Source: Flavobacteriales bacterium (GTDB lineage Bacteria; Bacteroidota; Bacteroidia; Flavobacteriales; UBA7312). From it: DNA of 64,000 nucleotides. The translations under genes and the position numbers were made by a program. The notes below the pieces were generated by a model. It did not search any database and was not told the origin of the DNA. It was given only the letters and a program-made list of their open reading frames with translations. Location of the stretch: assembly GCA_965661345.1 (NCBI GenBank), contig CBFIDK010000001.1:3896-67895 (forward strand). Reading direction: 5' to 3'. Positions 1 through 64,000 of the stretch are shown here, piece after piece (within the stretch, counting starts at the first letter, position 1; each line of letters opens with the position of its first letter).

Positions 1-386
1 GCTTCTACTAAATCGCCAATTTTATAGGGTTTAAAAATCATTATTAGCACTCCTCCAGCAAAGTTAGATAGTGATCCTTGCAAAGCTAAACCAACGGCTA
101 AACCAGCTGCGGCAATGATTGCTGCAAAAGCGGTGATGTCTACGCCTAGTGTAGATATGACTAATAGAATAAGGATAATTTTTAACGCCCAAGCCAAAAT
201 ATTATGAAAGAAACGCTGAAGAGTAATGTCATATTTGGTTTTTGTCATAAGCTTATCCAAGCCTAACATCAATTTCCGTATTACCCATGAGCCAATTAAA
301 AATATTAAGATAGCGCCCAACACTTTAGGGCCGTAGAAAGTTATGAATTCCAATGCTCTTTCGAACAAATCATTTGCTTTATCCAT
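1..386 (-). CDS. mscS: Small-conductance mechanosensitive channel (MscS family), 3' end runs off the window
   Basis: Not in the ORF track. Manual translation from ATG at 386 gives MDKANDLFERALEFITFYGPKVLGAIL...AAAGLAVGLALQGSLSNFAGGVLIMIFKPYKIGD, the MscS TM3 signature. Confidence 0.9.
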   Translation of the reverse strand, partial: MDKANDLFERALEFITFYGPKVLGAILIFLIGSWVIRKLMLGLDKLMTKTKYDITLQRFFHNILAWALKIILILLVISTLGVDITAFAAIIAAAGLAVGLALQGSLSNFAGGVLIMIFKPYKIGDLVE

Positions 387-868
387 GTTTTAAGGTTTAA
401 AATTAATGCGTAAAACTAACTAAAATGATATGAACACACAATAAGGCTTGTTAAAATTGATGCGCTTTATTCCAAATAATATTTCGGGAAGTCATGAATG
501 CTAAAGCATTTCAAGTTTTATTTTAGCACAGCTTACTCTTGCGTACACCGTGAGAGTTTTTTTATATCCTCTCTGATAGACAGTTTTTATCTTCGTTATT
601 GGCTCAATCATAACAATACTGTAGTCCAGCAACCAAACAAGTCATGAGATACGTTTTTTTCATGTTTTTTTTCATTACTTAAGTTAATACACATTAATAG
701 TGCCAAGCACACAAAAATTGCTTGACACAAAAACATAAATGAAATGTAAAGGAAGGATCGACTCGCGAAACAAGTCCAATCAAATATACATAAATTCTTA
801 AAACACCTTTTTACAGTCAGTCAAAAAACAGTTAGCCAATTAATTTACACTCATTTCAAACATTATAG

Positions 869-876
869 TATATTTG
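869..876 (+). promoter_or_regulatory. Bacteroidota sigma-A -7 element TATATTTG upstream of dnaX
   Basis: Matches TAnnTTTG, 18 nt before ATG 895. Confidence 0.65.
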
Positions 877-894
877 TTTTCCCAAATTAAATTA

Positions 895-2646
895 ATGGAA
901 AATTTTGTTGTTTCGGCTCGTAAATACCGCCCTGCCACATTCGATACCGTGGTAGGACAACAGTCCATTACATCTACCCTCAAAAACGCCATCAAAAACC
1001 AACATCTGGCACAAGCCTTTTTGTTTTGTGGTCCCAGAGGTGTCGGTAAAACGTCTTGCGCAAGAATCTTAGCAAAGACCATAAACTGCATGAATCTCAC
1101 CGAAAATATTGAGGCCTGTGATGAATGCGAATCGTGCAAAGGTTTTAACCAAAACCACTCCTTTAACATACACGAACTTGACGCCGCCTCCAACAACGGA
1201 GTAGACAAAATTCGTGAACTCGTTGACCAAGTCCGCTTTGCTCCTCAAGTAGGGAAATACAACATCTATATCATTGATGAGGTGCACATGCTTTCACAAG
1301 CCGCTTTCAATGCCTTTCTAAAGACCTTAGAAGAGCCACCAGCACATGCCCTTTTTATTCTTGCAACAACGGAAAAACATAAAATCATTCCTACGATTTT
1401 ATCGCGTTGCCAAATATTTGATTTCAAAAGAATTCAAATAGAAGATATTGCTAAACACTTGGCCTATGTTGCCAAAAATGAAGGTGTAACTGCAGAAGAA
1501 GAAGCATTGCACACCATAGCACAAAAAGCCGATGGCGCACTAAGAGATGCCCTCTCTATTTTCGATCAAATCATCAGTTTTAGCGGCAGCAACCTAACGT
1601 ACAAAGACGTTATTGCTAACCTTAACATATTAGACTACGACTATTATTTTAAAGTTGCTGATGCGCTCAACAATAATGACATCCCTAGTGCTTTGAATTT
1701 ATTCAACGACATTCTGAACAGCGGCTTTGACGGCCACCACTTCATTAACGGTTTGGGTATGCATTTTAGGAATTTGTTAGTCGCTAAAGACCCTTCAACC
1801 CTAAGTCTTCTTGAAGAAGGAGATAATGTGAAGAAAAAGTATTTGGAGCAAAGTCAAAATTGGAATCAAGACTACCTTTTGAAAGGCTTAGAATTGTGCA
1901 ACAAAGCCGATTTAAACTACAAGCTCAGCAAAAACCAACGCTTGCTAATTGAAGTTACTTTAATGCAACTTTGTAGCCTTGACTCGCTTTCAAATTCTGC
2001 TGAAAAAAAAACTTTCGTAGTTAAAAAACAGCCTCCAAAACAGGCTGAAAGTTCTGAAAAAACTGTTCAAATCACCGAAGAAGAAGAGGTAATTAGTACT
2101 GTTCCAGAAGCAATTACAAAACATAAAATTGAACTCGAAAAAAACGATAATAAGTCAATAAAAATTGTCAATTTTAAAGATAATATTGAAAAGAAGACCA
2201 TTTCAATAAAAATAAATAAGAAAGAAAAAGAAGAGGTTAAAGAGGAAGTAAAACAAGTGTTGAACGTAAAAGAAACGCCTTTCACTTTCTCCGATTTAGA
2301 AAGCGTTTGGACTGAATACAGCACGCTCAAACAAAATGAAGGAAAACACAATTTATTCTCTATCTTGAACGAAAAAAAAATAAAGCTTGAAGAAAACTAT
2401 GCCATCACACTCACGCTTGACAATAAAGTTCAAGAAGAAGTGTTAACTGAAGAAAAAACAAACTTAGTTTACTATTTAAAAGACAAACTAAACAACGATA
2501 TCCTATCTTTGAACATTCTAGTTAAACAATTAGAACAAAAAGAATTAACGGCTTACACCGATGAGGATAAGTTCAAAAAAATGGCGGAAAAAAAACCAAT
2601 ATTAATAGATTTAAAAAACCAATTCAATCTAGAACTAGATTATTAA
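895..2646 (+). CDS. dnaX: DNA polymerase III subunit gamma/tau
   Basis: ARKYRP start motif, Walker A GPRGVGKT, Zn-binding cysteines, IDEVHML, SRC motif. Start placed at ATG 895 rather than TTG 874. Confidence 0.97.
   Translation: MENFVVSARKYRPATFDTVVGQQSITSTLKNAIKNQHLAQAFLFCGPRGVGKTSCARILAKTINCMNLTENIEACDECESCKGFNQNHSFNIHELDAASNNGVDKIRELVDQVRFAPQVGKYNIYIIDEVHMLSQAAFNAFLKTLEEPPAHALFILATTEKHKIIPTILSRCQIFDFKRIQIEDIAKHLAYVAKNEGVTAEEEALHTIAQKADGALRDALSIFDQIISFSGSNLTYKDVIANLNILDYDYYFKVADALNNNDIPSALNLFNDILNSGFDGHHFINGLGMHFRNLLVAKDPSTLSLLEEGDNVKKKYLEQSQNWNQDYLLKGLELCNKADLNYKLSKNQRLLIEVTLMQLCSLDSLSNSAEKKTFVVKKQPPKQAESSEKTVQITEEEEVISTVPEAITKHKIELEKNDNKSIKIVNFKDNIEKKTISIKINKKEKEEVKEEVKQVLNVKETPFTFSDLESVWTEYSTLKQNEGKHNLFSILNEKKIKLEENYAITLTLDNKVQEEVLTEEKTNLVYYLKDKLNNDILSLNILVKQLEQKELTAYTDEDKFKKMAEKKPILIDLKNQFNLELDY
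2002..2024 (+). other. Candidate slippage/frameshift site G-A9 in dnaX
   Basis: GAAAAAAAAACTTTCGTAGTTAA: nine A's (2003-2011), TAG (2018-2020) and TAA (2022-2024) in the two alternative frames. Confidence 0.6.
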
Positions 2647-2658
2647 TCAAAAACAATT

Positions 2659-5577
2659 ATGAAAACTAAATTAACATTTATCCTCATCTTACTTGCCTTA
2701 GGATGGATAGTATTTAACGTAACAAAGGACATGAGCAACATTAAAAACAATTATGAGAGCGTTAAGAATGACCCCATGAAATCTCGCATCTATACTTTAG
2801 ATAATGGTCTAAAAGTATACCTAACCGTTTACAAAGATGCCCCCAGAGTGCAGACTTACATAGCAGTTAGAGCGGGAAGTAAAAATGACCCTGCTGATGC
2901 TACTGGCCTTGCACATTACCTTGAACACATGCTGTTTAAGGGTACTGACAAATACGGCACATTAGATTATTCAAAAGAAGCGCCAATGCTTGAAAAAATT
3001 GAAAATCTCTACGAAGAATACCGTCAAATTGATATGGCGGACACTGAAAACAGAGACAAAATTTGGGCACAAATAGATTCTGTTTCTGGTGAGGCCGCAA
3101 AATTTGCCATAGCCAACGAATACGACAAAATGATTTCTAGTGTAGGTGCAAAAGGAACCAACGCTTATACCTCTGCTGAAGCAACCGTTTACCTCAACGA
3201 TATTCCATCAAACCAATTAAAAAAGTGGTTAGACATCGAAGCAGAGCGTTTCCGCATGCCTGTATTCCGTTTATTTCATACAGAATTAGAAGCTGTTTAT
3301 GAAGAAAAAAATATTGGAATGGATACAGACGGACGTAAAATGTTCGAAGCCCTTCTTTCTGGATTATTTAAAAAACACACCTATGGTACTCAAACTACCA
3401 TTGGAACAGTTGAGCACTTAAAAAATCCTTCAATAAAAGAAATTAGAAAATACTTTAACAAAAATTATGTGCCAAACAACATGGCAATTTGTATGTCAGG
3501 AGATTTTGATCCTGATTCTGTAATTACTTGGGTGAACGAAAAATTTGGCTCTTTTGAACGAAAAGAAGATCCCGAATTTATTCCTGGTGTTGAAGATCCT
3601 TTAACAGAATCTATAGTGAAAGATGTATATGGCCCAGATGCTGAACGTTTATACCTAGGCTATCGCTTCCCAGGCTCGAAAGACAGAGAAACACAAGTCA
3701 TGAGAATTATTGATATGATTCTTAGCAACAGCCAAGCTGGACTTATTGACCTAAACCTTAACCAAGGACAAAAAGTATTGCAAGCCAGCTGTTTCCCATA
3801 CATACTTACCGATTATAGTACGCACATCGTATATGGCTCGCCCAAGCAAGGTCAATCGCTTGATGAAGTAAAAGACTTACTAATTGGAGAAGTTGAAAAG
3901 GTTAAAAATGGTGACTTCCCAGACTGGTTAATTCCAGCCATCATTAGTGACATGAAACTATCAAAAATCAAAACATACGAAAGCAACAATTCAAGAGCTG
4001 ACGAATTTGTCAAAGCATTTATTCAAGAAATAGAATGGGAAGATTATGTCAAAGAAATGGATGTTCTTGAAAGCATTACCAAAGAAGAAGTAGTTGAAGT
4101 CGCTAACAAATACTACAATAATTATGTGTTGGTTAGAAAAAATCTTGGTGAAGATAAAAGTGTCATAAAAGTAACTAAACCCGCTATCACACCAGTTGAA
4201 GTCAATAGAGATGCACAGTCTGATTTCTTAAAAGCAATTACCGAGGCAGAAGTCAATGAAGTTGAACCAGAGTTCTTAAATTACGAAGACGATATACAAC
4301 AAACTGATATTGGCGTTCCTTTTGTACACAAACAAAACACAGAAAATAGCCGATTTAAACTATACTATATTAGTGACAGAGGAAACAATCACGATAAAAA
4401 ACTTAGTATGGCTATTGAATACTTCAACTACTTAGGAACCGAAGATATTTCTCCGGCTCAAAAGAAAGAAGAGTTCTATAAATTAGGTTGTGAAGTTTCA
4501 GTAAGCAGTCAAAATGATCAAAGTTATATTTCACTATCAGGACTTGACGATAATTTCGAAGCCTCTGTTGGTCTTTTCGAGAAACTATTATCAAATGTGG
4601 TCGGTGACGAAGAAGCGCTTGAAAATCTAAAAATGGATGTGCTTAAAAAAAGAGCAGATGCCAAATTAAACAAGCGTACCATACTGTATAGCGGAATGAA
4701 TAACTACGCTAAATACGGACCAAACAATCCGTTTACCAATACCCTATCGGACGAAGAAATCATGGCAACCACCTCTGAAGAGTTAATCGAGATTATTCGA
4801 AACTTAACTTCTTATGACCACAGAGTGCTGTACTATGGGCCTAAATCATTTGAAGATGCCTCAGCATCGGTAAAAAGTTTACACCCATTGAAAGATGATC
4901 TTATTCCAATTACAGAAATCAATGATTTTGTTGAGTTGGACATAAACAAGACATCTGTTTATGTAGTGGATTATGACATGAAACAAGCCGAAATTCTAAT
5001 GGTTTCAAAAGGAGAAACATTCAACTCTGAAAAAATGCCATTGATTAAATTACACAATGAATATTTCGGTGGAAGTATGGGAAGTATTGTTTTCCAAACC
5101 TTGAGAGAATCAAAAGCTTTAGCATATTCTGTATACAGCACTTATAGCTCTCCAAGAGAAGAAGATAAAGCGCATTACGTAATGGCGTATATTGGTACAC
5201 AAGCCGATAAACTAAAAGAAGCCATGATAGGAATGAATGAATTGCTGGATGAGCTTCCTGAAGTTGAAGCAAACTTGGAAAACGCTAAGGATGCCGTCAT
5301 TCAAAAAATTCGAACGGAAAGAATCACCAAAGACAGAGTGCTATTTAACTATGAATCAGCCAAACGACTTGGTTATGACTATGACTCAAGAAAAGACATC
5401 TATGAAAACATAGAACAATTCGACATGGCTACTCTGACAGACTTCCACAACAACTATATGAGTGGAAAAGAATATACCATTCTCGTATTAGGAGATAAAG
5501 ATAACTTAGATATAAAAACGCTTAGAGAGTACGGAGAAGTAAAATTCCTGACTTTAGAAGATGTTTTCGGTTACTAA
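2659..5577 (+). CDS. M16 family (insulinase/PqqL-like) zinc peptidase with N-terminal membrane/signal segment
   Basis: Inverted zincin motif [19 protein letters not shown]-terminal RESKALAY half; 972 aa. Confidence 0.92.
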
Positions 5578-5581
5578 ATAG

Positions 5582-5589
5582 TACATTTG
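5582..5589 (+). promoter_or_regulatory. -7 promoter element TACATTTG upstream of icd
   Basis: TAnnTTTG in the short intergenic gap before ATG 5616. Confidence 0.6.
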
Positions 5590-5615
5590 CAAACTTAAAA
5601 ATTGAATATAAAATA

Positions 5616-6842
5616 ATGAGCAAAATTAAAGTAGACAATCCAGTAGTTGAGTTGGATGGAGATGAAATGACAAGAATCATTTGGAAATTTATCAAAGACA
5701 AATTAATCTTACCATACCTAGATCTAGACATTAAGTATTACGATTTAGGAATGGAAAGTCGGGACAACTCCGATGATCAAATTACTGTTGATGCTGCCAA
5801 TGCTATCAAAAAATACAAAGTAGGTATTAAATGCGCTACCATTACTCCTGACGAAGAACGTGTTGAAGAGTTTGGACTAAAGAAAATGTGGCGTTCACCA
5901 AACGGTACCATTAGAAATATTGTTGGTGGCACGGTGTTTAGAGAGCCCATTATTTGTAAAAATGTACCACGATTAGTGCCAAACTGGACGCAGCCAATCT
6001 GTATAGGTCGTCATGCTTTTGGTGACCAATACAAAGCGACAGACACGGTAATAAAAGGACAAGGAAAACTAACCATGACTTTCACTCCTGAAAATGGAGA
6101 GGAAGTTTCATGGGAAGTATATCAATTTGAGGGTCAAGGTGGCGTAGCCATGAGTATGTATAACACAGACGAATCGATTTATGGTTTTGCAAGATCATGC
6201 TTCAACCAAGCACTTGCTAAAGGATGGCCATTATATCTATCAACAAAAAACACAATCCTCAAAGCCTATGACGGACGATTCAAAGATATTTTTGAAGAAG
6301 TCTATCAAAACGAGTTTAAAGCTGAATTCGATAAAGCTGGTATTATCTACGAACATAGATTAATCGATGATATGGTAGCCTCTGCTTTAAAATGGAATGG
6401 CGCTTTTGTATGGGCGTGTAAAAACTACGATGGCGATGTACAATCTGATACTGTAGCTCAAGGTTTTGGTTCATTAGGCTTAATGACTTCTACACTTGTT
6501 ACCCCAGAAGGAGATGTAATGGAAGCTGAAGCAGCACACGGAACAGTAACTCGCCATTACAGACAACATCAACAAGGTAAGAAAACCTCAACAAATCCTA
6601 TTGCCTCTATTTTTGCTTGGACAAGAGGATTGGCATTCAGAGGAAAATTAGACAACAACCATAAACTAATTGACTTCTGTCAAACCTTAGAAGATGTTTG
6701 TGTCGAAACCGTTGAAAGTGGCATTATGACTAAAGACCTAGCGCTTTGTATTCACGGTAAAGACCTAAATGAAAGTCACTACGTCGTTACTGAAGACTTT
6801 TTAGAAGCACTAGATAATGGTTTGAAGTTGAAAATGGGTTAA
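5616..6842 (+). CDS. icd: NADP-dependent isocitrate dehydrogenase (homodimeric, subfamily II)
   Basis: [45 protein letters not shown]. Confidence 0.97.
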
Positions 6843-6877
6843 AAACCATTTTTATTTTTCATTTTAAAAACCTATTT

Positions 6878-6904
6878 TTATAGGGTTAAATAATAACCCT
6901 ATAA
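6878..6904. repeat. Perfect 11-bp inverted repeat TTATAGGGTTA-N5-TAACCCTATAA just before the PNGase-like gene
   Basis: Arms at 6878-6888 and 6894-6904; ATG at 6907. Confidence 0.8.
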
Positions 6905-6906
6905 GA

Positions 6907-9900
6907 ATGAAAAAAATATCACTACTACTAGTATTCACTATCTCTTTAATAGCTTCCTTAAAAGCTCAACAAGCTGGTGACACAATTGTCATTGAATCTT
7001 TCAATTACACACAAACCTACGGCATTAACCAATGGTCTCCAGGAATGCGAGATACTGTCATTGACTTTTCTGTTTTGCCTGATGTGCCAATCGAAAAAGT
7101 ACTGATGCTGTACAATATGAGGTGCAAAGACAACAAGGTGTCAAACTCTCAAAACAGAGACCAAGGTTGTGGAGAATGGGATGCATCGTGCAACACTTAC
7201 CTTCACGACTCTACAAGAGTAGATTCTTTACTTAACACCCATCCAAATTTTACCATTTCAAACTTTAGTGGAACTTCATTTGACTTCACCACCCAAGAAG
7301 TATATGACTACTACCTTTACGAGCAAGAAAATATTAATGTAAATAGCGTGACTAATGAAGCTTCTTTCCAAATATCAAATGGTAATTTAACGGATAATGA
7401 ATCTCTCAATGGAAGTCAATATTCAGGAAAATCTCAATTCTTATACACAGCCAGCGAACTAATGTCTGCAGGCTTTAGTGCTGGAGAAATAGATGGCTTA
7501 GAATTAGAAAGCACTAATACCTCTTCAATAAACTTCCTTAAAATTAACATAAAACATACCTCATTAACGGAGTTGGACCCAAAAAATCCTAGTCTTAATG
7601 ATTTTACTGAAGTATTTAATTACAATCACAATTTTGTAAACGGTTCAAATAAAATAATTTTCTCAGCACCCTTCGTTTGGAATGGAGTGGACAACCTAAT
7701 TATTGAGTTTTCATTCACCAATTCAACATCAACTAGTGCTGTTGAGCTTTTAGCTGAAAACTCATCAAATAACAGCATCTACGCTAACAATGGTTATAGT
7801 GTAGACTTCACAGGCTATGTTGGTGTTGAAATCCCTGTTGATTCTTTATCTTCTATTTCTGATGAAATTAGCGTCTCGTGTTGGGTTAATGGCCATGCTG
7901 ATTTACTGCCATCAAACACTTCTGTTTTTGAAGCTTACGATGAAACTGACAATAGAACGTTGAATGTACATCTTCCATGGTCTAATAGTAGAATGTATTT
8001 TGACTGTGGTAACACTAGTAATAGTTATGATAGAATTGACAAAGAAGCCAATACAAATGAAATTGAAGGCCAATGGAACCATTGGGCATTTACTAAAAAC
8101 ACCACAACTGGTGAGATGAAAATTTATCTTAACGGAACCCTTTGGCACAGCGGCAATGAAAAAACAAAACCTGTTAACATTTCAAAAATGATAGTAGGTA
8201 ATGGTATAAACTTGAACTATAATTACAAGGGTCTAATTGATGAATTAAGAATTTGGAACAAAGAGTTGACGGAAAATGAAATTAATGATTGGAAAAACAT
8301 TTCAATTGATAATTCACATCCTAACTTCAACAACCTAGTAGCTTATTATAAATTTGATGAAGGGACTGATACCATTATAAATGATGATGCAAATGGACTA
8401 ATGGCTAACGCGCCAAATTCTTCCATATGGAATAATACACGAGGGAATAAACTCAATCGCTTTTTCACCTCAAACACAAAACGCCCAAAACTCGCATTAG
8501 TAAGAGGGGACTATTCCATAAGCACAACTACTATTACAACGGCCGATTCAGTTTTACAAAATCCTCATGTAGTTAGAGAATATACTATCACTCAAAATAA
8601 CGGGATTTTCGAGGATGATGAAGTGGTTGTAGTTTCAGAAAACAGTTATTGGGGAACTCTTTCTACAGTTTACAATGGAGATAGTGGACAAGAAATTTCA
8701 TCCTCAAACGTAAACGCAGAGGGTACAATTAACATTGAAACACTAGAATATTTTGGAAGATATCCATCTCAAATTGGCATAATGTCGTTCGTAACTCCCT
8801 ATGGTTTGGGCTTAGATTTAGGTCCAGAAGGAAAAACATGGACATTTGACATGACCGACTACCTGCCTATTTTCAAAGGAAAAAGAAGAATGACTATGAA
8901 TGGAGGCGGACAATGGATGGAAGATATGGACATTAAGTTTCTATTTATTTTGGGTACACCTCCAAGAGATGTACTTGACTTTCGACAAATATGGAGACCT
9001 ACTCATAGATCCTATGGCTTAATAGAAAGTGATCGTTACTTTGCGCCAAGAGATGTTAGTCTTCATCCGGATGGAAAATACTTCAAAATTCGTTCTGCCA
9101 TTACTGGACATGGACAAGAAGGTGAATTTATCCCTAGACAACACTTCATAAATATTAATGGCGGCTCCACAGAGTTTTATTGGCAAGTATGGAAAGAATG
9201 TGCAGACAATCCCATTTACCCTCAAGGAGGAACATGGATTTACGATCGTGCTGGCTGGTGTCCTGGTGCACCAACAAATGTTGAACAGTTAGATATTACA
9301 GCACAGGTTAGCAATAATTTTCAAGTAAATATTGATTATGGCGTACTAAATGCTAGTGGAACTTCTGACTACACCGTAAACAACCAAATCGTTACTTATG
9401 GAGAGATTAACCACAGCTTAGACGCAAGCGTTGTTGAAGTAATAGAACCCTCAAATAGAGTAGAATTTAGTAGGTTTAACTCCATTTGCCATACTCCAAA
9501 AGTGGTAATTAAAAATACAGGTCAAACCGAACTTACTTCACTTACGATAAAGTATTGGATAAACGATGCTCCTAATCCTCACATTTACAATTGGAGTGGA
9601 AGTCTTGAATTTGACGAAAGTGAAATTGTAAACCTACCTTCACCCCTTTCTTTGTGGTCAGCTGTTAACTCATCAGGCAATGTATTTCATGTTGAGGTAA
9701 CGTCACCAAATGGCGGTGCAGATGAATATATCCACAATAATTTTTACCATTCAAAATTTGAAATTCCAGCAGTATTACCAGAAGAAATTGTCATTTTTTT
9801 CAAAACCAATAACGCAGCTAATGAAAGTAGCTATAAAATAATTGATAGTGAAGGTAATAGCGTTTTAACTAGAAGCGGGATGACTAATGGCACCCTTTAT

Positions 9901-10356
9901 AGAGATACTATACTTTTAGAATATGGGTGCTATACGTTTAGAGTTAATGACACTGGTGATGATGGAATCGATTTCTGGGCAAATAATGATGGAAATGGAT
10001 ACTGTAGAATTTTTAAAGTCGGAGGAAATTTAGTCAAAACCTTTGAACCTGACTTTGGAGATAATATCAACTTTAACTTCACGGTTGGCTCTCCTTTAAA
10101 ATATGAAGACTTGTATGAAACGTCTTCGATAAGCGTTTATCCAAATCCAGTAGATAATATCTTTGTTGTTGAAGGAAAAGAGATTGAAAAAGCTGAAATA
10201 ACCATTCTTGATTCACAAGGGCGAAAAATAGATTTACCGTTTGATGTATCAAAAAATAAAATAACTATGAACGCTGGATTATTATCCAAAGGAATTTATC
10301 TCATTCAAATTAATGGCGATAATATCAATGAATCCAAAAGAATAATTTTAAACTAA
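6907..10356 (+). CDS. T9SS-secreted peptide-N-glycosidase F-like protein with an inserted LamG-like domain
   Basis: Signal peptide; CGEWD, FVTPYG, FDMTDYLP, ITGHG, GTWIYDRAGWCPG (PNGase-F-like); WNHWAF...IDELRIW (LamG); C-terminal VYPNP...KGIYLI (type A CTD). Confidence 0.8.
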   Translation: MKKISLLLVFTISLIASLKAQQAGDTIVIESFNYTQTYGINQWSPGMRDTVIDFSVLPDVPIEKVLMLYNMRCKDNKVSNSQNRDQGCGEWDASCNTYLHDSTRVDSLLNTHPNFTISNFSGTSFDFTTQEVYDYYLYEQENINVNSVTNEASFQISNGNLTDNESLNGSQYSGKSQFLYTASELMSAGFSAGEIDGLELESTNTSSINFLKINIKHTSLTELDPKNPSLNDFTEVFNYNHNFVNGSNKIIFSAPFVWNGVDNLIIEFSFTNSTSTSAVELLAENSSNNSIYANNGYSVDFTGYVGVEIPVDSLSSISDEISVSCWVNGHADLLPSNTSVFEAYDETDNRTLNVHLPWSNSRMYFDCGNTSNSYDRIDKEANTNEIEGQWNHWAFTKNTTTGEMKIYLNGTLWHSGNEKTKPVNISKMIVGNGINLNYNYKGLIDELRIWNKELTENEINDWKNISIDNSHPNFNNLVAYYKFDEGTDTIINDDANGLMANAPNSSIWNNTRGNKLNRFFTSNTKRPKLALVRGDYSISTTTITTADSVLQNPHVVREYTITQNNGIFEDDEVVVVSENSYWGTLSTVYNGDSGQEISSSNVNAEGTINIETLEYFGRYPSQIGIMSFVTPYGLGLDLGPEGKTWTFDMTDYLPIFKGKRRMTMNGGGQWMEDMDIKFLFILGTPPRDVLDFRQIWRPTHRSYGLIESDRYFAPRDVSLHPDGKYFKIRSAITGHGQEGEFIPRQHFININGGSTEFYWQVWKECADNPIYPQGGTWIYDRAGWCPGAPTNVEQLDITAQVSNNFQVNIDYGVLNASGTSDYTVNNQIVTYGEINHSLDASVVEVIEPSNRVEFSRFNSICHTPKVVIKNTGQTELTSLTIKYWINDAPNPHIYNWSGSLEFDESEIVNLPSPLSLWSAVNSSGNVFHVEVTSPNGGADEYIHNNFYHSKFEIPAVLPEEIVIFFKTNNAANESSYKIIDSEGNSVLTRSGMTNGTLYRDTILLEYGCYTFRVNDTGDDGIDFWANNDGNGYCRIFKVGGNLVKTFEPDFGDNINFNFTVGSPLKYEDLYETSSISVYPNPVDNIFVVEGKEIEKAEITILDSQGRKIDLPFDVSKNKITMNAGLLSKGIYLIQINGDNINESKRIILN

Positions 10357-10375
10357 TTCTATTTCTCATTTTTTT

Positions 10376-10410
10376 ACAAGAAGCACCGTAATTGGTGCTT
10401 CTTGTCTTTT
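10376..10410 (+). terminator. Intrinsic terminator hairpin
   Basis: ACAAGAAGCACC-gtaatt-GGTGCTTCTTGT followed by CTTTT. Confidence 0.8.
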
Positions 10411-10460
10411 AAAATTACAGGTTTTTAAAATCGACTGAAGTAAGGTATTTATTTTTTTAG

Positions 10461-10468
10461 TAGATTTG
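10461..10468 (+). promoter_or_regulatory. -7 promoter element TAGATTTG
   Basis: TAnnTTTG 30 nt upstream of ATG 10499. Confidence 0.6.
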
Positions 10469-10498
10469 AATAACTCAAAAATCTAAAAACAGTTTATT

Positions 10499-11470
10499 AT
10501 GAAAAATTCTTTGTCAGTAGTTGTTCTAGTATTTGTTGTATTATTCACTTTTAACTCATGTGATAAAGAGACTGAAGTAATTGTGATACCTTCAACAATT
10601 AACCCTACTCCAGTAAGTGAACTCACTAAGTTTTTTGAAGACAATTTAGAAGACGCTACACAAACGATAAACATAAACCCCTCTTCCACTCAAACATTTA
10701 CAAGTAACAAAGGCATTGTCTATTCGTTTGAGTCTACGACTTTTACAAATTCTGCAGGTGTTGCGGTTAGTGGAAATATTACCATTGAATTGATTGAAGC
10801 ATTGACAAAAAAGGAGATGATGCTGATAAATAAACCAACATTTACGCATAGTGGTGAACTTTTAGTTTCAGGAGGAGTTGTGTATTTAAACGCTACTCAA
10901 AATGGACAACAACTTAGCATTAATGACAACAATCCAATAACAGTAAATATACCTACCGATAATTATATTCCTATGGATTTCTTTGACGGAAGTTTTGATA
11001 GCCAAGGCGGATTCGGTTGGGATGAAAGTGAAGACGATACGGTCATCACCAACACTGCTGGAAACGACACAACTGAGCAAGGCTTTTGGTTTAGTTTCGA
11101 CTTTGAAATTGACTCAATAGGCTGGATAAACTGTGATTATTTTTACAACTCTAGCGATCCATTAACTCAAGTAGAGGTTATTTTACCAGATACCTTTAAT
11201 GGTGATAATTCAGCTGTTTTCATCTATTACGATGATATTAATTCTGTAGCTAGTCTTAATGATTATGATGCGGATGGAACATTTGATTTGGGAGCAAACT
11301 ATTCAACACCAATTGGAATGGATGTTAGCTTTGTAGTAATTTCAGAATCGAACGAAAGTTATTTTTACACCATTGTAAGTACAACCATAGTACAAGACCA
11401 CGTTCAAATTATTGCTTCATTAACAGAAGTTACAGAAGCTGAACTAGAGCTCATACTAAACGCTCTTTAA
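10499..11470 (+). CDS. Acidic lipoprotein of unknown function
   Basis: Lipobox FNS-C followed by DKETE; LVSGG and GWINCD motifs. Confidence 0.75.
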   Translation: MKNSLSVVVLVFVVLFTFNSCDKETEVIVIPSTINPTPVSELTKFFEDNLEDATQTININPSSTQTFTSNKGIVYSFESTTFTNSAGVAVSGNITIELIEALTKKEMMLINKPTFTHSGELLVSGGVVYLNATQNGQQLSINDNNPITVNIPTDNYIPMDFFDGSFDSQGGFGWDESEDDTVITNTAGNDTTEQGFWFSFDFEIDSIGWINCDYFYNSSDPLTQVEVILPDTFNGDNSAVFIYYDDINSVASLNDYDADGTFDLGANYSTPIGMDVSFVVISESNESYFYTIVSTTIVQDHVQIIASLTEVTEAELELILNAL

Positions 11471-12018
11471 AAAATCTTAGGATTATACTTTTCTGGATGT
11501 TTTGGATGAACATTTTTATAGATTTCCTCTATTTTGCTTAAATCGTTTTCCAATTCTCCTTTTGGTTTGAACATCATTTTTACACCGGCTTCTTTAGTAC
11601 GGTAATCTAAGAAAGCGATGGCTATTGGTATATTGGCTCCGACAGCAATATGGTAAAACCCTAGCTTCCAAGAATCTACTTTGGAACGGCTTCCTTCTGG
11701 AGCTATTCCTAACACTAATTCATCCCTAGTGCTGAATAAATCAACTGCAAAAGATACTAGGTTGTTGTGTTTGCTTCTGTCTACAGCTATGCCACCCATT
11801 TTTGTAAAAATCCAACCATAAGGAAATTTGAACAACTGACTTTTGCCTAAAAATTTGGCCTCAATGCCTAAAATATATCCAAAACATCTGCCAATTATGA
11901 AATCCCAATTGCTGGTATGAGGCGCTAAAATAATTACGTACTTTTTATCTGAAGGAATATCTCCAATGATTTTCCAACCTAGAAGCTTAAGAATTATTTG
12001 CGATATTGCTTTCTTCAT
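11467..12018 (-). CDS. PlsC-like acyltransferase
   Basis: PHTSNWD (HX4D) and PEGSR motifs. Confidence 0.88.
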   Translation of the reverse strand: MKKAISQIILKLLGWKIIGDIPSDKKYVIILAPHTSNWDFIIGRCFGYILGIEAKFLGKSQLFKFPYGWIFTKMGGIAVDRSKHNNLVSFAVDLFSTRDELVLGIAPEGSRSKVDSWKLGFYHIAVGANIPIAIAFLDYRTKEAGVKMMFKPKGELENDLSKIEEIYKNVHPKHPEKYNPKIF

Positions 12019-12027
12019 AAATGGTGT

Positions 12028-13440
12028 CTAACTAAAAAATTCTTCCTTAAAGTTTATCAAAAGTAATCTTTTTGTAGTTCTTGTCATGGCAGTGTATAAC
12101 CATCTGAAATACTCCCTGTTCAGCATTTCTGCAGTAAAATACCCTTGCTCAACAAAAACATTTTCCCATTGCCCTCCTTGAGATTTGTGGCATGTAATTG
12201 CATAAGCGAATTTCACTTGAAGAGCGTTAAAAAAAGGATTCAATTTTATTTCTTTATTGCGTTTTGCTTTTTGTGGAATATCGCTGTAATCCTTAGCAAC
12301 CTCATTGTATAATAATTTATACTCTTCATAAGTCATGGCAGGACTCTCAGAAGTGAGCGTATCTAGTAAAATGACACACTCAATATAATCCTCATCAGGA
12401 TAATCAACAAGTCTCGCCGAAATTCGAGCAAAACGGCAGTTGTAGAGTTCGTTGATTTCATAAATTCGCATTACTTCAATGGTGTCTCCGTTGGCAATAA
12501 AGCCAGCCTTACTTCCTTCAGGCAACCAGAAATAATTATTTCTCACTACCATTAGAAAATCACCGGTTGAAATTTCTTCTTCATGCCCTCTAATTCGTAA
12601 TCTAATTTGTTGGTTGTATAGATTTGCACGTTTGTTGGATCGGCAGATAACTACCGTTCCTTCTACACCAGATTTTGAATAGGCATCTTCTAATGAGTCT
12701 TGAATATCTGAGCCATTTTCTAAACGAATTACCTCATCATCACAGCTAATTTTTGGGTACGATGAGCCATTTTGAGAAATTGAATCTCTTAGGTCAGTAG
12801 CATTTTTCAATACTAATGACGATGACTTCTGACGAACAACTTGGGTTAACTCGGCACTATAAACATCTTTTCTGTATGTAACACCCAAAAGATTTTGGTC
12901 TAATGCTGGGCTAATATCTAAATGTACTGGGGGTAACTGTGCCGTATCACCTACAAAAATAAGCTTACACATTAAGCCAGAATACACATAATCTATCAAG
13001 TCATCCAATAACACTCTACCACTGAAACCTTTGTCATTAACATCAGGAATCATTGAGGCCTCGTCTACAATAAATATAGTATTGCTGTGCTTATTTTCCT
13101 GCAAAGCTACATAAGAGTTGCCTTGAGAATTTGTTCTAATCCAGTATATTTTTTTATGAATTGTAAATGCTGATTTTTTAGAATAACCAGAAAGTACTTT
13201 TGCCGCCCGTCCTGTTGGGGCCAAGAGCACCACTTTCTTACCCACTGACCATAAACTATTTATGAGTGAACTAATTAAAGTTGTTTTACCAGTACCCGCA
13301 TATCCTTTTAACAGAAATAAACTATTTGAATTGGATTCTTCTACAAACTCAGATAATTGAGAAACCACTTCAGCCTGCTGAGGAGTAAGCTCATGCTTAA
13401 AATTTTTGACCAGTAATTGCTGAAGTTTTTTTGTATTCAT
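12028..13440 (-). CDS. RecD-like SF1B ATP-dependent helicase
   Basis: GYAGTGKT, APTGRAA, VDEASM, GDTAQLPPV, YAITCHKSQG, YTAMTR. Confidence 0.9.
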   Translation of the reverse strand: MNTKKLQQLLVKNFKHELTPQQAEVVSQLSEFVEESNSNSLFLLKGYAGTGKTTLISSLINSLWSVGKKVVLLAPTGRAAKVLSGYSKKSAFTIHKKIYWIRTNSQGNSYVALQENKHSNTIFIVDEASMIPDVNDKGFSGRVLLDDLIDYVYSGLMCKLIFVGDTAQLPPVHLDISPALDQNLLGVTYRKDVYSAELTQVVRQKSSSLVLKNATDLRDSISQNGSSYPKISCDDEVIRLENGSDIQDSLEDAYSKSGVEGTVVICRSNKRANLYNQQIRLRIRGHEEEISTGDFLMVVRNNYFWLPEGSKAGFIANGDTIEVMRIYEINELYNCRFARISARLVDYPDEDYIECVILLDTLTSESPAMTYEEYKLLYNEVAKDYSDIPQKAKRNKEIKLNPFFNALQVKFAYAITCHKSQGGQWENVFVEQGYFTAEMLNREYFRWLYTAMTRTTKRLLLINFKEEFFS

Positions 13441-13459
13441 TACAGAATTGAAGTAGAGA

Positions 13460-13498
13460 CAAATTTACCAAAATATACTCAAAAAAATTGTAGATTTG
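13460..13498. promoter_or_regulatory. Divergent promoter pair: TAAATTTG (- strand, 13460-13467) and TAGATTTG (+ strand, 13491-13498)
   Basis: Both match TAnnTTTG and point to the helicase gene and the 13526 operon respectively. Confidence 0.6.
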
Positions 13499-13525
13499 CG
13501 TGTATTAACTTTTATTCGAAAAATC

Positions 13526-14143
13526 ATGAATCAAAAAGCAGTTCGACTTTTATTATGGCCAGTTATCATCATTTTAGCTTGGTTAGTTTACAGAAGCCCA
13601 ATTAGTTTAAAAGAATTTCAAGAAGTAGCAAATTTCAGAAAGTCTGCTGTTATTCAGGATTTAAAGGATATTAGAACTGCACAAATTGCATTCAAAGATA
13701 AATATAGAGTATACGCTGGAGATTTCAACACGCTTATAAGCTTTGTGAAAAACGATTCTTTAGCGGTTATAAAAGCGATTGGTGAAGTTCCAGATTCACT
13801 AACCGAAGATCAGGCTCTAAAAGCAGGAATCATCAGTAGAGACACTGTATTTGTTCCTGCATACGAAACCATATTTAATGACGACTATTTATCTACTAGA
13901 GATGATCGTTTTACATTCGACCTAGATCAGCTTCCTCTTGTACCTTTTTCTGAAAAATCCTTTTCCATTGAATCAGGAAACATTGAAAAAGGTAAAGTTG
14001 TGGTTCAAGTTTTTGAAGTTTCTACTGATTATGCAACTTTTCTTGATGGAATTGACGCATCAAACAAGGGTATTGATCTAGAAAAGATTATTCGTGTTGG
14101 CTCGATGTCTGAAGCTTCTATTAATGGAAACTGGGGTGAGTAA
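13526..14143 (+). CDS. Hypothetical protein with N-terminal membrane anchor
   Basis: ORF with ATG 13526 (MNQKAV); LKDIRTAQ...RVGSM...GNW; first gene of the DUF3822-rsmD-coaD run. Confidence 0.8.
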   Translation: MNQKAVRLLLWPVIIILAWLVYRSPISLKEFQEVANFRKSAVIQDLKDIRTAQIAFKDKYRVYAGDFNTLISFVKNDSLAVIKAIGEVPDSLTEDQALKAGIISRDTVFVPAYETIFNDDYLSTRDDRFTFDLDQLPLVPFSEKSFSIESGNIEKGKVVVQVFEVSTDYATFLDGIDASNKGIDLEKIIRVGSMSEASINGNWGE

Positions 14144-14963
14144 TCCAGCTTTTTCTTCGTTTGACTTTGAAGCATTAGAATTACATTCTTTACCCCAAGA
14201 TTGCCACTTATCGGTTCAAATTGGACTAAACGGTTTATCGTTCTGCATTAGAAATAAAGACGAAATACTGGGCATAGAATCCTATGAACAACCTCTCTCC
14301 CAAATCGAAGATGTCATTAAAGATAACGTATGGTTATCAAAAGATTACGCCTCTTCAAATATTAGCTTTACTACAAAAAAAAGCACTTTATTACCATCCG
14401 TCATTTTTTCCAGTGAGAATAAAAAAGAACTGTTAAGACTCAACCACAGAAAAATTGAAGAACTCGACATTCTTTCAGATAATATCTCTGTAATAGACAG
14501 CTATTGTATTTATGGAATATCTAAAGCTGAGCAAGATATCGTTTCGACCTATCTGCCTAACTCAACAGTTAAACACTTTTGTTCAAAGTACTTACCTCAT
14601 TTAATTTCAGAAAATAAAAATTTTGATGGTCAAAAAATGATTGTAAATGTCACTTACAATCAGATAGTTATGAGTGTTTTTGAGCATTCAAAATTAATTT
14701 ACTACAACGTATTTAATTACAAGAACGCTCACGACTGTATGTATTACATATTGTTTGCGTGCGAACAAGTCGAATTAAATCCAGAAAATATCGTGCTTGA
14801 ATTTATGGGTGATATTTCAAAAAACGATGACATTTTCAATCTTGCATACACCTATGTCAGAACAGTTGAATTTAGCCAACGACTAGTAGCCATAAGTCAA
14901 AATATTGAACAAATAAATTCACATAAATTTTATTCATTAATTCATCAGCATTTGTGCGAATAA
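14124..14963 (+). CDS. DUF3822 family protein
   Basis: LSVQIGLNGLSFCI and YYILF...EQ motifs, upstream of rsmD. Start uncertain (14124 or 14136). Confidence 0.75.
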   Translation: METGVSNPAFSSFDFEALELHSLPQDCHLSVQIGLNGLSFCIRNKDEILGIESYEQPLSQIEDVIKDNVWLSKDYASSNISFTTKKSTLLPSVIFSSENKKELLRLNHRKIEELDILSDNISVIDSYCIYGISKAEQDIVSTYLPNSTVKHFCSKYLPHLISENKNFDGQKMIVNVTYNQIVMSVFEHSKLIYYNVFNYKNAHDCMYYILFACEQVELNPENIVLEFMGDISKNDDIFNLAYTYVRTVEFSQRLVAISQNIEQINSHKFYSLIHQHLCE

Positions 14964-15490
14964 TTGGCGGAAAATATAAAGGTAAGTCTATTATTGCACC
15001 TAAAAATTTGCCAGTTAGACCAACAACTGACTTTGCAAAAGAAAGTCTGTTTAATATTCTAAATAATCAAATTGATTTTGAATCTATAGTTCTTCTTGAA
15101 CTGTTTGCTGGAACAGGTAACATAGGTTACGAATTTGCATCAAGAGGCAGTGAATCGATAACGTCAGTAGATTTGAATTTTAACTGCATTCGATTCATTA
15201 AAAAAACAAACAAAGAACTATCTCTTAAAAATACGGTCATTCGCTCTGATGCTTTCCGATATATAAAATCATGCAAAACACAATTCAATTTTATTTTTGC
15301 AGACCCACCATATGATTTAGAAAATATTGAAGAGATTCCTGCTCAAATTTTTCAAAATGGCCTCTTAGAAAAAAATGGAATACTTGTCATAGAGCACGAC
15401 AAAAGCACTGATTTTAGCACGTCACCATATTTTAAAAATGTTCGACAATATGGTCGAGTAATGTTTAGTTTTTTTAACTTTATCGCATGA
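14954..15490 (+). CDS. rsmD: 16S rRNA m2G966 methyltransferase
   Basis: MRIIGG, RPTTD, LFAGTG, DPPY. Confidence 0.93.
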   Translation: MRIIGGKYKGKSIIAPKNLPVRPTTDFAKESLFNILNNQIDFESIVLLELFAGTGNIGYEFASRGSESITSVDLNFNCIRFIKKTNKELSLKNTVIRSDAFRYIKSCKTQFNFIFADPPYDLENIEEIPAQIFQNGLLEKNGILVIEHDKSTDFSTSPYFKNVRQYGRVMFSFFNFIA

Positions 15491-15948
15491 GTAAAAAAAT
15501 TGCTGTTTTTCCAGGTTCTTTTTCACCTTTTACTAAAGGGCACGAATCCATTGTTTTGAGAGCTTTACCACTGTTCGATGAAATTATTATCAGCATTGGA
15601 ATTAATTCTGTTAAAAACGACTACTTTTCTATCGATGAAAGGGTTCAATGGATTACGAGTGTTTTTAAAGATTTTGATAATATCAAAGTTGAACGCTACG
15701 AAGGCTTAACAATCGATCATTGCTTGAAAATGGGTGCTCAGTATATACTCAGAGGCCTGAGAAACTCCCATGACTTTAAATATGAAAAAGGCATTGCTCA
15801 GATGAATCATTCAATGGAATCAGGAATTGAGACTATATTTATTATCACTGAACCTAAATACTCACACATCAGCTCAACAATAGTTAGAGATGTCATTAAA
15901 AATGGCGGGGATGTTAGTCAATTTATTCCAGAAGAAATCTCACTTTAA
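15487..15948 (+). CDS. coaD: Phosphopantetheine adenylyltransferase
   Basis: FPGSFSPFTKGH, RGLR, ISSTIVR. Confidence 0.95.
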   Translation: MSKKIAVFPGSFSPFTKGHESIVLRALPLFDEIIISIGINSVKNDYFSIDERVQWITSVFKDFDNIKVERYEGLTIDHCLKMGAQYILRGLRNSHDFKYEKGIAQMNHSMESGIETIFIITEPKYSHISSTIVRDVIKNGGDVSQFIPEEISL

Positions 15949-16539
15949 GCTTTTATAGCTTTCAAAAACTCGTTTGATATTTCCATAACTATTTTTTAGT
16001 AACGCTTCAATATCATCTTCATTTACCCATAGGACTTTATCTATCCCTTCTTCAACTTGAGGAGATAAATCGCTAATCTGTGATGACGTCATCAAATACC
16101 AATGTGTTTCTTTCAGAATTGACTGGCCATTATGCTCATAAGTATGATAGGTGTTTAGTAGTTTATTTTTAATCATCAGATCATTAAGCCCACATTCTTC
16201 CTGAACTTCTCTTTTTGCACAAACATCAATTTTCTCTCCAGTTTCTAATTTCCCTTTGGGCAAGTCCCACTTGCCATTTCTGTGAATCATTAAAAAAAGT
16301 GATTTGTTGGTTACTAATCCACCGGCTGCCATAATGAATACGTAGTTTAACTTGAAACTTGACCAAATTGCTTCAAAATTTTCAGCATAGACACAAAATT
16401 TCAAGGACTTTTTATCGTTTGAAAAATCAAACAGTTGAGACCAAGAGAACGACTCATCAAAATGAAATGAAAAATTCGCCTCTTTTTCTTGATAATTAGA
16501 TATCAGCAGAGAGTGATGATTTATAAAAACTTCATACAT
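15940..16539 (-). CDS. NUDIX hydrolase
   Basis: WDLPKGKLETGE...AKREVQEECG Nudix box. Start placed at MYEVFIN (16539) to avoid overlapping pyrE. Confidence 0.88.
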   Translation of the reverse strand: MYEVFINHHSLLISNYQEKEANFSFHFDESFSWSQLFDFSNDKKSLKFCVYAENFEAIWSSFKLNYVFIMAAGGLVTNKSLFLMIHRNGKWDLPKGKLETGEKIDVCAKREVQEECGLNDLMIKNKLLNTYHTYEHNGQSILKETHWYLMTSSQISDLSPQVEEGIDKVLWVNEDDIEALLKNSYGNIKRVFESYKSLK

Positions 16540-16546
16540 TAGCACA

Positions 16547-17188
16547 ATGATTTTTGATACAGAAACCGCCAAGCAAGTTGCAAAATCCTTATTGCAAATC
16601 AAAGCTATAATTTTAAGTCCAAGCGACCCTTTCACATGGGCTTCTGGATGGAAATCACCAATATATTGCGATAATAGAATTACGCTTTCTCACACGGAAG
16701 TCAGGACTTTCATTAGACAACATCTTGTTGAAGGCGTACTTGCTAGGTATGGCAAACCCGATGTAATCGCTGGTGTAGCAACAGGGGCAATCGCACACGG
16801 AGTCCTTGTAGCACAAGAATTAGGCGTGCCATTTGTTTATGTCAGAGCTTCCGCCAAAGAACATGGCAGACAAAACCTCATTGAAGGTAAGATTGAAAGC
16901 GGACAATCGGTTGTAGTTATCGAAGATCTAATTAGCAGTGGCAAAAGCAGTCTTGCTGCCGTAAAAGCCTTGGAAGATGGTGGTTTTAAAGTAAATGGAA
17001 TGGGTGCTATTTTTAGCTATGGATTCCAAGAGGCTGAGCAAAACTTTAAAAATGCTAATTGTGAATTATTCACATTAGGTAATTACGAAACACTTATACA
17101 TCAAGCGTTAGAAACCAAATACATTTCTAATGATGAAGTTGAACTTTTAAAAGAATGGCGAGAAAGCCCTTCTACTTGGAAAAAATAA
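16547..17188 (+). CDS. pyrE: Orotate phosphoribosyltransferase
   Basis: FTWASGWKSPIYCDNR; PRPP-binding VVIEDLISSG. Confidence 0.96.
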   Translation: MIFDTETAKQVAKSLLQIKAIILSPSDPFTWASGWKSPIYCDNRITLSHTEVRTFIRQHLVEGVLARYGKPDVIAGVATGAIAHGVLVAQELGVPFVYVRASAKEHGRQNLIEGKIESGQSVVVIEDLISSGKSSLAAVKALEDGGFKVNGMGAIFSYGFQEAEQNFKNANCELFTLGNYETLIHQALETKYISNDEVELLKEWRESPSTWKK

Positions 17189-17587
17189 ATGAGCGATATT
17201 AAAAGTCAAACGGTTGTAATTGATAAATCTGAAGAAAACATCTTCAATTTTATTAGTGATTTCACAAATTTTAGCCAGCTATTCCCTCCCCAAGTAAACG
17301 ATTTAAAAATCACTAAAGACACTTGTTCCTTTTCCATTGACGGCATGCCAAATGTTAGTCTAAGAATTACCGAACGAACACCTTTTAGTTGTGTGGTAAT
17401 GAGTGCCGAAGACGGCAAACTTCCCTTTGAATTAAAATGTTGTTTGGAAAAAGTAAGTGAAGATAAATGTCAAGCTCAGTTTCATTTTACTGCAGAGTTG
17501 AACATGATGATGAAAATGATGGTAGAAAAACCATTAACTAACTTCTTGAATTTATTAGCCGAAAAACTAAGAGAAATTAAATCTTAA
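17189..17587 (+). CDS. SRPBCC/START-like family protein
   Basis: IFNFISDFTNFSQLFP...MMKMMVEKPL pattern; abuts pyrE. Confidence 0.7.
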   Translation: MSDIKSQTVVIDKSEENIFNFISDFTNFSQLFPPQVNDLKITKDTCSFSIDGMPNVSLRITERTPFSCVVMSAEDGKLPFELKCCLEKVSEDKCQAQFHFTAELNMMMKMMVEKPLTNFLNLLAEKLREIKS

Positions 17588-18304
17588 TTCTCCCATTGAG
17601 TACGCCTTTTCCTGCCCCTCTTCTACCAAAACCAATCGCCCTAGATTATCGACCTCTTTTACAACAGCAGTAAATGGATTGCCATTTTTAGAAAAGTTAA
17701 CGCTAGAATCTTTTTTGTACAACAAAGAATTATATAATTCTTGAATCTGTTTTTTATCACTTCTAAACAACAAATAGTACTTTTCGAGCTCATGGCATAA
17801 GGTTGGAAGAAGAACTTTGATATCGATTTCATTTTTGAAAACCTCTTTTAATGAAATAGCATTCTCTATGTCAGAACAGTTGTTGTTAGCATTTATACCT
17901 ATGCCGACAATACTCTTTTGCAGCTTTTTGTCTCTCACAGAATTTTCAATAAGAACACCTGCGATTTTTTTATCATTCACCAAAATATCATTTGGCCATT
18001 TGATAAAAGATTTAACCCCCAAGATATTGAATGAAGAAACTAATGCTAAAGCAATGCATTTATTAAACGTAAATTGATAAGACAACTCTATTTTTGGATA
18101 GAAAAGTACACTTACACAAAAAGACTTCTCTCCTTCTGATATCCATACATTATCTCTTTGTCCTCTACCCTTAATTTGACGCTTAGCATATACCACAGTG
18201 CCTTCGACTAATTTTTCTGTATTTGACGAATCCAACAAGAAAGTATTAGTCGAATCGACCGACTCAAGAGTGATAAGATTTTGTCCTACAAACAAGGTAT
18301 TCAT
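17567..18304 (-). CDS. birA: Biotin-protein ligase (no HTH domain)
   Basis: DSTN, QIKGRGQ, IKWPND, KIAGVLIE, GIGIN. Confidence 0.93.
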   Translation of the reverse strand: MNTLFVGQNLITLESVDSTNTFLLDSSNTEKLVEGTVVYAKRQIKGRGQRDNVWISEGEKSFCVSVLFYPKIELSYQFTFNKCIALALVSSFNILGVKSFIKWPNDILVNDKKIAGVLIENSVRDKKLQKSIVGIGINANNNCSDIENAISLKEVFKNEIDIKVLLPTLCHELEKYYLLFRSDKKQIQELYNSLLYKKDSSVNFSKNGNPFTAVVKEVDNLGRLVLVEEGQEKAYSMGELRFNFS

Positions 18305-18331
18305 TAAAACAAATTAACGGATAAATTTCTG

Positions 18332-18339
18332 TATTTTTG
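18332..18339 (+). promoter_or_regulatory. -7 promoter element TATTTTTG upstream of rsfS-ftsH
   Basis: TAnnTTTG in the divergent intergenic region. Confidence 0.55.
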
Positions 18340-18376
18340 TACCCTAAAATTAACACTATATTTTTTAATCGCTTTA

Positions 18377-18754
18377 ATGGGTAAAAACAATAAATTAAAT
18401 ACTTCTGATATACTTGCAAATGCAATTGTTGAAGGAATGAAAAACCTCAAAGCAAAAGATATCGTGAGTTTAGATTTGAGAGACATTGAGTCAGCTGTAT
18501 GCGACTACTTTGTAATATGTCATGGAACCTCTAATACACACGCGTCAGCTATTGCAGATTCAATAATTGAGGAAACATTAAAAGATTTAAAAGAAAAGCC
18601 TTGGCAAAAAGAAGGATTAACAAATGGAGACTGGGTGTTACTAGATTATGGTAATGTGGTAGTACATGTTTTCCAAAAAGAAACTAGAGAATACTATAAT
18701 ATTGAAAAATTATGGGGAGATGCTAAAATCCAACTCTTCAAAGAATCTGCTTAA
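18377..18754 (+). CDS. rsfS: Ribosome silencing factor
   Basis: DYFVIC, WVLLDYGNVVVHVF, REYYNIEKLW. Confidence 0.95.
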   Translation: MGKNNKLNTSDILANAIVEGMKNLKAKDIVSLDLRDIESAVCDYFVICHGTSNTHASAIADSIIEETLKDLKEKPWQKEGLTNGDWVLLDYGNVVVHVFQKETREYYNIEKLWGDAKIQLFKESA

Positions 18755-18756
18755 AA

Positions 18757-20706
<1,950 letters not shown>

Positions 20707-20861
20707 ACCCTATCAATTAGAATTGACACAAGGTTTATTGTTAGAACATGAGATTCAATCTGTAATAATCAATAAAATTGACTCTTCTTACCTTCAATTT
20801 GGCGAAGCTGAACTAAAAGTAAAAGAATCTGATTTCAAAGTGGCAAAAGAAATTATAGAAA

Positions 20862-21683
20862 ATGTCCAAGAATAAACTAAAGACAAGAACCATAACCGGA
20901 TTATTGTACGGCATTGTATTTATTTCCAGTCTTATTTTAGGAGAGCTTAGCAGTTCTTTGTTTTTTCTTACAGTAATGTTAATCGGAGTAAAAGAGTTTT
21001 ATTCCTTAGTCAAAGACGAAAAAACCAATCCCAACGTATACTTGGGAATGCTCATTTCATTAGGCATATTCGTCACCTCATTTTTATACTTCAAAAGTTT
21101 CGAATTAACTAAAATTAGCTTCGCAATAACAAGCTTTCTTGTCCTAGTCGTTTTCATCAATGAACTGTTTCGAAAAGAATATTCAAGCTATCACAATATT
21201 GGAATTACCCTTATGGGTGTAATTTATGTGTCAATCCCGATGTCATTAACCTTTTTCTTGAGCTATAACGATGCAAAACAATACGAATACATGCTTTTAC
21301 TAAGTGTATTTATTTTGATTTGGATGAGCGATATCGGCGGTTATTTTGCAGGAGTCAATTTTGGAAAGCACAAATTATTAGAGCGCATTTCACCAAAAAA
21401 AAGCTGGGAAGGGGTCATAGGAGGATTTATTCTATGCGTGATTAGTTCAGTAATCATATCACGCTTTGTGACAAGTCTAGACCTTTTAGAATGGGTAGGC
21501 TTAGGAGTAATAATTTGCATCTCATCAGTCATTGGTGATTTAATTGAATCAATGATAAAACGAACTGCAAATGTTAAAGATAGCGGAACAATTTTGCCTG
21601 GACACGGCGGAATACTTGACCGTTTTGATAGTGCTTTACTAGTAATACCAGTAGTTTATATATATACAATTTTAATTTCATAA
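20862..21683 (+). CDS. cdsA: Phosphatidate cytidylyltransferase
   Basis: ISPKKSWEG, GDLIES, KDSG..LPGHGGILDRFDS. Confidence 0.95.
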   Translation: MSKNKLKTRTITGLLYGIVFISSLILGELSSSLFFLTVMLIGVKEFYSLVKDEKTNPNVYLGMLISLGIFVTSFLYFKSFELTKISFAITSFLVLVVFINELFRKEYSSYHNIGITLMGVIYVSIPMSLTFFLSYNDAKQYEYMLLLSVFILIWMSDIGGYFAGVNFGKHKLLERISPKKSWEGVIGGFILCVISSVIISRFVTSLDLLEWVGLGVIICISSVIGDLIESMIKRTANVKDSGTILPGHGGILDRFDSALLVIPVVYIYTILIS

Positions 21684-21685
21684 AC

Positions 21686-22330
21686 ATGATACACAAAGAA
21701 GGTTACAGAATAATTGCAACAACAATTATTTTATTATTTATCATTAATTATCTAATAAGTTTATCGGAAATATATTGGCTAAATACACTCATTCAAATAG
21801 CCTCTGTAGTAGTGCTAATATTAGTAGTGCAATTTTTCAGAAACCCTACAAGAGTAGTGACTGCAAAAGAAAATGAAGTTGTTGCCCCTGCTGACGGAAA
21901 AATTGTGGTAATAGAGGAAGTGGAAGAGCCAGAATTTTTTAAAGATAAGAGAATACAAGTCTCTATTTTCATGTCCCCTGTAAACGTGCACGTCAACCGA
22001 TATCCTATAAACGGCACGGTAAAATATTCAAAATACCACCCAGGCAAATATCTAGTTGCTTGGCATCCAAAATCATCCACATTAAATGAGCGAACAACAG
22101 TAGTCGTTGAAAATGATAAAATAGCCCTTCTATTCCGTCAAATTGCTGGTGCGGTAGCAAGAAGAATAGTACTATATGCTAAAAAGGATGCTATTGCTAA
22201 GAAAGGTGAAGATTATGGGTTTATAAAGTTTGGCTCAAGAGTCGATGTATTTTTCCCACTTGGAACTAAAATAAATGTTGAAATGAATCAGGTAGTAAAA
22301 GGAAACAAAACTGTGTTAGCTACTTATTGA
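21686..22330 (+). CDS. psd: Phosphatidylserine decarboxylase proenzyme
   Basis: FFRNP, APADG, HVNRYP, FGSRVD autocleavage motif. Confidence 0.93.
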   Translation: MIHKEGYRIIATTIILLFIINYLISLSEIYWLNTLIQIASVVVLILVVQFFRNPTRVVTAKENEVVAPADGKIVVIEEVEEPEFFKDKRIQVSIFMSPVNVHVNRYPINGTVKYSKYHPGKYLVAWHPKSSTLNERTTVVVENDKIALLFRQIAGAVARRIVLYAKKDAIAKKGEDYGFIKFGSRVDVFFPLGTKINVEMNQVVKGNKTVLATY

Positions 22331-22369
22331 TTTTTTTAGTAACTTCGAGGCAAATAAAACCATAAGCAA

Positions 22370-22747
22370 ATGCAAAAATTAATTTTTATTCTACTGTTTG
22401 GATTTTTATCCACAAACATGATTGCTCAGACTACAACCTCTTCAAAATCTGATGATGTAAAAGTTGAGCAAACTGTTAAAAAATGTTCTTCTGACGAAGC
22501 AAAAAAATGTTCTTCAACTGAAGCAAAAAAATGCTGCAGCAAGGATGCTAAAGCAAGTGCAAGCAAATCTAAATCTTGTTGCAAAGGCGAAAAGGCTGCT
22601 AAATGCTCAAAAGAAGATGTAAAGGAAACTTCTGCTAAGAAATGTTCTAAAGGTGATGCTTGTTGTACAAAAACGGGCAAAAAAGTTGCCAATTGCGATA
22701 ACAAAAAACAAGGTTGTTGCAGTTCTAAACAGAACCCTACAAGATAA
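22370..22747 (+). CDS. Secreted small Cys/Lys-rich protein
   Basis: Signal peptide; 13 Cys including four CC pairs; KKCSS repeats; followed by a terminator. Confidence 0.8.
   Translation: MQKLIFILLFGFLSTNMIAQTTTSSKSDDVKVEQTVKKCSSDEAKKCSSTEAKKCCSKDAKASASKSKSCCKGEKAAKCSKEDVKETSAKKCSKGDACCTKTGKKVANCDNKKQGCCSSKQNPTR
22478..22537 (+). repeat. 24-nt tandem repeat (about 2.5 copies) encoding KKCSSxEA
   Basis: AAAAAATGTTCTTCTGACGAAGCA / AAAAAATGTTCTTCAACTGAAGCA / AAAAAATGCTGC. Confidence 0.75.
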
Positions 22748-22766
22748 ATAACTAGATTATCAAAGG

Positions 22767-22802
22767 AAACTCGAATGGGATATTACTATTCGAGTTTTTT
22801 TT
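22767..22802 (+). terminator. Intrinsic terminator
   Basis: AAACTCGAAT...ATTCGAGTTT stem plus T tract. Confidence 0.8.
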
Positions 22803-22828
22803 GTTTTTAACACTCAATAAAGTTCAAC

Positions 22829-24052
22829 ATGCAGCTCTATCACCATCAATTAGAAAATGGTATCCGTATTGTTCACAAAAAGACCAATAGGGCTGTTGCG
22901 CATTGCGGACTAATAATTATGGGTGGCTCTAGAGACGAAAGTGAAGACGAACAAGGTCTAGCGCACTTTATTGAACACGTCATATTTAAAGGCACTCAAA
23001 AAAGAAAAGCTTACCATATCCTTAGCAGAATGGAAGATGTTGGAGGAGAAATAAATGCCTTTACAACTAAAGAAGAAACATGCATCCATTCTTCATTCAT
23101 GCCAAAATTTTACGAGCGATCTTTGGAATTATTAAGTGATATTATCTTCAATTCTATTTTTCCAAAAAAAGAGTTAGAAAAAGAGAAAATCGTTGTCCTT
23201 GATGAAATCAATTACTACAAAGACAATCCTTCAGAATTAATTTTTGATGAGTTTGAGGAGCAAATGTTTGGAAATCATTCATTAGGAAAAAATATTTTGG
23301 GAACACCAAAACATTTAAAAACCTTCAGCAAAACAATGATTAACGATTTCATTCATAGAAATTACCTTACGCATGAAATGGTGATAAGCTCTGTTGGAAA
23401 TATAACAATGAGTAAATTGATTTCTTATGTAGAAAAACATTTTGCTCATATTCCTAAAAGTCAAACAAATAGAATTCAGATCCCTTTTACAAATTACCAA
23501 AAAAAGGACGTTTCAACCCAAAAGAAAGGCTTTCAATCACATTGCATAATTGGGAACGAAGCATATGGGGTTAAGCATCCAAAAAAAACACCTCTTACTC
23601 TTTTAAATAACATTCTTGGTGGACCTGGAATGAACTCAAGACTAAGTCTAGCTATCAGGGAAAAATATGGCTTTACCTACTCCATAGAATCAAACTATAC
23701 GGCATATAGTGACACAGGAATTTTCTCAATATATTTAGCTTCAGACACCGATAAAATAGATAAAAGTATTAAACTCACTAAAAGAGAACTCGCAAAATTA
23801 TGTGAAAAACCTCTTGGCACTTTACAACTCAAAAAAGCTAAACAACAATTGATTGGACAAATCGCAATTGGGCAAGAAAATGAAGTGAATTTGATGTTAT
23901 CTCTTGGAAAAAGTGTTTTACTTTACAATAAAGTTGATACTTTTGATATTCTAAAAGACAAGATTGAAGCCGTTAGTTCGGCACAAATATTAGAGGTTGC
24001 AAACGAAATTTTTAATGAAGATAAACTCTCACATCTGATTTATAAAGTATAA
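22829..24052 (+). CDS. M16B zinc peptidase (MPP-like)
   Basis: GLAHFIEHVIFKGT, INAFT, SRL...IREKYG. Confidence 0.92.
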   Translation: MQLYHHQLENGIRIVHKKTNRAVAHCGLIIMGGSRDESEDEQGLAHFIEHVIFKGTQKRKAYHILSRMEDVGGEINAFTTKEETCIHSSFMPKFYERSLELLSDIIFNSIFPKKELEKEKIVVLDEINYYKDNPSELIFDEFEEQMFGNHSLGKNILGTPKHLKTFSKTMINDFIHRNYLTHEMVISSVGNITMSKLISYVEKHFAHIPKSQTNRIQIPFTNYQKKDVSTQKKGFQSHCIIGNEAYGVKHPKKTPLTLLNNILGGPGMNSRLSLAIREKYGFTYSIESNYTAYSDTGIFSIYLASDTDKIDKSIKLTKRELAKLCEKPLGTLQLKKAKQQLIGQIAIGQENEVNLMLSLGKSVLLYNKVDTFDILKDKIEAVSSAQILEVANEIFNEDKLSHLIYKV

Positions 24053-24696
24053 TGGAATTTTTACCTAAAAATATTGATGACTACGCATGTAGTCATACCC
24101 AAAACGAAAGCCAAATTCTTTCAGAACTCAATAGAGAAACGTGGGCAAAAGTCCTAATACCAAGAATGTTATCTGGGCATTTACAAGGCAGAGCATTGAG
24201 TATGTTTAGTAAAATGATTCGTCCGAAATCAATTTTAGAAATCGGAACATATACTGGCTATTCTGCTATTTGTTTGGCAGAAGGTTTACAAAACAACGGC
24301 AAGCTATATACTATTGATATCAATGAGGAGCTTGAATCCATGTCTTCCTCTTATTTTAAAAAAGCAGGTATCGCAGACAAGGTTACACAATTTGTAGGCA
24401 ATGCTTTAGAGATTATTCCTACTATTAATGACCGTTTTGATTTAGTCTTTATTGATGCTGACAAAGAAAATTATTCTAACTATTTTGACATAGTTATCGA
24501 TAAAATGCCAGTAGGTGGATTTATCATTGCTGACAATGTACTTTGGAGCGGTAAAGTAGTAGAAAAAGTAAGTGATAATGATTCCGAAACAAAGGCCTTA
24601 ATAAATTACAACTCCAAAATTCATCAAAGTGAAAGAGTAGAAAATTTACTCTTACCAGTTAGAGATGGTTTAATGATATGTCAAAAAATAAAATGA
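24052..24696 (+). CDS. O-methyltransferase (CCoAOMT-like)
   Basis: LEIGTYTGYS, FIDADK, ADNVLWSG, RDGL. Confidence 0.9.
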   Translation: MEFLPKNIDDYACSHTQNESQILSELNRETWAKVLIPRMLSGHLQGRALSMFSKMIRPKSILEIGTYTGYSAICLAEGLQNNGKLYTIDINEELESMSSSYFKKAGIADKVTQFVGNALEIIPTINDRFDLVFIDADKENYSNYFDIVIDKMPVGGFIIADNVLWSGKVVEKVSDNDSETKALINYNSKIHQSERVENLLLPVRDGLMICQKIK

Positions 24697-25862
24697 GTAA
24701 AATTTCTTTCGACAACACAGAAATTGCATTCAAAGCAAAATCAACGTCCGATTTACAAAAATCCTATTGGTTGTTTAAATTAGTTGGCAATAATTTTTTA
24801 GTAAAATTGGGGCCCGCACTTTTGAATATTTCGTTTTTCCTTCGACTACCTATTAAATCTTTAATCAAAAGCACCATATTCGAACAGTTTTGTGGAGGTG
24901 AATCAATTAAAGATTGTGAAAAGCGAATTCAATCTCTTGCCAGATATAATGTCAATACTATCCTTGATTATTCAGTGGAAGGCAGTAGTAGTAAAGAGAA
25001 CTTTGATTTAACTGCTAGTGAAATTATTAGAACGATTGAACGGGCTAAGGATGATGAGAATATCCCCTTTGCTGTATTTAAAACATCAGGACTCGCTAGA
25101 ATAGAGTTGTTAGAAAAAATAAGTACTAACAGTACTTTAAATGAAAAAGAAAAAATAGAATTTGAGCTTTTAAAAGATCGAGTAAAACTTATTTGTCAAA
25201 AGGCATACGATTTAGAAGTTCGAATTTTTATTGATGCTGAAGAAAGTTGGATTCAAAACGCTATTGACGATTTAGCAACATCAATGATGAGAATTTACAA
25301 TACAGAAAAAGCCATAGTTTACAATACACTTCAAATGTACAGATGGGATAGGATAGCATTCTTAAAACAATCTTACGCCGATGCTGAAAATGGAAATTAC
25401 TATTTAGGTTTGAAGATTGTGAGGGGTGCATATATGGAAAAAGAACGCGAAAGAGCTGCCGAATTGGGCTACTCCTCTCCCATTCAAAAAGATAAAGAAA
25501 GTTGTGATAAAGACTATGATTTGGCTTTAGCGTACTGCATAAATCACATTGATAAAATTGCCATTTGTGCTGGAACTCATAACGAAAAAAGCTCTCTAAA
25601 ACTGATAGATTTGATGAGAGAAAACAATATTTTAAAAGATGATAATAGAGTATATTTTTCTCAGCTTTTGGGCATGAGTGACCATATCAGTTTTAACTTA
25701 GCAAATGAAGGTTATAATGTGGTAAAATATATGCCCTATGGACCTGTAAAACTAGTTATGCCATACCTCATTAGAAGAGCTCAAGAGAACACCTCTATTT
25801 CTGGACAAACAGGAAGAGAACTGAGTTTAATTATCAAAGAAAGAAACAGACGGGCTATCTAA
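24678..25862 (+). CDS. Monofunctional proline dehydrogenase
   Basis: QFCGGE, IDAEE, KIVRGAYM, GTHN, QLLGM, PYLIRRAQEN. Confidence 0.93.
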   Translation: MSKNKMSKISFDNTEIAFKAKSTSDLQKSYWLFKLVGNNFLVKLGPALLNISFFLRLPIKSLIKSTIFEQFCGGESIKDCEKRIQSLARYNVNTILDYSVEGSSSKENFDLTASEIIRTIERAKDDENIPFAVFKTSGLARIELLEKISTNSTLNEKEKIEFELLKDRVKLICQKAYDLEVRIFIDAEESWIQNAIDDLATSMMRIYNTEKAIVYNTLQMYRWDRIAFLKQSYADAENGNYYLGLKIVRGAYMEKERERAAELGYSSPIQKDKESCDKDYDLALAYCINHIDKIAICAGTHNEKSSLKLIDLMRENNILKDDNRVYFSQLLGMSDHISFNLANEGYNVVKYMPYGPVKLVMPYLIRRAQENTSISGQTGRELSLIIKERNRRAI

Positions 25863-26239
25863 TCACAATTGCAAGTATCTTCTCCTAATGAAAAGTTTTT
25901 GAGCTTTACCTTATCCTCGCAAAGTTCAAAAAAGGCCTTAATTTCTTCCTTTTCTACTAGGTAAAGTTTACAGGGTTTAGCGTCTTTTTCACTGAGTTCA
26001 AAATTAACTTCTCCCCCTTCTAAAACGTCAAGCACTTCATCTTGATTAACATCTAAACATTCCATTAAACATTGTGCTTCGTTGCTAATATAGATAGTAT
26101 CTTGTTTGAGATGATAAATTACTCTATAGTCTAAGCTGAAGTACTGGGTATATTCTGTGAATCTACCGGGAAAAGCATAGCGTATAAACAAAACCCCAAG
26201 TAAAACACCGAAAAAAAAGATTCCAAAACGTCTAAACAT
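25859..26239 (-). CDS. Hypothetical membrane-anchored protein (DUF4258-like)
   Basis: N-terminal TM, CxxxC, GEVNF..S, terminal CNC. Confidence 0.65.
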   Translation of the reverse strand: MFRRFGIFFFGVLLGVLFIRYAFPGRFTEYTQYFSLDYRVIYHLKQDTIYISNEAQCLMECLDVNQDEVLDVLEGGEVNFELSEKDAKPCKLYLVEKEEIKAFFELCEDKVKLKNFSLGEDTCNCD

Positions 26240-27444
26240 TATATGCTAGCTATTATTAAATTAATCTCTTTAAAATTTAAGTCGAACCATCGACCAACCA
26301 TTTTATTTGTTAAGATTCCTTTATATACAAACACCCCTTGGCGTAAGCCCACATCTGAAGAAATAACATTGTCCAAACCGCCGAAATCACCTATTCTTAA
26401 AATAATGGGAGTAAGCAAATTACTTAAAGAATAGGACGCTGTTCTAGCAACTCTTGACGGAATATTCGGAACGCAATAATGAATCACACCATACTTTGTA
26501 AAAGTTGGTTTAGAATGGTTTGTTATTTCAGACGTTTCGAAACAACCTCCTTGGTCAATACTCACATCAATAATTACTGAACCCTCTTTCATTTCACTAA
26601 CCATTTGATCAGTTACTACACAGGGCGTTCTTTTACTACCTGATCTTAAGGCACCGATTACAACATCAGCACGTTTTAACGCTTTTGTTAAAACTTTTGG
26701 CTGAATTATAGACGTAAATACGCGAGTGTTTAAATCGTTTTGTAGCCTTCTCAATTTTGACAATGAGTTATCAAAAACCTTAACTGAGGCTCCAAGTCCC
26801 ATTGCAGAGCGTGCAGCAAATTCTCCAACTGTACCCGCACCAATTATTACTACTTCTGTAGGCGTAACTCCAGCAATTCCGCCAAGTAATAAGCCTTTAC
26901 CACTGTTTACATTACTTAAACATTCGGAAGCAATAAGTATAGATGTATTTCCTGCTATTTCACTCATTGAACGAATCAAAGGCATCATTCCTGAATCATC
27001 TTGAATAAACTCATATGCCAAACAAGTAATCTTTTTTTCAATTAATCGATTTATAAACTCTTTAGTTCTGGTCGTAATTTGTAAAGCTGAAATTATGGTT
27101 TGCCTGCCTTTCATCAGCTCGATTTCTTCTAATGTAGGGGGTTCAACTTTTAATATAATATCCGCTTGATAAATTTCCTTTGTATCAAAAATTATTTTTG
27201 CTCCTGCTTCACTATATTCAGTATCGGAAAAATTAGCACCTTCACCAGCTGTTGATTCAATTAAAACCTCATGGCCATAACTAACTAATAATTGAACGGC
27301 ATCTGGTACAATGGCAATTCGACTTTCTTGAAAAGCAATTTCTTTAGGTACTCCAATGAACAGACTTTTGGACTGTTTTTTCACCTCTAATTTTTCTTCT
27401 TGTGGCAAGAGACCGCCACTGCCTAATGATGAAATATTAGTCAT
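26239..27444 (-). CDS. Alanine dehydrogenase-like protein (AlaDH/PNT family)
   Basis: IGVPKE, MSEIAG, GAGTVG Rossmann motif, DVSIDQGGC, HYCVPNIP; active-site substitutions described in findings. Confidence 0.85.
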   Translation of the reverse strand: MTNISSLGSGGLLPQEEKLEVKKQSKSLFIGVPKEIAFQESRIAIVPDAVQLLVSYGHEVLIESTAGEGANFSDTEYSEAGAKIIFDTKEIYQADIILKVEPPTLEEIELMKGRQTIISALQITTRTKEFINRLIEKKITCLAYEFIQDDSGMMPLIRSMSEIAGNTSILIASECLSNVNSGKGLLLGGIAGVTPTEVVIIGAGTVGEFAARSAMGLGASVKVFDNSLSKLRRLQNDLNTRVFTSIIQPKVLTKALKRADVVIGALRSGSKRTPCVVTDQMVSEMKEGSVIIDVSIDQGGCFETSEITNHSKPTFTKYGVIHYCVPNIPSRVARTASYSLSNLLTPIILRIGDFGGLDNVISSDVGLRQGVFVYKGILTNKMVGRWFDLNFKEINLIIASI

Positions 27445-27853
27445 TTAATGATAGTTTAATAATTCTTTTTTCGTCTTCTACTTCAATATAAATACTGTTA
27501 AAATCAGATGGTAATAGGTCTCCAATCACAGTTGGCCATTCAACGAAACAATAAGATGAATCGTTAAAGTATGTTTCTAATCCTATATCAATTGCCTCTT
27601 GCCTATTGTTTAAACGGTAAAAATCAAAATGATATACCGACTGATTTGATTCACTAATATACTCATTTACAATTGAAAATGTCGGACTTTTTACCACATC
27701 TATAACATTGAGTGCTTTACAAATGGATTTAATAAGGGTTGTTTTGCCAGCACCCATTTCGGCATAAAAGGCAATTTTTCTAGATGAAGTTTTTGAAAGA
27801 ATTTCTCTACTTATATTGTCTAAATCTGCAATTTTTTCACAAATCCATTTCAT
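27437..27853 (-). CDS. tsaE: t6A biosynthesis ATPase
   Basis: MGAGKTT, SPTFSIVNEY, HFDFYR, VEW. Confidence 0.95.
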   Translation of the reverse strand: MKWICEKIADLDNISREILSKTSSRKIAFYAEMGAGKTTLIKSICKALNVIDVVKSPTFSIVNEYISESNQSVYHFDFYRLNNRQEAIDIGLETYFNDSSYCFVEWPTVIGDLLPSDFNSIYIEVEDEKRIIKLSLND

Positions 27854-27857
27854 TTTC

Positions 27858-29420
27858 CTACTTCGCTGATAATGTTACGATTGGTATAATCATTTCTTCT
27901 AATGAAACCCCTCCGTGCTGAAAGGTTTCTTTGTAGTGATTTACGTAATAATTAAAATTATTAGGGTATGCAAAGAAATAATCCTCTCGAGCAAAAATAT
28001 ATTTACTACTCATATTCACTACTGGCAAAAATACATCTTTAGGCGTATTAATTTCAAATACTTCTTTTGAATTATACTTCATATTTCTACCCAACTTGTA
28101 TCGTAAATTCGTAGTAAGGTCTTTTTCGCCTACAACTTTTGTCGGCTTCTTTACTAGTACTGTTCCATGATCTGTTGTTACTACTACTTTTGAATTATTT
28201 TTTGCAATGAATGCAAACATATCTTTCAAAGGGGAGTATTCGAACCATGAGGTAGTTAAAGACCTGTAAGCAGCATTGCCTTCTGCAAGTTCTTTAATTA
28301 CTTTCATATCCGTTCTGGCATGGGAAAGCATATCAACAAAATTATATACAATAACATTTAGATGGTTATTCATCAAGTTTTGCATGTTATCCACTAACTT
28401 TCTGCCAGCATCTATATTTGTAATTTTATTGTACGAAACTTTTAAGTGTCCTTTGCCTAAACGTCGCAACTGAGCTTCTAAAAACTCTTTTTCAAATAAA
28501 TTTTTACCGCCTTCATCCGTATCATTTTTCCACCAGTCATTGTGTTGTTGCTCCATTTGTAAAGGCATCAAGCCTGAAAAAATAGCATTTCTTGAATATT
28601 GAGTTGCTGTTGGCAGTATACTAAAATACAGAGAGTCATTATCGGTTCTAAAATCATTCATCAGACTTGGCTGAATCATCTTCCACTGATCGTATCTTAA
28701 ATTATCAATTACAATAAAGAAAGTTGATTTATCTTCTTTGAGTTGAGGCAAGACGGAATGTTTAAAAATCTGATGAGACATCAGTGGGGCATCTTTTGGT
28801 GATGAAAACCATGATTCATAATTTGACTTAATAAACTTAAAAAACTGGGCATTTGCTTCTGACTTTTGCATTTCTAAAATTTGCTTCATGCTATCATCAC
28901 CTGATTTTTCAAGCTCCAATTCCCAAAAGGTAATTTTTCTGAACAACTCTTCCCATTCGTCAATAGATAAATTTCCGCCGAGCTTTATGCCAATGTCTCT
29001 AAATTCTTTTTGATAATCTGCATTTGTTTTTTTTGAAACAAGTCGTTCACTATCGATATGCTTCTTAATCGACAATAAAATTTGATTAGGGTTTACTGGC
29101 TTGATTAAATAATCAGAAATTTTTGAGCCTATTGCCTCTTCCATAATGCTTTCCTCTTCACTTTTTGTAATCATTATTACGGCAAGGTTTGGACGTTTAT
29201 TTTTAATTTCTAATAATGTTTCAAGCCCTGAAAGTCCTGGCATATTTTCATCAAGAAAGACTAAATCAAAATGATTTTCATCCAATAACTCAATGGCTGA
29301 AACGCCGTTATTTGCAGTTTCAATACGATATCCCTTTTCTTCTAAAAACATAATGTGTGGTCTTAAAAGATCAATTTCGTCATCCACCCACAAAATGGTT
29401 ATCTTATCATTAAAATTCAT
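27858..29420 (-). CDS. porX: Response regulator with PglZ/alkaline-phosphatase-like domain (PorX)
   Basis: Receiver WVDDE/LDENMP/IKP; IDNLRYDQW, LPTATQYSRN, TDHG, FQHGG. Confidence 0.92.
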   Translation of the reverse strand: MNFNDKITILWVDDEIDLLRPHIMFLEEKGYRIETANNGVSAIELLDENHFDLVFLDENMPGLSGLETLLEIKNKRPNLAVIMITKSEEESIMEEAIGSKISDYLIKPVNPNQILLSIKKHIDSERLVSKKTNADYQKEFRDIGIKLGGNLSIDEWEELFRKITFWELELEKSGDDSMKQILEMQKSEANAQFFKFIKSNYESWFSSPKDAPLMSHQIFKHSVLPQLKEDKSTFFIVIDNLRYDQWKMIQPSLMNDFRTDNDSLYFSILPTATQYSRNAIFSGLMPLQMEQQHNDWWKNDTDEGGKNLFEKEFLEAQLRRLGKGHLKVSYNKITNIDAGRKLVDNMQNLMNNHLNVIVYNFVDMLSHARTDMKVIKELAEGNAAYRSLTTSWFEYSPLKDMFAFIAKNNSKVVVTTDHGTVLVKKPTKVVGEKDLTTNLRYKLGRNMKYNSKEVFEINTPKDVFLPVVNMSSKYIFAREDYFFAYPNNFNYYVNHYKETFQHGGVSLEEMIIPIVTLSAK

Positions 29421-29467
29421 ATCTTCAACGAGTTTTATAAAGGATTAAAATTACAGTTATTTTTTAA

Positions 29468-30700
29468 ATGAGTAAGTCATCAAAAATCATTAACGACCCA
29501 TTGTATGGTTTTATTAGCTTGAAGGGTGGAATTATTTTAAACCTAATAGAACATCCTTATTTCCAAAGGCTACGAAGAATTTCACAACTAGGTCTCACGA
29601 ATATGGTTTACCCTGGGGCAAATCATACAAGATTTCACCATGCATTGGGAGCAATGCACCTCATGGAGAAGGCCATTCAAGTTTTAAAATTTAAAGGCGT
29701 AGAAATTTCAGATGAAGAAGCTGAAGCAACAAAAATTGCAATTCTTCTACACGATATGGGTCATGGCCCTTTTTCTCATGCCCTTGAAAACAGTATTGCT
29801 GAAAACATATCTCATGAAGAATTATCACTTATTTTCATGGAAAAGTTAAACCTTGAGTTTAATGGAAAATTATCTTTAGCAATTAGTATTTTCAAAAATC
29901 AATACCCTAAAACATTTTTACACCAATTGGTTTCTAGCCAACTAGATATGGATAGGCTCGATTACCTCAACAGAGACAGTTTTTATTCTGGCGTGCAAGA
30001 GGGAATAATTGGAACTGAACGCATCATTAATATGTTAAATGTTTTTGAAGGAAATATTGTAGTTGAAAGTAAAGGCATATATTCCGTTGAAAAATTCCTG
30101 ATAGCAAGGAGATTAATGTACTGGCAAGTATATTTTCATAAAACTGTAGTTTGTGCAGAGCAAATTCTCATAAAAGTTCTTCAGAGAGCAAAAGAATTAA
30201 GCCGTAACAACATAGACTTATTTTCTAGCTCATCTCTGAAAATATTTTTGAATAAGAAAATCACAACTACAGATTTAACAAACAATGCAGCAGCCTTTGA
30301 GTCTTTTACAAAACTTGACGACTACGACATATATTCTGCTCTGAAAGAATGGCAATATCATCCTGATAAAATTCTATCACTACTTTCTAAGTCAATTGTA
30401 AATAGAACATTATTTGAAGTGATGCTAAAAGATAAGCCCTTAAATAACTCTAAACTTTTAAATCTTAGAAAAAATATATCTGAAAAGTATTCGTTGGATG
30501 AAGTAGAAATTAACTATTTATTTATTAGTGGCGAAATTACGAACAGCACTTATATGTTAAATGATTCAGAAATTAACATTCTATACAAAGACAAACGTGT
30601 GGCTGACCTGATATCATCAGCAGACAAATCCACCATTTCAGCGCTAACAAAAAACGTTAAAAAATATTTTTATTGTCTTCCAAAAGACTTGTATTTTTAA
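29468..30700 (+). CDS. HD-domain phosphohydrolase (dNTPase-like)
   Basis: FQRLRRISQLG, HTRFHH, LLHDMGHGPFSH, DMDRLDY. Confidence 0.9.
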   Translation: MSKSSKIINDPLYGFISLKGGIILNLIEHPYFQRLRRISQLGLTNMVYPGANHTRFHHALGAMHLMEKAIQVLKFKGVEISDEEAEATKIAILLHDMGHGPFSHALENSIAENISHEELSLIFMEKLNLEFNGKLSLAISIFKNQYPKTFLHQLVSSQLDMDRLDYLNRDSFYSGVQEGIIGTERIINMLNVFEGNIVVESKGIYSVEKFLIARRLMYWQVYFHKTVVCAEQILIKVLQRAKELSRNNIDLFSSSSLKIFLNKKITTTDLTNNAAAFESFTKLDDYDIYSALKEWQYHPDKILSLLSKSIVNRTLFEVMLKDKPLNNSKLLNLRKNISEKYSLDEVEINYLFISGEITNSTYMLNDSEINILYKDKRVADLISSADKSTISALTKNVKKYFYCLPKDLYF

Positions 30701-30714
30701 AATAGATTTACATC

Positions 30715-31746
30715 ATGAAATTCACAGTAAGGGAAATTGCTGAAATAATAAATGGGAAAGTTATTGGTGATGAACATATTAGCATTACCTCTTTTTCAAA
30801 GATTGAAAGTGGCAAAAAAGGGAGCTTAAGTTTTTTAGCTAATTCTAAATACAATCATTTTCTAACATCTACTCAAGCTAGTGCCGTTATAATAGGTTTA
30901 GACTACACTTTTACTGACACTACTTCAACAACATTAATTCAAGTAAAAGACCCTTACCAAAGCTTTGCGCTTATTCTCAACGAGTTCAGTAAAGACCAAC
31001 ATTCAGAAGTAGGCATACACAATTCATCAGTAGTTGAAGAAGGCGTTACAATTGGAAAAGACACTTATATTGGACCCAACGTTCAAATAGGAAAAGACTC
31101 AACTATTGGTAATGGCGTAAAAATTTATGCAAATTGTAGCCTTAGTAATAATATCAAAATTGGAGATAATACGATTATTTACTCTGGAGTAAATATTAAT
31201 TCATTTTGTGAAATTGGCAGCAATTGCATTATCCAATCTGGCGTAATTATCGGCTGTGACGGCTTTGGATTTGCCCAAAATAATGATAACGCTTACACCA
31301 AAGTTGCTCAAATAGGGAATGTAATCATTGAAGACAATGTTGAAATTGGAGCAAACACTACAATTGACAGAGCAACATTAGGCTCTACAATAATTCACTC
31401 AGGAGTAAAATTAGATAATCTGATTCAGGTTGCACACAACGTAGAAATTGGAAAAAACACGGTAATTGCTGCTCAATCAGGTATTGCTGGCTCTACTAAA
31501 ATTGGTGAAAACTGCATGATTGGCGGACAAGTGGGTATAGTTGGACATCTAGAGATTGGCAACAATGTAAAAATAGCTGCTCAATCAGGAATATCCTCAA
31601 ATATTAAAGACAATGAAATTGTTCAAGGCTCGCCCGCCTTTTCCATTTCAGACTATAAAAGATCATACGTTTACTTCAAAAAACTTCCACAGTTAAATGC
31701 CTTGTTAACTAAAATTGAAAAAGAACTAAATAAACTAGTCAATTAA
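30715..31746 (+). CDS. lpxD: UDP-3-O-acylglucosamine N-acyltransferase
   Basis: Hexapeptide repeats, DGFGF, DNLIQVAHNV. Confidence 0.96.
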   Translation: MKFTVREIAEIINGKVIGDEHISITSFSKIESGKKGSLSFLANSKYNHFLTSTQASAVIIGLDYTFTDTTSTTLIQVKDPYQSFALILNEFSKDQHSEVGIHNSSVVEEGVTIGKDTYIGPNVQIGKDSTIGNGVKIYANCSLSNNIKIGDNTIIYSGVNINSFCEIGSNCIIQSGVIIGCDGFGFAQNNDNAYTKVAQIGNVIIEDNVEIGANTTIDRATLGSTIIHSGVKLDNLIQVAHNVEIGKNTVIAAQSGIAGSTKIGENCMIGGQVGIVGHLEIGNNVKIAAQSGISSNIKDNEIVQGSPAFSISDYKRSYVYFKKLPQLNALLTKIEKELNKLVN

Positions 31747-31749
31747 TAA

Positions 31750-33129
31750 ATGCCACAACTCCAGAACACTATTTTATCAGAGAATAAACTCAATGGAGTA
31801 GGACTTCACACGGGCCTTAATACAAATATTACCTTTAAACCTGCAAAAGTAAATAGTGGCATTTGCTTCGTTCGTACTGATTTAGAAGGTCAGCCTAAGA
31901 TTATCGCGAATTTGGCTAACTTCTTCGAAGCAAAAAGAAGTACTCATTTAAAATGTGGTGACGCAACCGTACAAACAACTGAACATTTATTAGCAGCTAT
32001 CAAAGGGCTTGAAATTGATAATCTGACTATTGAAATTGACGGCCCCGAACTACCAATACTTGATGGAAGTTCAAAACCATTTGTTGAAGCTCTACAGAAA
32101 TGTGGAATAAAAGAACAAAACGCCAACAAGAAAATATTTAAAGTCAATAAAACATATTATTTTAAAGACGAAGAAACCCAAAGTGAATACTCATTAGAGC
32201 CTTATAACGGATTTAAAATTGACGTTACCATTGACTACAATTCTAAAGTATTACCAAAATCTCATGCATGCCTAAACTCAATTGATGACTTTGTCAATGA
32301 AATTTCCCCATCAAGAACTTTTGTTTTTTTACATGAGATACAAAGCCTATTTAATAATGGATTAATTAAAGGCGGAGATTTAAGTAACGCAATAGTTTTT
32401 GTAGAAGATGAAGTAAATTCTAAAGAACTTTTTAAATTAGCAGATGTATTTAATAAAAAAGATATTTCGGTAAAAGAACAAGGAATATTAAATAATGTAG
32501 ATTTATATTTTGAAAATGAACCAGCAAGACATAAACTTTTAGATGTCATTGGTGACCTTGCACTAATGGGATTATCCATTCAAGGACATCTCAAAATCAC
32601 TAAACCTGGTCATAAATCAAATATAGCATTTGCAAATAAAATTACGCAGATAATGAAAACAGAAGCACCATTTATTGATCTTAATCAAACTCCTGTAAAA
32701 GACATCAATCAAATTATGGAAATGTTACCTCATAGGCCTCCATTTCTATTGATTGATAAAATAATGGATTTAAGCGACACACATGTTGTTGGGCTTAAAA
32801 ATGTAACCATGAATGAAGAATTCTTTCGAGGTCACTTCCCAGGAGCCCCTGTTATGCCAGGTGTTTTACTGATTGAAGCAATGGCGCAAACAGGCGGCGT
32901 ACTTATTCTGAGTACAGTTCCCGATCCAGAAAATTACTTGACATATTTTATGAAAATTGACAAGGTAAAATTTAAACAAAAAGTACTTCCTGGTGATACC
33001 GTAATATTTGACTGTGAGCTACTTAGCCCTATAAGACGAGGCATTTGTCACATGTTTGGACAAGCGTATGTAGGTGATAAATTAGTCATGGAAGCCGAAT
33101 TAATGGCTCAAATTAAAAAAGTAAAATAG
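31750..33129 (+). CDS. lpxC: Bifunctional LpxC deacetylase / FabZ dehydratase
   Basis: GVGLHTG, TEHLL, RHKLLD (LpxC); LPHRPPFLLID, GHFP, PGVLLIEAMAQ (FabZ). Confidence 0.95.
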   Translation: MPQLQNTILSENKLNGVGLHTGLNTNITFKPAKVNSGICFVRTDLEGQPKIIANLANFFEAKRSTHLKCGDATVQTTEHLLAAIKGLEIDNLTIEIDGPELPILDGSSKPFVEALQKCGIKEQNANKKIFKVNKTYYFKDEETQSEYSLEPYNGFKIDVTIDYNSKVLPKSHACLNSIDDFVNEISPSRTFVFLHEIQSLFNNGLIKGGDLSNAIVFVEDEVNSKELFKLADVFNKKDISVKEQGILNNVDLYFENEPARHKLLDVIGDLALMGLSIQGHLKITKPGHKSNIAFANKITQIMKTEAPFIDLNQTPVKDINQIMEMLPHRPPFLLIDKIMDLSDTHVVGLKNVTMNEEFFRGHFPGAPVMPGVLLIEAMAQTGGVLILSTVPDPENYLTYFMKIDKVKFKQKVLPGDTVIFDCELLSPIRRGICHMFGQAYVGDKLVMEAELMAQIKKVK

Positions 33130-33133
33130 CCCA

Positions 33134-33913
33134 ATGTCAACAAATCTAACAGATATTCATCCAAATGCTAAAATTGGAAAAAATGTTTCTATTGATTCAT
33201 TTACTACCATTCATGAAGATGTAGAGATTGGTGATGGCACTTGGATAGGTTCTAACGTAACAATAATGAACGGTGCTAGAATAGGAGAAAATTGTAAAAT
33301 TTTTCCTGGCAGTGTTATTTCTGCAATTCCTCAAGATTTAAAATTTGGCGGTGAAGATAGCATAGTAACTATTGGCGATAACACCACCGTTAGAGAGTGC
33401 GTTACTATTAACAGAGCAACTAATTATAGCGGAGTTACCTCTGTAGGAAAAAATTGCCTGATCATGGCGTACGTACACATTGCACACGATTGTCACATTG
33501 GCGATTACGCCATATTAGTTAACAGCGTCCAATTAGGAGGGCATGTAGAAGTTGGGCAACATACTATAATCGGTGGAATAAGTGCTGTTCATCAATTCGT
33601 TAAAATAGGAGCATACTGCATGATATCGGGTGGCTCATTAGTAAGAAAAGACGTTCCGCCTTATATTAAAGTAGCAAAAGAACCCCTTACATTTATTGGA
33701 ATTAATGCTATCGGACTTAAACGTAAAAAGTTTTCAGAAGAGAAAATAAATGAAATACAAAATATGTACAGAATTATTTTTCAAGACAGCTTCAATTATA
33801 CTCAAGCAACTGAAAAAATTAAAGCCGATTTTGAACCCTCAACAGAAAGAGATTCAATAATCAGCTTTATTAATGAATCTGACAGAGGAATAATTAAAGG
33901 ACAAAAAAAGTAA
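33134..33913 (+). CDS. lpxA: UDP-GlcNAc O-acyltransferase
   Basis: PQDLKF, HIAHDC, HQF, hexapeptide repeats. Confidence 0.96.
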   Translation: MSTNLTDIHPNAKIGKNVSIDSFTTIHEDVEIGDGTWIGSNVTIMNGARIGENCKIFPGSVISAIPQDLKFGGEDSIVTIGDNTTVRECVTINRATNYSGVTSVGKNCLIMAYVHIAHDCHIGDYAILVNSVQLGGHVEVGQHTIIGGISAVHQFVKIGAYCMISGGSLVRKDVPPYIKVAKEPLTFIGINAIGLKRKKFSEEKINEIQNMYRIIFQDSFNYTQATEKIKADFEPSTERDSIISFINESDRGIIKGQKK

Positions 33914-33917
33914 TACT

Positions 33918-34484
33918 ATGGCATCAACATCAGATTTTAGAAACGGACTTTGCATAAAATTTAATAACGATTTATGGCAGATTATTGAATTTCAACACGT
34001 AAAACCTGGAAAAGGACCAGCATTTGTCCGAACAAAACTGAAAAATTTAAGCAACGGAAGACGTTTAGATAATACATTTAATGCAGGAGTAAAAATTGAT
34101 GTGGTAAGGATTGAAAATAGAAAGCATCAGTTTTTGTATGCCGATGGCGACTCCTATCATTTTATGAATACCGATAACTATGAACAAGTGTTTTTAGATA
34201 AAAGTCTGATAAATGCCCCAGATTTTTTAAAAGAAGGCGAAAATGCTGACATCCTATTTCATGCAGATGAAGAAAGAATATTAGGATGCGAACTTCCAGC
34301 ATCTGTTGTTTTAGAAGTTACTTATACCGAGCCAGGCATAAAAGGTGATACTGCAACAAACGCCTTAAAACCGTCAACTGTAGAAACAGGCGCAACCGTT
34401 AATGTTCCTCTATTTATAAATATCGGCGACAAAATAAAAATTGACACTAGGACGGGCGCATATTCTGAACGAGTCAAAAGCTAA
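33918..34484 (+). CDS. efp: Elongation factor P
   Basis: HVKPGKGPAFVR, PGIKGDTA, VPLFI. Confidence 0.97.
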   Translation: MASTSDFRNGLCIKFNNDLWQIIEFQHVKPGKGPAFVRTKLKNLSNGRRLDNTFNAGVKIDVVRIENRKHQFLYADGDSYHFMNTDNYEQVFLDKSLINAPDFLKEGENADILFHADEERILGCELPASVVLEVTYTEPGIKGDTATNALKPSTVETGATVNVPLFINIGDKIKIDTRTGAYSERVKS

Positions 34485-35084
34485 ATGCTAAAGCCCTTTT
34501 ACAAAAAAGGAGTAGTTGAAGCCGGTTGTGATGAAGCTGGCAGAGGATGTTTGGCCGGCCCAGTTGTTGCCGCTGCAGTAGTGTTACCAAAAAAAACAAA
34601 CCTAAAAGATCTTAACGACTCAAAAGTTTTAAGTCATAAAAAACGACTTGAGCTTGAACCTCTAATTAAAGAACAAGCAGTAGAGTGGGCAATTGGTATT
34701 GTTTCGCCTAAAGAAATTGATGAAATTAATATTCTGAATGCTTCTTTTTTAGCAATGCATAGAGCAATTGACCAACTAAACACCAAAATAGATTTACTAC
34801 TAATCGATGGAAATAGATTTAACACATATAAAACCATTCAACATGAGTGTATTGTAAAAGGCGATTCAAAGTTTCTTTCTATTGCCGCTGCCTCAGTATT
34901 GGCAAAAAATCACAGGGATAGCATCATGATTGAGTACGATAAGGTTTTTCCCATTTACGATTGGAAAAATAATAAGGGCTACCCTACTGCAAAACACAGA
35001 GAAGCAATTTTAAAAATAGGAATTAGCAAATATCATCGAAAAAGTTTTCAGCTACTACCTGTGCAGTATGAAATTGAATTTTAA
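34485..35084 (+). CDS. rnhB: Ribonuclease HII
   Basis: DEAGRG, DSK, IDG, IAAASVLAK, KGY. Confidence 0.95.
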   Translation: MLKPFYKKGVVEAGCDEAGRGCLAGPVVAAAVVLPKKTNLKDLNDSKVLSHKKRLELEPLIKEQAVEWAIGIVSPKEIDEINILNASFLAMHRAIDQLNTKIDLLLIDGNRFNTYKTIQHECIVKGDSKFLSIAAASVLAKNHRDSIMIEYDKVFPIYDWKNNKGYPTAKHREAILKIGISKYHRKSFQLLPVQYEIEF

Positions 35085-35085
35085 C

Positions 35086-35093
35086 TAAATTTG
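35086..35093 (+). promoter_or_regulatory. -7 promoter element TAAATTTG
   Basis: TAnnTTTG 20 nt upstream of ATG 35114. Confidence 0.55.
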
Positions 35094-35113
35094 ACTGTCA
35101 TTTTCAAAAAACT

Positions 35114-37750
35114 ATGAAGCAAAATAAAAATATAATTTCTATAAGTTTTATACTCCTATTGATAGTGATATTCTTCATGATATTTCAAAAGTATCAAGAG
35201 CTTAATCAAGTTGAAACTGATGCTATTCAAGCAGTCCCTATCAATGCGGCTGTGATAATAGAAAGTGACGATTGGAGCACTTCAGTTAATGAACTTAAAA
35301 ATTCAACAATATGGAATACCATTACCCAAAACACCAACTGGGTAGATGTTGACTCTTCCATTGATAATGTCAAAAATAAATTAGAAAATTCACTAGAATT
35401 AAAACACTTTGTTGAAAATCAAAAACTATACCTTTCACTTCATCATTCAACAAATTCGTACTATTACTTTATATCAACTTTTTGCTCTCAAAAGGATATT
35501 GACTTTATATTAGCCAATGACTCTACAATAGGCACTTATGAAATGCGAGAATACGATGGTATATTAATTTATAAACTGTCTAATAATATAAACTTATGCT
35601 ATCAAAATAATATCCTATTCTTTAGTAATTCGGAACTACTTGTTGAAGATGGTATTCGTCAATTAAACAATAATATTAGCTTACTTGAAAACTCATCTTT
35701 TACTCAAGTACAAAGCACTAAAAGCTCATTTGTAAAAACACATGTTTATGTGAATTATAAATACCTTTCAAAACTAATTTCACAGAATACATCAATTGAC
35801 AACACTGACATTAGATGGATTAGCCGTTGGGCAAGTTGGGCAGAATTAGATTTAGAAATTTCTAATAAAGACCTCACCTTTTCTGGCTTTACTCTTGTTG
35901 AAGATTCTTCATCAAATTATCTAACTTCTCTCTTCGGACAGCTAGAACAAAAAATTCAAATTAGTGAAATTGCTCCACGAAATACAAGTAAAATTTTAGC
36001 ACTTGGTATTGAAGATGTTAGGATGTTCTATTCCAACTACAGAGAGTTTCTAGCAAAACATAATAACCTTTATGAACACAACAAAGCTATTAGTGACATT
36101 AACAGCAAGTATGACTTAGAAATTGAAAATTCATTCAATAGCATAATTAAAAATGAAATGGGTCAATTGACCACTCATTCATCATCTGGAAAAACAGAAC
36201 ACTACTTGTTCTTTAAAACTGATAAAGAATCACAAGAAGTCATTAGTTTCATGAGTACATCTATCGCAAATAGTAATTACTCTGAGGAATATAGAGGCTT
36301 TAAAATTGGTCAACTTAACATCCCACATCTGTTTAAAAAGTTATACGGATACATCTTTAAATCTGTAAAAAACAACTACTTTACATGGATTGAGGGCTAT
36401 CTTATTTTTTCCGATTCTCCTGCTGAACTCAAAGCCTTCATAAATAACTTTTTATCTGAAAAAGTATTAAGTAACAATCCCAGCTTCATAAACTTCAAAG
36501 ATAAAATTGGAACAAAATGTAACTTCATGATGTATTCAAACCCTTCTATTGGAAACTGGGGAGATGCATTAAATGAAAACATTAACCCCATGATACTTGA
36601 TGAAAATTGGACAAATATCAATGGGTTTATCTACCAATTAAGCTCAAAAAACGAGTTATTTTACAACAATGTAGTTTTACATTTTGAGGACAACCTACAA
36701 GAAGAAAGTCAGTTAGATTGGATTGTAGACTTAGAAAATACTATCATCAATTCTCCGCAAATTGTTTACAACCATTCTACAAGGAAAAATAACGTTATCA
36801 TTCAAGATGCCAATAAGACAACTTACCTTATTGACGAAAAAGGAAAGGAATTGTGGCGGAAAAATATTGGCGGAAAAATATTGGATAATGTAAGCCAAAT
36901 TGACTTCTACAAGAATGGAAAACTACAATACCTTTTCAATACTGAAGATAGTTTGTACGTCTTAGATCGCTTAGGCAGAAATGTAGAAAACTTTCCAGTG
37001 AGCTTAATTTCCAAAGCAAAAAGAGGCCACACTCTAGTAGATTACGATAAAAATAGAAAATATAGAATCTTAATTCCTTCACAAGACGGAATGCTATACA
37101 ATTACTCTAAAAATGGAGAACAGGTTACTGGTTGGAAATTTGAGCCAATGAAAAACCCAATAACCCATCAGGTAAAGTACTTTTCTGTTTCAGGAAGAGA
37201 TTTTATTTATGCCGTTGACAATTCTGGCAATGTTAGTGTAGTTGGAAGAAGCGGTGTACGACGATCTAAAATTCATAACATCCCGATTACTGATGATTTT
37301 TATGTCGATGAAAAATCAGGGCACATTTACTCCTCCGATTCTGCAGGAAATATTTTTCAAACCAATTTAAATAATGCTACAAAAAAGAAAATTAAAACAT
37401 CAGAAATGGACTTCCATAAGTTTGTCGCAGCAAAATTCAATAACGATGACCTCATGGATTTACTTATTTCAGATGGTGAGGAAGTCGAGTGTTTTAACCT
37501 TGAAAATAAAATAATGTCTTTTGATGTTGCCTCGGAAAAAGCACCAAAGGTGTTCAAGTTTAAAGATAAATCTATTATTGGTATTTCTAGCAATGGGTAT
37601 TGTCACTTGTATTCCTCTGATGAATCGCCTTTAACCAAAAAACCTCTTTTTGGTGGTGGTGAATTTGTCTGCGTAGATTTAGATAAAGATGGAAAGCTTA
37701 ACCTTATTGTGATCAACGAGAATATTCTAAATAACTATACATTAGAATAA
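35114..37750 (+). CDS. Membrane-anchored protein, DUF3352-like N-terminus and beta-propeller-like C-terminus
   Basis: N-terminal TM, AVPINAA, IDFYKNGKLQY, DYDKNRKY, DLDKDGK repeats. Confidence 0.65.
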   Translation: MKQNKNIISISFILLLIVIFFMIFQKYQELNQVETDAIQAVPINAAVIIESDDWSTSVNELKNSTIWNTITQNTNWVDVDSSIDNVKNKLENSLELKHFVENQKLYLSLHHSTNSYYYFISTFCSQKDIDFILANDSTIGTYEMREYDGILIYKLSNNINLCYQNNILFFSNSELLVEDGIRQLNNNISLLENSSFTQVQSTKSSFVKTHVYVNYKYLSKLISQNTSIDNTDIRWISRWASWAELDLEISNKDLTFSGFTLVEDSSSNYLTSLFGQLEQKIQISEIAPRNTSKILALGIEDVRMFYSNYREFLAKHNNLYEHNKAISDINSKYDLEIENSFNSIIKNEMGQLTTHSSSGKTEHYLFFKTDKESQEVISFMSTSIANSNYSEEYRGFKIGQLNIPHLFKKLYGYIFKSVKNNYFTWIEGYLIFSDSPAELKAFINNFLSEKVLSNNPSFINFKDKIGTKCNFMMYSNPSIGNWGDALNENINPMILDENWTNINGFIYQLSSKNELFYNNVVLHFEDNLQEESQLDWIVDLENTIINSPQIVYNHSTRKNNVIIQDANKTTYLIDEKGKELWRKNIGGKILDNVSQIDFYKNGKLQYLFNTEDSLYVLDRLGRNVENFPVSLISKAKRGHTLVDYDKNRKYRILIPSQDGMLYNYSKNGEQVTGWKFEPMKNPITHQVKYFSVSGRDFIYAVDNSGNVSVVGRSGVRRSKIHNIPITDDFYVDEKSGHIYSSDSAGNIFQTNLNNATKKKIKTSEMDFHKFVAAKFNNDDLMDLLISDGEEVECFNLENKIMSFDVASEKAPKVFKFKDKSIIGISSNGYCHLYSSDESPLTKKPLFGGGEFVCVDLDKDGKLNLIVINENILNNYTLE

Positions 37751-37752
37751 AA

Positions 37753-38616
37753 TTACCTCAATAATCCAATTGAAATTGTAGGATTAAAATTCTTGCCATC
37801 AACTGATGATATACTCATTCTTACATTTAACTTTTTTCGTTTTACGGGCAAGAAGAAGTGTGTTGCAATACCATAATTTGCTTTAAACTCAATGGCATTT
37901 GCATCTCCTAAAGCCGATTGAACACCAGACTCAAGACCAAAACCTACTCTAGAATTTAATAAATATCCACCGCCTATCATAAGGCTTACATCTTCAAATG
38001 AAGATGAAAGTCGACCGCTCAAGTAGTATTTTTTTTCTTCCTTGATAAGTACGTAAGATTGAGATATAACATCTTTCCAACCGATAGAAAACCCTCCATA
38101 TATGTGTTTTTCTGTAAGCTGTCCTTTGTCAATTTGACTCAAATCATTGTCTTCAATAATTCTAATAAGATGTTTTGCATAATCGGGATTTGTTGCATAC
38201 CCAGCCTTCTTCAATCCTCTAGCCCATGATTTGTAATCCTCTATGTTTAGCTTAAACAAATCGGCATAACGCTCTTTTAACAAAAATTTAGAGTGGTCTT
38301 CGAAGGACTGTTCAACATTATCGTACGCTCTAAAACATTCGCCTTCTTCATCGTCATCGTGATAGACCTTCTCCCCTTCCCAGCTAGAATGGCATTTAAT
38401 CCCAAAATGATTATTGGAATTTTTTGCTAATTCGCTGTTTCCATCGGCGCTCTCAAGAATGGCTTGTGCCAAAGTAATACTGGCAGGAATATTGTATTTT
38501 TTCATCTGACTTATAGCCTCTCTTTTGTAGCGCTCAATATATTCACTTCGGCTCATATTTTGAGAAAAAAGATGCTGTCCCAAAATTAAAAACAGTATCA
38601 AAAGTCTATTTTCCAT
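37753..38616 (-). CDS. GH73 glucosaminidase (peptidoglycan hydrolase) with atypical C-terminal domain
   Basis: IPASITLAQAILES, NNHFGIK, GYATNPDYA. Confidence 0.88.
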   Translation of the reverse strand: MENRLLILFLILGQHLFSQNMSRSEYIERYKREAISQMKKYNIPASITLAQAILESADGNSELAKNSNNHFGIKCHSSWEGEKVYHDDDEEGECFRAYDNVEQSFEDHSKFLLKERYADLFKLNIEDYKSWARGLKKAGYATNPDYAKHLIRIIEDNDLSQIDKGQLTEKHIYGGFSIGWKDVISQSYVLIKEEKKYYLSGRLSSSFEDVSLMIGGGYLLNSRVGFGLESGVQSALGDANAIEFKANYGIATHFFLPVKRKKLNVRMSISSVDGKNFNPTISIGLLR

Positions 38617-39491
38617 CCTTTAGATTTTATACGTTCGTTCATGCCCTCAATTCCTTGAGTCCCTCCAGTATGAATCGCTAAAATAGTACTATTTGGCGGA
38701 ATCAAATCTCTTTTTACAATATCAAAAATGCCATAAAACATCTTTGCTGTATAGATAGGATCTAACACTATTGAATGTTGTTTTTTAAATTGATTCATAA
38801 AGTCAATAAGTTCCTCTGAAACCTTAGCATACCCTCCGAAATGATAATCAGAATTTAACTTCCAATTTTTAGAATCAACGTATTTTTCAATAGTTTCATT
38901 CAAGAAATCGCCCCCTTTCAATGATGAAAAACCAATAGCAAACTGATGATCTTTTAAAGCATTTACTACCCCAGAAAGTGTGCCACCTGTGCCCACTGGC
39001 ACACATACGATATCAAATTCAGAATCTTGAAGCATTTCTGAGCACCCTTTAACGGCTAATTGGTTTGTACCACCCTCTGGAACTACATAACAATTTTCAA
39101 AATGTTGATGCCAATCGATTTGGTCTTTTAATCTGTATTGTTGTCTATCTACAAATTTAAACGTCATGCCAAAATCAGCCGCTTTTTTTAATGTTGGATT
39201 TTGCTTTGAAAGCGCTTCACCCCTTATTATTCCTATAGAATTCAATCCCAATCGCTGACAGGCTGAAGCGGTAGCGACAATATGATTAGAATATGCGCCG
39301 CCAAATGTCAATACAGTATCGTTCTTTAATTCTATGGCTTTTTTAAGATTATATTTAAGCTTCCACCACTTATTTCCCATACAATCCTTATCATTCATAT
39401 CCTCTCTTTGTATCATTAACCTCACCCTTTTAGAAGATAATAATGGTGAAACAAGTTCAACAATAGATTGTTTTTTAACTTCGGAAAACAT
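38598..39491 (-). CDS. PLP-dependent ACC deaminase/D-cysteine desulfhydrase family protein
   Basis: GNKWWK, GGAYSNH, PEGG, GTGGT, LDPIYT, IHTGG. Confidence 0.9.
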   Translation of the reverse strand: MFSEVKKQSIVELVSPLLSSKRVRLMIQREDMNDKDCMGNKWWKLKYNLKKAIELKNDTVLTFGGAYSNHIVATASACQRLGLNSIGIIRGEALSKQNPTLKKAADFGMTFKFVDRQQYRLKDQIDWHQHFENCYVVPEGGTNQLAVKGCSEMLQDSEFDIVCVPVGTGGTLSGVVNALKDHQFAIGFSSLKGGDFLNETIEKYVDSKNWKLNSDYHFGGYAKVSEELIDFMNQFKKQHSIVLDPIYTAKMFYGIFDIVKRDLIPPNSTILAIHTGGTQGIEGMNERIKSKGWKIDF

Positions 39492-39516
39492 CCTCTAATA
39501 TAAATAATGATTGTTG

Positions 39517-39524
39517 TAAATTTG
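39517..39524 (+). promoter_or_regulatory. -7 promoter element TAAATTTG
   Basis: TAnnTTTG upstream of 39542-hutU. Confidence 0.55.
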
Positions 39525-39541
39525 TACCTCAATAAAATTTA

Positions 39542-39727
39542 ATGTCAAACTTTTCTAATCAAGACAAACTTACGAATGAAGACTTCTACAAAAGTCGTGA
39601 GGGGTACATAATCTTTACAGAAAAATACCACCTTAAAAGAGGGTATTGCTGTAAAAGTGGTTGTAAGCATTGTCCCTATGGATATGATAAGAAAACAGAC
39701 TCTTTAACAAAAGGAAAGAAAAAATGA
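39542..39727 (+). CDS. DUF5522-like small Cys protein
   Basis: FTEKYHLKRGYCCKSGCKHCPY. Confidence 0.85.
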   Translation: MSNFSNQDKLTNEDFYKSREGYIIFTEKYHLKRGYCCKSGCKHCPYGYDKKTDSLTKGKKK

Positions 39728-41724
39728 GTGATTTCAAAAACAGTATATTAGAAGGCATCCCAAATGATATTCCAAATAAAAAAGAATTTGAACCAAGCAT
39801 CAATCATGCGCCTAAAAGAAAAGATATACTCAGTTTAGAGGAAAAAAAATTAGCAATAAAGAATGCATTAAGGTACTTTCCTAAAGATCAACACGAGTTT
39901 TTAGCCAAAGAGTTTTCTGAAGAACTTAAAGAGTTTGGTAGAATATACATGTACAGATATCGACCAGATTATGAAATGAAAGCTAGAAGCATTGACGATT
40001 ATCCTGGAAAATCAAATCAGGCCAAAGCCATAATGCTAATGATTCAGAATAATCTTGACTATGCCGTAGCTCAGCATCCTCATGAGTTAATTACGTATGG
40101 AGGAAATGGAGGTGTATTTCAAAATTGGGCACAGTATAGATTGTGTATGAAATACCTTGCCGAAATGACAGATGACCAAACCTTAGTTATGTATTCGGGT
40201 CACCCTATGGGACTATTCCCATCACATAAAGACGCTCCTAGAGTAGTCGTTACTAACGGAATGATGATACCCAACTATTCAAAACCTGACGATTGGGAAA
40301 AATTCAATGCACTTGGCGTTACACAATTCGGACAAATGACTGCTGGGTCATACATGTACATTGGGCCACAGGGTATTGTGCATGGAACAACAATTACCAT
40401 ACTAAATGCTGGTAGAAAAGTTTGTGATGACGGTCTAAGTGGAAAACTATTTCTAACTGCCGGTCTTGGTGGAATGAGTGGTGCTCAGCCAAAAGCTGGT
40501 AACATTGCTGGATGCATTACCGTTGTAGCAGAAGTAAATCCAAAAGCTACCCACACAAGACATAGCCAAGGATGGGTAGATGAATTAATTGAAGATCTAG
40601 ATGAACTTTGCCTAAGGGTAAGAAAAGCTAAAGAAGACAAAGAAGTCGTTTCCATAGCCTACCTTGGAAATATTGTTGATGTTTGGAAAAAGTTTCATGA
40701 GGAGGATATTTATGTTGACTTAGGTTCAGACCAAACCTCATTACACAACCCATGGGCAGGCGGATACTACCCTTTGGGGCTATCATTTGACGAAGCAAAT
40801 GATTTAATGGCGAATGAGCCTGAAAAATTTAAAATTGAAATACAAAAAACGCTGCGCCTTCATGCAGACTTAGTCAATAAACACACCGCAAAAGGTACAT
40901 ATTTCTTCGACTATGGAAACGCTTTTCTACTTGAATCTTCAAGAGCGGGTGCAGATATCATGACGGACGATAAACTCAAGTTTAAATACCCCTCTTATGT
41001 TCAAGACATTATGGGTCCAATGTGCTTTGACTATGGTTTTGGTCCTTTTAGATGGGTTTGTGCAAGTGGAAAATCGGAAGATTTATCGAAAACCGATGAA
41101 ATAGCCTGCCAAGTTTTAGAGAGGATTAAACAAACTGCTCCAAAAGAAATAAAGCAGCAAATGGAAGACAATATAAGGTGGATAAAAAGTGCAGAAGAAA
41201 ATAATCTGGTTGTAGGCTCTAAAGCACGAATTCTGTATGCCGACTCTGAAGGTAGAATAGAAATCGCAAAAGCCTTTAATAAAGCCATAAAGGAAGGTAT
41301 TATTGGCCCCGTAATTCTCGGAAGAGATCACCACGATGTTTCTGGGACAGACTCTCCTTATAGAGAAACATCTAATATATATGATGGATCAAGCTTTACT
41401 GCTGATATGGCAATACATAATGTTATTGGCGATAGCTTCAGAGGTGCTACATGGGTTTCTATTCACAATGGTGGTGGAGTTGGCTGGGGAGAAGTTATCA
41501 ATGGTGGATTTGGAATGTTAATAGATGGAAGTGATGAAAGCGATAAGCGTCTAAAAATGATGCTTCACTGGGACGTTAACAACGGTATTGCTAGAAGAAG
41601 TTGGGCGAGAAATGAAGAAGCAATTTTTGCTATAAAACGAGAAATGGAGAGAACTCCAAAGCTAAAAGTTACCATTCCAAATATAACTGATGATAAACTT
41701 TTAGATTCTTTAGAGTTAGATTAA
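39724..41724 (+). CDS. hutU: Urocanate hydratase (long form)
   Basis: GQMTAGS, GLGGMSGAQ, DQTS, FDYGN, GRDH, HNGGGVG. Confidence 0.96.
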   Translation: MSDFKNSILEGIPNDIPNKKEFEPSINHAPKRKDILSLEEKKLAIKNALRYFPKDQHEFLAKEFSEELKEFGRIYMYRYRPDYEMKARSIDDYPGKSNQAKAIMLMIQNNLDYAVAQHPHELITYGGNGGVFQNWAQYRLCMKYLAEMTDDQTLVMYSGHPMGLFPSHKDAPRVVVTNGMMIPNYSKPDDWEKFNALGVTQFGQMTAGSYMYIGPQGIVHGTTITILNAGRKVCDDGLSGKLFLTAGLGGMSGAQPKAGNIAGCITVVAEVNPKATHTRHSQGWVDELIEDLDELCLRVRKAKEDKEVVSIAYLGNIVDVWKKFHEEDIYVDLGSDQTSLHNPWAGGYYPLGLSFDEANDLMANEPEKFKIEIQKTLRLHADLVNKHTAKGTYFFDYGNAFLLESSRAGADIMTDDKLKFKYPSYVQDIMGPMCFDYGFGPFRWVCASGKSEDLSKTDEIACQVLERIKQTAPKEIKQQMEDNIRWIKSAEENNLVVGSKARILYADSEGRIEIAKAFNKAIKEGIIGPVILGRDHHDVSGTDSPYRETSNIYDGSSFTADMAIHNVIGDSFRGATWVSIHNGGGVGWGEVINGGFGMLIDGSDESDKRLKMMLHWDVNNGIARRSWARNEEAIFAIKREMERTPKLKVTIPNITDDKLLDSLELD

Positions 41725-41771
41725 TCTTTTTTTTCTAAATTTATTGACTGAATGGTAATGCATTTTACCAT

Positions 41772-41806
41772 GTAAAAAATGACGGCTTTTTTTCCGTCGT
41801 TTTTAC
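41772..41806. terminator. Hairpin after hutU (possible terminator)
   Basis: GTAAAAAATGACGG...CCGTCGTTTTTAC imperfect inverted repeat. Confidence 0.45.
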
Positions 41807-41823
41807 TTAAAGATGAGATATAC

Positions 41824-42411
41824 ATGAAGAAATTTATCTACATAGCGGTAGTTATATTAATATCAACCTTTTTACCTAATGATTCAACTGCCGGTGGCCC
41901 CAAAAATAAAGCTCAAAAAAGCTTTTTTTTAGAAACAAATCATTTGTTGTTTATGCCCGCTTTAACATTGGATTACACAAAAATAATTCGTAAAAAATAC
42001 GGTTACAGTTTTTCGGCAGGAGTAAGCACAATTGATCAGAAAAAGAGGTATATCGTACCTCCGAATATCGGTTTCCCCATAAATGGAAGTATTTTGTACG
42101 GTAGTAAAAATAGTTTTTTTGAGTGTGGATTAACTATTCGCCCACAAGTATTTTTCACAAAAGATTATGTTCATCACAATCATTTTAATTTTGAAGAAAA
42201 GTTAATTGCTAATTCAAACTTGGTATATCTAACACCTAGAGTGGGCTATCGATATCAAGATAAAAGAAACCTAAGTTTTAAAGTAAGTGTTGGCCCTCAA
42301 TTCAACATTGCAAGGTCTAATTACGTTGAATATACTGGAAAGATTTTCAACAACTACGAATATCTTGAATCGTTATATATTCAGATAGCTGTTGGCTTTG
42401 TTTTAAAATAA
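41824..42411 (+). CDS. Hypothetical outer-membrane beta-barrel protein
   Basis: ATG 41824 (MKKFIYIAVV signal); FFECG, VGYRYQ, terminal AVGF. Confidence 0.65.
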   Translation: MKKFIYIAVVILISTFLPNDSTAGGPKNKAQKSFFLETNHLLFMPALTLDYTKIIRKKYGYSFSAGVSTIDQKKRYIVPPNIGFPINGSILYGSKNSFFECGLTIRPQVFFTKDYVHHNHFNFEEKLIANSNLVYLTPRVGYRYQDKRNLSFKVSVGPQFNIARSNYVEYTGKIFNNYEYLESLYIQIAVGFVLK

Positions 42412-42417
42412 TTTTTT

Positions 42418-43050
42418 TTAAAAGTTTATTCCCAGAAAAACATTTATATAAAGCTTATCTGCTTTTGTGCTTTTACTATCAGAAAATTCTTCAGAAGTAT
42501 TAGGCTTAGATTTAGAAGAAATATCTAAGAGGTGGTAGCCCCCATTAATATCCATTAATAAGCTATTAAAAATAGAAAACTGAACACCCGTTCCAATGCC
42601 TCTACCTAGTTCAGATATTTTCTTTTCATAACCAGAATTACTATCTGGCCTTTCATCAATAAATGTTTCCATGTATGAAGAATAGGTGCCAAAAAGATTT
42701 ATATACACACCTTTAGGCGCATCCCAAGTAAAATAATACTTTACTTCAGGAACAAACATATAGCCAGAATATCTATACGCGTCTAGATCGTAAAACGATT
42801 TACCTTGAAATTCATAAAGTTCTCCCTTTTTTTTATCAGATAAAATGGTGGCATTTATTTTATAAGAAAATTGAGCGGCATTTCTACTATAACCTGGGTC
42901 TAGCATGCGCTCAAACGCTAATGAGTACCCTCCAACTGGAGCAAAAGGTTGAAATAAACTTGTACTCAAAACATTATCAGAAACTCTGAATGTTTGAGAT
43001 TGACACACAACCGTCACTAATATAGATAATAGAAAAAAGAAAATTCTCAT
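42418..43050 (-). CDS. Hypothetical outer-membrane beta-barrel protein (DUF3575-like)
   Basis: Signal peptide; SLAFER, PEVKYY, PKGVY, C-terminal LGINF. Confidence 0.65.
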   Translation of the reverse strand: MRIFFFLLSILVTVVCQSQTFRVSDNVLSTSLFQPFAPVGGYSLAFERMLDPGYSRNAAQFSYKINATILSDKKKGELYEFQGKSFYDLDAYRYSGYMFVPEVKYYFTWDAPKGVYINLFGTYSSYMETFIDERPDSNSGYEKKISELGRGIGTGVQFSIFNSLLMDINGGYHLLDISSKSKPNTSEEFSDSKSTKADKLYINVFLGINF

Positions 43051-43256
43051 GTAGTACAAATATGAGCATTATTTTATTAGTTATTTGCATCAATTCTAAC
43101 AAAATATTACACGTTCAAAGTGTAAAAACTACACGATTTATGCTTTTTTGATTTAAAATATTAAATTAATACTAGAGTATAAATAGAATTTTATTACAAT
43201 AATCAAAAAACCATAATCACAGAAAGTTAAAACCTCAATTTTATATCTTTTTGTGT

Positions 43257-43264
43257 TAAATTTG
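43257..43264 (+). promoter_or_regulatory. -7 promoter element TAAATTTG upstream of pdhA
   Basis: TAnnTTTG 20 nt before ATG 43285. Confidence 0.6.
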
Positions 43265-43284
43265 CGTCTATTATAAATAAACCT

Positions 43285-44280
43285 ATGGCGAAAAAGATTT
43301 CAAAAGAAACTTATTTAAAATGGTACAGAGATATGCTTTTGTGGCGAAAATTAGAAGACAAAGCATCGGCTCTATACATTCAACAAAAAATTAGAGGTTT
43401 TTTACACCTTTACAATGGTCAAGAAGCTATTCTTGCAGGATGTAGAGCTGCAATTGACCCCTCAAAAGACAAGATGATTACAGCGTACCGTAATCATGTA
43501 CAGCCAATAGCTATGGGTGTTGATCCAAAATATGTAATGGCCGAACTTATGGGTAAAATCACTGGCTGCTCTAAAGGAAACGGAGGCTCTATGCACATGT
43601 TTAGCAAAGAGCACAACTTCTATGGAGGTCATGGTATCGTAGGTGGTCAAATTCCCTTAGGTGCTGGCTTAGCTTTTGCTGATAAATACAATGGAAGCGA
43701 CGCTGTTACCTTATGTTTTATGGGTGACGGTGCCGTTAGACAAGGTTCTCTACACGAAACATTTAACCTAGCAATGCTATGGAAATTACCAGTAGTATTT
43801 ATTGTAGAAAATAATGGTTACGCCATGGGAACATCTGTTGAAAGAACAGCTAACCATACCGAAATCTGGAAATTAGGCTTAGGATACGAGATGCCTAGCA
43901 AAGCCGTTGACGGCATGAGCCCAGTAACAATGATGGAAGCCGTTGAAGAAGCCGTTGCTAGAGCAAGAAAAGGTGATGGCCCAACATTTTTAGAGGCAAA
44001 AACATACAGGTACAAAGGTCATTCAATGTCTGATGCTCAACACTATCGCACTAAAGACGAAGTTAGTGAGTATCAAAAAATTGACCCTATAAACACGACA
44101 CTAGAACATATTAAGAAAAATAAGTTTGCTAACGATAAGGAAATCGAAGCAATAAATCAAGAAGTAAAAGAAACGGTTGCTGATGCAATTAAATTTGCTG
44201 ATGAATCGCCGTTTCCTACTAAACAAGATTTATACGATAGTGTTTATGAGCAAGTAGATTATCCATTTATTAAAGATTAA
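43285..44280 (+). CDS. pdhA: Pyruvate dehydrogenase E1 alpha
   Basis: GFLHLYNGQEA, GGSMH, GDGA...NN TPP motif, YRYKGHSMSD. Confidence 0.96.
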   Translation: MAKKISKETYLKWYRDMLLWRKLEDKASALYIQQKIRGFLHLYNGQEAILAGCRAAIDPSKDKMITAYRNHVQPIAMGVDPKYVMAELMGKITGCSKGNGGSMHMFSKEHNFYGGHGIVGGQIPLGAGLAFADKYNGSDAVTLCFMGDGAVRQGSLHETFNLAMLWKLPVVFIVENNGYAMGTSVERTANHTEIWKLGLGYEMPSKAVDGMSPVTMMEAVEEAVARARKGDGPTFLEAKTYRYKGHSMSDAQHYRTKDEVSEYQKIDPINTTLEHIKKNKFANDKEIEAINQEVKETVADAIKFADESPFPTKQDLYDSVYEQVDYPFIKD

Positions 44281-44284
44281 GAAG

Positions 44285-45529
44285 ATGGCAGAAGTAGTAA
44301 ATATGCCGCGACTCAGCGATACAATGACTGAAGGTGTGGTAGCAAAATGGCACAAAAATGTTGGTGACCAAGTTTCAGAAGGCGATTTATTAGCCGAAAT
44401 CGAAACAGATAAAGCCACAATGGAATTCGAAAGTTTCCAAGAAGGGTTTTTGTTACATATCGGAGTCGCCGAAGGAGCAAAAGCTCCCGTTGATAGTATA
44501 TTGGCTATTTTAGGTGAAAAAGGTGAAGATATTACTGAATTGTTAAAACCTGAGGCTGAAACAACTCCAGAGCCCAAAAAAGAAGAGCCGGCAAAACCAG
44601 CTCCCAAGGCAGTAGAAACACCTAAAAAAGAAGAACCAAAAGTTTCCATACCCCCCGTCAAGACACCAGAAGCACCAGTTGAAAGCAATGGTAAAGCGGT
44701 AGCTTCACCCCTAGCTAAAAAATTAGCTGATGAGAGAAATATAAATCTTGCATTAGTTAAAGGAACAGGTGATGCCGGTAGAATAGTAAAACGCGATATT
44801 GACAATTTCTCTGGCGGAAATTCTGCGCCATCTGTTGAACGCTACACAGAAGTAGAAGTTTCTCAAATGAGAAAGGTCATAGCTCAGAGACTTGGTGAAA
44901 GTAAATTTTCAGCACCACACTTCTACCTTACTTGTGAAATAAATATGGATAAAACCATTGAAGCAAGGAAAGCAATTAACACCGTATCTCCGGTAAAAAT
45001 ATCGTTCAATGATATGATAGTTAAAGCCACATCAATGGCTTTACAAGCTCACCCACAAGTAAACTCTAGCTGGTTGGGAGATAGAATTAGATTCAATGAA
45101 CATATTCACATTGGAGTAGCTATGGCTATCGAAGACGGTTTATTAGTTCCTGTTGTTCGATTTGCTAACAACAAACGATTATCTGAAATATCGGCCGAAG
45201 TAAAAGAATATGGCGTAAGAGCCAAAGCCAAAAAACTTCAACCTGAAGATTGGGAAGGAAATACATTTACTATTTCAAATTTAGGAATGTTTGATATTGA
45301 AGCTTTTACTGCAATTATAAACCCTCCCGATGCTTGTATACTAGCAATAGGTAGTATTGTAGAAAAACCAATTGTAAAGAATGGCGAGATAGTTATTGGA
45401 AACACACTTAAGGTTACCCTATCGTGTGACCATAGAGTTGTTGACGGTGTTGTTGGCTCAAAATTCCTCGGAACTTTAAAAAGTTACTTAGAAAATCCCG
45501 TTCTATTCATGGGATCAAACAACATCTAA
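44285..45529 (+). CDS. pdhC: Dihydrolipoamide acetyltransferase E2 (single lipoyl domain)
   Basis: ETDKATME, ASPLAKKLA, TISNLG, CDHRVVDG. Confidence 0.95.
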   Translation: MAEVVNMPRLSDTMTEGVVAKWHKNVGDQVSEGDLLAEIETDKATMEFESFQEGFLLHIGVAEGAKAPVDSILAILGEKGEDITELLKPEAETTPEPKKEEPAKPAPKAVETPKKEEPKVSIPPVKTPEAPVESNGKAVASPLAKKLADERNINLALVKGTGDAGRIVKRDIDNFSGGNSAPSVERYTEVEVSQMRKVIAQRLGESKFSAPHFYLTCEINMDKTIEARKAINTVSPVKISFNDMIVKATSMALQAHPQVNSSWLGDRIRFNEHIHIGVAMAIEDGLLVPVVRFANNKRLSEISAEVKEYGVRAKAKKLQPEDWEGNTFTISNLGMFDIEAFTAIINPPDACILAIGSIVEKPIVKNGEIVIGNTLKVTLSCDHRVVDGVVGSKFLGTLKSYLENPVLFMGSNNI

Positions 45530-45551
45530 CAATAGAGTGAAAAAGTAATTC

Positions 45552-45583
45552 AAGCCCTATCAATTCTGATAGGGCTTTTTTTT
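45552..45583 (+). terminator. Intrinsic terminator after pdhC
   Basis: AAGCCCTATCA-attc-TGATAGGGCTT plus T tract. Confidence 0.88.
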
Positions 45584-45594
45584 ATCTTTATGCC

Positions 45595-47688
45595 ATGCAA
45601 CAATTTTTTACTTCAATAGAATACTTGAAAGGCGTTGGACCCAAACGAGCTGAGCTGCTGAGAAGTGAATTACGCATTCATACTTTTAATGATTTACTCA
45701 ATTATTTTCCATTTAGGTATGTAGACAAAACAAAGTTCTATAAAACAAATGAGGTTAATAGTGACTTGCCCTATGTCCAAATTATCGGAAAAATCAGCGA
45801 TTTAAAAGAAGTTGGGGCAAAACACAGTAAGAGATTAACTGCAAAATTAAATGATAGTAATGGAGCGCTTGACCTAGTTTGGTTTAAAGGCACTAAATGG
45901 GTAAAAGAAGGCATTAAAGCTAATGTCGATTATGTGGTATTTGGTAAGCCAAATTTATTTAATGGAAAAATTAATATTGTTCATCCAGAACTCGAATTAA
46001 TTAGTAATAATAAAAGTGATGGACTAAACAAATTACAACCCATTTACTCAACAACTGAGCAATTAAGTAATAAAGGCCTGACAAACAAAGCTATTGGAAA
46101 ACTGACAAAAGTCCTTCTTCCACAGCTAATAAATGATATCAAAGAAAATATTTCAGATGAACTTATTCAAAAACTAAATTTATTGCCTCGAAAAGAAGCA
46201 TACGCAAACATTCACTTTCCAAAAGACAGTCAGACCCTTCAGAGGGCACAATACAGATTAAAATTTGAAGAACTATTTTTTCTTCAACTGCAACTTATAA
46301 GAATGAAGATTGTTCGCCAAAAGAAATTAAAAGGATTCCCTCTTTCCACAATTGGCGAACATTTTAACGACTTTTTTCATAATCATTTGCCTTTTGAACT
46401 TACAAATGCACAAAAAAGGGTAATTAAAGAAATTAGGCATGATTCTTCAAAAGAGTCGCAAATGAATAGACTTTTGCAAGGAGACGTAGGAAGTGGCAAA
46501 ACTCTGGTAGCATTAATGAGCATATTGATGGCCATAGATAATGGTTTTCAAACTTGCTTAATGGCTCCAACTGAAATACTAGCTCAACAACATTTTGAAA
46601 CGCTCAATGACCTTTTAAAAGAAATGCCTTTAAAAGTTGCATTATTAACTGGTTCAGTAAAAAAATCAGAACGAAATGGCATTCATGAAGGCTTAGAAAA
46701 CGGAGAAATCAATATTCTGGTTGGCACACACGCCTTATTGGAAGATAAAGTAAAGTTTAAAAACCTTGGATTTGTAGTGATTGATGAACAACATCGATTT
46801 GGTGTAGCACAAAGAGCCAAAATGTGGCTGAAAAACACCAAACCGCCACACATTCTTGTTATGACTGCAACACCAATTCCTAGAACATTAGCCATGACGC
46901 TCTATGGCGATTTGGATATTTCTGTCATAGACGAGCTTCCTCCTGGAAGAAAAGAAATAAAAACCATTTGGAAAGCTGAAAGCGGTAGACTTAATATGCT
47001 TGGATTTATCCAAAAAGAATTAGAAAAAGGCAGACAAGCGTACATCGTTTATCCACTAATTAATGAAAGTGAGAAACTGGATTACAAAGACTTAATGGAT
47101 GGCTATGAAAGTATTTGTAGAACATTCAAAGACTATAACATTAGTATCGTTCATGGACAAATGAAATCAGAAGATAAAGATTTCGAAATGAATCGCTTTG
47201 TAAAAGGAGAAACAAAAATAATGGTTGCAACTACAGTTATTGAAGTCGGCGTAAATGTCCCCAATGCTTCAATAATGGTAATCGAAAGTGCCGAACGTTT
47301 TGGGTTATCTCAACTTCATCAACTTAGAGGACGAGTAGGAAGAGGAGCCGAACAATCCTATTGCATACTCATGAGTGGAAATAAAATAAGCACTGAGGGG
47401 CAAGAACGATTAAAAACAATGGTGAGAACTACAGACGGCTTTGAAATTGCTGAAGTTGATTTAAAACTAAGAGGACCTGGAGACCTAATGGGAACGCAAC
47501 AAAGCGGAATGCTCGAATTAAAGATTGCAGATTTAATAAAAGATAACGCTATACTAAGCTACGCTCGACAACTAGCACTAGAATTACTTAAAGAAGATCC
47601 CAATTTAAAATTACCTAAAAATAAGGCGATATTACAGCATTACAAAGAAGTGAGTACTAAGCAAGTTGAATGGAGTAGAATATCATAA
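45595..47688 (+). CDS. recG: ATP-dependent DNA helicase RecG
   Basis: QGDVGSGKT, DEQHRFG, TATPIPRT, QLRGRVGRG, RGPGD. Confidence 0.97.
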   Translation: MQQFFTSIEYLKGVGPKRAELLRSELRIHTFNDLLNYFPFRYVDKTKFYKTNEVNSDLPYVQIIGKISDLKEVGAKHSKRLTAKLNDSNGALDLVWFKGTKWVKEGIKANVDYVVFGKPNLFNGKINIVHPELELISNNKSDGLNKLQPIYSTTEQLSNKGLTNKAIGKLTKVLLPQLINDIKENISDELIQKLNLLPRKEAYANIHFPKDSQTLQRAQYRLKFEELFFLQLQLIRMKIVRQKKLKGFPLSTIGEHFNDFFHNHLPFELTNAQKRVIKEIRHDSSKESQMNRLLQGDVGSGKTLVALMSILMAIDNGFQTCLMAPTEILAQQHFETLNDLLKEMPLKVALLTGSVKKSERNGIHEGLENGEINILVGTHALLEDKVKFKNLGFVVIDEQHRFGVAQRAKMWLKNTKPPHILVMTATPIPRTLAMTLYGDLDISVIDELPPGRKEIKTIWKAESGRLNMLGFIQKELEKGRQAYIVYPLINESEKLDYKDLMDGYESICRTFKDYNISIVHGQMKSEDKDFEMNRFVKGETKIMVATTVIEVGVNVPNASIMVIESAERFGLSQLHQLRGRVGRGAEQSYCILMSGNKISTEGQERLKTMVRTTDGFEIAEVDLKLRGPGDLMGTQQSGMLELKIADLIKDNAILSYARQLALELLKEDPNLKLPKNKAILQHYKEVSTKQVEWSRIS

Positions 47689-47746
47689 TTATCAATCTGA
47701 TAATACCTCATTCTTTTTATTACTTTTGTTGACTAATTTATTGTAG

Positions 47747-50173
47747 ATGAAGATTTCATACAACTGGTTAAAAGAATACGTAAACGTTGATTTAGATGCC
47801 ACTGCAGTAGCCAAATTTTTAACGGATACTGGACTCGAAGTAGAAGGGATTGAAACTGTTGAAAGCATAAAAGGTGGACTCAAAGGAATTGTTATTGGGG
47901 AAGTCCTTACCAAAGAACAACACCCAAATGCGGATCGATTAAGCATTACTACCGTTGATATTGGACAAGAAAATAAGCTGCAAATTGTATGTGGCGCGCC
48001 AAATGTTGAGGCTGGTCAAAAAGTGCCAGTAGCTACAATTGGAACAATATTATATTCAGGCGAAGAATCTTTTAAAATTAAAAAAGGAAAAATTAGAGGC
48101 GAAGTATCTGAAGGAATGATTTGTGCTGAAGACGAAATTGGCTTAGGAGAAAGTCATGATGGCATAATGGTTTTAGATAGCGATGCTCAAATAGGACAAT
48201 TAGCCAGCGATTATTTCAAAATAGATACTGATATTGTTTTTGAAATTGGCCTCACTCCTAATCGTTCAGACGCCATGTCACATATTGGAGTGGCGAGAGA
48301 TCTGGCCGCAGTACTACACCACAATAACATTGATTGTAAATTAGAATTTCCGGATATAAGTTCTTTCAAAGAAGGAAATAATAAAACATTTGAAATTGAA
48401 GTCAAGGATTTAAAAGCATGTCCAAGATATGCTGGCTTAAATATCGAAAATGTAAAGGTTGGAAGCTCACCTGATTGGTTAAAGAAAAAGTTAACCTCTA
48501 TTGGATTAACACCAATAAACAATGTAGTTGACATAACTAACTTTGTATTGCATGAAACCGGTCAACCCTTACATGCTTTTGACGCTTCAAAAATCAAAAA
48601 TCAAAAAGTAATAGTACAACAACTTGCCGAAAATACCGTATTCAAAACACTAGATGAGCAAGAGAGAAAATTATCTTCAGAAGATTTGATTATTTGTAAT
48701 GGCAATAACGAACCAATGTGTTTGGCAGGAGTATTTGGCGGTATTGATTCTGGAGTAAGTGATTCTACGACAAATGTATTTTTAGAAAGCGCATATTTTA
48801 ACCCGGTATCTGTTAGAAAAACTGCAAAAAAACACAACCTAAGTACTGATGCCTCATTTAGATTTGAAAGAAGCGTAGATCCTAACCTTGTATTATTTGC
48901 ATTAAAAAGAGCCGCCAATCTACTAGTAGAAATTTGTGGCGCAACTATCGAATCAAAAATAAGTGATGTATACCCAAATAAAATAAATCACACATCGCTT
49001 ACACTACATTTCGATAAAGTGGACACCATCATCGGAGAAAAAATTGATAGAGAACAAATTACGGCTATCTTAAATGACTTGGACATAATAGTAGAAAAGA
49101 AAACCGATTCTCAATTGGAACTATCCATTCCGCCCTACCGAATTGATGTAACTAGACAAGAGGATATTATTGAAGAAATTTTAAGAATATACGGATATAA
49201 CAACATTAAAATACCCAAACAAATAAAATCGTCTATTTCTTACTCCAAAAAACCCAACACTCACGATTTAGAAAATTTGATTTCCAATCTTCTAAGTAAC
49301 AACGGTTTTAACGAGTGCATGAATAATTCGCTATCTAAATCATCTTACTCAAAATTAATCCATGAAATAGATGACGAAAAGCAAATAAGTTTGTTGAATC
49401 CATTGAGTCAAGAATTGGATGGCATGAGACAAAGCATGTTATTTTCGGGCTTAGAAAATATTTCTTATAACTTGAATAGAAAAGCCTCGGACTTAAGTTT
49501 CTATGAATTTGGTAACACATACCACCTAGAAAAGGGTAAATATGAAGAAAATAGAAAATTAATGCTTCTTGCTACTGGAAACACCTCATTTGAAAATTGG
49601 GACAATACTTTAAAACAAAAAGATTTCTTTTGGATGAAAAAGAGTGTTGAACATATACTCAAAAGACTAGGAATTGATAATTTTAAAGGAAAATCCTCAG
49701 AATTTTCATACTTAAATGATGCTTTTTGCTTGACATTAAAAAAAGAAGTTATTGCAAGAATTGGAAGTGTATCAGACGCTATTTTAAGTGAATTTGGCAT
49801 TAAAAATAAGGTCTTATTTGCAGAGATTGAATGGGGGTTAGTTATCAATCAATTAAAGCATAACAACACTAACTATAAAGAAATAAATAAATTCCCTGCT
49901 GTCCGCAGAGATTTAGCATTATTACTAGATAAAAACATTGAGTTTTCCGTACTGAAAACAATAGCAAAACAAACAGAAAATAAACTGCTAAAATCCGTAA
50001 ACTTATTTGACGTTTATGAAGGCGATAAGCTTCCAAAAGGTAAGAAGTCTTACGCCATGAGTTTTGCTTTGGAAAGTTCGGAGAAAACCCTGACAGATAA
50101 AGAGATTGACGAGGTTATGAATAACCTAATTCAATCGTTTGAACAGAAAGTAGGTGCTGAAGTTAGAAAGTAA
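47747..50173 (+). CDS. pheT: Phenylalanyl-tRNA synthetase beta subunit
   Basis: MKISYNWL, HPNADRL, VCGAPN, TPNRSD, RFER, RRDLA. Confidence 0.97.
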   Translation: MKISYNWLKEYVNVDLDATAVAKFLTDTGLEVEGIETVESIKGGLKGIVIGEVLTKEQHPNADRLSITTVDIGQENKLQIVCGAPNVEAGQKVPVATIGTILYSGEESFKIKKGKIRGEVSEGMICAEDEIGLGESHDGIMVLDSDAQIGQLASDYFKIDTDIVFEIGLTPNRSDAMSHIGVARDLAAVLHHNNIDCKLEFPDISSFKEGNNKTFEIEVKDLKACPRYAGLNIENVKVGSSPDWLKKKLTSIGLTPINNVVDITNFVLHETGQPLHAFDASKIKNQKVIVQQLAENTVFKTLDEQERKLSSEDLIICNGNNEPMCLAGVFGGIDSGVSDSTTNVFLESAYFNPVSVRKTAKKHNLSTDASFRFERSVDPNLVLFALKRAANLLVEICGATIESKISDVYPNKINHTSLTLHFDKVDTIIGEKIDREQITAILNDLDIIVEKKTDSQLELSIPPYRIDVTRQEDIIEEILRIYGYNNIKIPKQIKSSISYSKKPNTHDLENLISNLLSNNGFNECMNNSLSKSSYSKLIHEIDDEKQISLLNPLSQELDGMRQSMLFSGLENISYNLNRKASDLSFYEFGNTYHLEKGKYEENRKLMLLATGNTSFENWDNTLKQKDFFWMKKSVEHILKRLGIDNFKGKSSEFSYLNDAFCLTLKKEVIARIGSVSDAILSEFGIKNKVLFAEIEWGLVINQLKHNNTNYKEINKFPAVRRDLALLLDKNIEFSVLKTIAKQTENKLLKSVNLFDVYEGDKLPKGKKSYAMSFALESSEKTLTDKEIDEVMNNLIQSFEQKVGAEVRK

Positions 50174-50184
50174 ATTCAATTTCT

Positions 50185-50192
50185 TATATTTG
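50185..50192 (+). promoter_or_regulatory. -7 promoter element TATATTTG
   Basis: TAnnTTTG upstream of ATG 50229. Confidence 0.6.
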
Positions 50193-50228
50193 ACATCAAC
50201 AAATTAATTAAGTAAACGCTGAGTTAAA

Positions 50229-51425
50229 ATGAAAAAAGTTGCCCTAGTATTATTCGGTTTGTCTTTAGGTATTGTATCACAAGCCCAAGAGAGTGTCGTA
50301 AAAGTTAGCGCATTAGACGCTGCCTTTGGCATGTATGAAGTTTCTTATGAAAGAACTTTAAATGAAGGAATGAACACTATAAATGCTTCTGGAAGAACAA
50401 GAAAACAAGGTAAATGGCCAAACATTCTTACTAAAGGTTCTTTACAAATCTCAGCTGCTTTTATTAGTACAAAGCACGATCAAGTATTTGGTGATGGATT
50501 AATTGCAGTTATCGATACTAATTCAAATCATGATCCAGGAAATTTGGTTGGTGGCTTTCAAGTTGTAGCAGACCCTTTAGAACATTCTGTTTCAAGACAA
50601 ACAACTACTAAAGTAAGTGGATTTGGCTTAGGATTTGAATATAGAAGTTATATTAAAACTTACAGTCAGAAAATTGGTGACCCTCCAAGAGGATGGTACA
50701 TCGCTCCTTTTGTTAATATACAATCTACAACAATTGATTTTGATGATAATACTGCTTTAGAAACCAATCAAGCAATGAACTACCTGATGTATCCAAGCTT
50801 GTATGAAAACGATATTTTTGGTGATTTTGATGGTCCTTGGTTGGGTTCTGAAAATACTGATCCGGCAGCAACTAACTTCGGTTCATTGAGCACTGATGGA
50901 GCAATTACAACCAATCCAAACTCTAGTAATTCATTAGTTTCAAATAATGACTTGAGTTGGCATGATGTTTCTCACAAAACAAGCGAGTTTAGTCTAATCG
51001 CTGGTTTGGCAATTGGTCGTCAGTGGTTATTTTATGATAAGTTTTCTTTAGATATTCAAATAGGGCCACAATACAAAATGGTCAGTAGAAGTGAGCGAGT
51101 GTTTAATGGAAATGAAACATGGAATATCAATCAAGTAGCTGACAACGTAAATACTGTTGCTGCTGCTAATGGAGTTTCTCCTGACTTTTACCTTCAAACT
51201 AAATTTGGTGATGTTTATGCCTTTGACGGAACTGCTCCAGATTCAGATGTTGCAAACGGTTATTATGGTGTAATTGATGAAGATGGCAATAACGTAGTTA
51301 TAAAAGCTAAAGGTGATGAGTCACTAAAATTCACATCTGGATTTTATAGAGACTTACCTGGATTGACTGATTTTGCTAAAATAGATACATATAGAATCAA
51401 AATAAGATTAGGATACACCTTTTAG
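50229..51425 (+). CDS. Outer-membrane beta-barrel protein (DUF3575-like) with long inserted loops
   Basis: Signal peptide; EVSYER, FEYRSY, RGWYIAP, IGRQW, terminal LGYTF. Confidence 0.7.
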   Translation: MKKVALVLFGLSLGIVSQAQESVVKVSALDAAFGMYEVSYERTLNEGMNTINASGRTRKQGKWPNILTKGSLQISAAFISTKHDQVFGDGLIAVIDTNSNHDPGNLVGGFQVVADPLEHSVSRQTTTKVSGFGLGFEYRSYIKTYSQKIGDPPRGWYIAPFVNIQSTTIDFDDNTALETNQAMNYLMYPSLYENDIFGDFDGPWLGSENTDPAATNFGSLSTDGAITTNPNSSNSLVSNNDLSWHDVSHKTSEFSLIAGLAIGRQWLFYDKFSLDIQIGPQYKMVSRSERVFNGNETWNINQVADNVNTVAAANGVSPDFYLQTKFGDVYAFDGTAPDSDVANGYYGVIDEDGNNVVIKAKGDESLKFTSGFYRDLPGLTDFAKIDTYRIKIRLGYTF

Positions 51426-51471
51426 TATTCCTAAAAAATTAGAATTATAATTTTTACTTAACCTTAACAAT

Positions 51472-51834
51472 ATGAATTTTAAAATAATTGCCTTTAGTTT
51501 ATTGTCAGCAGTAGTACTTTCTTCATGTTCTGACTGCTTAGACTGCCAAAGCTCGACTGATTTAAACCTAACGGTTGAATATTACTCTGCCGGCACTTTA
51601 GACTCTGTATCTACTGTTTCTTACAGCGGTGAAGGGTATGTTAACACTACATTGCCTAACTCTATACTATTAAGTGATGATTTTAGTAGTTATCTAAGCC
51701 CTGTTTCTATTAGAGAGACATGTGGGCAAGAACTGAAAGATATTAATAACTCATCTATATCTTTTGAAACTGTAACTGGTGATTCATCCGCTTTATTCAA
51801 GTACTCTTGGACAGAAAGTTGGGAATGCAAATAA
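51472..51834 (+). CDS. Small cysteine-containing lipoprotein
   Basis: Lipobox LSS-C, then CLDC, TCG and terminal WECK. Confidence 0.75.
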   Translation: MNFKIIAFSLLSAVVLSSCSDCLDCQSSTDLNLTVEYYSAGTLDSVSTVSYSGEGYVNTTLPNSILLSDDFSSYLSPVSIRETCGQELKDINNSSISFETVTGDSSALFKYSWTESWECK

Positions 51835-51855
51835 AAGACCCAGTTTAATTGACAT

Positions 51856-51887
51856 AAAAAAAGCACATCATTTTGATGTGCTTTTTT
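51856..51887. terminator. Bidirectional intrinsic terminator
   Basis: AAAAAAAGCACATCA-ttt-TGATGTGCTTTTTT between convergent genes. Confidence 0.88.
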
Positions 51888-51906
51888 AATTTATAGGTAT
51901 CTCCAA

Positions 51907-53514
51907 CTATTTAATATCAGAAGCAAAGTCTGTCCTTACACCATCCTTAAATGCGATTATAAAAGCGTTCTTATAACCATTATTGAAAACCTTATTTAAG
52001 TATTTTTCAGCATTGTTATAGCTGTTGTAATTTCCACAAATGAATGAATAAAAATCATTTCCTAAAGGAATAGTCAATAAGTCATCATGAAGATAGATAT
52101 CTATAGGCATGTTAAACTCACTATAATCTCCTAATGCTACTCTGAAAACAGCACCTTCTAAAAATGATAAATCTACATTTTCATTTTTCACACCTGTTTT
52201 GACATATTGCTTGTATATTTCCGTCAACTCATTCTTATATTTTTCATGAAGTTTAAATACCTTCTTAGCACTTTTTAAATCCTCCTGATCATTATATATC
52301 GCTACTTGATTCTGATAGGATAATAAAAAGTATTTATCCAAAGAATTACATTCTTCAAGTAATTCCAAAGCTTTTTGAGTATTACCCATGCCGTGTTGAA
52401 TAACAGCTATGTTGTAAGCTAAGTCTCTGTCTTCATACACAGACTTTGATAGAGTTTCAATAATTGGTATTACTTTCTTTCTATCTCTTTCCTCAGGACT
52501 TCTAAAGTATGACATCGCTAAATTGGCATTCACATAGCTTAAAGTAAGTTGAGATACTTTTGCCTGGTTAAATTTCTTTAGAGACGACTTAAATGCTTTA
52601 ATAGCCAGTGGAAATTCACCAGAATTAAACAATACAACGCCTTGATCATAGTACTCTTGACCTTCAGCTAGCTTTTTTCTTAGTCTCTCATCAAAGGCAG
52701 TTATGGATTCGTTTTTAAGAACAGACTTACTATCGCCTTTAACTTTTAACATTAATGGATCGATACTTATTCCTTTAGGAGGCTCTTCAATTACAACAGG
52801 CTCATTAGGTTTGCCTGCTTTTTTTGCTTTCTCATTCTTTTTTGCCAACGCAAGCTGTTCCTTTCGTTGTTTTTCCGCCAATATATCTTGAGCGATTTTA
52901 AGTCGAGATAATGTTTTTTCAACCTTCTTTGGTTGATTAATTGCCTGATACACGGCAGCTAAATTTCCATAAGCCTTAAAAAACTCTTTGTCCATCTTAA
53001 TTACAGATTCTAATAATTCTGCTGAACGAGTTTCGTTGTTGTTAAGGAAATTTAAAATAGCCATATTATATACCCACTCTTTTTCTTTTTCGATAGATTT
53101 AGTGACAATTTCTAAATACCTCATCACTTTTTTCTTGTCTCTATCGTCATCGCTTAATTGATGGGCAACGGCAAGTTGTAAATTAGGAAAATTGAGTGCA
53201 TCATCACTTAACTTTGCTCTTTTATAATTTTTAAAAGAAGTCTTGAAAGATTGTATAGCTTCTGTTGAGTTTGACTGTTGTAGAAATTGAACACCTTCCA
53301 CATAAGCTTCTTCTGCTAATTTTATTTGATCAAGAGCTCTATCATTTAACCCTTTTACATTGGCATTTTCCATTATTTTATTTACATCTGAAATGATAAT
53401 TAAATCATTTATACCAATAGAAATCACTGGTTGATCATCAGAAAAATAAGTAGACGAAAAAGCATTTATAGAGAAAAGGGATACAATTCCAACTAATAAA
53501 AATAATCTTTTCAT
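51907..53514 (-). CDS. Exported TPR-repeat protein with C-terminal SPOR-like domain
   Basis: Signal peptide; two TPR blocks (AYGNLAAVY, AYNIAVI); FRVALG...GNYNSYNNA...GYKNAFIIAFKDGVR. Confidence 0.75.
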   Translation of the reverse strand: MKRLFLLVGIVSLFSINAFSSTYFSDDQPVISIGINDLIIISDVNKIMENANVKGLNDRALDQIKLAEEAYVEGVQFLQQSNSTEAIQSFKTSFKNYKRAKLSDDALNFPNLQLAVAHQLSDDDRDKKKVMRYLEIVTKSIEKEKEWVYNMAILNFLNNNETRSAELLESVIKMDKEFFKAYGNLAAVYQAINQPKKVEKTLSRLKIAQDILAEKQRKEQLALAKKNEKAKKAGKPNEPVVIEEPPKGISIDPLMLKVKGDSKSVLKNESITAFDERLRKKLAEGQEYYDQGVVLFNSGEFPLAIKAFKSSLKKFNQAKVSQLTLSYVNANLAMSYFRSPEERDRKKVIPIIETLSKSVYEDRDLAYNIAVIQHGMGNTQKALELLEECNSLDKYFLLSYQNQVAIYNDQEDLKSAKKVFKLHEKYKNELTEIYKQYVKTGVKNENVDLSFLEGAVFRVALGDYSEFNMPIDIYLHDDLLTIPLGNDFYSFICGNYNSYNNAEKYLNKVFNNGYKNAFIIAFKDGVRTDFASDIK

Positions 53515-53572
53515 TCGATTTAGTAATCAAGTTTTAAACTCTACGAAGGTAATGAAAATTTAAAAACTATTA

Positions 53573-56500
53573 TTATTGTTTCATAATCTTATAAATTAGT
53601 TGTTCTTCAGCATTGAAAATGTTGATAATATACATTCCATTTGGCAAGGATGACGTATTTATTTTCCATGAATTTTCGTTGCGACCACTTTCAACAACTT
53701 TACCCCTTACATCTCTTAATACCCAATCATATTCAGAATTTGAATCGATGGTAACATTTATCTCATTAACAAAAGGATTAGGGAAAATACTAACATCTGC
53801 GCCAGATAACCAATTTGACAAATCTAGAACTTCTATTTTATACAAACTAGACTCTCCTTCACATCCTAAACTATCAGTTACAACTACACTATATAAACCT
53901 GGATCATTAGGATTAAATACTTCTGAAATAGCACCATCTATTAAGTTATTTTCTTCGTACCACTGGTAAGAATATGGCGGCGTACCCATTGATGCAGGAT
54001 TTTGAAGGGTTGGTTGTAAAACTGTCAACTCACCCTCTTCAAAAGAAATAACTGGATAAATTGCATTTTGATCAAGTATTGAAATATCTTCAATCAAAAA
54101 GCATCCATTATCATCAATCATTTTTATAGAATACTCTCCTGAACATAGGTTTTCAAATAGGATGTTTGTGTCTAAATTATTAATACACACAAAAGTATAA
54201 GGCATAGTGCCTCCGCTAATTGAATCAATTGAAATAGTTGCATCACAACTGGCATAACAACTCGCGTTTTCAGCATCTAAAGCAAAGTATAACGCTTCTT
54301 TGTCGAAAAATTCAAAAGTATCCGTTTGATAGCAAAAACTACTTCCATCAGGATAATTATAATAAGCCGTTATGATATGTTCACCAACTCCTAAATTGGT
54401 GAATAAATTTTCAGCATTAGGCAATGAATTATCAATTTCTACCCATGGAGATGGAGCGTCTCCTTGCAGGGAATTTATTTGCACATAACCATCATTAAAT
54501 CCTGCACATGAAATATCATGTGCTGAATAATCAAAATCCAATGAAAAAGATGGTACAGCAACATCAAACTCTGTGAGACAGTCCAAACCATCTTTTACGT
54601 TTATAGAATAATTACCCGCATCTAATGGAGTGAACAAGCCTTGATTGAAAAATATGGTACTATCCCAAGCATCTATAGAATACGAATAAACTCCTGTTAT
54701 ACTTCCGGAAGCTTGAACTGAAAAACCACCTTGATCAACTAGGTTAGTTAGCCCATTGAGAAATGGAGCGTTGCAATAAACGGTATCGTAAAACAGCTCT
54801 ATGGTGATTGGTGTAATTTCTGGAACAGTTACGTTGATAGAGTCAATACAATTCAAACTATCCTGAACAAATATCACATAATCTCCTTGAGATAGATTAT
54901 TAAAAATATACTGCTGACTTTCTATAAAATTAAGTGTGTCATTGATAGAGAAACTATAATTGCCTGTTCCTTCTGAAGCTGTAACATGAATTTTGCCTGT
55001 TCCTTCAACCTGACAAGAATCGCTAAGTACAGCAGGGTATTGCACATCTACAAAGTTAATCGTGTCTGCCGCCAAGCAAGGAATATTTGGCACTACAATG
55101 GAATCTGATTTCAGACAACCAAACGAATCTTCAACAGTAAATAAATTTAGAGAGTCACCGCATAATTGAGAAAATAGACTATCTGTTTGTAGAGGTAGCT
55201 CATTAATTCCATATTCAAAAGGACTAATTCCTCCAACTGCTTTTAAATTGACTTCCGCATCGCATGTATAACAACAACTTGGTTCTGTTACTAACTCCAA
55301 TGATATTAAAATTTCATCGGGAGAATTACATTCAACGGTTATCGTATCAGAAACACAACCTAATGTATCTCTAGCAAAAAATTGGTATTCATCGCCTCCT
55401 ACTAGTTCTTCTATTGGAAGAGTATTAAAAGTATCTTCTGGATTACTCACAATAAAATAGCTGAAAGGAGCAGTCCCCCCCATTAAATCAATGGTAATAA
55501 AGCCCGTAGAATCCCCAAAACAAGGAGCACAATAACCTAATGTGTCTGATAAAGTGTAGTTATCTATAAATAAATTCTGTTGTGGCTGAGTCAAGACAAC
55601 TTCTAGTGTATCTTCACAACCTACACTATCTACAACTGCCACAATAAAAGTGTCTGCCAACAGCTCTATTATTACGTTTGAATCATTTATAGCACCATCA
55701 ATTTTAAATTTATATGGCGGAATACCACCACTTGCAGTCAGACCAATTTGACCATCATTATTTCCAAAACAACTTATGTTATTCGTAAGTGAATCAATAA
55801 TGGATAAACTTAAAACTGGGGGTTCATTGACGATGAAATTGGTATCTATCTTGCAATAATTAGAGTCTATAATTTCAATAGTGAAAGATCCAGCAAATAA
55901 TTCGTTAGATAAAATTGTTGTATCTGAATTAATTACATAATCAAAGGGCGAAGTACCACCGACAAGAAAATATTCAACTACACCACTACTATCCGAATTG
56001 CAGATTACATCGGTTACAACTAAAGAGTCTATGTAGAAAGAATCTGGTTGATTTATGAATACTGAAAATGGGATAGTACAGCCTAGCGAATCAACTATTT
56101 CTAAGTCGTATGTGTTAGAATATAAATTTTGGAATAAAAATGGGTGATTATAATTCTGAACTGAATCTACAAAATTATAAGTATAAGGCGCTACACCACC
56201 AATAATATGTGGCATAAATTCACCATCATTTAATCCGTAGCAAGTAACGTCTAGGTGTAAATCCAAGCTATCGGTCACCTCTAGTGAATCATTTTGGAAA
56301 ATCTCAACTTGTTCAGCAGATTTACAACCAGTAGAGTCTAGTACAATCACCTCATAACTACCAATCGTTAAGTTTGTGAAGTTTGGAGAGTCTTGGAATG
56401 TAATAGTATCAAGGTCTTTTACTAATATGTATTCATATGGAAGTGCCCCAAATTGAGCTAAGGTATTAATGTATCCTGTCGAATCGCCAAAACAATTCAA

Positions 56501-59500
56501 GGTGTCTGTATAATCAACAATCTCATAAGTGAAAGATGAGTAGTCATTTATTTCAAACTGTAATGTGTCAGTACACATATTATCATCTTCGATTTTCAAC
56601 ACATAGATTGTATCTTCAAGATTTTCGATTGTAAACTGATTATTCGAACCTATATTAACAGATAAAGGCTCGTCATTAAGGGTAAAAGTAAAGGGCGGAA
56701 AATCCCCATCAATAAGTTCAAACTCACCACTTCCAAATGGCGTTTGACAATCTATATGTTCTATATTTAAGGATATCAGTTCTGGTGAAATAGGGTTTGT
56801 AACAATTTCAGAAATAATTTGACCAGTACAGCCTAAAGAATCCGTAACTACAATTGTGTATGTGCCAACTTGAAGATCTGTGAACTCATGTGGATACGTA
56901 TAAGTTATTGTATCATTAAGCAATCCCATTTTATAATTCGGAAGCCCCCCACTTACTTCGATCGTTACTTTTCCCAAACCAATACCAACACACAATACAT
57001 CTTGATGTAGAATAAAATTCTCTTCTAAAATTAATTGAGGGTTTTGATGAATAGTAAACTGCACAGAATCTGCACATAAAAATGAATCCACCGCATTGAT
57101 TTGATAATCTCCTGCTGTAAGATTTTCAAAAACAGAATCTAATTGGGTATATTGTAATGTATCGTTTCGATAAATAGAATATTCAACAGTTCCAATCTCT
57201 CCAATTATACTTACAGTCGCTTCCCCTGTCGAATCGCCAAAACAAGAAAGAGTGTCGGTTGTATATGATGGTAAAGAGAGTGTAAAGTTAGAAGTTGTAA
57301 TAATTTCAAACGACAAAGAATCTTGGCATAAGTTTGAGTCTACAACTGTCAGATGATAAGTATTTGGTTGAAGATTAGTGATATCGAAATTGCCTTGCAT
57401 ATCTAAATTAATTGTTTGAACAGTATCATTTAATTCAAAAATATAAGGGAGTACTCCTCCAGTAATTTGAAGTTCTGCAACTCCATATGGCACTTGACAA
57501 TTTGCATTAGTAACATTCACAGTATTCATTGTCAATTCCAATGGCTCAGTAATTTCTACATCTATAAATTTTAAACAGTTAAGACTATTTTCAACCTCAT
57601 AGGAATAGAGACCACTGACTAGACTATCAAAAATATGAGAGTCATTGTACAATGTCGTATCATTTACATTTTTTATATAAAATGGTGCTCCAAACCCACT
57701 AATTTCAAAACCCATTTGTCCTGAGCTATCTCCAAAACACAAATTATTTACGTGGATTGCTAAATCTTCAATGACATAAAAATCAGGGTTTTGAAAAACA
57801 TTTAATGCTACTGAATCTTGACATCCATTTGCATCAGTTACAAAAACTTCATAGTTCCCTTCAACTAATGAAGAAAAGTAATCGCTATTTTGCTGATAAA
57901 GTAAGGTGTCGTTTCTGTAAATATGGAAATCATAGGCAGGAGTTCCACCACTTGCTGCAGTTTGTATAAAAGCGGTTGAATCGCCATAGCAAACAATAGA
58001 GTCGGAAGATGAAGTTATTGAAAATGACAATAGTGAAGGCTCATAAATTTGAAAGGATGTAGAGTAATAACATCCATTTAAGTCTGTAATCTCAATGGTA
58101 TATGAGTTTGGAAGCAAACTTTCGATGGAATAATTACCAGAAGCATCTGGGTTTAAATTTAGTGTATCACCATTTAAACTGATTGTATAAAAAGGTGTTC
58201 CCCCATTTATCTTAAACGTTACATTACCAGAACTATCTCCAAAGCATAAAATATTCTGAATAATTAAAGAATCTATTCTTAAACTATCGGGCTGTGTCAC
58301 CTCCACCGTAGAAATCGATGAGCAGAACAATTCGTCTAATAATTCAACAGTATATTGATTTGCTGACAATCCATAAACAGTATCTATCAAATCCTCAGAA
58401 ATATTATTGTAAACTTCAACATTTAAAGAATCTCTTACAATAAAATGAAATGTTGATGAAGAAGAATCTGATTCTAAAATCATGTAGGCGTTACTATCGC
58501 CATAACATAAAAGATTTGATTGTTGTACACTTAATACTGGAGAATAGTAATCTATACTAAAATCGAAAAAACAACTACCTAACTCTAGCACATAACTAGA
58601 GGATTGTGAAGGATAAATTTGAATTGCTGACGAATCCCCTAATGTTAAATAATTTTGATCTACTACTTGGTGCCATTCTACTTGATAATTACCACTAATA
58701 AATGGAGAGATATCAATATCTATTGAAGAATCTGAACTACATAATATGTAATTGTCACTTAAATATTCTTCATTGGTGTTATTTTGCATTAAGCTCACAT
58801 AATCAGAAATAATCGAAATATGCACCGAATCAGAAATAGATAAACAGTTATTTGAGTCTAACGCCTCTACTTGTACAAACACATCAGAAGTGTCAATTAG
58901 AAGTTGTTGACCAAAACTTCCATCACTCCATTGATAATTGGTGAAGCCACTATCAGCTACTAGAAAACTATTTAAATCACATGTTTGCGCAAAAAATAAG
59001 CCATTAAGGGATTCATAAATTAAACTCGTATCACCATTTAGTGTTAAATTAATAAATGAGTTACTAGTTTCAATACTAATTATTGTATCAAAAATAACCT
59101 GTGAATTATTAGTGATTTCTAAATTGTAATCACCCTCAGCCAACATGAAAATAGACGTGTCGTTGGAAGAAAATCCGTTAGGACCAGTCCATTCGAATGT
59201 GTAGGAATTGAGAGTCTGAACATCAAATAAAATTTGACCTGAGTTAACACCACTACAAGTGTGGGTAACGTCATAAATATAAGACTCCATTGGCGTTGTA
59301 AAAGAGTAAGTTGTAGACCATCCTTCAATACAATCTGTCAAAGAGTTAGTTCTTACTTCCACTTCGTAGGTTGTGGATGGTGAAAGACCTGTAAGCAACT
59401 TAGTCGAAAGCATTTCAGCGATTCCATCATCAAATAATCCTGATGCTACAATTTGCCAAGCTTGACCAACTTCTCTGTATCTAAATCGATAGCCATCAAC

Positions 59501-60595
59501 TAGAGAGTCAGCTAGCCAATTTATCGATGCATCAAAGGGCATGACATCGGTAAACCATAATGTATCTGGAAGTAATGGGTCCGGTAATACATTTACAGTT
59601 TCTAATTTTTGACACCCTAATGAATCTTGTACTATTATGGTGTAAGATCCACTTAATAATGATGAGTAAACACTATTAGTGGAGAAAGAAATACCATCAA
59701 TAGAATATTCATAAGGAGGCAATCCTCCATTTGAAAATATTTGTATTTCTCCATCCATTTGATCAGGACAACTCGCATCTGTAACACTTGAAGAAATTGA
59801 AAGCGTATTACAAATGGTATCTATCAACGTTACGGATACCTGTTCTTGCTCCGAAATAATTGATAATAAATTTCCATTTTGATCTACACTCCACAACCTC
59901 AAAAATGCAGTATATTCACCTAAAGGGGCTTCATTTGGCTGATTAAATTTCACACGAACTGGCCTCGTTCTAACTTCCTCACAGTTCAAATTTTCGCCCG
60001 TTTGTCCACCCCAATACCCAATGGCATCGCCGTTTGAATTAATAGTGTAAGGGATATTTTCCCATAAAGATTGAGCGTTAAAATATTCGATGACAAAATC
60101 ATTTTGCTCTATACTATCGGATTGATGAGAAATAATAAACTCTGGCTTGAACGACACCTGACAACCAAGATTGGTTAGTTTCACATCACACTCAGTATAT
60201 GTATTATAGCCTACTGGATTTATATCAAAAGGGCTAGAAATTTCTAGCTGTGCAGTATCTGGATCACACGAATAGGATGTAAACGTATAAGAAGCTGAAT
60301 CTGTGCAATTCTGAAAATTGTCAGTTACATATACCCAAATGGCTTGATTTGCAGGTAAAAAACTATAAGTGGTAGAACTCGTCTGAGGACCGCCTGGCAA
60401 ATTACCTCCATTTTCATTTAACCATTCGTATGTGTAGAAACCAGTTCCTCCAGTAACAATTGCTTCCAATTGCCCACCATTAAAACTTCCTTGACAGTAT
60501 GGCTCTGATAATACTTGAAAATCGATGAGAACACATTGAGAATATGCTGAAATAGACGCAAACAAAAATGCTATTGAAACAAAAAAGTTTTTCAT
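53573..60595 (-). CDS. Giant T9SS-secreted surface protein with SprB-like repeats and an FN3 domain
   Basis: Repeated CxGxxxG...GGxxPY...DxxGC units; YRFRYRE...GLSPSTTYEV (FN3); IFPNPF...LPNGMYII type A CTD. Confidence 0.88.
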   Translation of the reverse strand: MKNFFVSIAFLFASISAYSQCVLIDFQVLSEPYCQGSFNGGQLEAIVTGGTGFYTYEWLNENGGNLPGGPQTSSTTYSFLPANQAIWVYVTDNFQNCTDSASYTFTSYSCDPDTAQLEISSPFDINPVGYNTYTECDVKLTNLGCQVSFKPEFIISHQSDSIEQNDFVIEYFNAQSLWENIPYTINSNGDAIGYWGGQTGENLNCEEVRTRPVRVKFNQPNEAPLGEYTAFLRLWSVDQNGNLLSIISEQEQVSVTLIDTICNTLSISSSVTDASCPDQMDGEIQIFSNGGLPPYEYSIDGISFSTNSVYSSLLSGSYTIIVQDSLGCQKLETVNVLPDPLLPDTLWFTDVMPFDASINWLADSLVDGYRFRYREVGQAWQIVASGLFDDGIAEMLSTKLLTGLSPSTTYEVEVRTNSLTDCIEGWSTTYSFTTPMESYIYDVTHTCSGVNSGQILFDVQTLNSYTFEWTGPNGFSSNDTSIFMLAEGDYNLEITNNSQVIFDTIISIETSNSFINLTLNGDTSLIYESLNGLFFAQTCDLNSFLVADSGFTNYQWSDGSFGQQLLIDTSDVFVQVEALDSNNCLSISDSVHISIISDYVSLMQNNTNEEYLSDNYILCSSDSSIDIDISPFISGNYQVEWHQVVDQNYLTLGDSSAIQIYPSQSSSYVLELGSCFFDFSIDYYSPVLSVQQSNLLCYGDSNAYMILESDSSSSTFHFIVRDSLNVEVYNNISEDLIDTVYGLSANQYTVELLDELFCSSISTVEVTQPDSLRIDSLIIQNILCFGDSSGNVTFKINGGTPFYTISLNGDTLNLNPDASGNYSIESLLPNSYTIEITDLNGCYYSTSFQIYEPSLLSFSITSSSDSIVCYGDSTAFIQTAASGGTPAYDFHIYRNDTLLYQQNSDYFSSLVEGNYEVFVTDANGCQDSVALNVFQNPDFYVIEDLAIHVNNLCFGDSSGQMGFEISGFGAPFYIKNVNDTTLYNDSHIFDSLVSGLYSYEVENSLNCLKFIDVEITEPLELTMNTVNVTNANCQVPYGVAELQITGGVLPYIFELNDTVQTINLDMQGNFDITNLQPNTYHLTVVDSNLCQDSLSFEIITTSNFTLSLPSYTTDTLSCFGDSTGEATVSIIGEIGTVEYSIYRNDTLQYTQLDSVFENLTAGDYQINAVDSFLCADSVQFTIHQNPQLILEENFILHQDVLCVGIGLGKVTIEVSGGLPNYKMGLLNDTITYTYPHEFTDLQVGTYTIVVTDSLGCTGQIISEIVTNPISPELISLNIEHIDCQTPFGSGEFELIDGDFPPFTFTLNDEPLSVNIGSNNQFTIENLEDTIYVLKIEDDNMCTDTLQFEINDYSSFTYEIVDYTDTLNCFGDSTGYINTLAQFGALPYEYILVKDLDTITFQDSPNFTNLTIGSYEVIVLDSTGCKSAEQVEIFQNDSLEVTDSLDLHLDVTCYGLNDGEFMPHIIGGVAPYTYNFVDSVQNYNHPFLFQNLYSNTYDLEIVDSLGCTIPFSVFINQPDSFYIDSLVVTDVICNSDSSGVVEYFLVGGTSPFDYVINSDTTILSNELFAGSFTIEIIDSNYCKIDTNFIVNEPPVLSLSIIDSLTNNISCFGNNDGQIGLTASGGIPPYKFKIDGAINDSNVIIELLADTFIVAVVDSVGCEDTLEVVLTQPQQNLFIDNYTLSDTLGYCAPCFGDSTGFITIDLMGGTAPFSYFIVSNPEDTFNTLPIEELVGGDEYQFFARDTLGCVSDTITVECNSPDEILISLELVTEPSCCYTCDAEVNLKAVGGISPFEYGINELPLQTDSLFSQLCGDSLNLFTVEDSFGCLKSDSIVVPNIPCLAADTINFVDVQYPAVLSDSCQVEGTGKIHVTASEGTGNYSFSINDTLNFIESQQYIFNNLSQGDYVIFVQDSLNCIDSINVTVPEITPITIELFYDTVYCNAPFLNGLTNLVDQGGFSVQASGSITGVYSYSIDAWDSTIFFNQGLFTPLDAGNYSINVKDGLDCLTEFDVAVPSFSLDFDYSAHDISCAGFNDGYVQINSLQGDAPSPWVEIDNSLPNAENLFTNLGVGEHIITAYYNYPDGSSFCYQTDTFEFFDKEALYFALDAENASCYASCDATISIDSISGGTMPYTFVCINNLDTNILFENLCSGEYSIKMIDDNGCFLIEDISILDQNAIYPVISFEEGELTVLQPTLQNPASMGTPPYSYQWYEENNLIDGAISEVFNPNDPGLYSVVVTDSLGCEGESSLYKIEVLDLSNWLSGADVSIFPNPFVNEINVTIDSNSEYDWVLRDVRGKVVESGRNENSWKINTSSLPNGMYIINIFNAEEQLIYKIMKQ

Positions 60596-60619
60596 GATAA
60601 CGAGGCTTTAAGAATAAAG

Positions 60620-60627
60620 CAAATATA
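60620..60627 (-). promoter_or_regulatory. -7 promoter element TATATTTG for the giant T9SS gene
   Basis: CAAATATA on the + strand, 24 nt upstream of the ATG at 60595. Confidence 0.6.
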
Positions 60628-60643
60628 CAAAAAAGAAGAAAAA

Positions 60644-62020
60644 CTATACCGCATTTTTCTCAGTCTTGAAAAGGTTGACAATCGTTAATAATATTAGTTT
60701 AAAATCAAGAAAAAGAGACCAATTTTCAATGTACCAAACATCGTATTTTACTCTCCCTTCCATATCTTCAATATTTCGTGTTTCACCACGAAACCCATTA
60801 GCTTGAGCAGCACCAGTAATGCCAGGTAAAACAAGTTGCCTTACCATGTAACCATCAATAATTTCAGAATAACTTTTGGTGTGTTTGAGCATATGTGGTC
60901 GCGGACCAACTACTGACATATTTCCGATTAATGTGTTAAAGAATTGAGGCATCTCATCAATACTTGTTCTGCGCAAAAAACTGCCAAATTTTGTTATTCT
61001 TGGATCATCTTTGTGCGCTTGTCTAATATCTGAAAAGCCATTTAAAGTCATTGTTCTAAACTTATAGCAGTCAAATTCTTTATTATCAAGACCAGAGCGT
61101 CTTTGAACGAAAAATATAGGTCCTTTAGATGTAAGCTTGATTATTAATCCCACAATCGGGGTTAACCAAGATAAAATAAACACAATTACAAAGAGTGAAA
61201 ATATAATATCAAATATCCTTTTAATAATTCTATTGAACTCATCTTGTAAGGGTTCTTCTCTAAGAGTTATTACTGGTATAGCGCCGTATAAATCAATATT
61301 AATTTTACGCTGTTTAAAACTCGTGAAATCTGGAGTAATTTTAAGTCTTATCATATTATCATCACAAAACTTAATGATATTCATGAGTAAAGTCTCATCA
61401 TAAATAGAGTCTGAATAATAAATTTCTTCTACCCTATTGTTTTTACAAAACTCTTCTAACTCATCTATATGAAAACATGGGCAATTTAACTTCTGACTGG
61501 AAGGTTTAGAGTAAAAAAATGCTTGAAGTTTGTATCCGTGCTCATTATTTGAGAAAAACTGAATCAGTTGATTGGATTTTTCAGCAGCACCAACAATTAC
61601 AATCTCTTTGTAGTTATATCCAAGACGCCTATATTTCTTAATGAAAAAAACGGAAAAAATTCTCCACACAAATAAAATCAAGTAACTTAAACCAAAGGTG
61701 TAATACAATTGGTCATATGAAAACGAGTTAGATTTCAGCGAGAATAAAAGCGTTGTTGTAATGAGTGCATGAACAATAACTGCTTTTAAAAGATTTGACA
61801 AAACAGATTCAAACCGTGTGGCACGTTCATAATCAAATAGTCCAAAAAAGAAACCTAATAATAGCCAGCTTAAGTTTACAATAATTAAAAGAAACAAGTA
61901 CTTATCAGATATGTTTAAGGAAAAAAAAGTGAATTTGTAAGCCAATAAAAAGGCTAAAGTAAGATGAAAAACATCACCAAAACTGAATAGAAAACGTAAT
62001 TTTAATGCTTTTACATTCAT
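60644..62020 (-). CDS. wcaJ: Polyprenyl-phosphate sugar phosphotransferase (WcaJ/WbaP family)
   Basis: Four N-terminal TMs, KRIFD, KFRTM, DDPRIT, DEMPQ, MSVVGPRP, PGITG. Confidence 0.9.
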   Translation of the reverse strand: MNVKALKLRFLFSFGDVFHLTLAFLLAYKFTFFSLNISDKYLFLLIIVNLSWLLLGFFFGLFDYERATRFESVLSNLLKAVIVHALITTTLLFSLKSNSFSYDQLYYTFGLSYLILFVWRIFSVFFIKKYRRLGYNYKEIVIVGAAEKSNQLIQFFSNNEHGYKLQAFFYSKPSSQKLNCPCFHIDELEEFCKNNRVEEIYYSDSIYDETLLMNIIKFCDDNMIRLKITPDFTSFKQRKINIDLYGAIPVITLREEPLQDEFNRIIKRIFDIIFSLFVIVFILSWLTPIVGLIIKLTSKGPIFFVQRRSGLDNKEFDCYKFRTMTLNGFSDIRQAHKDDPRITKFGSFLRRTSIDEMPQFFNTLIGNMSVVGPRPHMLKHTKSYSEIIDGYMVRQLVLPGITGAAQANGFRGETRNIEDMEGRVKYDVWYIENWSLFLDFKLILLTIVNLFKTEKNAV

Positions 62021-62079
62021 AGAACTTGTTAAGAAAAAGGCTAAGTATAAATATAATAAGAATCGTTGCTAAATCAAAA

Positions 62080-63153
62080 TTAAATCATGATTTGCTCATA
62101 TTGGCTTACAATATCATTGTGCTGGTAATTGTCATTGATCTTTTTAGAATTGAGTTTACACCATTCTAAATGATTCGCTTTTTGAACAGAATTGACAATT
62201 TTGGTGACATCAGATTTAGAGTCAAAATAAAACGCTTGATCTTCTAAGATAAGTTGATTAAAAGAGTTTGCATGTGCACAAATCAAAGCCGATGACGCCA
62301 TTGCTTCAAGCAGAGAGGGATTAGTGCCTCCAACGGTATGCCCATGAAAATATAAATTGGAATAATATCTCAAATTATTTAATATTTCAATTGATGCAAC
62401 AAAGCCTAAAAAAATAATTCTCTCATCAGTTACATAAGACCGTATTTGCCTACCCAATTTTGTGTTCATATTGCCTATTACAACTAACTTTCTAGAAATC
62501 TCTGAATCTATAAAGCCATCAATGATTGTTTTAACATTATTTTCGGGTTCAACTCTAGCAATTATCATGTCGTAACTATAAGGCTCTAAACCAAATTTTT
62601 GGAGGCATTCAATTTCTGGCGAACTAAATACACTTGCCCCATAAGGGATATAGGTCGATGTTTTAGTATATTTTTCAGAAAGATACTTTTGAATTCCAAT
62701 AGAATCAGCCACTAACGTATCACTATGATAAATGGCTAACCGTTCGGCGTATTTTAGAAAGTACTTAGTAAGCCCTGAATATTTAGTTCTCTTCCATTCA
62801 AGACCATCCATATTAGTTACTAATTTAACATTTTTATTGAACAAAAAATTCCAAATCGAACTGCTAGTATAACCTAGCTGTAGAACAACATCAAATTTTC
62901 GTTTCCTAGAATCTAGAATACAATTTAAATCATAAATAAATTGACCAGCAGTTCCTATTTTATATTCAGGATCAAAACAATGAATAATATTTACTCCTTT
63001 GTATTTTTGTTCCTGAAAAGGATGGTTGTGCGAATTGTAGACGTAGACTTGGTGTCCTTGCTGCGATAAGCCATCAGAAAGATACTCTGCAAACTGCTCA
63101 AATCCCCCATAATTATTTGGAATTCCTCTTGTACCAATGATAGCTAATTTCAT
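62080..63153 (-). CDS. GT4 glycosyltransferase with DUF1972 N-terminus
   Basis: GTRGIPNNYGGFE, NMDGLEWKR, PENN, HGHTVGGTNPSLLEA. Confidence 0.9.
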   Translation of the reverse strand: MKLAIIGTRGIPNNYGGFEQFAEYLSDGLSQQGHQVYVYNSHNHPFQEQKYKGVNIIHCFDPEYKIGTAGQFIYDLNCILDSRKRKFDVVLQLGYTSSSIWNFLFNKNVKLVTNMDGLEWKRTKYSGLTKYFLKYAERLAIYHSDTLVADSIGIQKYLSEKYTKTSTYIPYGASVFSSPEIECLQKFGLEPYSYDMIIARVEPENNVKTIIDGFIDSEISRKLVVIGNMNTKLGRQIRSYVTDERIIFLGFVASIEILNNLRYYSNLYFHGHTVGGTNPSLLEAMASSALICAHANSFNQLILEDQAFYFDSKSDVTKIVNSVQKANHLEWCKLNSKKINDNYQHNDIVSQYEQIMI

Positions 63154-63158
63154 TACAG

Positions 63159-64000
63159 CTAATGTTTTGCTGGCTTATACCCTTCAATATTATCCATTAA
63201 CACCTTTCTCATTGATTGATCATCAAGGTTTTCATGATACGTTTTTATTTCATTGATTAATGAATTTACTTTTTGCCAACTCAAAAAATCTTCATTTGCC
63301 TGCATAATTTGAGGGTGCTTTGATTGGGTAACGTCTTTACCAATTAGCAATTCTTCATATAACTTTTCGCCTTCTCTTAATCCAGTGAAAATTATTTTGA
63401 TATCACCATCTGGGTTCTCTACAGTTGCTGGACTAAGACCACTTAAATTTATCATTCGGCGTGCCAAGTCTAAAATTCTAACAGGCTCTCCCATATCCAA
63501 AACAAATACATCACCACCTTTTGCCATGGCTCCTGCTTGAAGTACTAATTGCACTGCTTCAGGGATAGACATAAAATAACGTGTAACTTTAGAATGTGTA
63601 ACCGTTACTGGCCCGCCATTCTTGATTTGATTTCTGAATAAAGGAACAACCGAACCCGCAGAATCTAACACATTACCAAATCGAACCATACTAAAGCATG
63701 TATTTGATTCTTGGACATTTAATGCTTGCAAAATCAACTCTGAAAAGCGTTTTGATGCACCCATCACATTTGTAGGACGAACGGCCTTGTCAGTGCTAAT
63801 TAACACCATGTCATCCACCTTATTTTCACTTGCGCTAACAGCTACATTGTAAGTTCCGATGACATTATTAAATACTCCTTCAGCGGTATTTTTTTCTACC
63901 ATAGGAACGTGCTTGTAAGCAGCTGCATGATAAATGGTATTAATTTTATTTTCGCTAATTGCTCTATCGATCCTATTCTTTGACTTAACGTCAGCCAAAA
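63159..64000 (-). CDS. Nucleotide-sugar 4,6-dehydratase (CapD/PglF/WbpM family), 5' end outside the window
   Basis: HAAAYKHVP, STDKAV, MGASKR, RFGNV, TRYFM, GEKLYEEL. Confidence 0.92.
   Translation of the reverse strand, partial: LADVKSKNRIDRAISENKINTIYHAAAYKHVPMVEKNTAEGVFNNVIGTYNVAVSASENKVDDMVLISTDKAVRPTNVMGASKRFSELILQALNVQESNTCFSMVRFGNVLDSAGSVVPLFRNQIKNGGPVTVTHSKVTRYFMSIPEAVQLVLQAGAMAKGGDVFVLDMGEPVRILDLARRMINLSGLSPATVENPDGDIKIIFTGLREGEKLYEELLIGKDVTQSKHPQIMQANEDFLSWQKVNSLINEIKTYHENLDDQSMRKVLMDNIEGYKPAKH

Follow-up and report, generated by a model that had tools for sequence, protein, structure and literature searches.

A run of nine A residues in a Flavobacteriales dnaX gene that most likely yields both tau and gamma

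The window, i.e. the whole stretch of 64,000 nucleotides of Flavobacteriales DNA that was analysed, carries a dnaX gene, which was identified by the NCBIfam model PRK14971 (785.5 bits, cut-off 685). The longest open reading frame at this place (874-2646) begins with a TTG at 874; this start was set aside because the alignments of relatives begin at ATG 895, from which the reading frame runs to the stop at 2646. The match to TIGR02397 (dnaX_nterm) spans aa 6-360 of the protein, and Pfam assigns an ATPase domain (delta2, aa 22-180), a lid (aa 185-231) and domain III (DNA_pol3_gamma3, aa 246-369). The original prediction had placed a run of nine A residues in the codons GAA AAA AAA ACT at about residue 370, where the clamp-loader domains end. 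Re-reading of the sequence confirmed the run, and it begins at codon 370, directly after the end of domain III. The site thus lies where the clamp-loader core (domains I-III) gives way to the part found only in tau, which is the position of a Thermus-type site. Read in the frame of ATG 895, the sequence context is GAA AAA AAA ACT TTC GTA GTT; the run holds the in-phase heptamer A_AAA_AAA, which is followed by ACT. Counted from the first residue of the run, frame 0 stays open for 214 codons, and the two other frames stop 2 and 4 codons past the run. Frame translation also reproduced both short ends that had been predicted for one A more and one A fewer (Table 1). The corresponding gamma proteins have predicted masses of 42.3 kDa (376 aa) and 42.0 kDa (374 aa), and the tau-only part is translated only if the number of A residues is 9 or 9 ± 3n.

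Table 1. Features of the dnaX locus in the window
Feature	Position	Strand	Basis
dnaX, frame 0, tau (583 aa, 66.5 kDa)	895..2646	+	ORF; PRK14971; Pfam delta2, lid, gamma3
Segment common to tau and predicted gamma, aa 1-372 (ATPase, lid, domain III)	895..2010	+	Pfam, TIGR02397
A9 slippery run GAA AAA AAA A, codons 370-373	2003..2011	+	sequence; kept in relatives
+1-frame TAG stop (one A fewer or two more), ...EKKLS-stop, 374 aa	2018..2020	+	
-1-frame TAA stop (one A more or two fewer), ...EKKNFRS-stop, 376 aa	2022..2024	+	
Tau-only C-terminal part (linker and C-terminal domains)	2012..2646	+	full-length alignment to relatives' tau

On both strands of the window only two A9/T9 runs were found, both of them inside dnaX, whereas 20.27 ± 6.72 were expected from 100 dinucleotide-preserving shuffles. 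The genome has a size of 1.83 Mb and a GC content of 35.4%, and long ORFs (1469, covering 91.2% of the DNA) were used as a proxy for its genes. Runs of at least nine residues numbered 20 in this proxy coding DNA versus 58 in the remaining 8.8% of the genome, and many of the 20 lie within the first 60 codons of their ORF, perhaps 5' of the true start. In the sense strand of the proxy ORFs, 175 runs of A8 stood against only 13 of A9. A similar picture was obtained from the residues E-K-K followed by a codon starting with A: in ORFs of at least 200 aa they were spelled GAA AAA AAA in 5 of 60 cases, while codon usage (GAA 0.773, AAA 0.779) predicts this spelling at 47% of such sites. Long A runs are purged from this genome despite its low GC content, and the A9 run in dnaX is not due to chance. 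Purging of 9-mers has been taken as a sign of slippage on 9-mers in an organism (Baranov et al. 2005, PMC1088944), and the pattern in this genome is the signature described there.

A first search for homologues covered 41 genomes (own, genus, family and order) and recovered dnaX in 38 of them; the remaining three are incomplete and gave paralogue-level matches only. All 38 loci (L001-L030 and L111-L118) were examined, and a run of A9-A12 was present at the homologous place in 37. The family of the window had the run in 20 of 20 genes, as A9 in 17 and as A10 in three; one of these genes ends at a contig edge just past the run. According to the original prediction, interruption of the run by synonymous AAG or GAG codons in homologues would speak against a recoding site. 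Codon alignment of the 19 complete family genes showed an unbroken run in every one. For a wider sample, species-representative genomes were scanned with an N-terminal alignment, and 80 named Bacteroidota loci, the best 80 of at least 600 matches, were added. As one of these duplicates L002, the two sets gave 117 distinct loci, of which 116 could be assessed (L091 stops before the site). Conservation, which the original prediction had proposed to check in related Flavobacteriales, extended to a run of A9-A13 in 103 of the 116 assessable Bacteroidota loci from the 38 relatives and the best 80 of at least 600 matches, although these loci are kin and the counts overstate their independence. Over the same 103 loci, the best-80 set included, run lengths were A9 in 22, A10 in 71, A11 in seven, A12 in two and A13 in one. 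Records named Pedobacter, Hymenobacter, Dyadobacter, Saprospiraceae, Parabacteroides, Alistipes and Flavobacterium are among them. The run was also kept in dnaX genes of 55-61% GC (L045, L047, L099, L108 and L114), and in the GC-rich run-bearing genes the remaining Lys codons are mostly AAG.

The run was absent from 13 of the 116 assessable loci, again with the best 80 of at least 600 matches included. Ten of the 13 belong to a gut/rumen branch with Bacteroidaceae, Bacteroides or Bacteroidales labels; these ten include one bin labelled Bacteroidetes and one labelled Oscillospiraceae. The other three are a Pontibacter with A7, a Bacteroidota bin with A6 and a genome of 345 kb, whose dnaX is of gamma length only and which is the sole one of the 38 relatives without the run. 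As these 13 loci show, some lineages can dispense with the run.

Around the run, conservation was low. In the 103 run-bearing loci, the 30 nt on either side showed at most 0.5 bit per column, the run was found in all three codon phases, and the peptide contexts varied (EKKT, TKKKI, AKKKT, PKKKV, LKKK and others). The second A9 run in the dnaX gene of the window, at 2372-2380, served as a control site. It encodes an E-K-K-I/F site (aa 493-496), at which codon alignment of the closest relatives gave GAG AAA AAG, GAA AAG AAG or GAA AAG AAA. Breakage by AAG and GAG codons, named in advance as an argument against recoding, does therefore appear in this gene, but it is confined to the control site and spares the gamma/tau junction. 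An A7 run in dnaX (F-K-K-M, aa 562-565) is likewise well kept in the family. The variable flanks and the broken control site indicate that selection at the gamma/tau run acts on the nucleotides rather than on the protein, and the survey argues that gamma is under selection across Bacteroidota.

The off-frame stops were compared with those elsewhere. Of random coding positions in the genome, 11% have stops in both off-frames within 4 codons and 21% within 6 codons. As stand-alone evidence, the two stops of the window were therefore set aside as weak, since 11% of random coding positions match them; weight was given only to a pooled comparison inside the genes of the relatives themselves. In the 76 loci that encode tau in frame 0, the more distant of the two stops past the run lay at a median of 5 codons. 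Relative to all positions in the N-terminal part of the same gene, stops were closer at the run with p <=0.5 in 76 of 76 loci, <=0.2 in 57 and <=0.1 in 36 (median 0.10), which is a trend and not a test, as the loci are kin. The trend also held in GC-rich genes, where off-frame stops are rare.

The frame layout was typed in 101 loci drawn from the 38 relatives and the best 80 of at least 600 matches. Tau was encoded in frame 0, as in the window, in 76 of them; Aequorivita, Aquimarina and Pedobacter strains are examples that combine this layout with A10. The other 25 had a two-ORF layout, in which frame 0 ends 4-10 codons after the start of the run (rows inspected). An open frame of more than 200 aa was reached by one extra A in 21 of the 25 and by one A fewer in four. 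In five of the six loci L025-L030 the shifted frame was homologous to the C-terminus of tau (tblastn). In metagenome bins, a homopolymer miscounted during assembly could account for some of the two-ORF calls; the layout was, however, also seen in a complete single-contig genome (G025) and in the isolate Flavobacterium psychrotolerans (L105). Furthermore, L072 and L105 have an identical A10 run in an identical phase and differ in the sequence downstream of it, which shows that the layouts are not all miscounts of the homopolymer. Since tau needs one A more or one A fewer at the run in these 25 relatives, recoding there is obligatory for tau, and the run is a working recoding site in the phylum. 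Tau has been described as the form that holds the polymerase (PMC4756838). A split dnaX gene would be viable only where much of its expression passes the run with a change of frame.

Changes between layouts were counted on a FastTree tree of 116 rows, which was built from the N-terminal 345 residues with L031 and L091 left out. Parsimony requires 17 or more switches of frame layout, as well as at least 16 changes in run length and 6 gains or losses of the run; as the tree is quick and unrooted, these counts are rough lower bounds. The states between which the gene appears to toggle are tau in frame 0, tau with one A more and tau with one A fewer. A single nucleotide change swaps the roles of the frames when the efficiency at dnaX is near 50% (PMC5009743). 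It is about an even bet that the poly-A run is ancestral to Bacteroidota, that slippage on it is so efficient that the frame in the DNA hardly matters, with 17 or more toggles of the layout, and that most of the phylum, with all the in-frame cases that escape frameshift finders, makes both DnaX forms in this way. Run length might be linked to layout, but this idea was dropped: A9 occurred in none of the 25 two-ORF loci versus 22 of the 76 in-frame loci (Fisher p = 0.0014), but 17 of these 22 come from one family.

Thermus-type transcriptional slippage is probably the main route at the dnaX A9 run. The nascent RNA would slip on the template when the RNA polymerase transcribes the run, giving a share of mRNAs with extra or fewer A residues. 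Those with 9 (or 12, or 6) residues would be translated into tau, and all other numbers would lead to a stop 2-4 codons past the run and thus to a gamma of 374 or 376 aa, which would end just past domain III and lack the tau-only C-terminal third. For this organism we infer from the sequence comparisons the slippage itself, its efficiency and the polymerase as the slipping machine. The original prediction of a Thermus-like recoding site with tau in frame 0 is supported by the conservation of the run, by the control site and by the 25 two-ORF relatives. Slippage has been reported to be biased to insertion (PMC5009743), and the 21:4 excess of layouts requiring one extra A fits this bias. Three of six RNA runs were compared with positions 1-8000 of the window, and the gene was found in these three metatranscriptome libraries, as contigs of depth 2-3 and at a word depth of 1-4. 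No RNA contig in these libraries spans the run, and one low-depth contig of 221 nt starts at position 2007 of the window, inside it, so that these contigs count neither for nor against slippage.

The same products could be made by the ribosome, through a -1 shift on A_AAA_AAA or through sliding on the poly-A of a homogeneous mRNA, with termination at the off-frame stops. This translational slip is considered unlikely. The in-phase heptamer inside the run would allow it, and a -1 ribosomal shift there leads into the frame that an added A would open, which is the one that 21 of the 25 two-ORF relatives need; the four others, however, need the +1 frame, so that tau is reached by both shift directions among these relatives. 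Only one tRNA-Lys (UUU) was found among the 32 tRNAs of the genome, as in E. coli, and E. coli ribosomes are reported to slide on consecutive AAA codons and then to terminate out of frame (PMC4363877). In the same species, on the other hand, A_AAA_AAA is described as far less shift-prone than A_AAA_AAG (PMC5009743), and the identical layout in Thermus has been assigned to transcription (PMC1088944, PMC5009743). The ribosomal heptamer needs only seven residues, whereas the run lengths start sharply at 9 in the 103 loci (the best 80 of at least 600 matches included). A stimulatory RNA structure was sought near the run in 101 loci, and none was conserved: the mean MFE z-score was -0.53 upstream and -0.54 downstream, with values below -2 in 11 and 7 of the 101 loci, respectively. 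Neither a Shine-Dalgarno-like element nor a hairpin conserved around the run was found in the 30-nt flanks of 101-103 loci. A 6-bp hairpin (CAGCCT..AGGCTG) noticed by eye about 18 nt downstream of the run in the window was discarded, as it is not kept in the closest relatives. Transcriptional and translational slippage could also act together.

It is very improbable that the run has no decoding role, Lys-Lys merely being needed at the boundary of domain III, AAA being preferred in AT-rich genomes and no gamma being made. AAA does account for 78% of the Lys codons in this genome, off-frame stops are common in it, and the A7 run mentioned above is also well kept in the family. Nevertheless, 55 of the 60 E-K-K-A sites in the same genome are written with a broken run, and GC-rich relatives keep A10 although the other Lys codons of the gene are mostly AAG. 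Neither the neighbouring residues nor the codon phase of the run is constant, and in the 25 two-ORF relatives tau depends on recoding. Least probable of all is a mutable tract in the DNA that toggles tau on and off by slipped-strand mispairing, like phase variation: the 17 or more changes of layout and 16 or more of run length counted on the tree imply that indels at or near the run occur and become fixed. However, dnaX is a single essential replication gene, and cells with tau switched off would die if recoding did not provide it. Moreover, the run is read as A9, with no gap, in an independent DNA contig of 1618 nt (run X3), and the stops in both other frames would be unexplained.

Transcriptional slippage, the reading preferred here, is known from Thermus thermophilus, in which programmed slippage at dnaX was demonstrated experimentally (Larsen et al. 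2000, as cited in PMC1088944 and PMC5009743). Like the gene of the window, Thermus dnaX is described as having A9 in the sense strand, with tau encoded in frame 0 and a nearby stop in each of the two alternative frames, so that any number of A residues except 9 ± 3n gives gamma. The two differ in phylum, and slippage has been demonstrated in Thermus, whereas for the window it is deduced. Antonov et al. 2013 (PMC3711429) reported a GeneTack cluster of 17 two-ORF dnaX genes from 12 genera in which tau needs recoding, including nine genes with A10 and Chlorobi genes with A7-A9. In those genes the junction of gamma and tau carries a poly-A run, which is A10 in most cases, and the 25 relatives found here, Flavobacteriales among them, have exactly this layout at the site homologous to the run of the window. 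Only -1 cases are reported in that paper, whereas four of the present loci need the +1 frame. In the window, by contrast, tau lies in frame 0 and the DNA has no frameshift, so that its layout is not the two-ORF one and would escape programs that look for frameshifts, such as GeneTack.

In E. coli, dnaX is subject to -1 ribosomal frameshifting at A_AAA_AAG, with an upstream Shine-Dalgarno-like element and a downstream stem-loop (PMC3711429, PMC5009743). The gene, the boundary after domain III and the outcome of gamma plus tau, predicted in the present case, are the same, but the heptamer of the window is without the terminal AAG, conserved stimulators were not found and the run is longer than a heptamer needs. 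Since there is no AAG and no stimulator, the site is not of the E. coli type. Homopolymer frameshifts in Blochmannia, including one in dnaX, are thought to be corrected by transcriptional slippage (PMC3017870). That case resembles the window in its poly-A tract in dnaX and in the slippage invoked to restore tau; its tract, however, lies downstream of the gamma site, in the tau-only part, and is presented as tolerated decay of a reduced genome. In this respect it is more like the second, unconserved A9 run of the window. The screen of Baranov et al. 2005 (PMC1088944) deliberately omitted truncating cases. A description of an in-frame run in Bacteroidetes or Flavobacteria was not found in the literature searched, outside of which subscription journals lay; only Antonov et al. 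2013 and general reviews were retrieved.

From all of the above, the site is real and has good support from sequence comparison, and the run most likely yields a long tau and a short gamma from one gene. To our knowledge, few species have been proved experimentally to make gamma. The site of the window is an in-frame sibling of the two-ORF dnaX genes of Antonov et al. 2013, and its probable mechanism is already known from Thermus. It is mechanistically ordinary, and the gain for this window is an annotation note rather than a new mechanism. Neither gene callers nor frameshift finders can see a poly-A site of the in-frame kind, and for this reason annotation lists one DnaX product only in these organisms. 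Split dnaX genes in Bacteroidota, in turn, should not be annotated as pseudogenes. The survey argues that slippage at runs of at least nine residues is efficient in these bacteria, which would explain the purging of such runs from their other genes.

To relate the length of the A run at the proposed slippage site to the frame layout of dnaX, all 101 typed dnaX loci were compared. An A9 run was present in none of the 25 two-ORF loci, in which frame 0 stops just after the run, vs 22 of the 76 loci carrying tau in frame 0 (Fisher p = 0.0014), an association that is confounded by family, as 17 of the 22 A9 loci belong to a single one. The distribution hints that where dnaX is split, the run has to be longer and more prone to slippage.

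The run has been lost in the Bacteroidaceae-type dnaX genes of seven loci (L053, L057, L087, L090, L096, L098 and L104). In these genes a G-x-G-R-S/R-P motif occupies its former position (approximately aa 365-375), and tau is in frame. In two further loci from Bacteroidales/Bacteroidetes bins, frame 0 of dnaX ends at aa 383 (L064) and aa 367 (L086); neither an A run nor a slippery heptamer was found near these stops, and both genes have a split or truncated layout. The dnaX of the reduced genome G036 (locus L116) is only 345 aa long, with neither an A run nor a downstream tau part at the locus, and represents a gamma-only clamp loader.

Coordinates of dnaX features
Feature	Position	Strand	Description
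Second A9 run	window 2372-2380	+	inside tau-only part of dnaX, E493 K494 K495
L116 dnaX	G036:C1:271548-275564		345-kb genome, same order as window organism

Elsewhere in the window, positions 6409-6675, inside the ORF at 5616-6842, showed a contig depth 10-20 times that of the flanks in all four sequencing runs, together with many loose contig ends. Many organisms in the sequenced samples share this conserved stretch; comparison with Rfam gave no match. An A12 run was also observed at genome contig C3:48408, within the first 60 codons of a long proxy ORF (a long ORF standing in for a gene), and several A9/T9 runs were similarly placed, giving about 12 sites besides C3:48408. The true start codons may lie downstream of these early runs, or the runs may be further sites prone to slippage.

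The dnaX gene of the window contains a second A9 run. Frame reading showed that loss of one A leads to an immediate TAA at 2381-2383, and that one additional A results in NKA-stop. In the dnaX codon alignment, GAG/AAG codons interrupt this site in the closest relatives, and the second run is therefore genome-specific. Were polymerase slippage to occur at every A9, a fraction of tau mRNAs would yield a tau protein cut at approximately aa 495-498.
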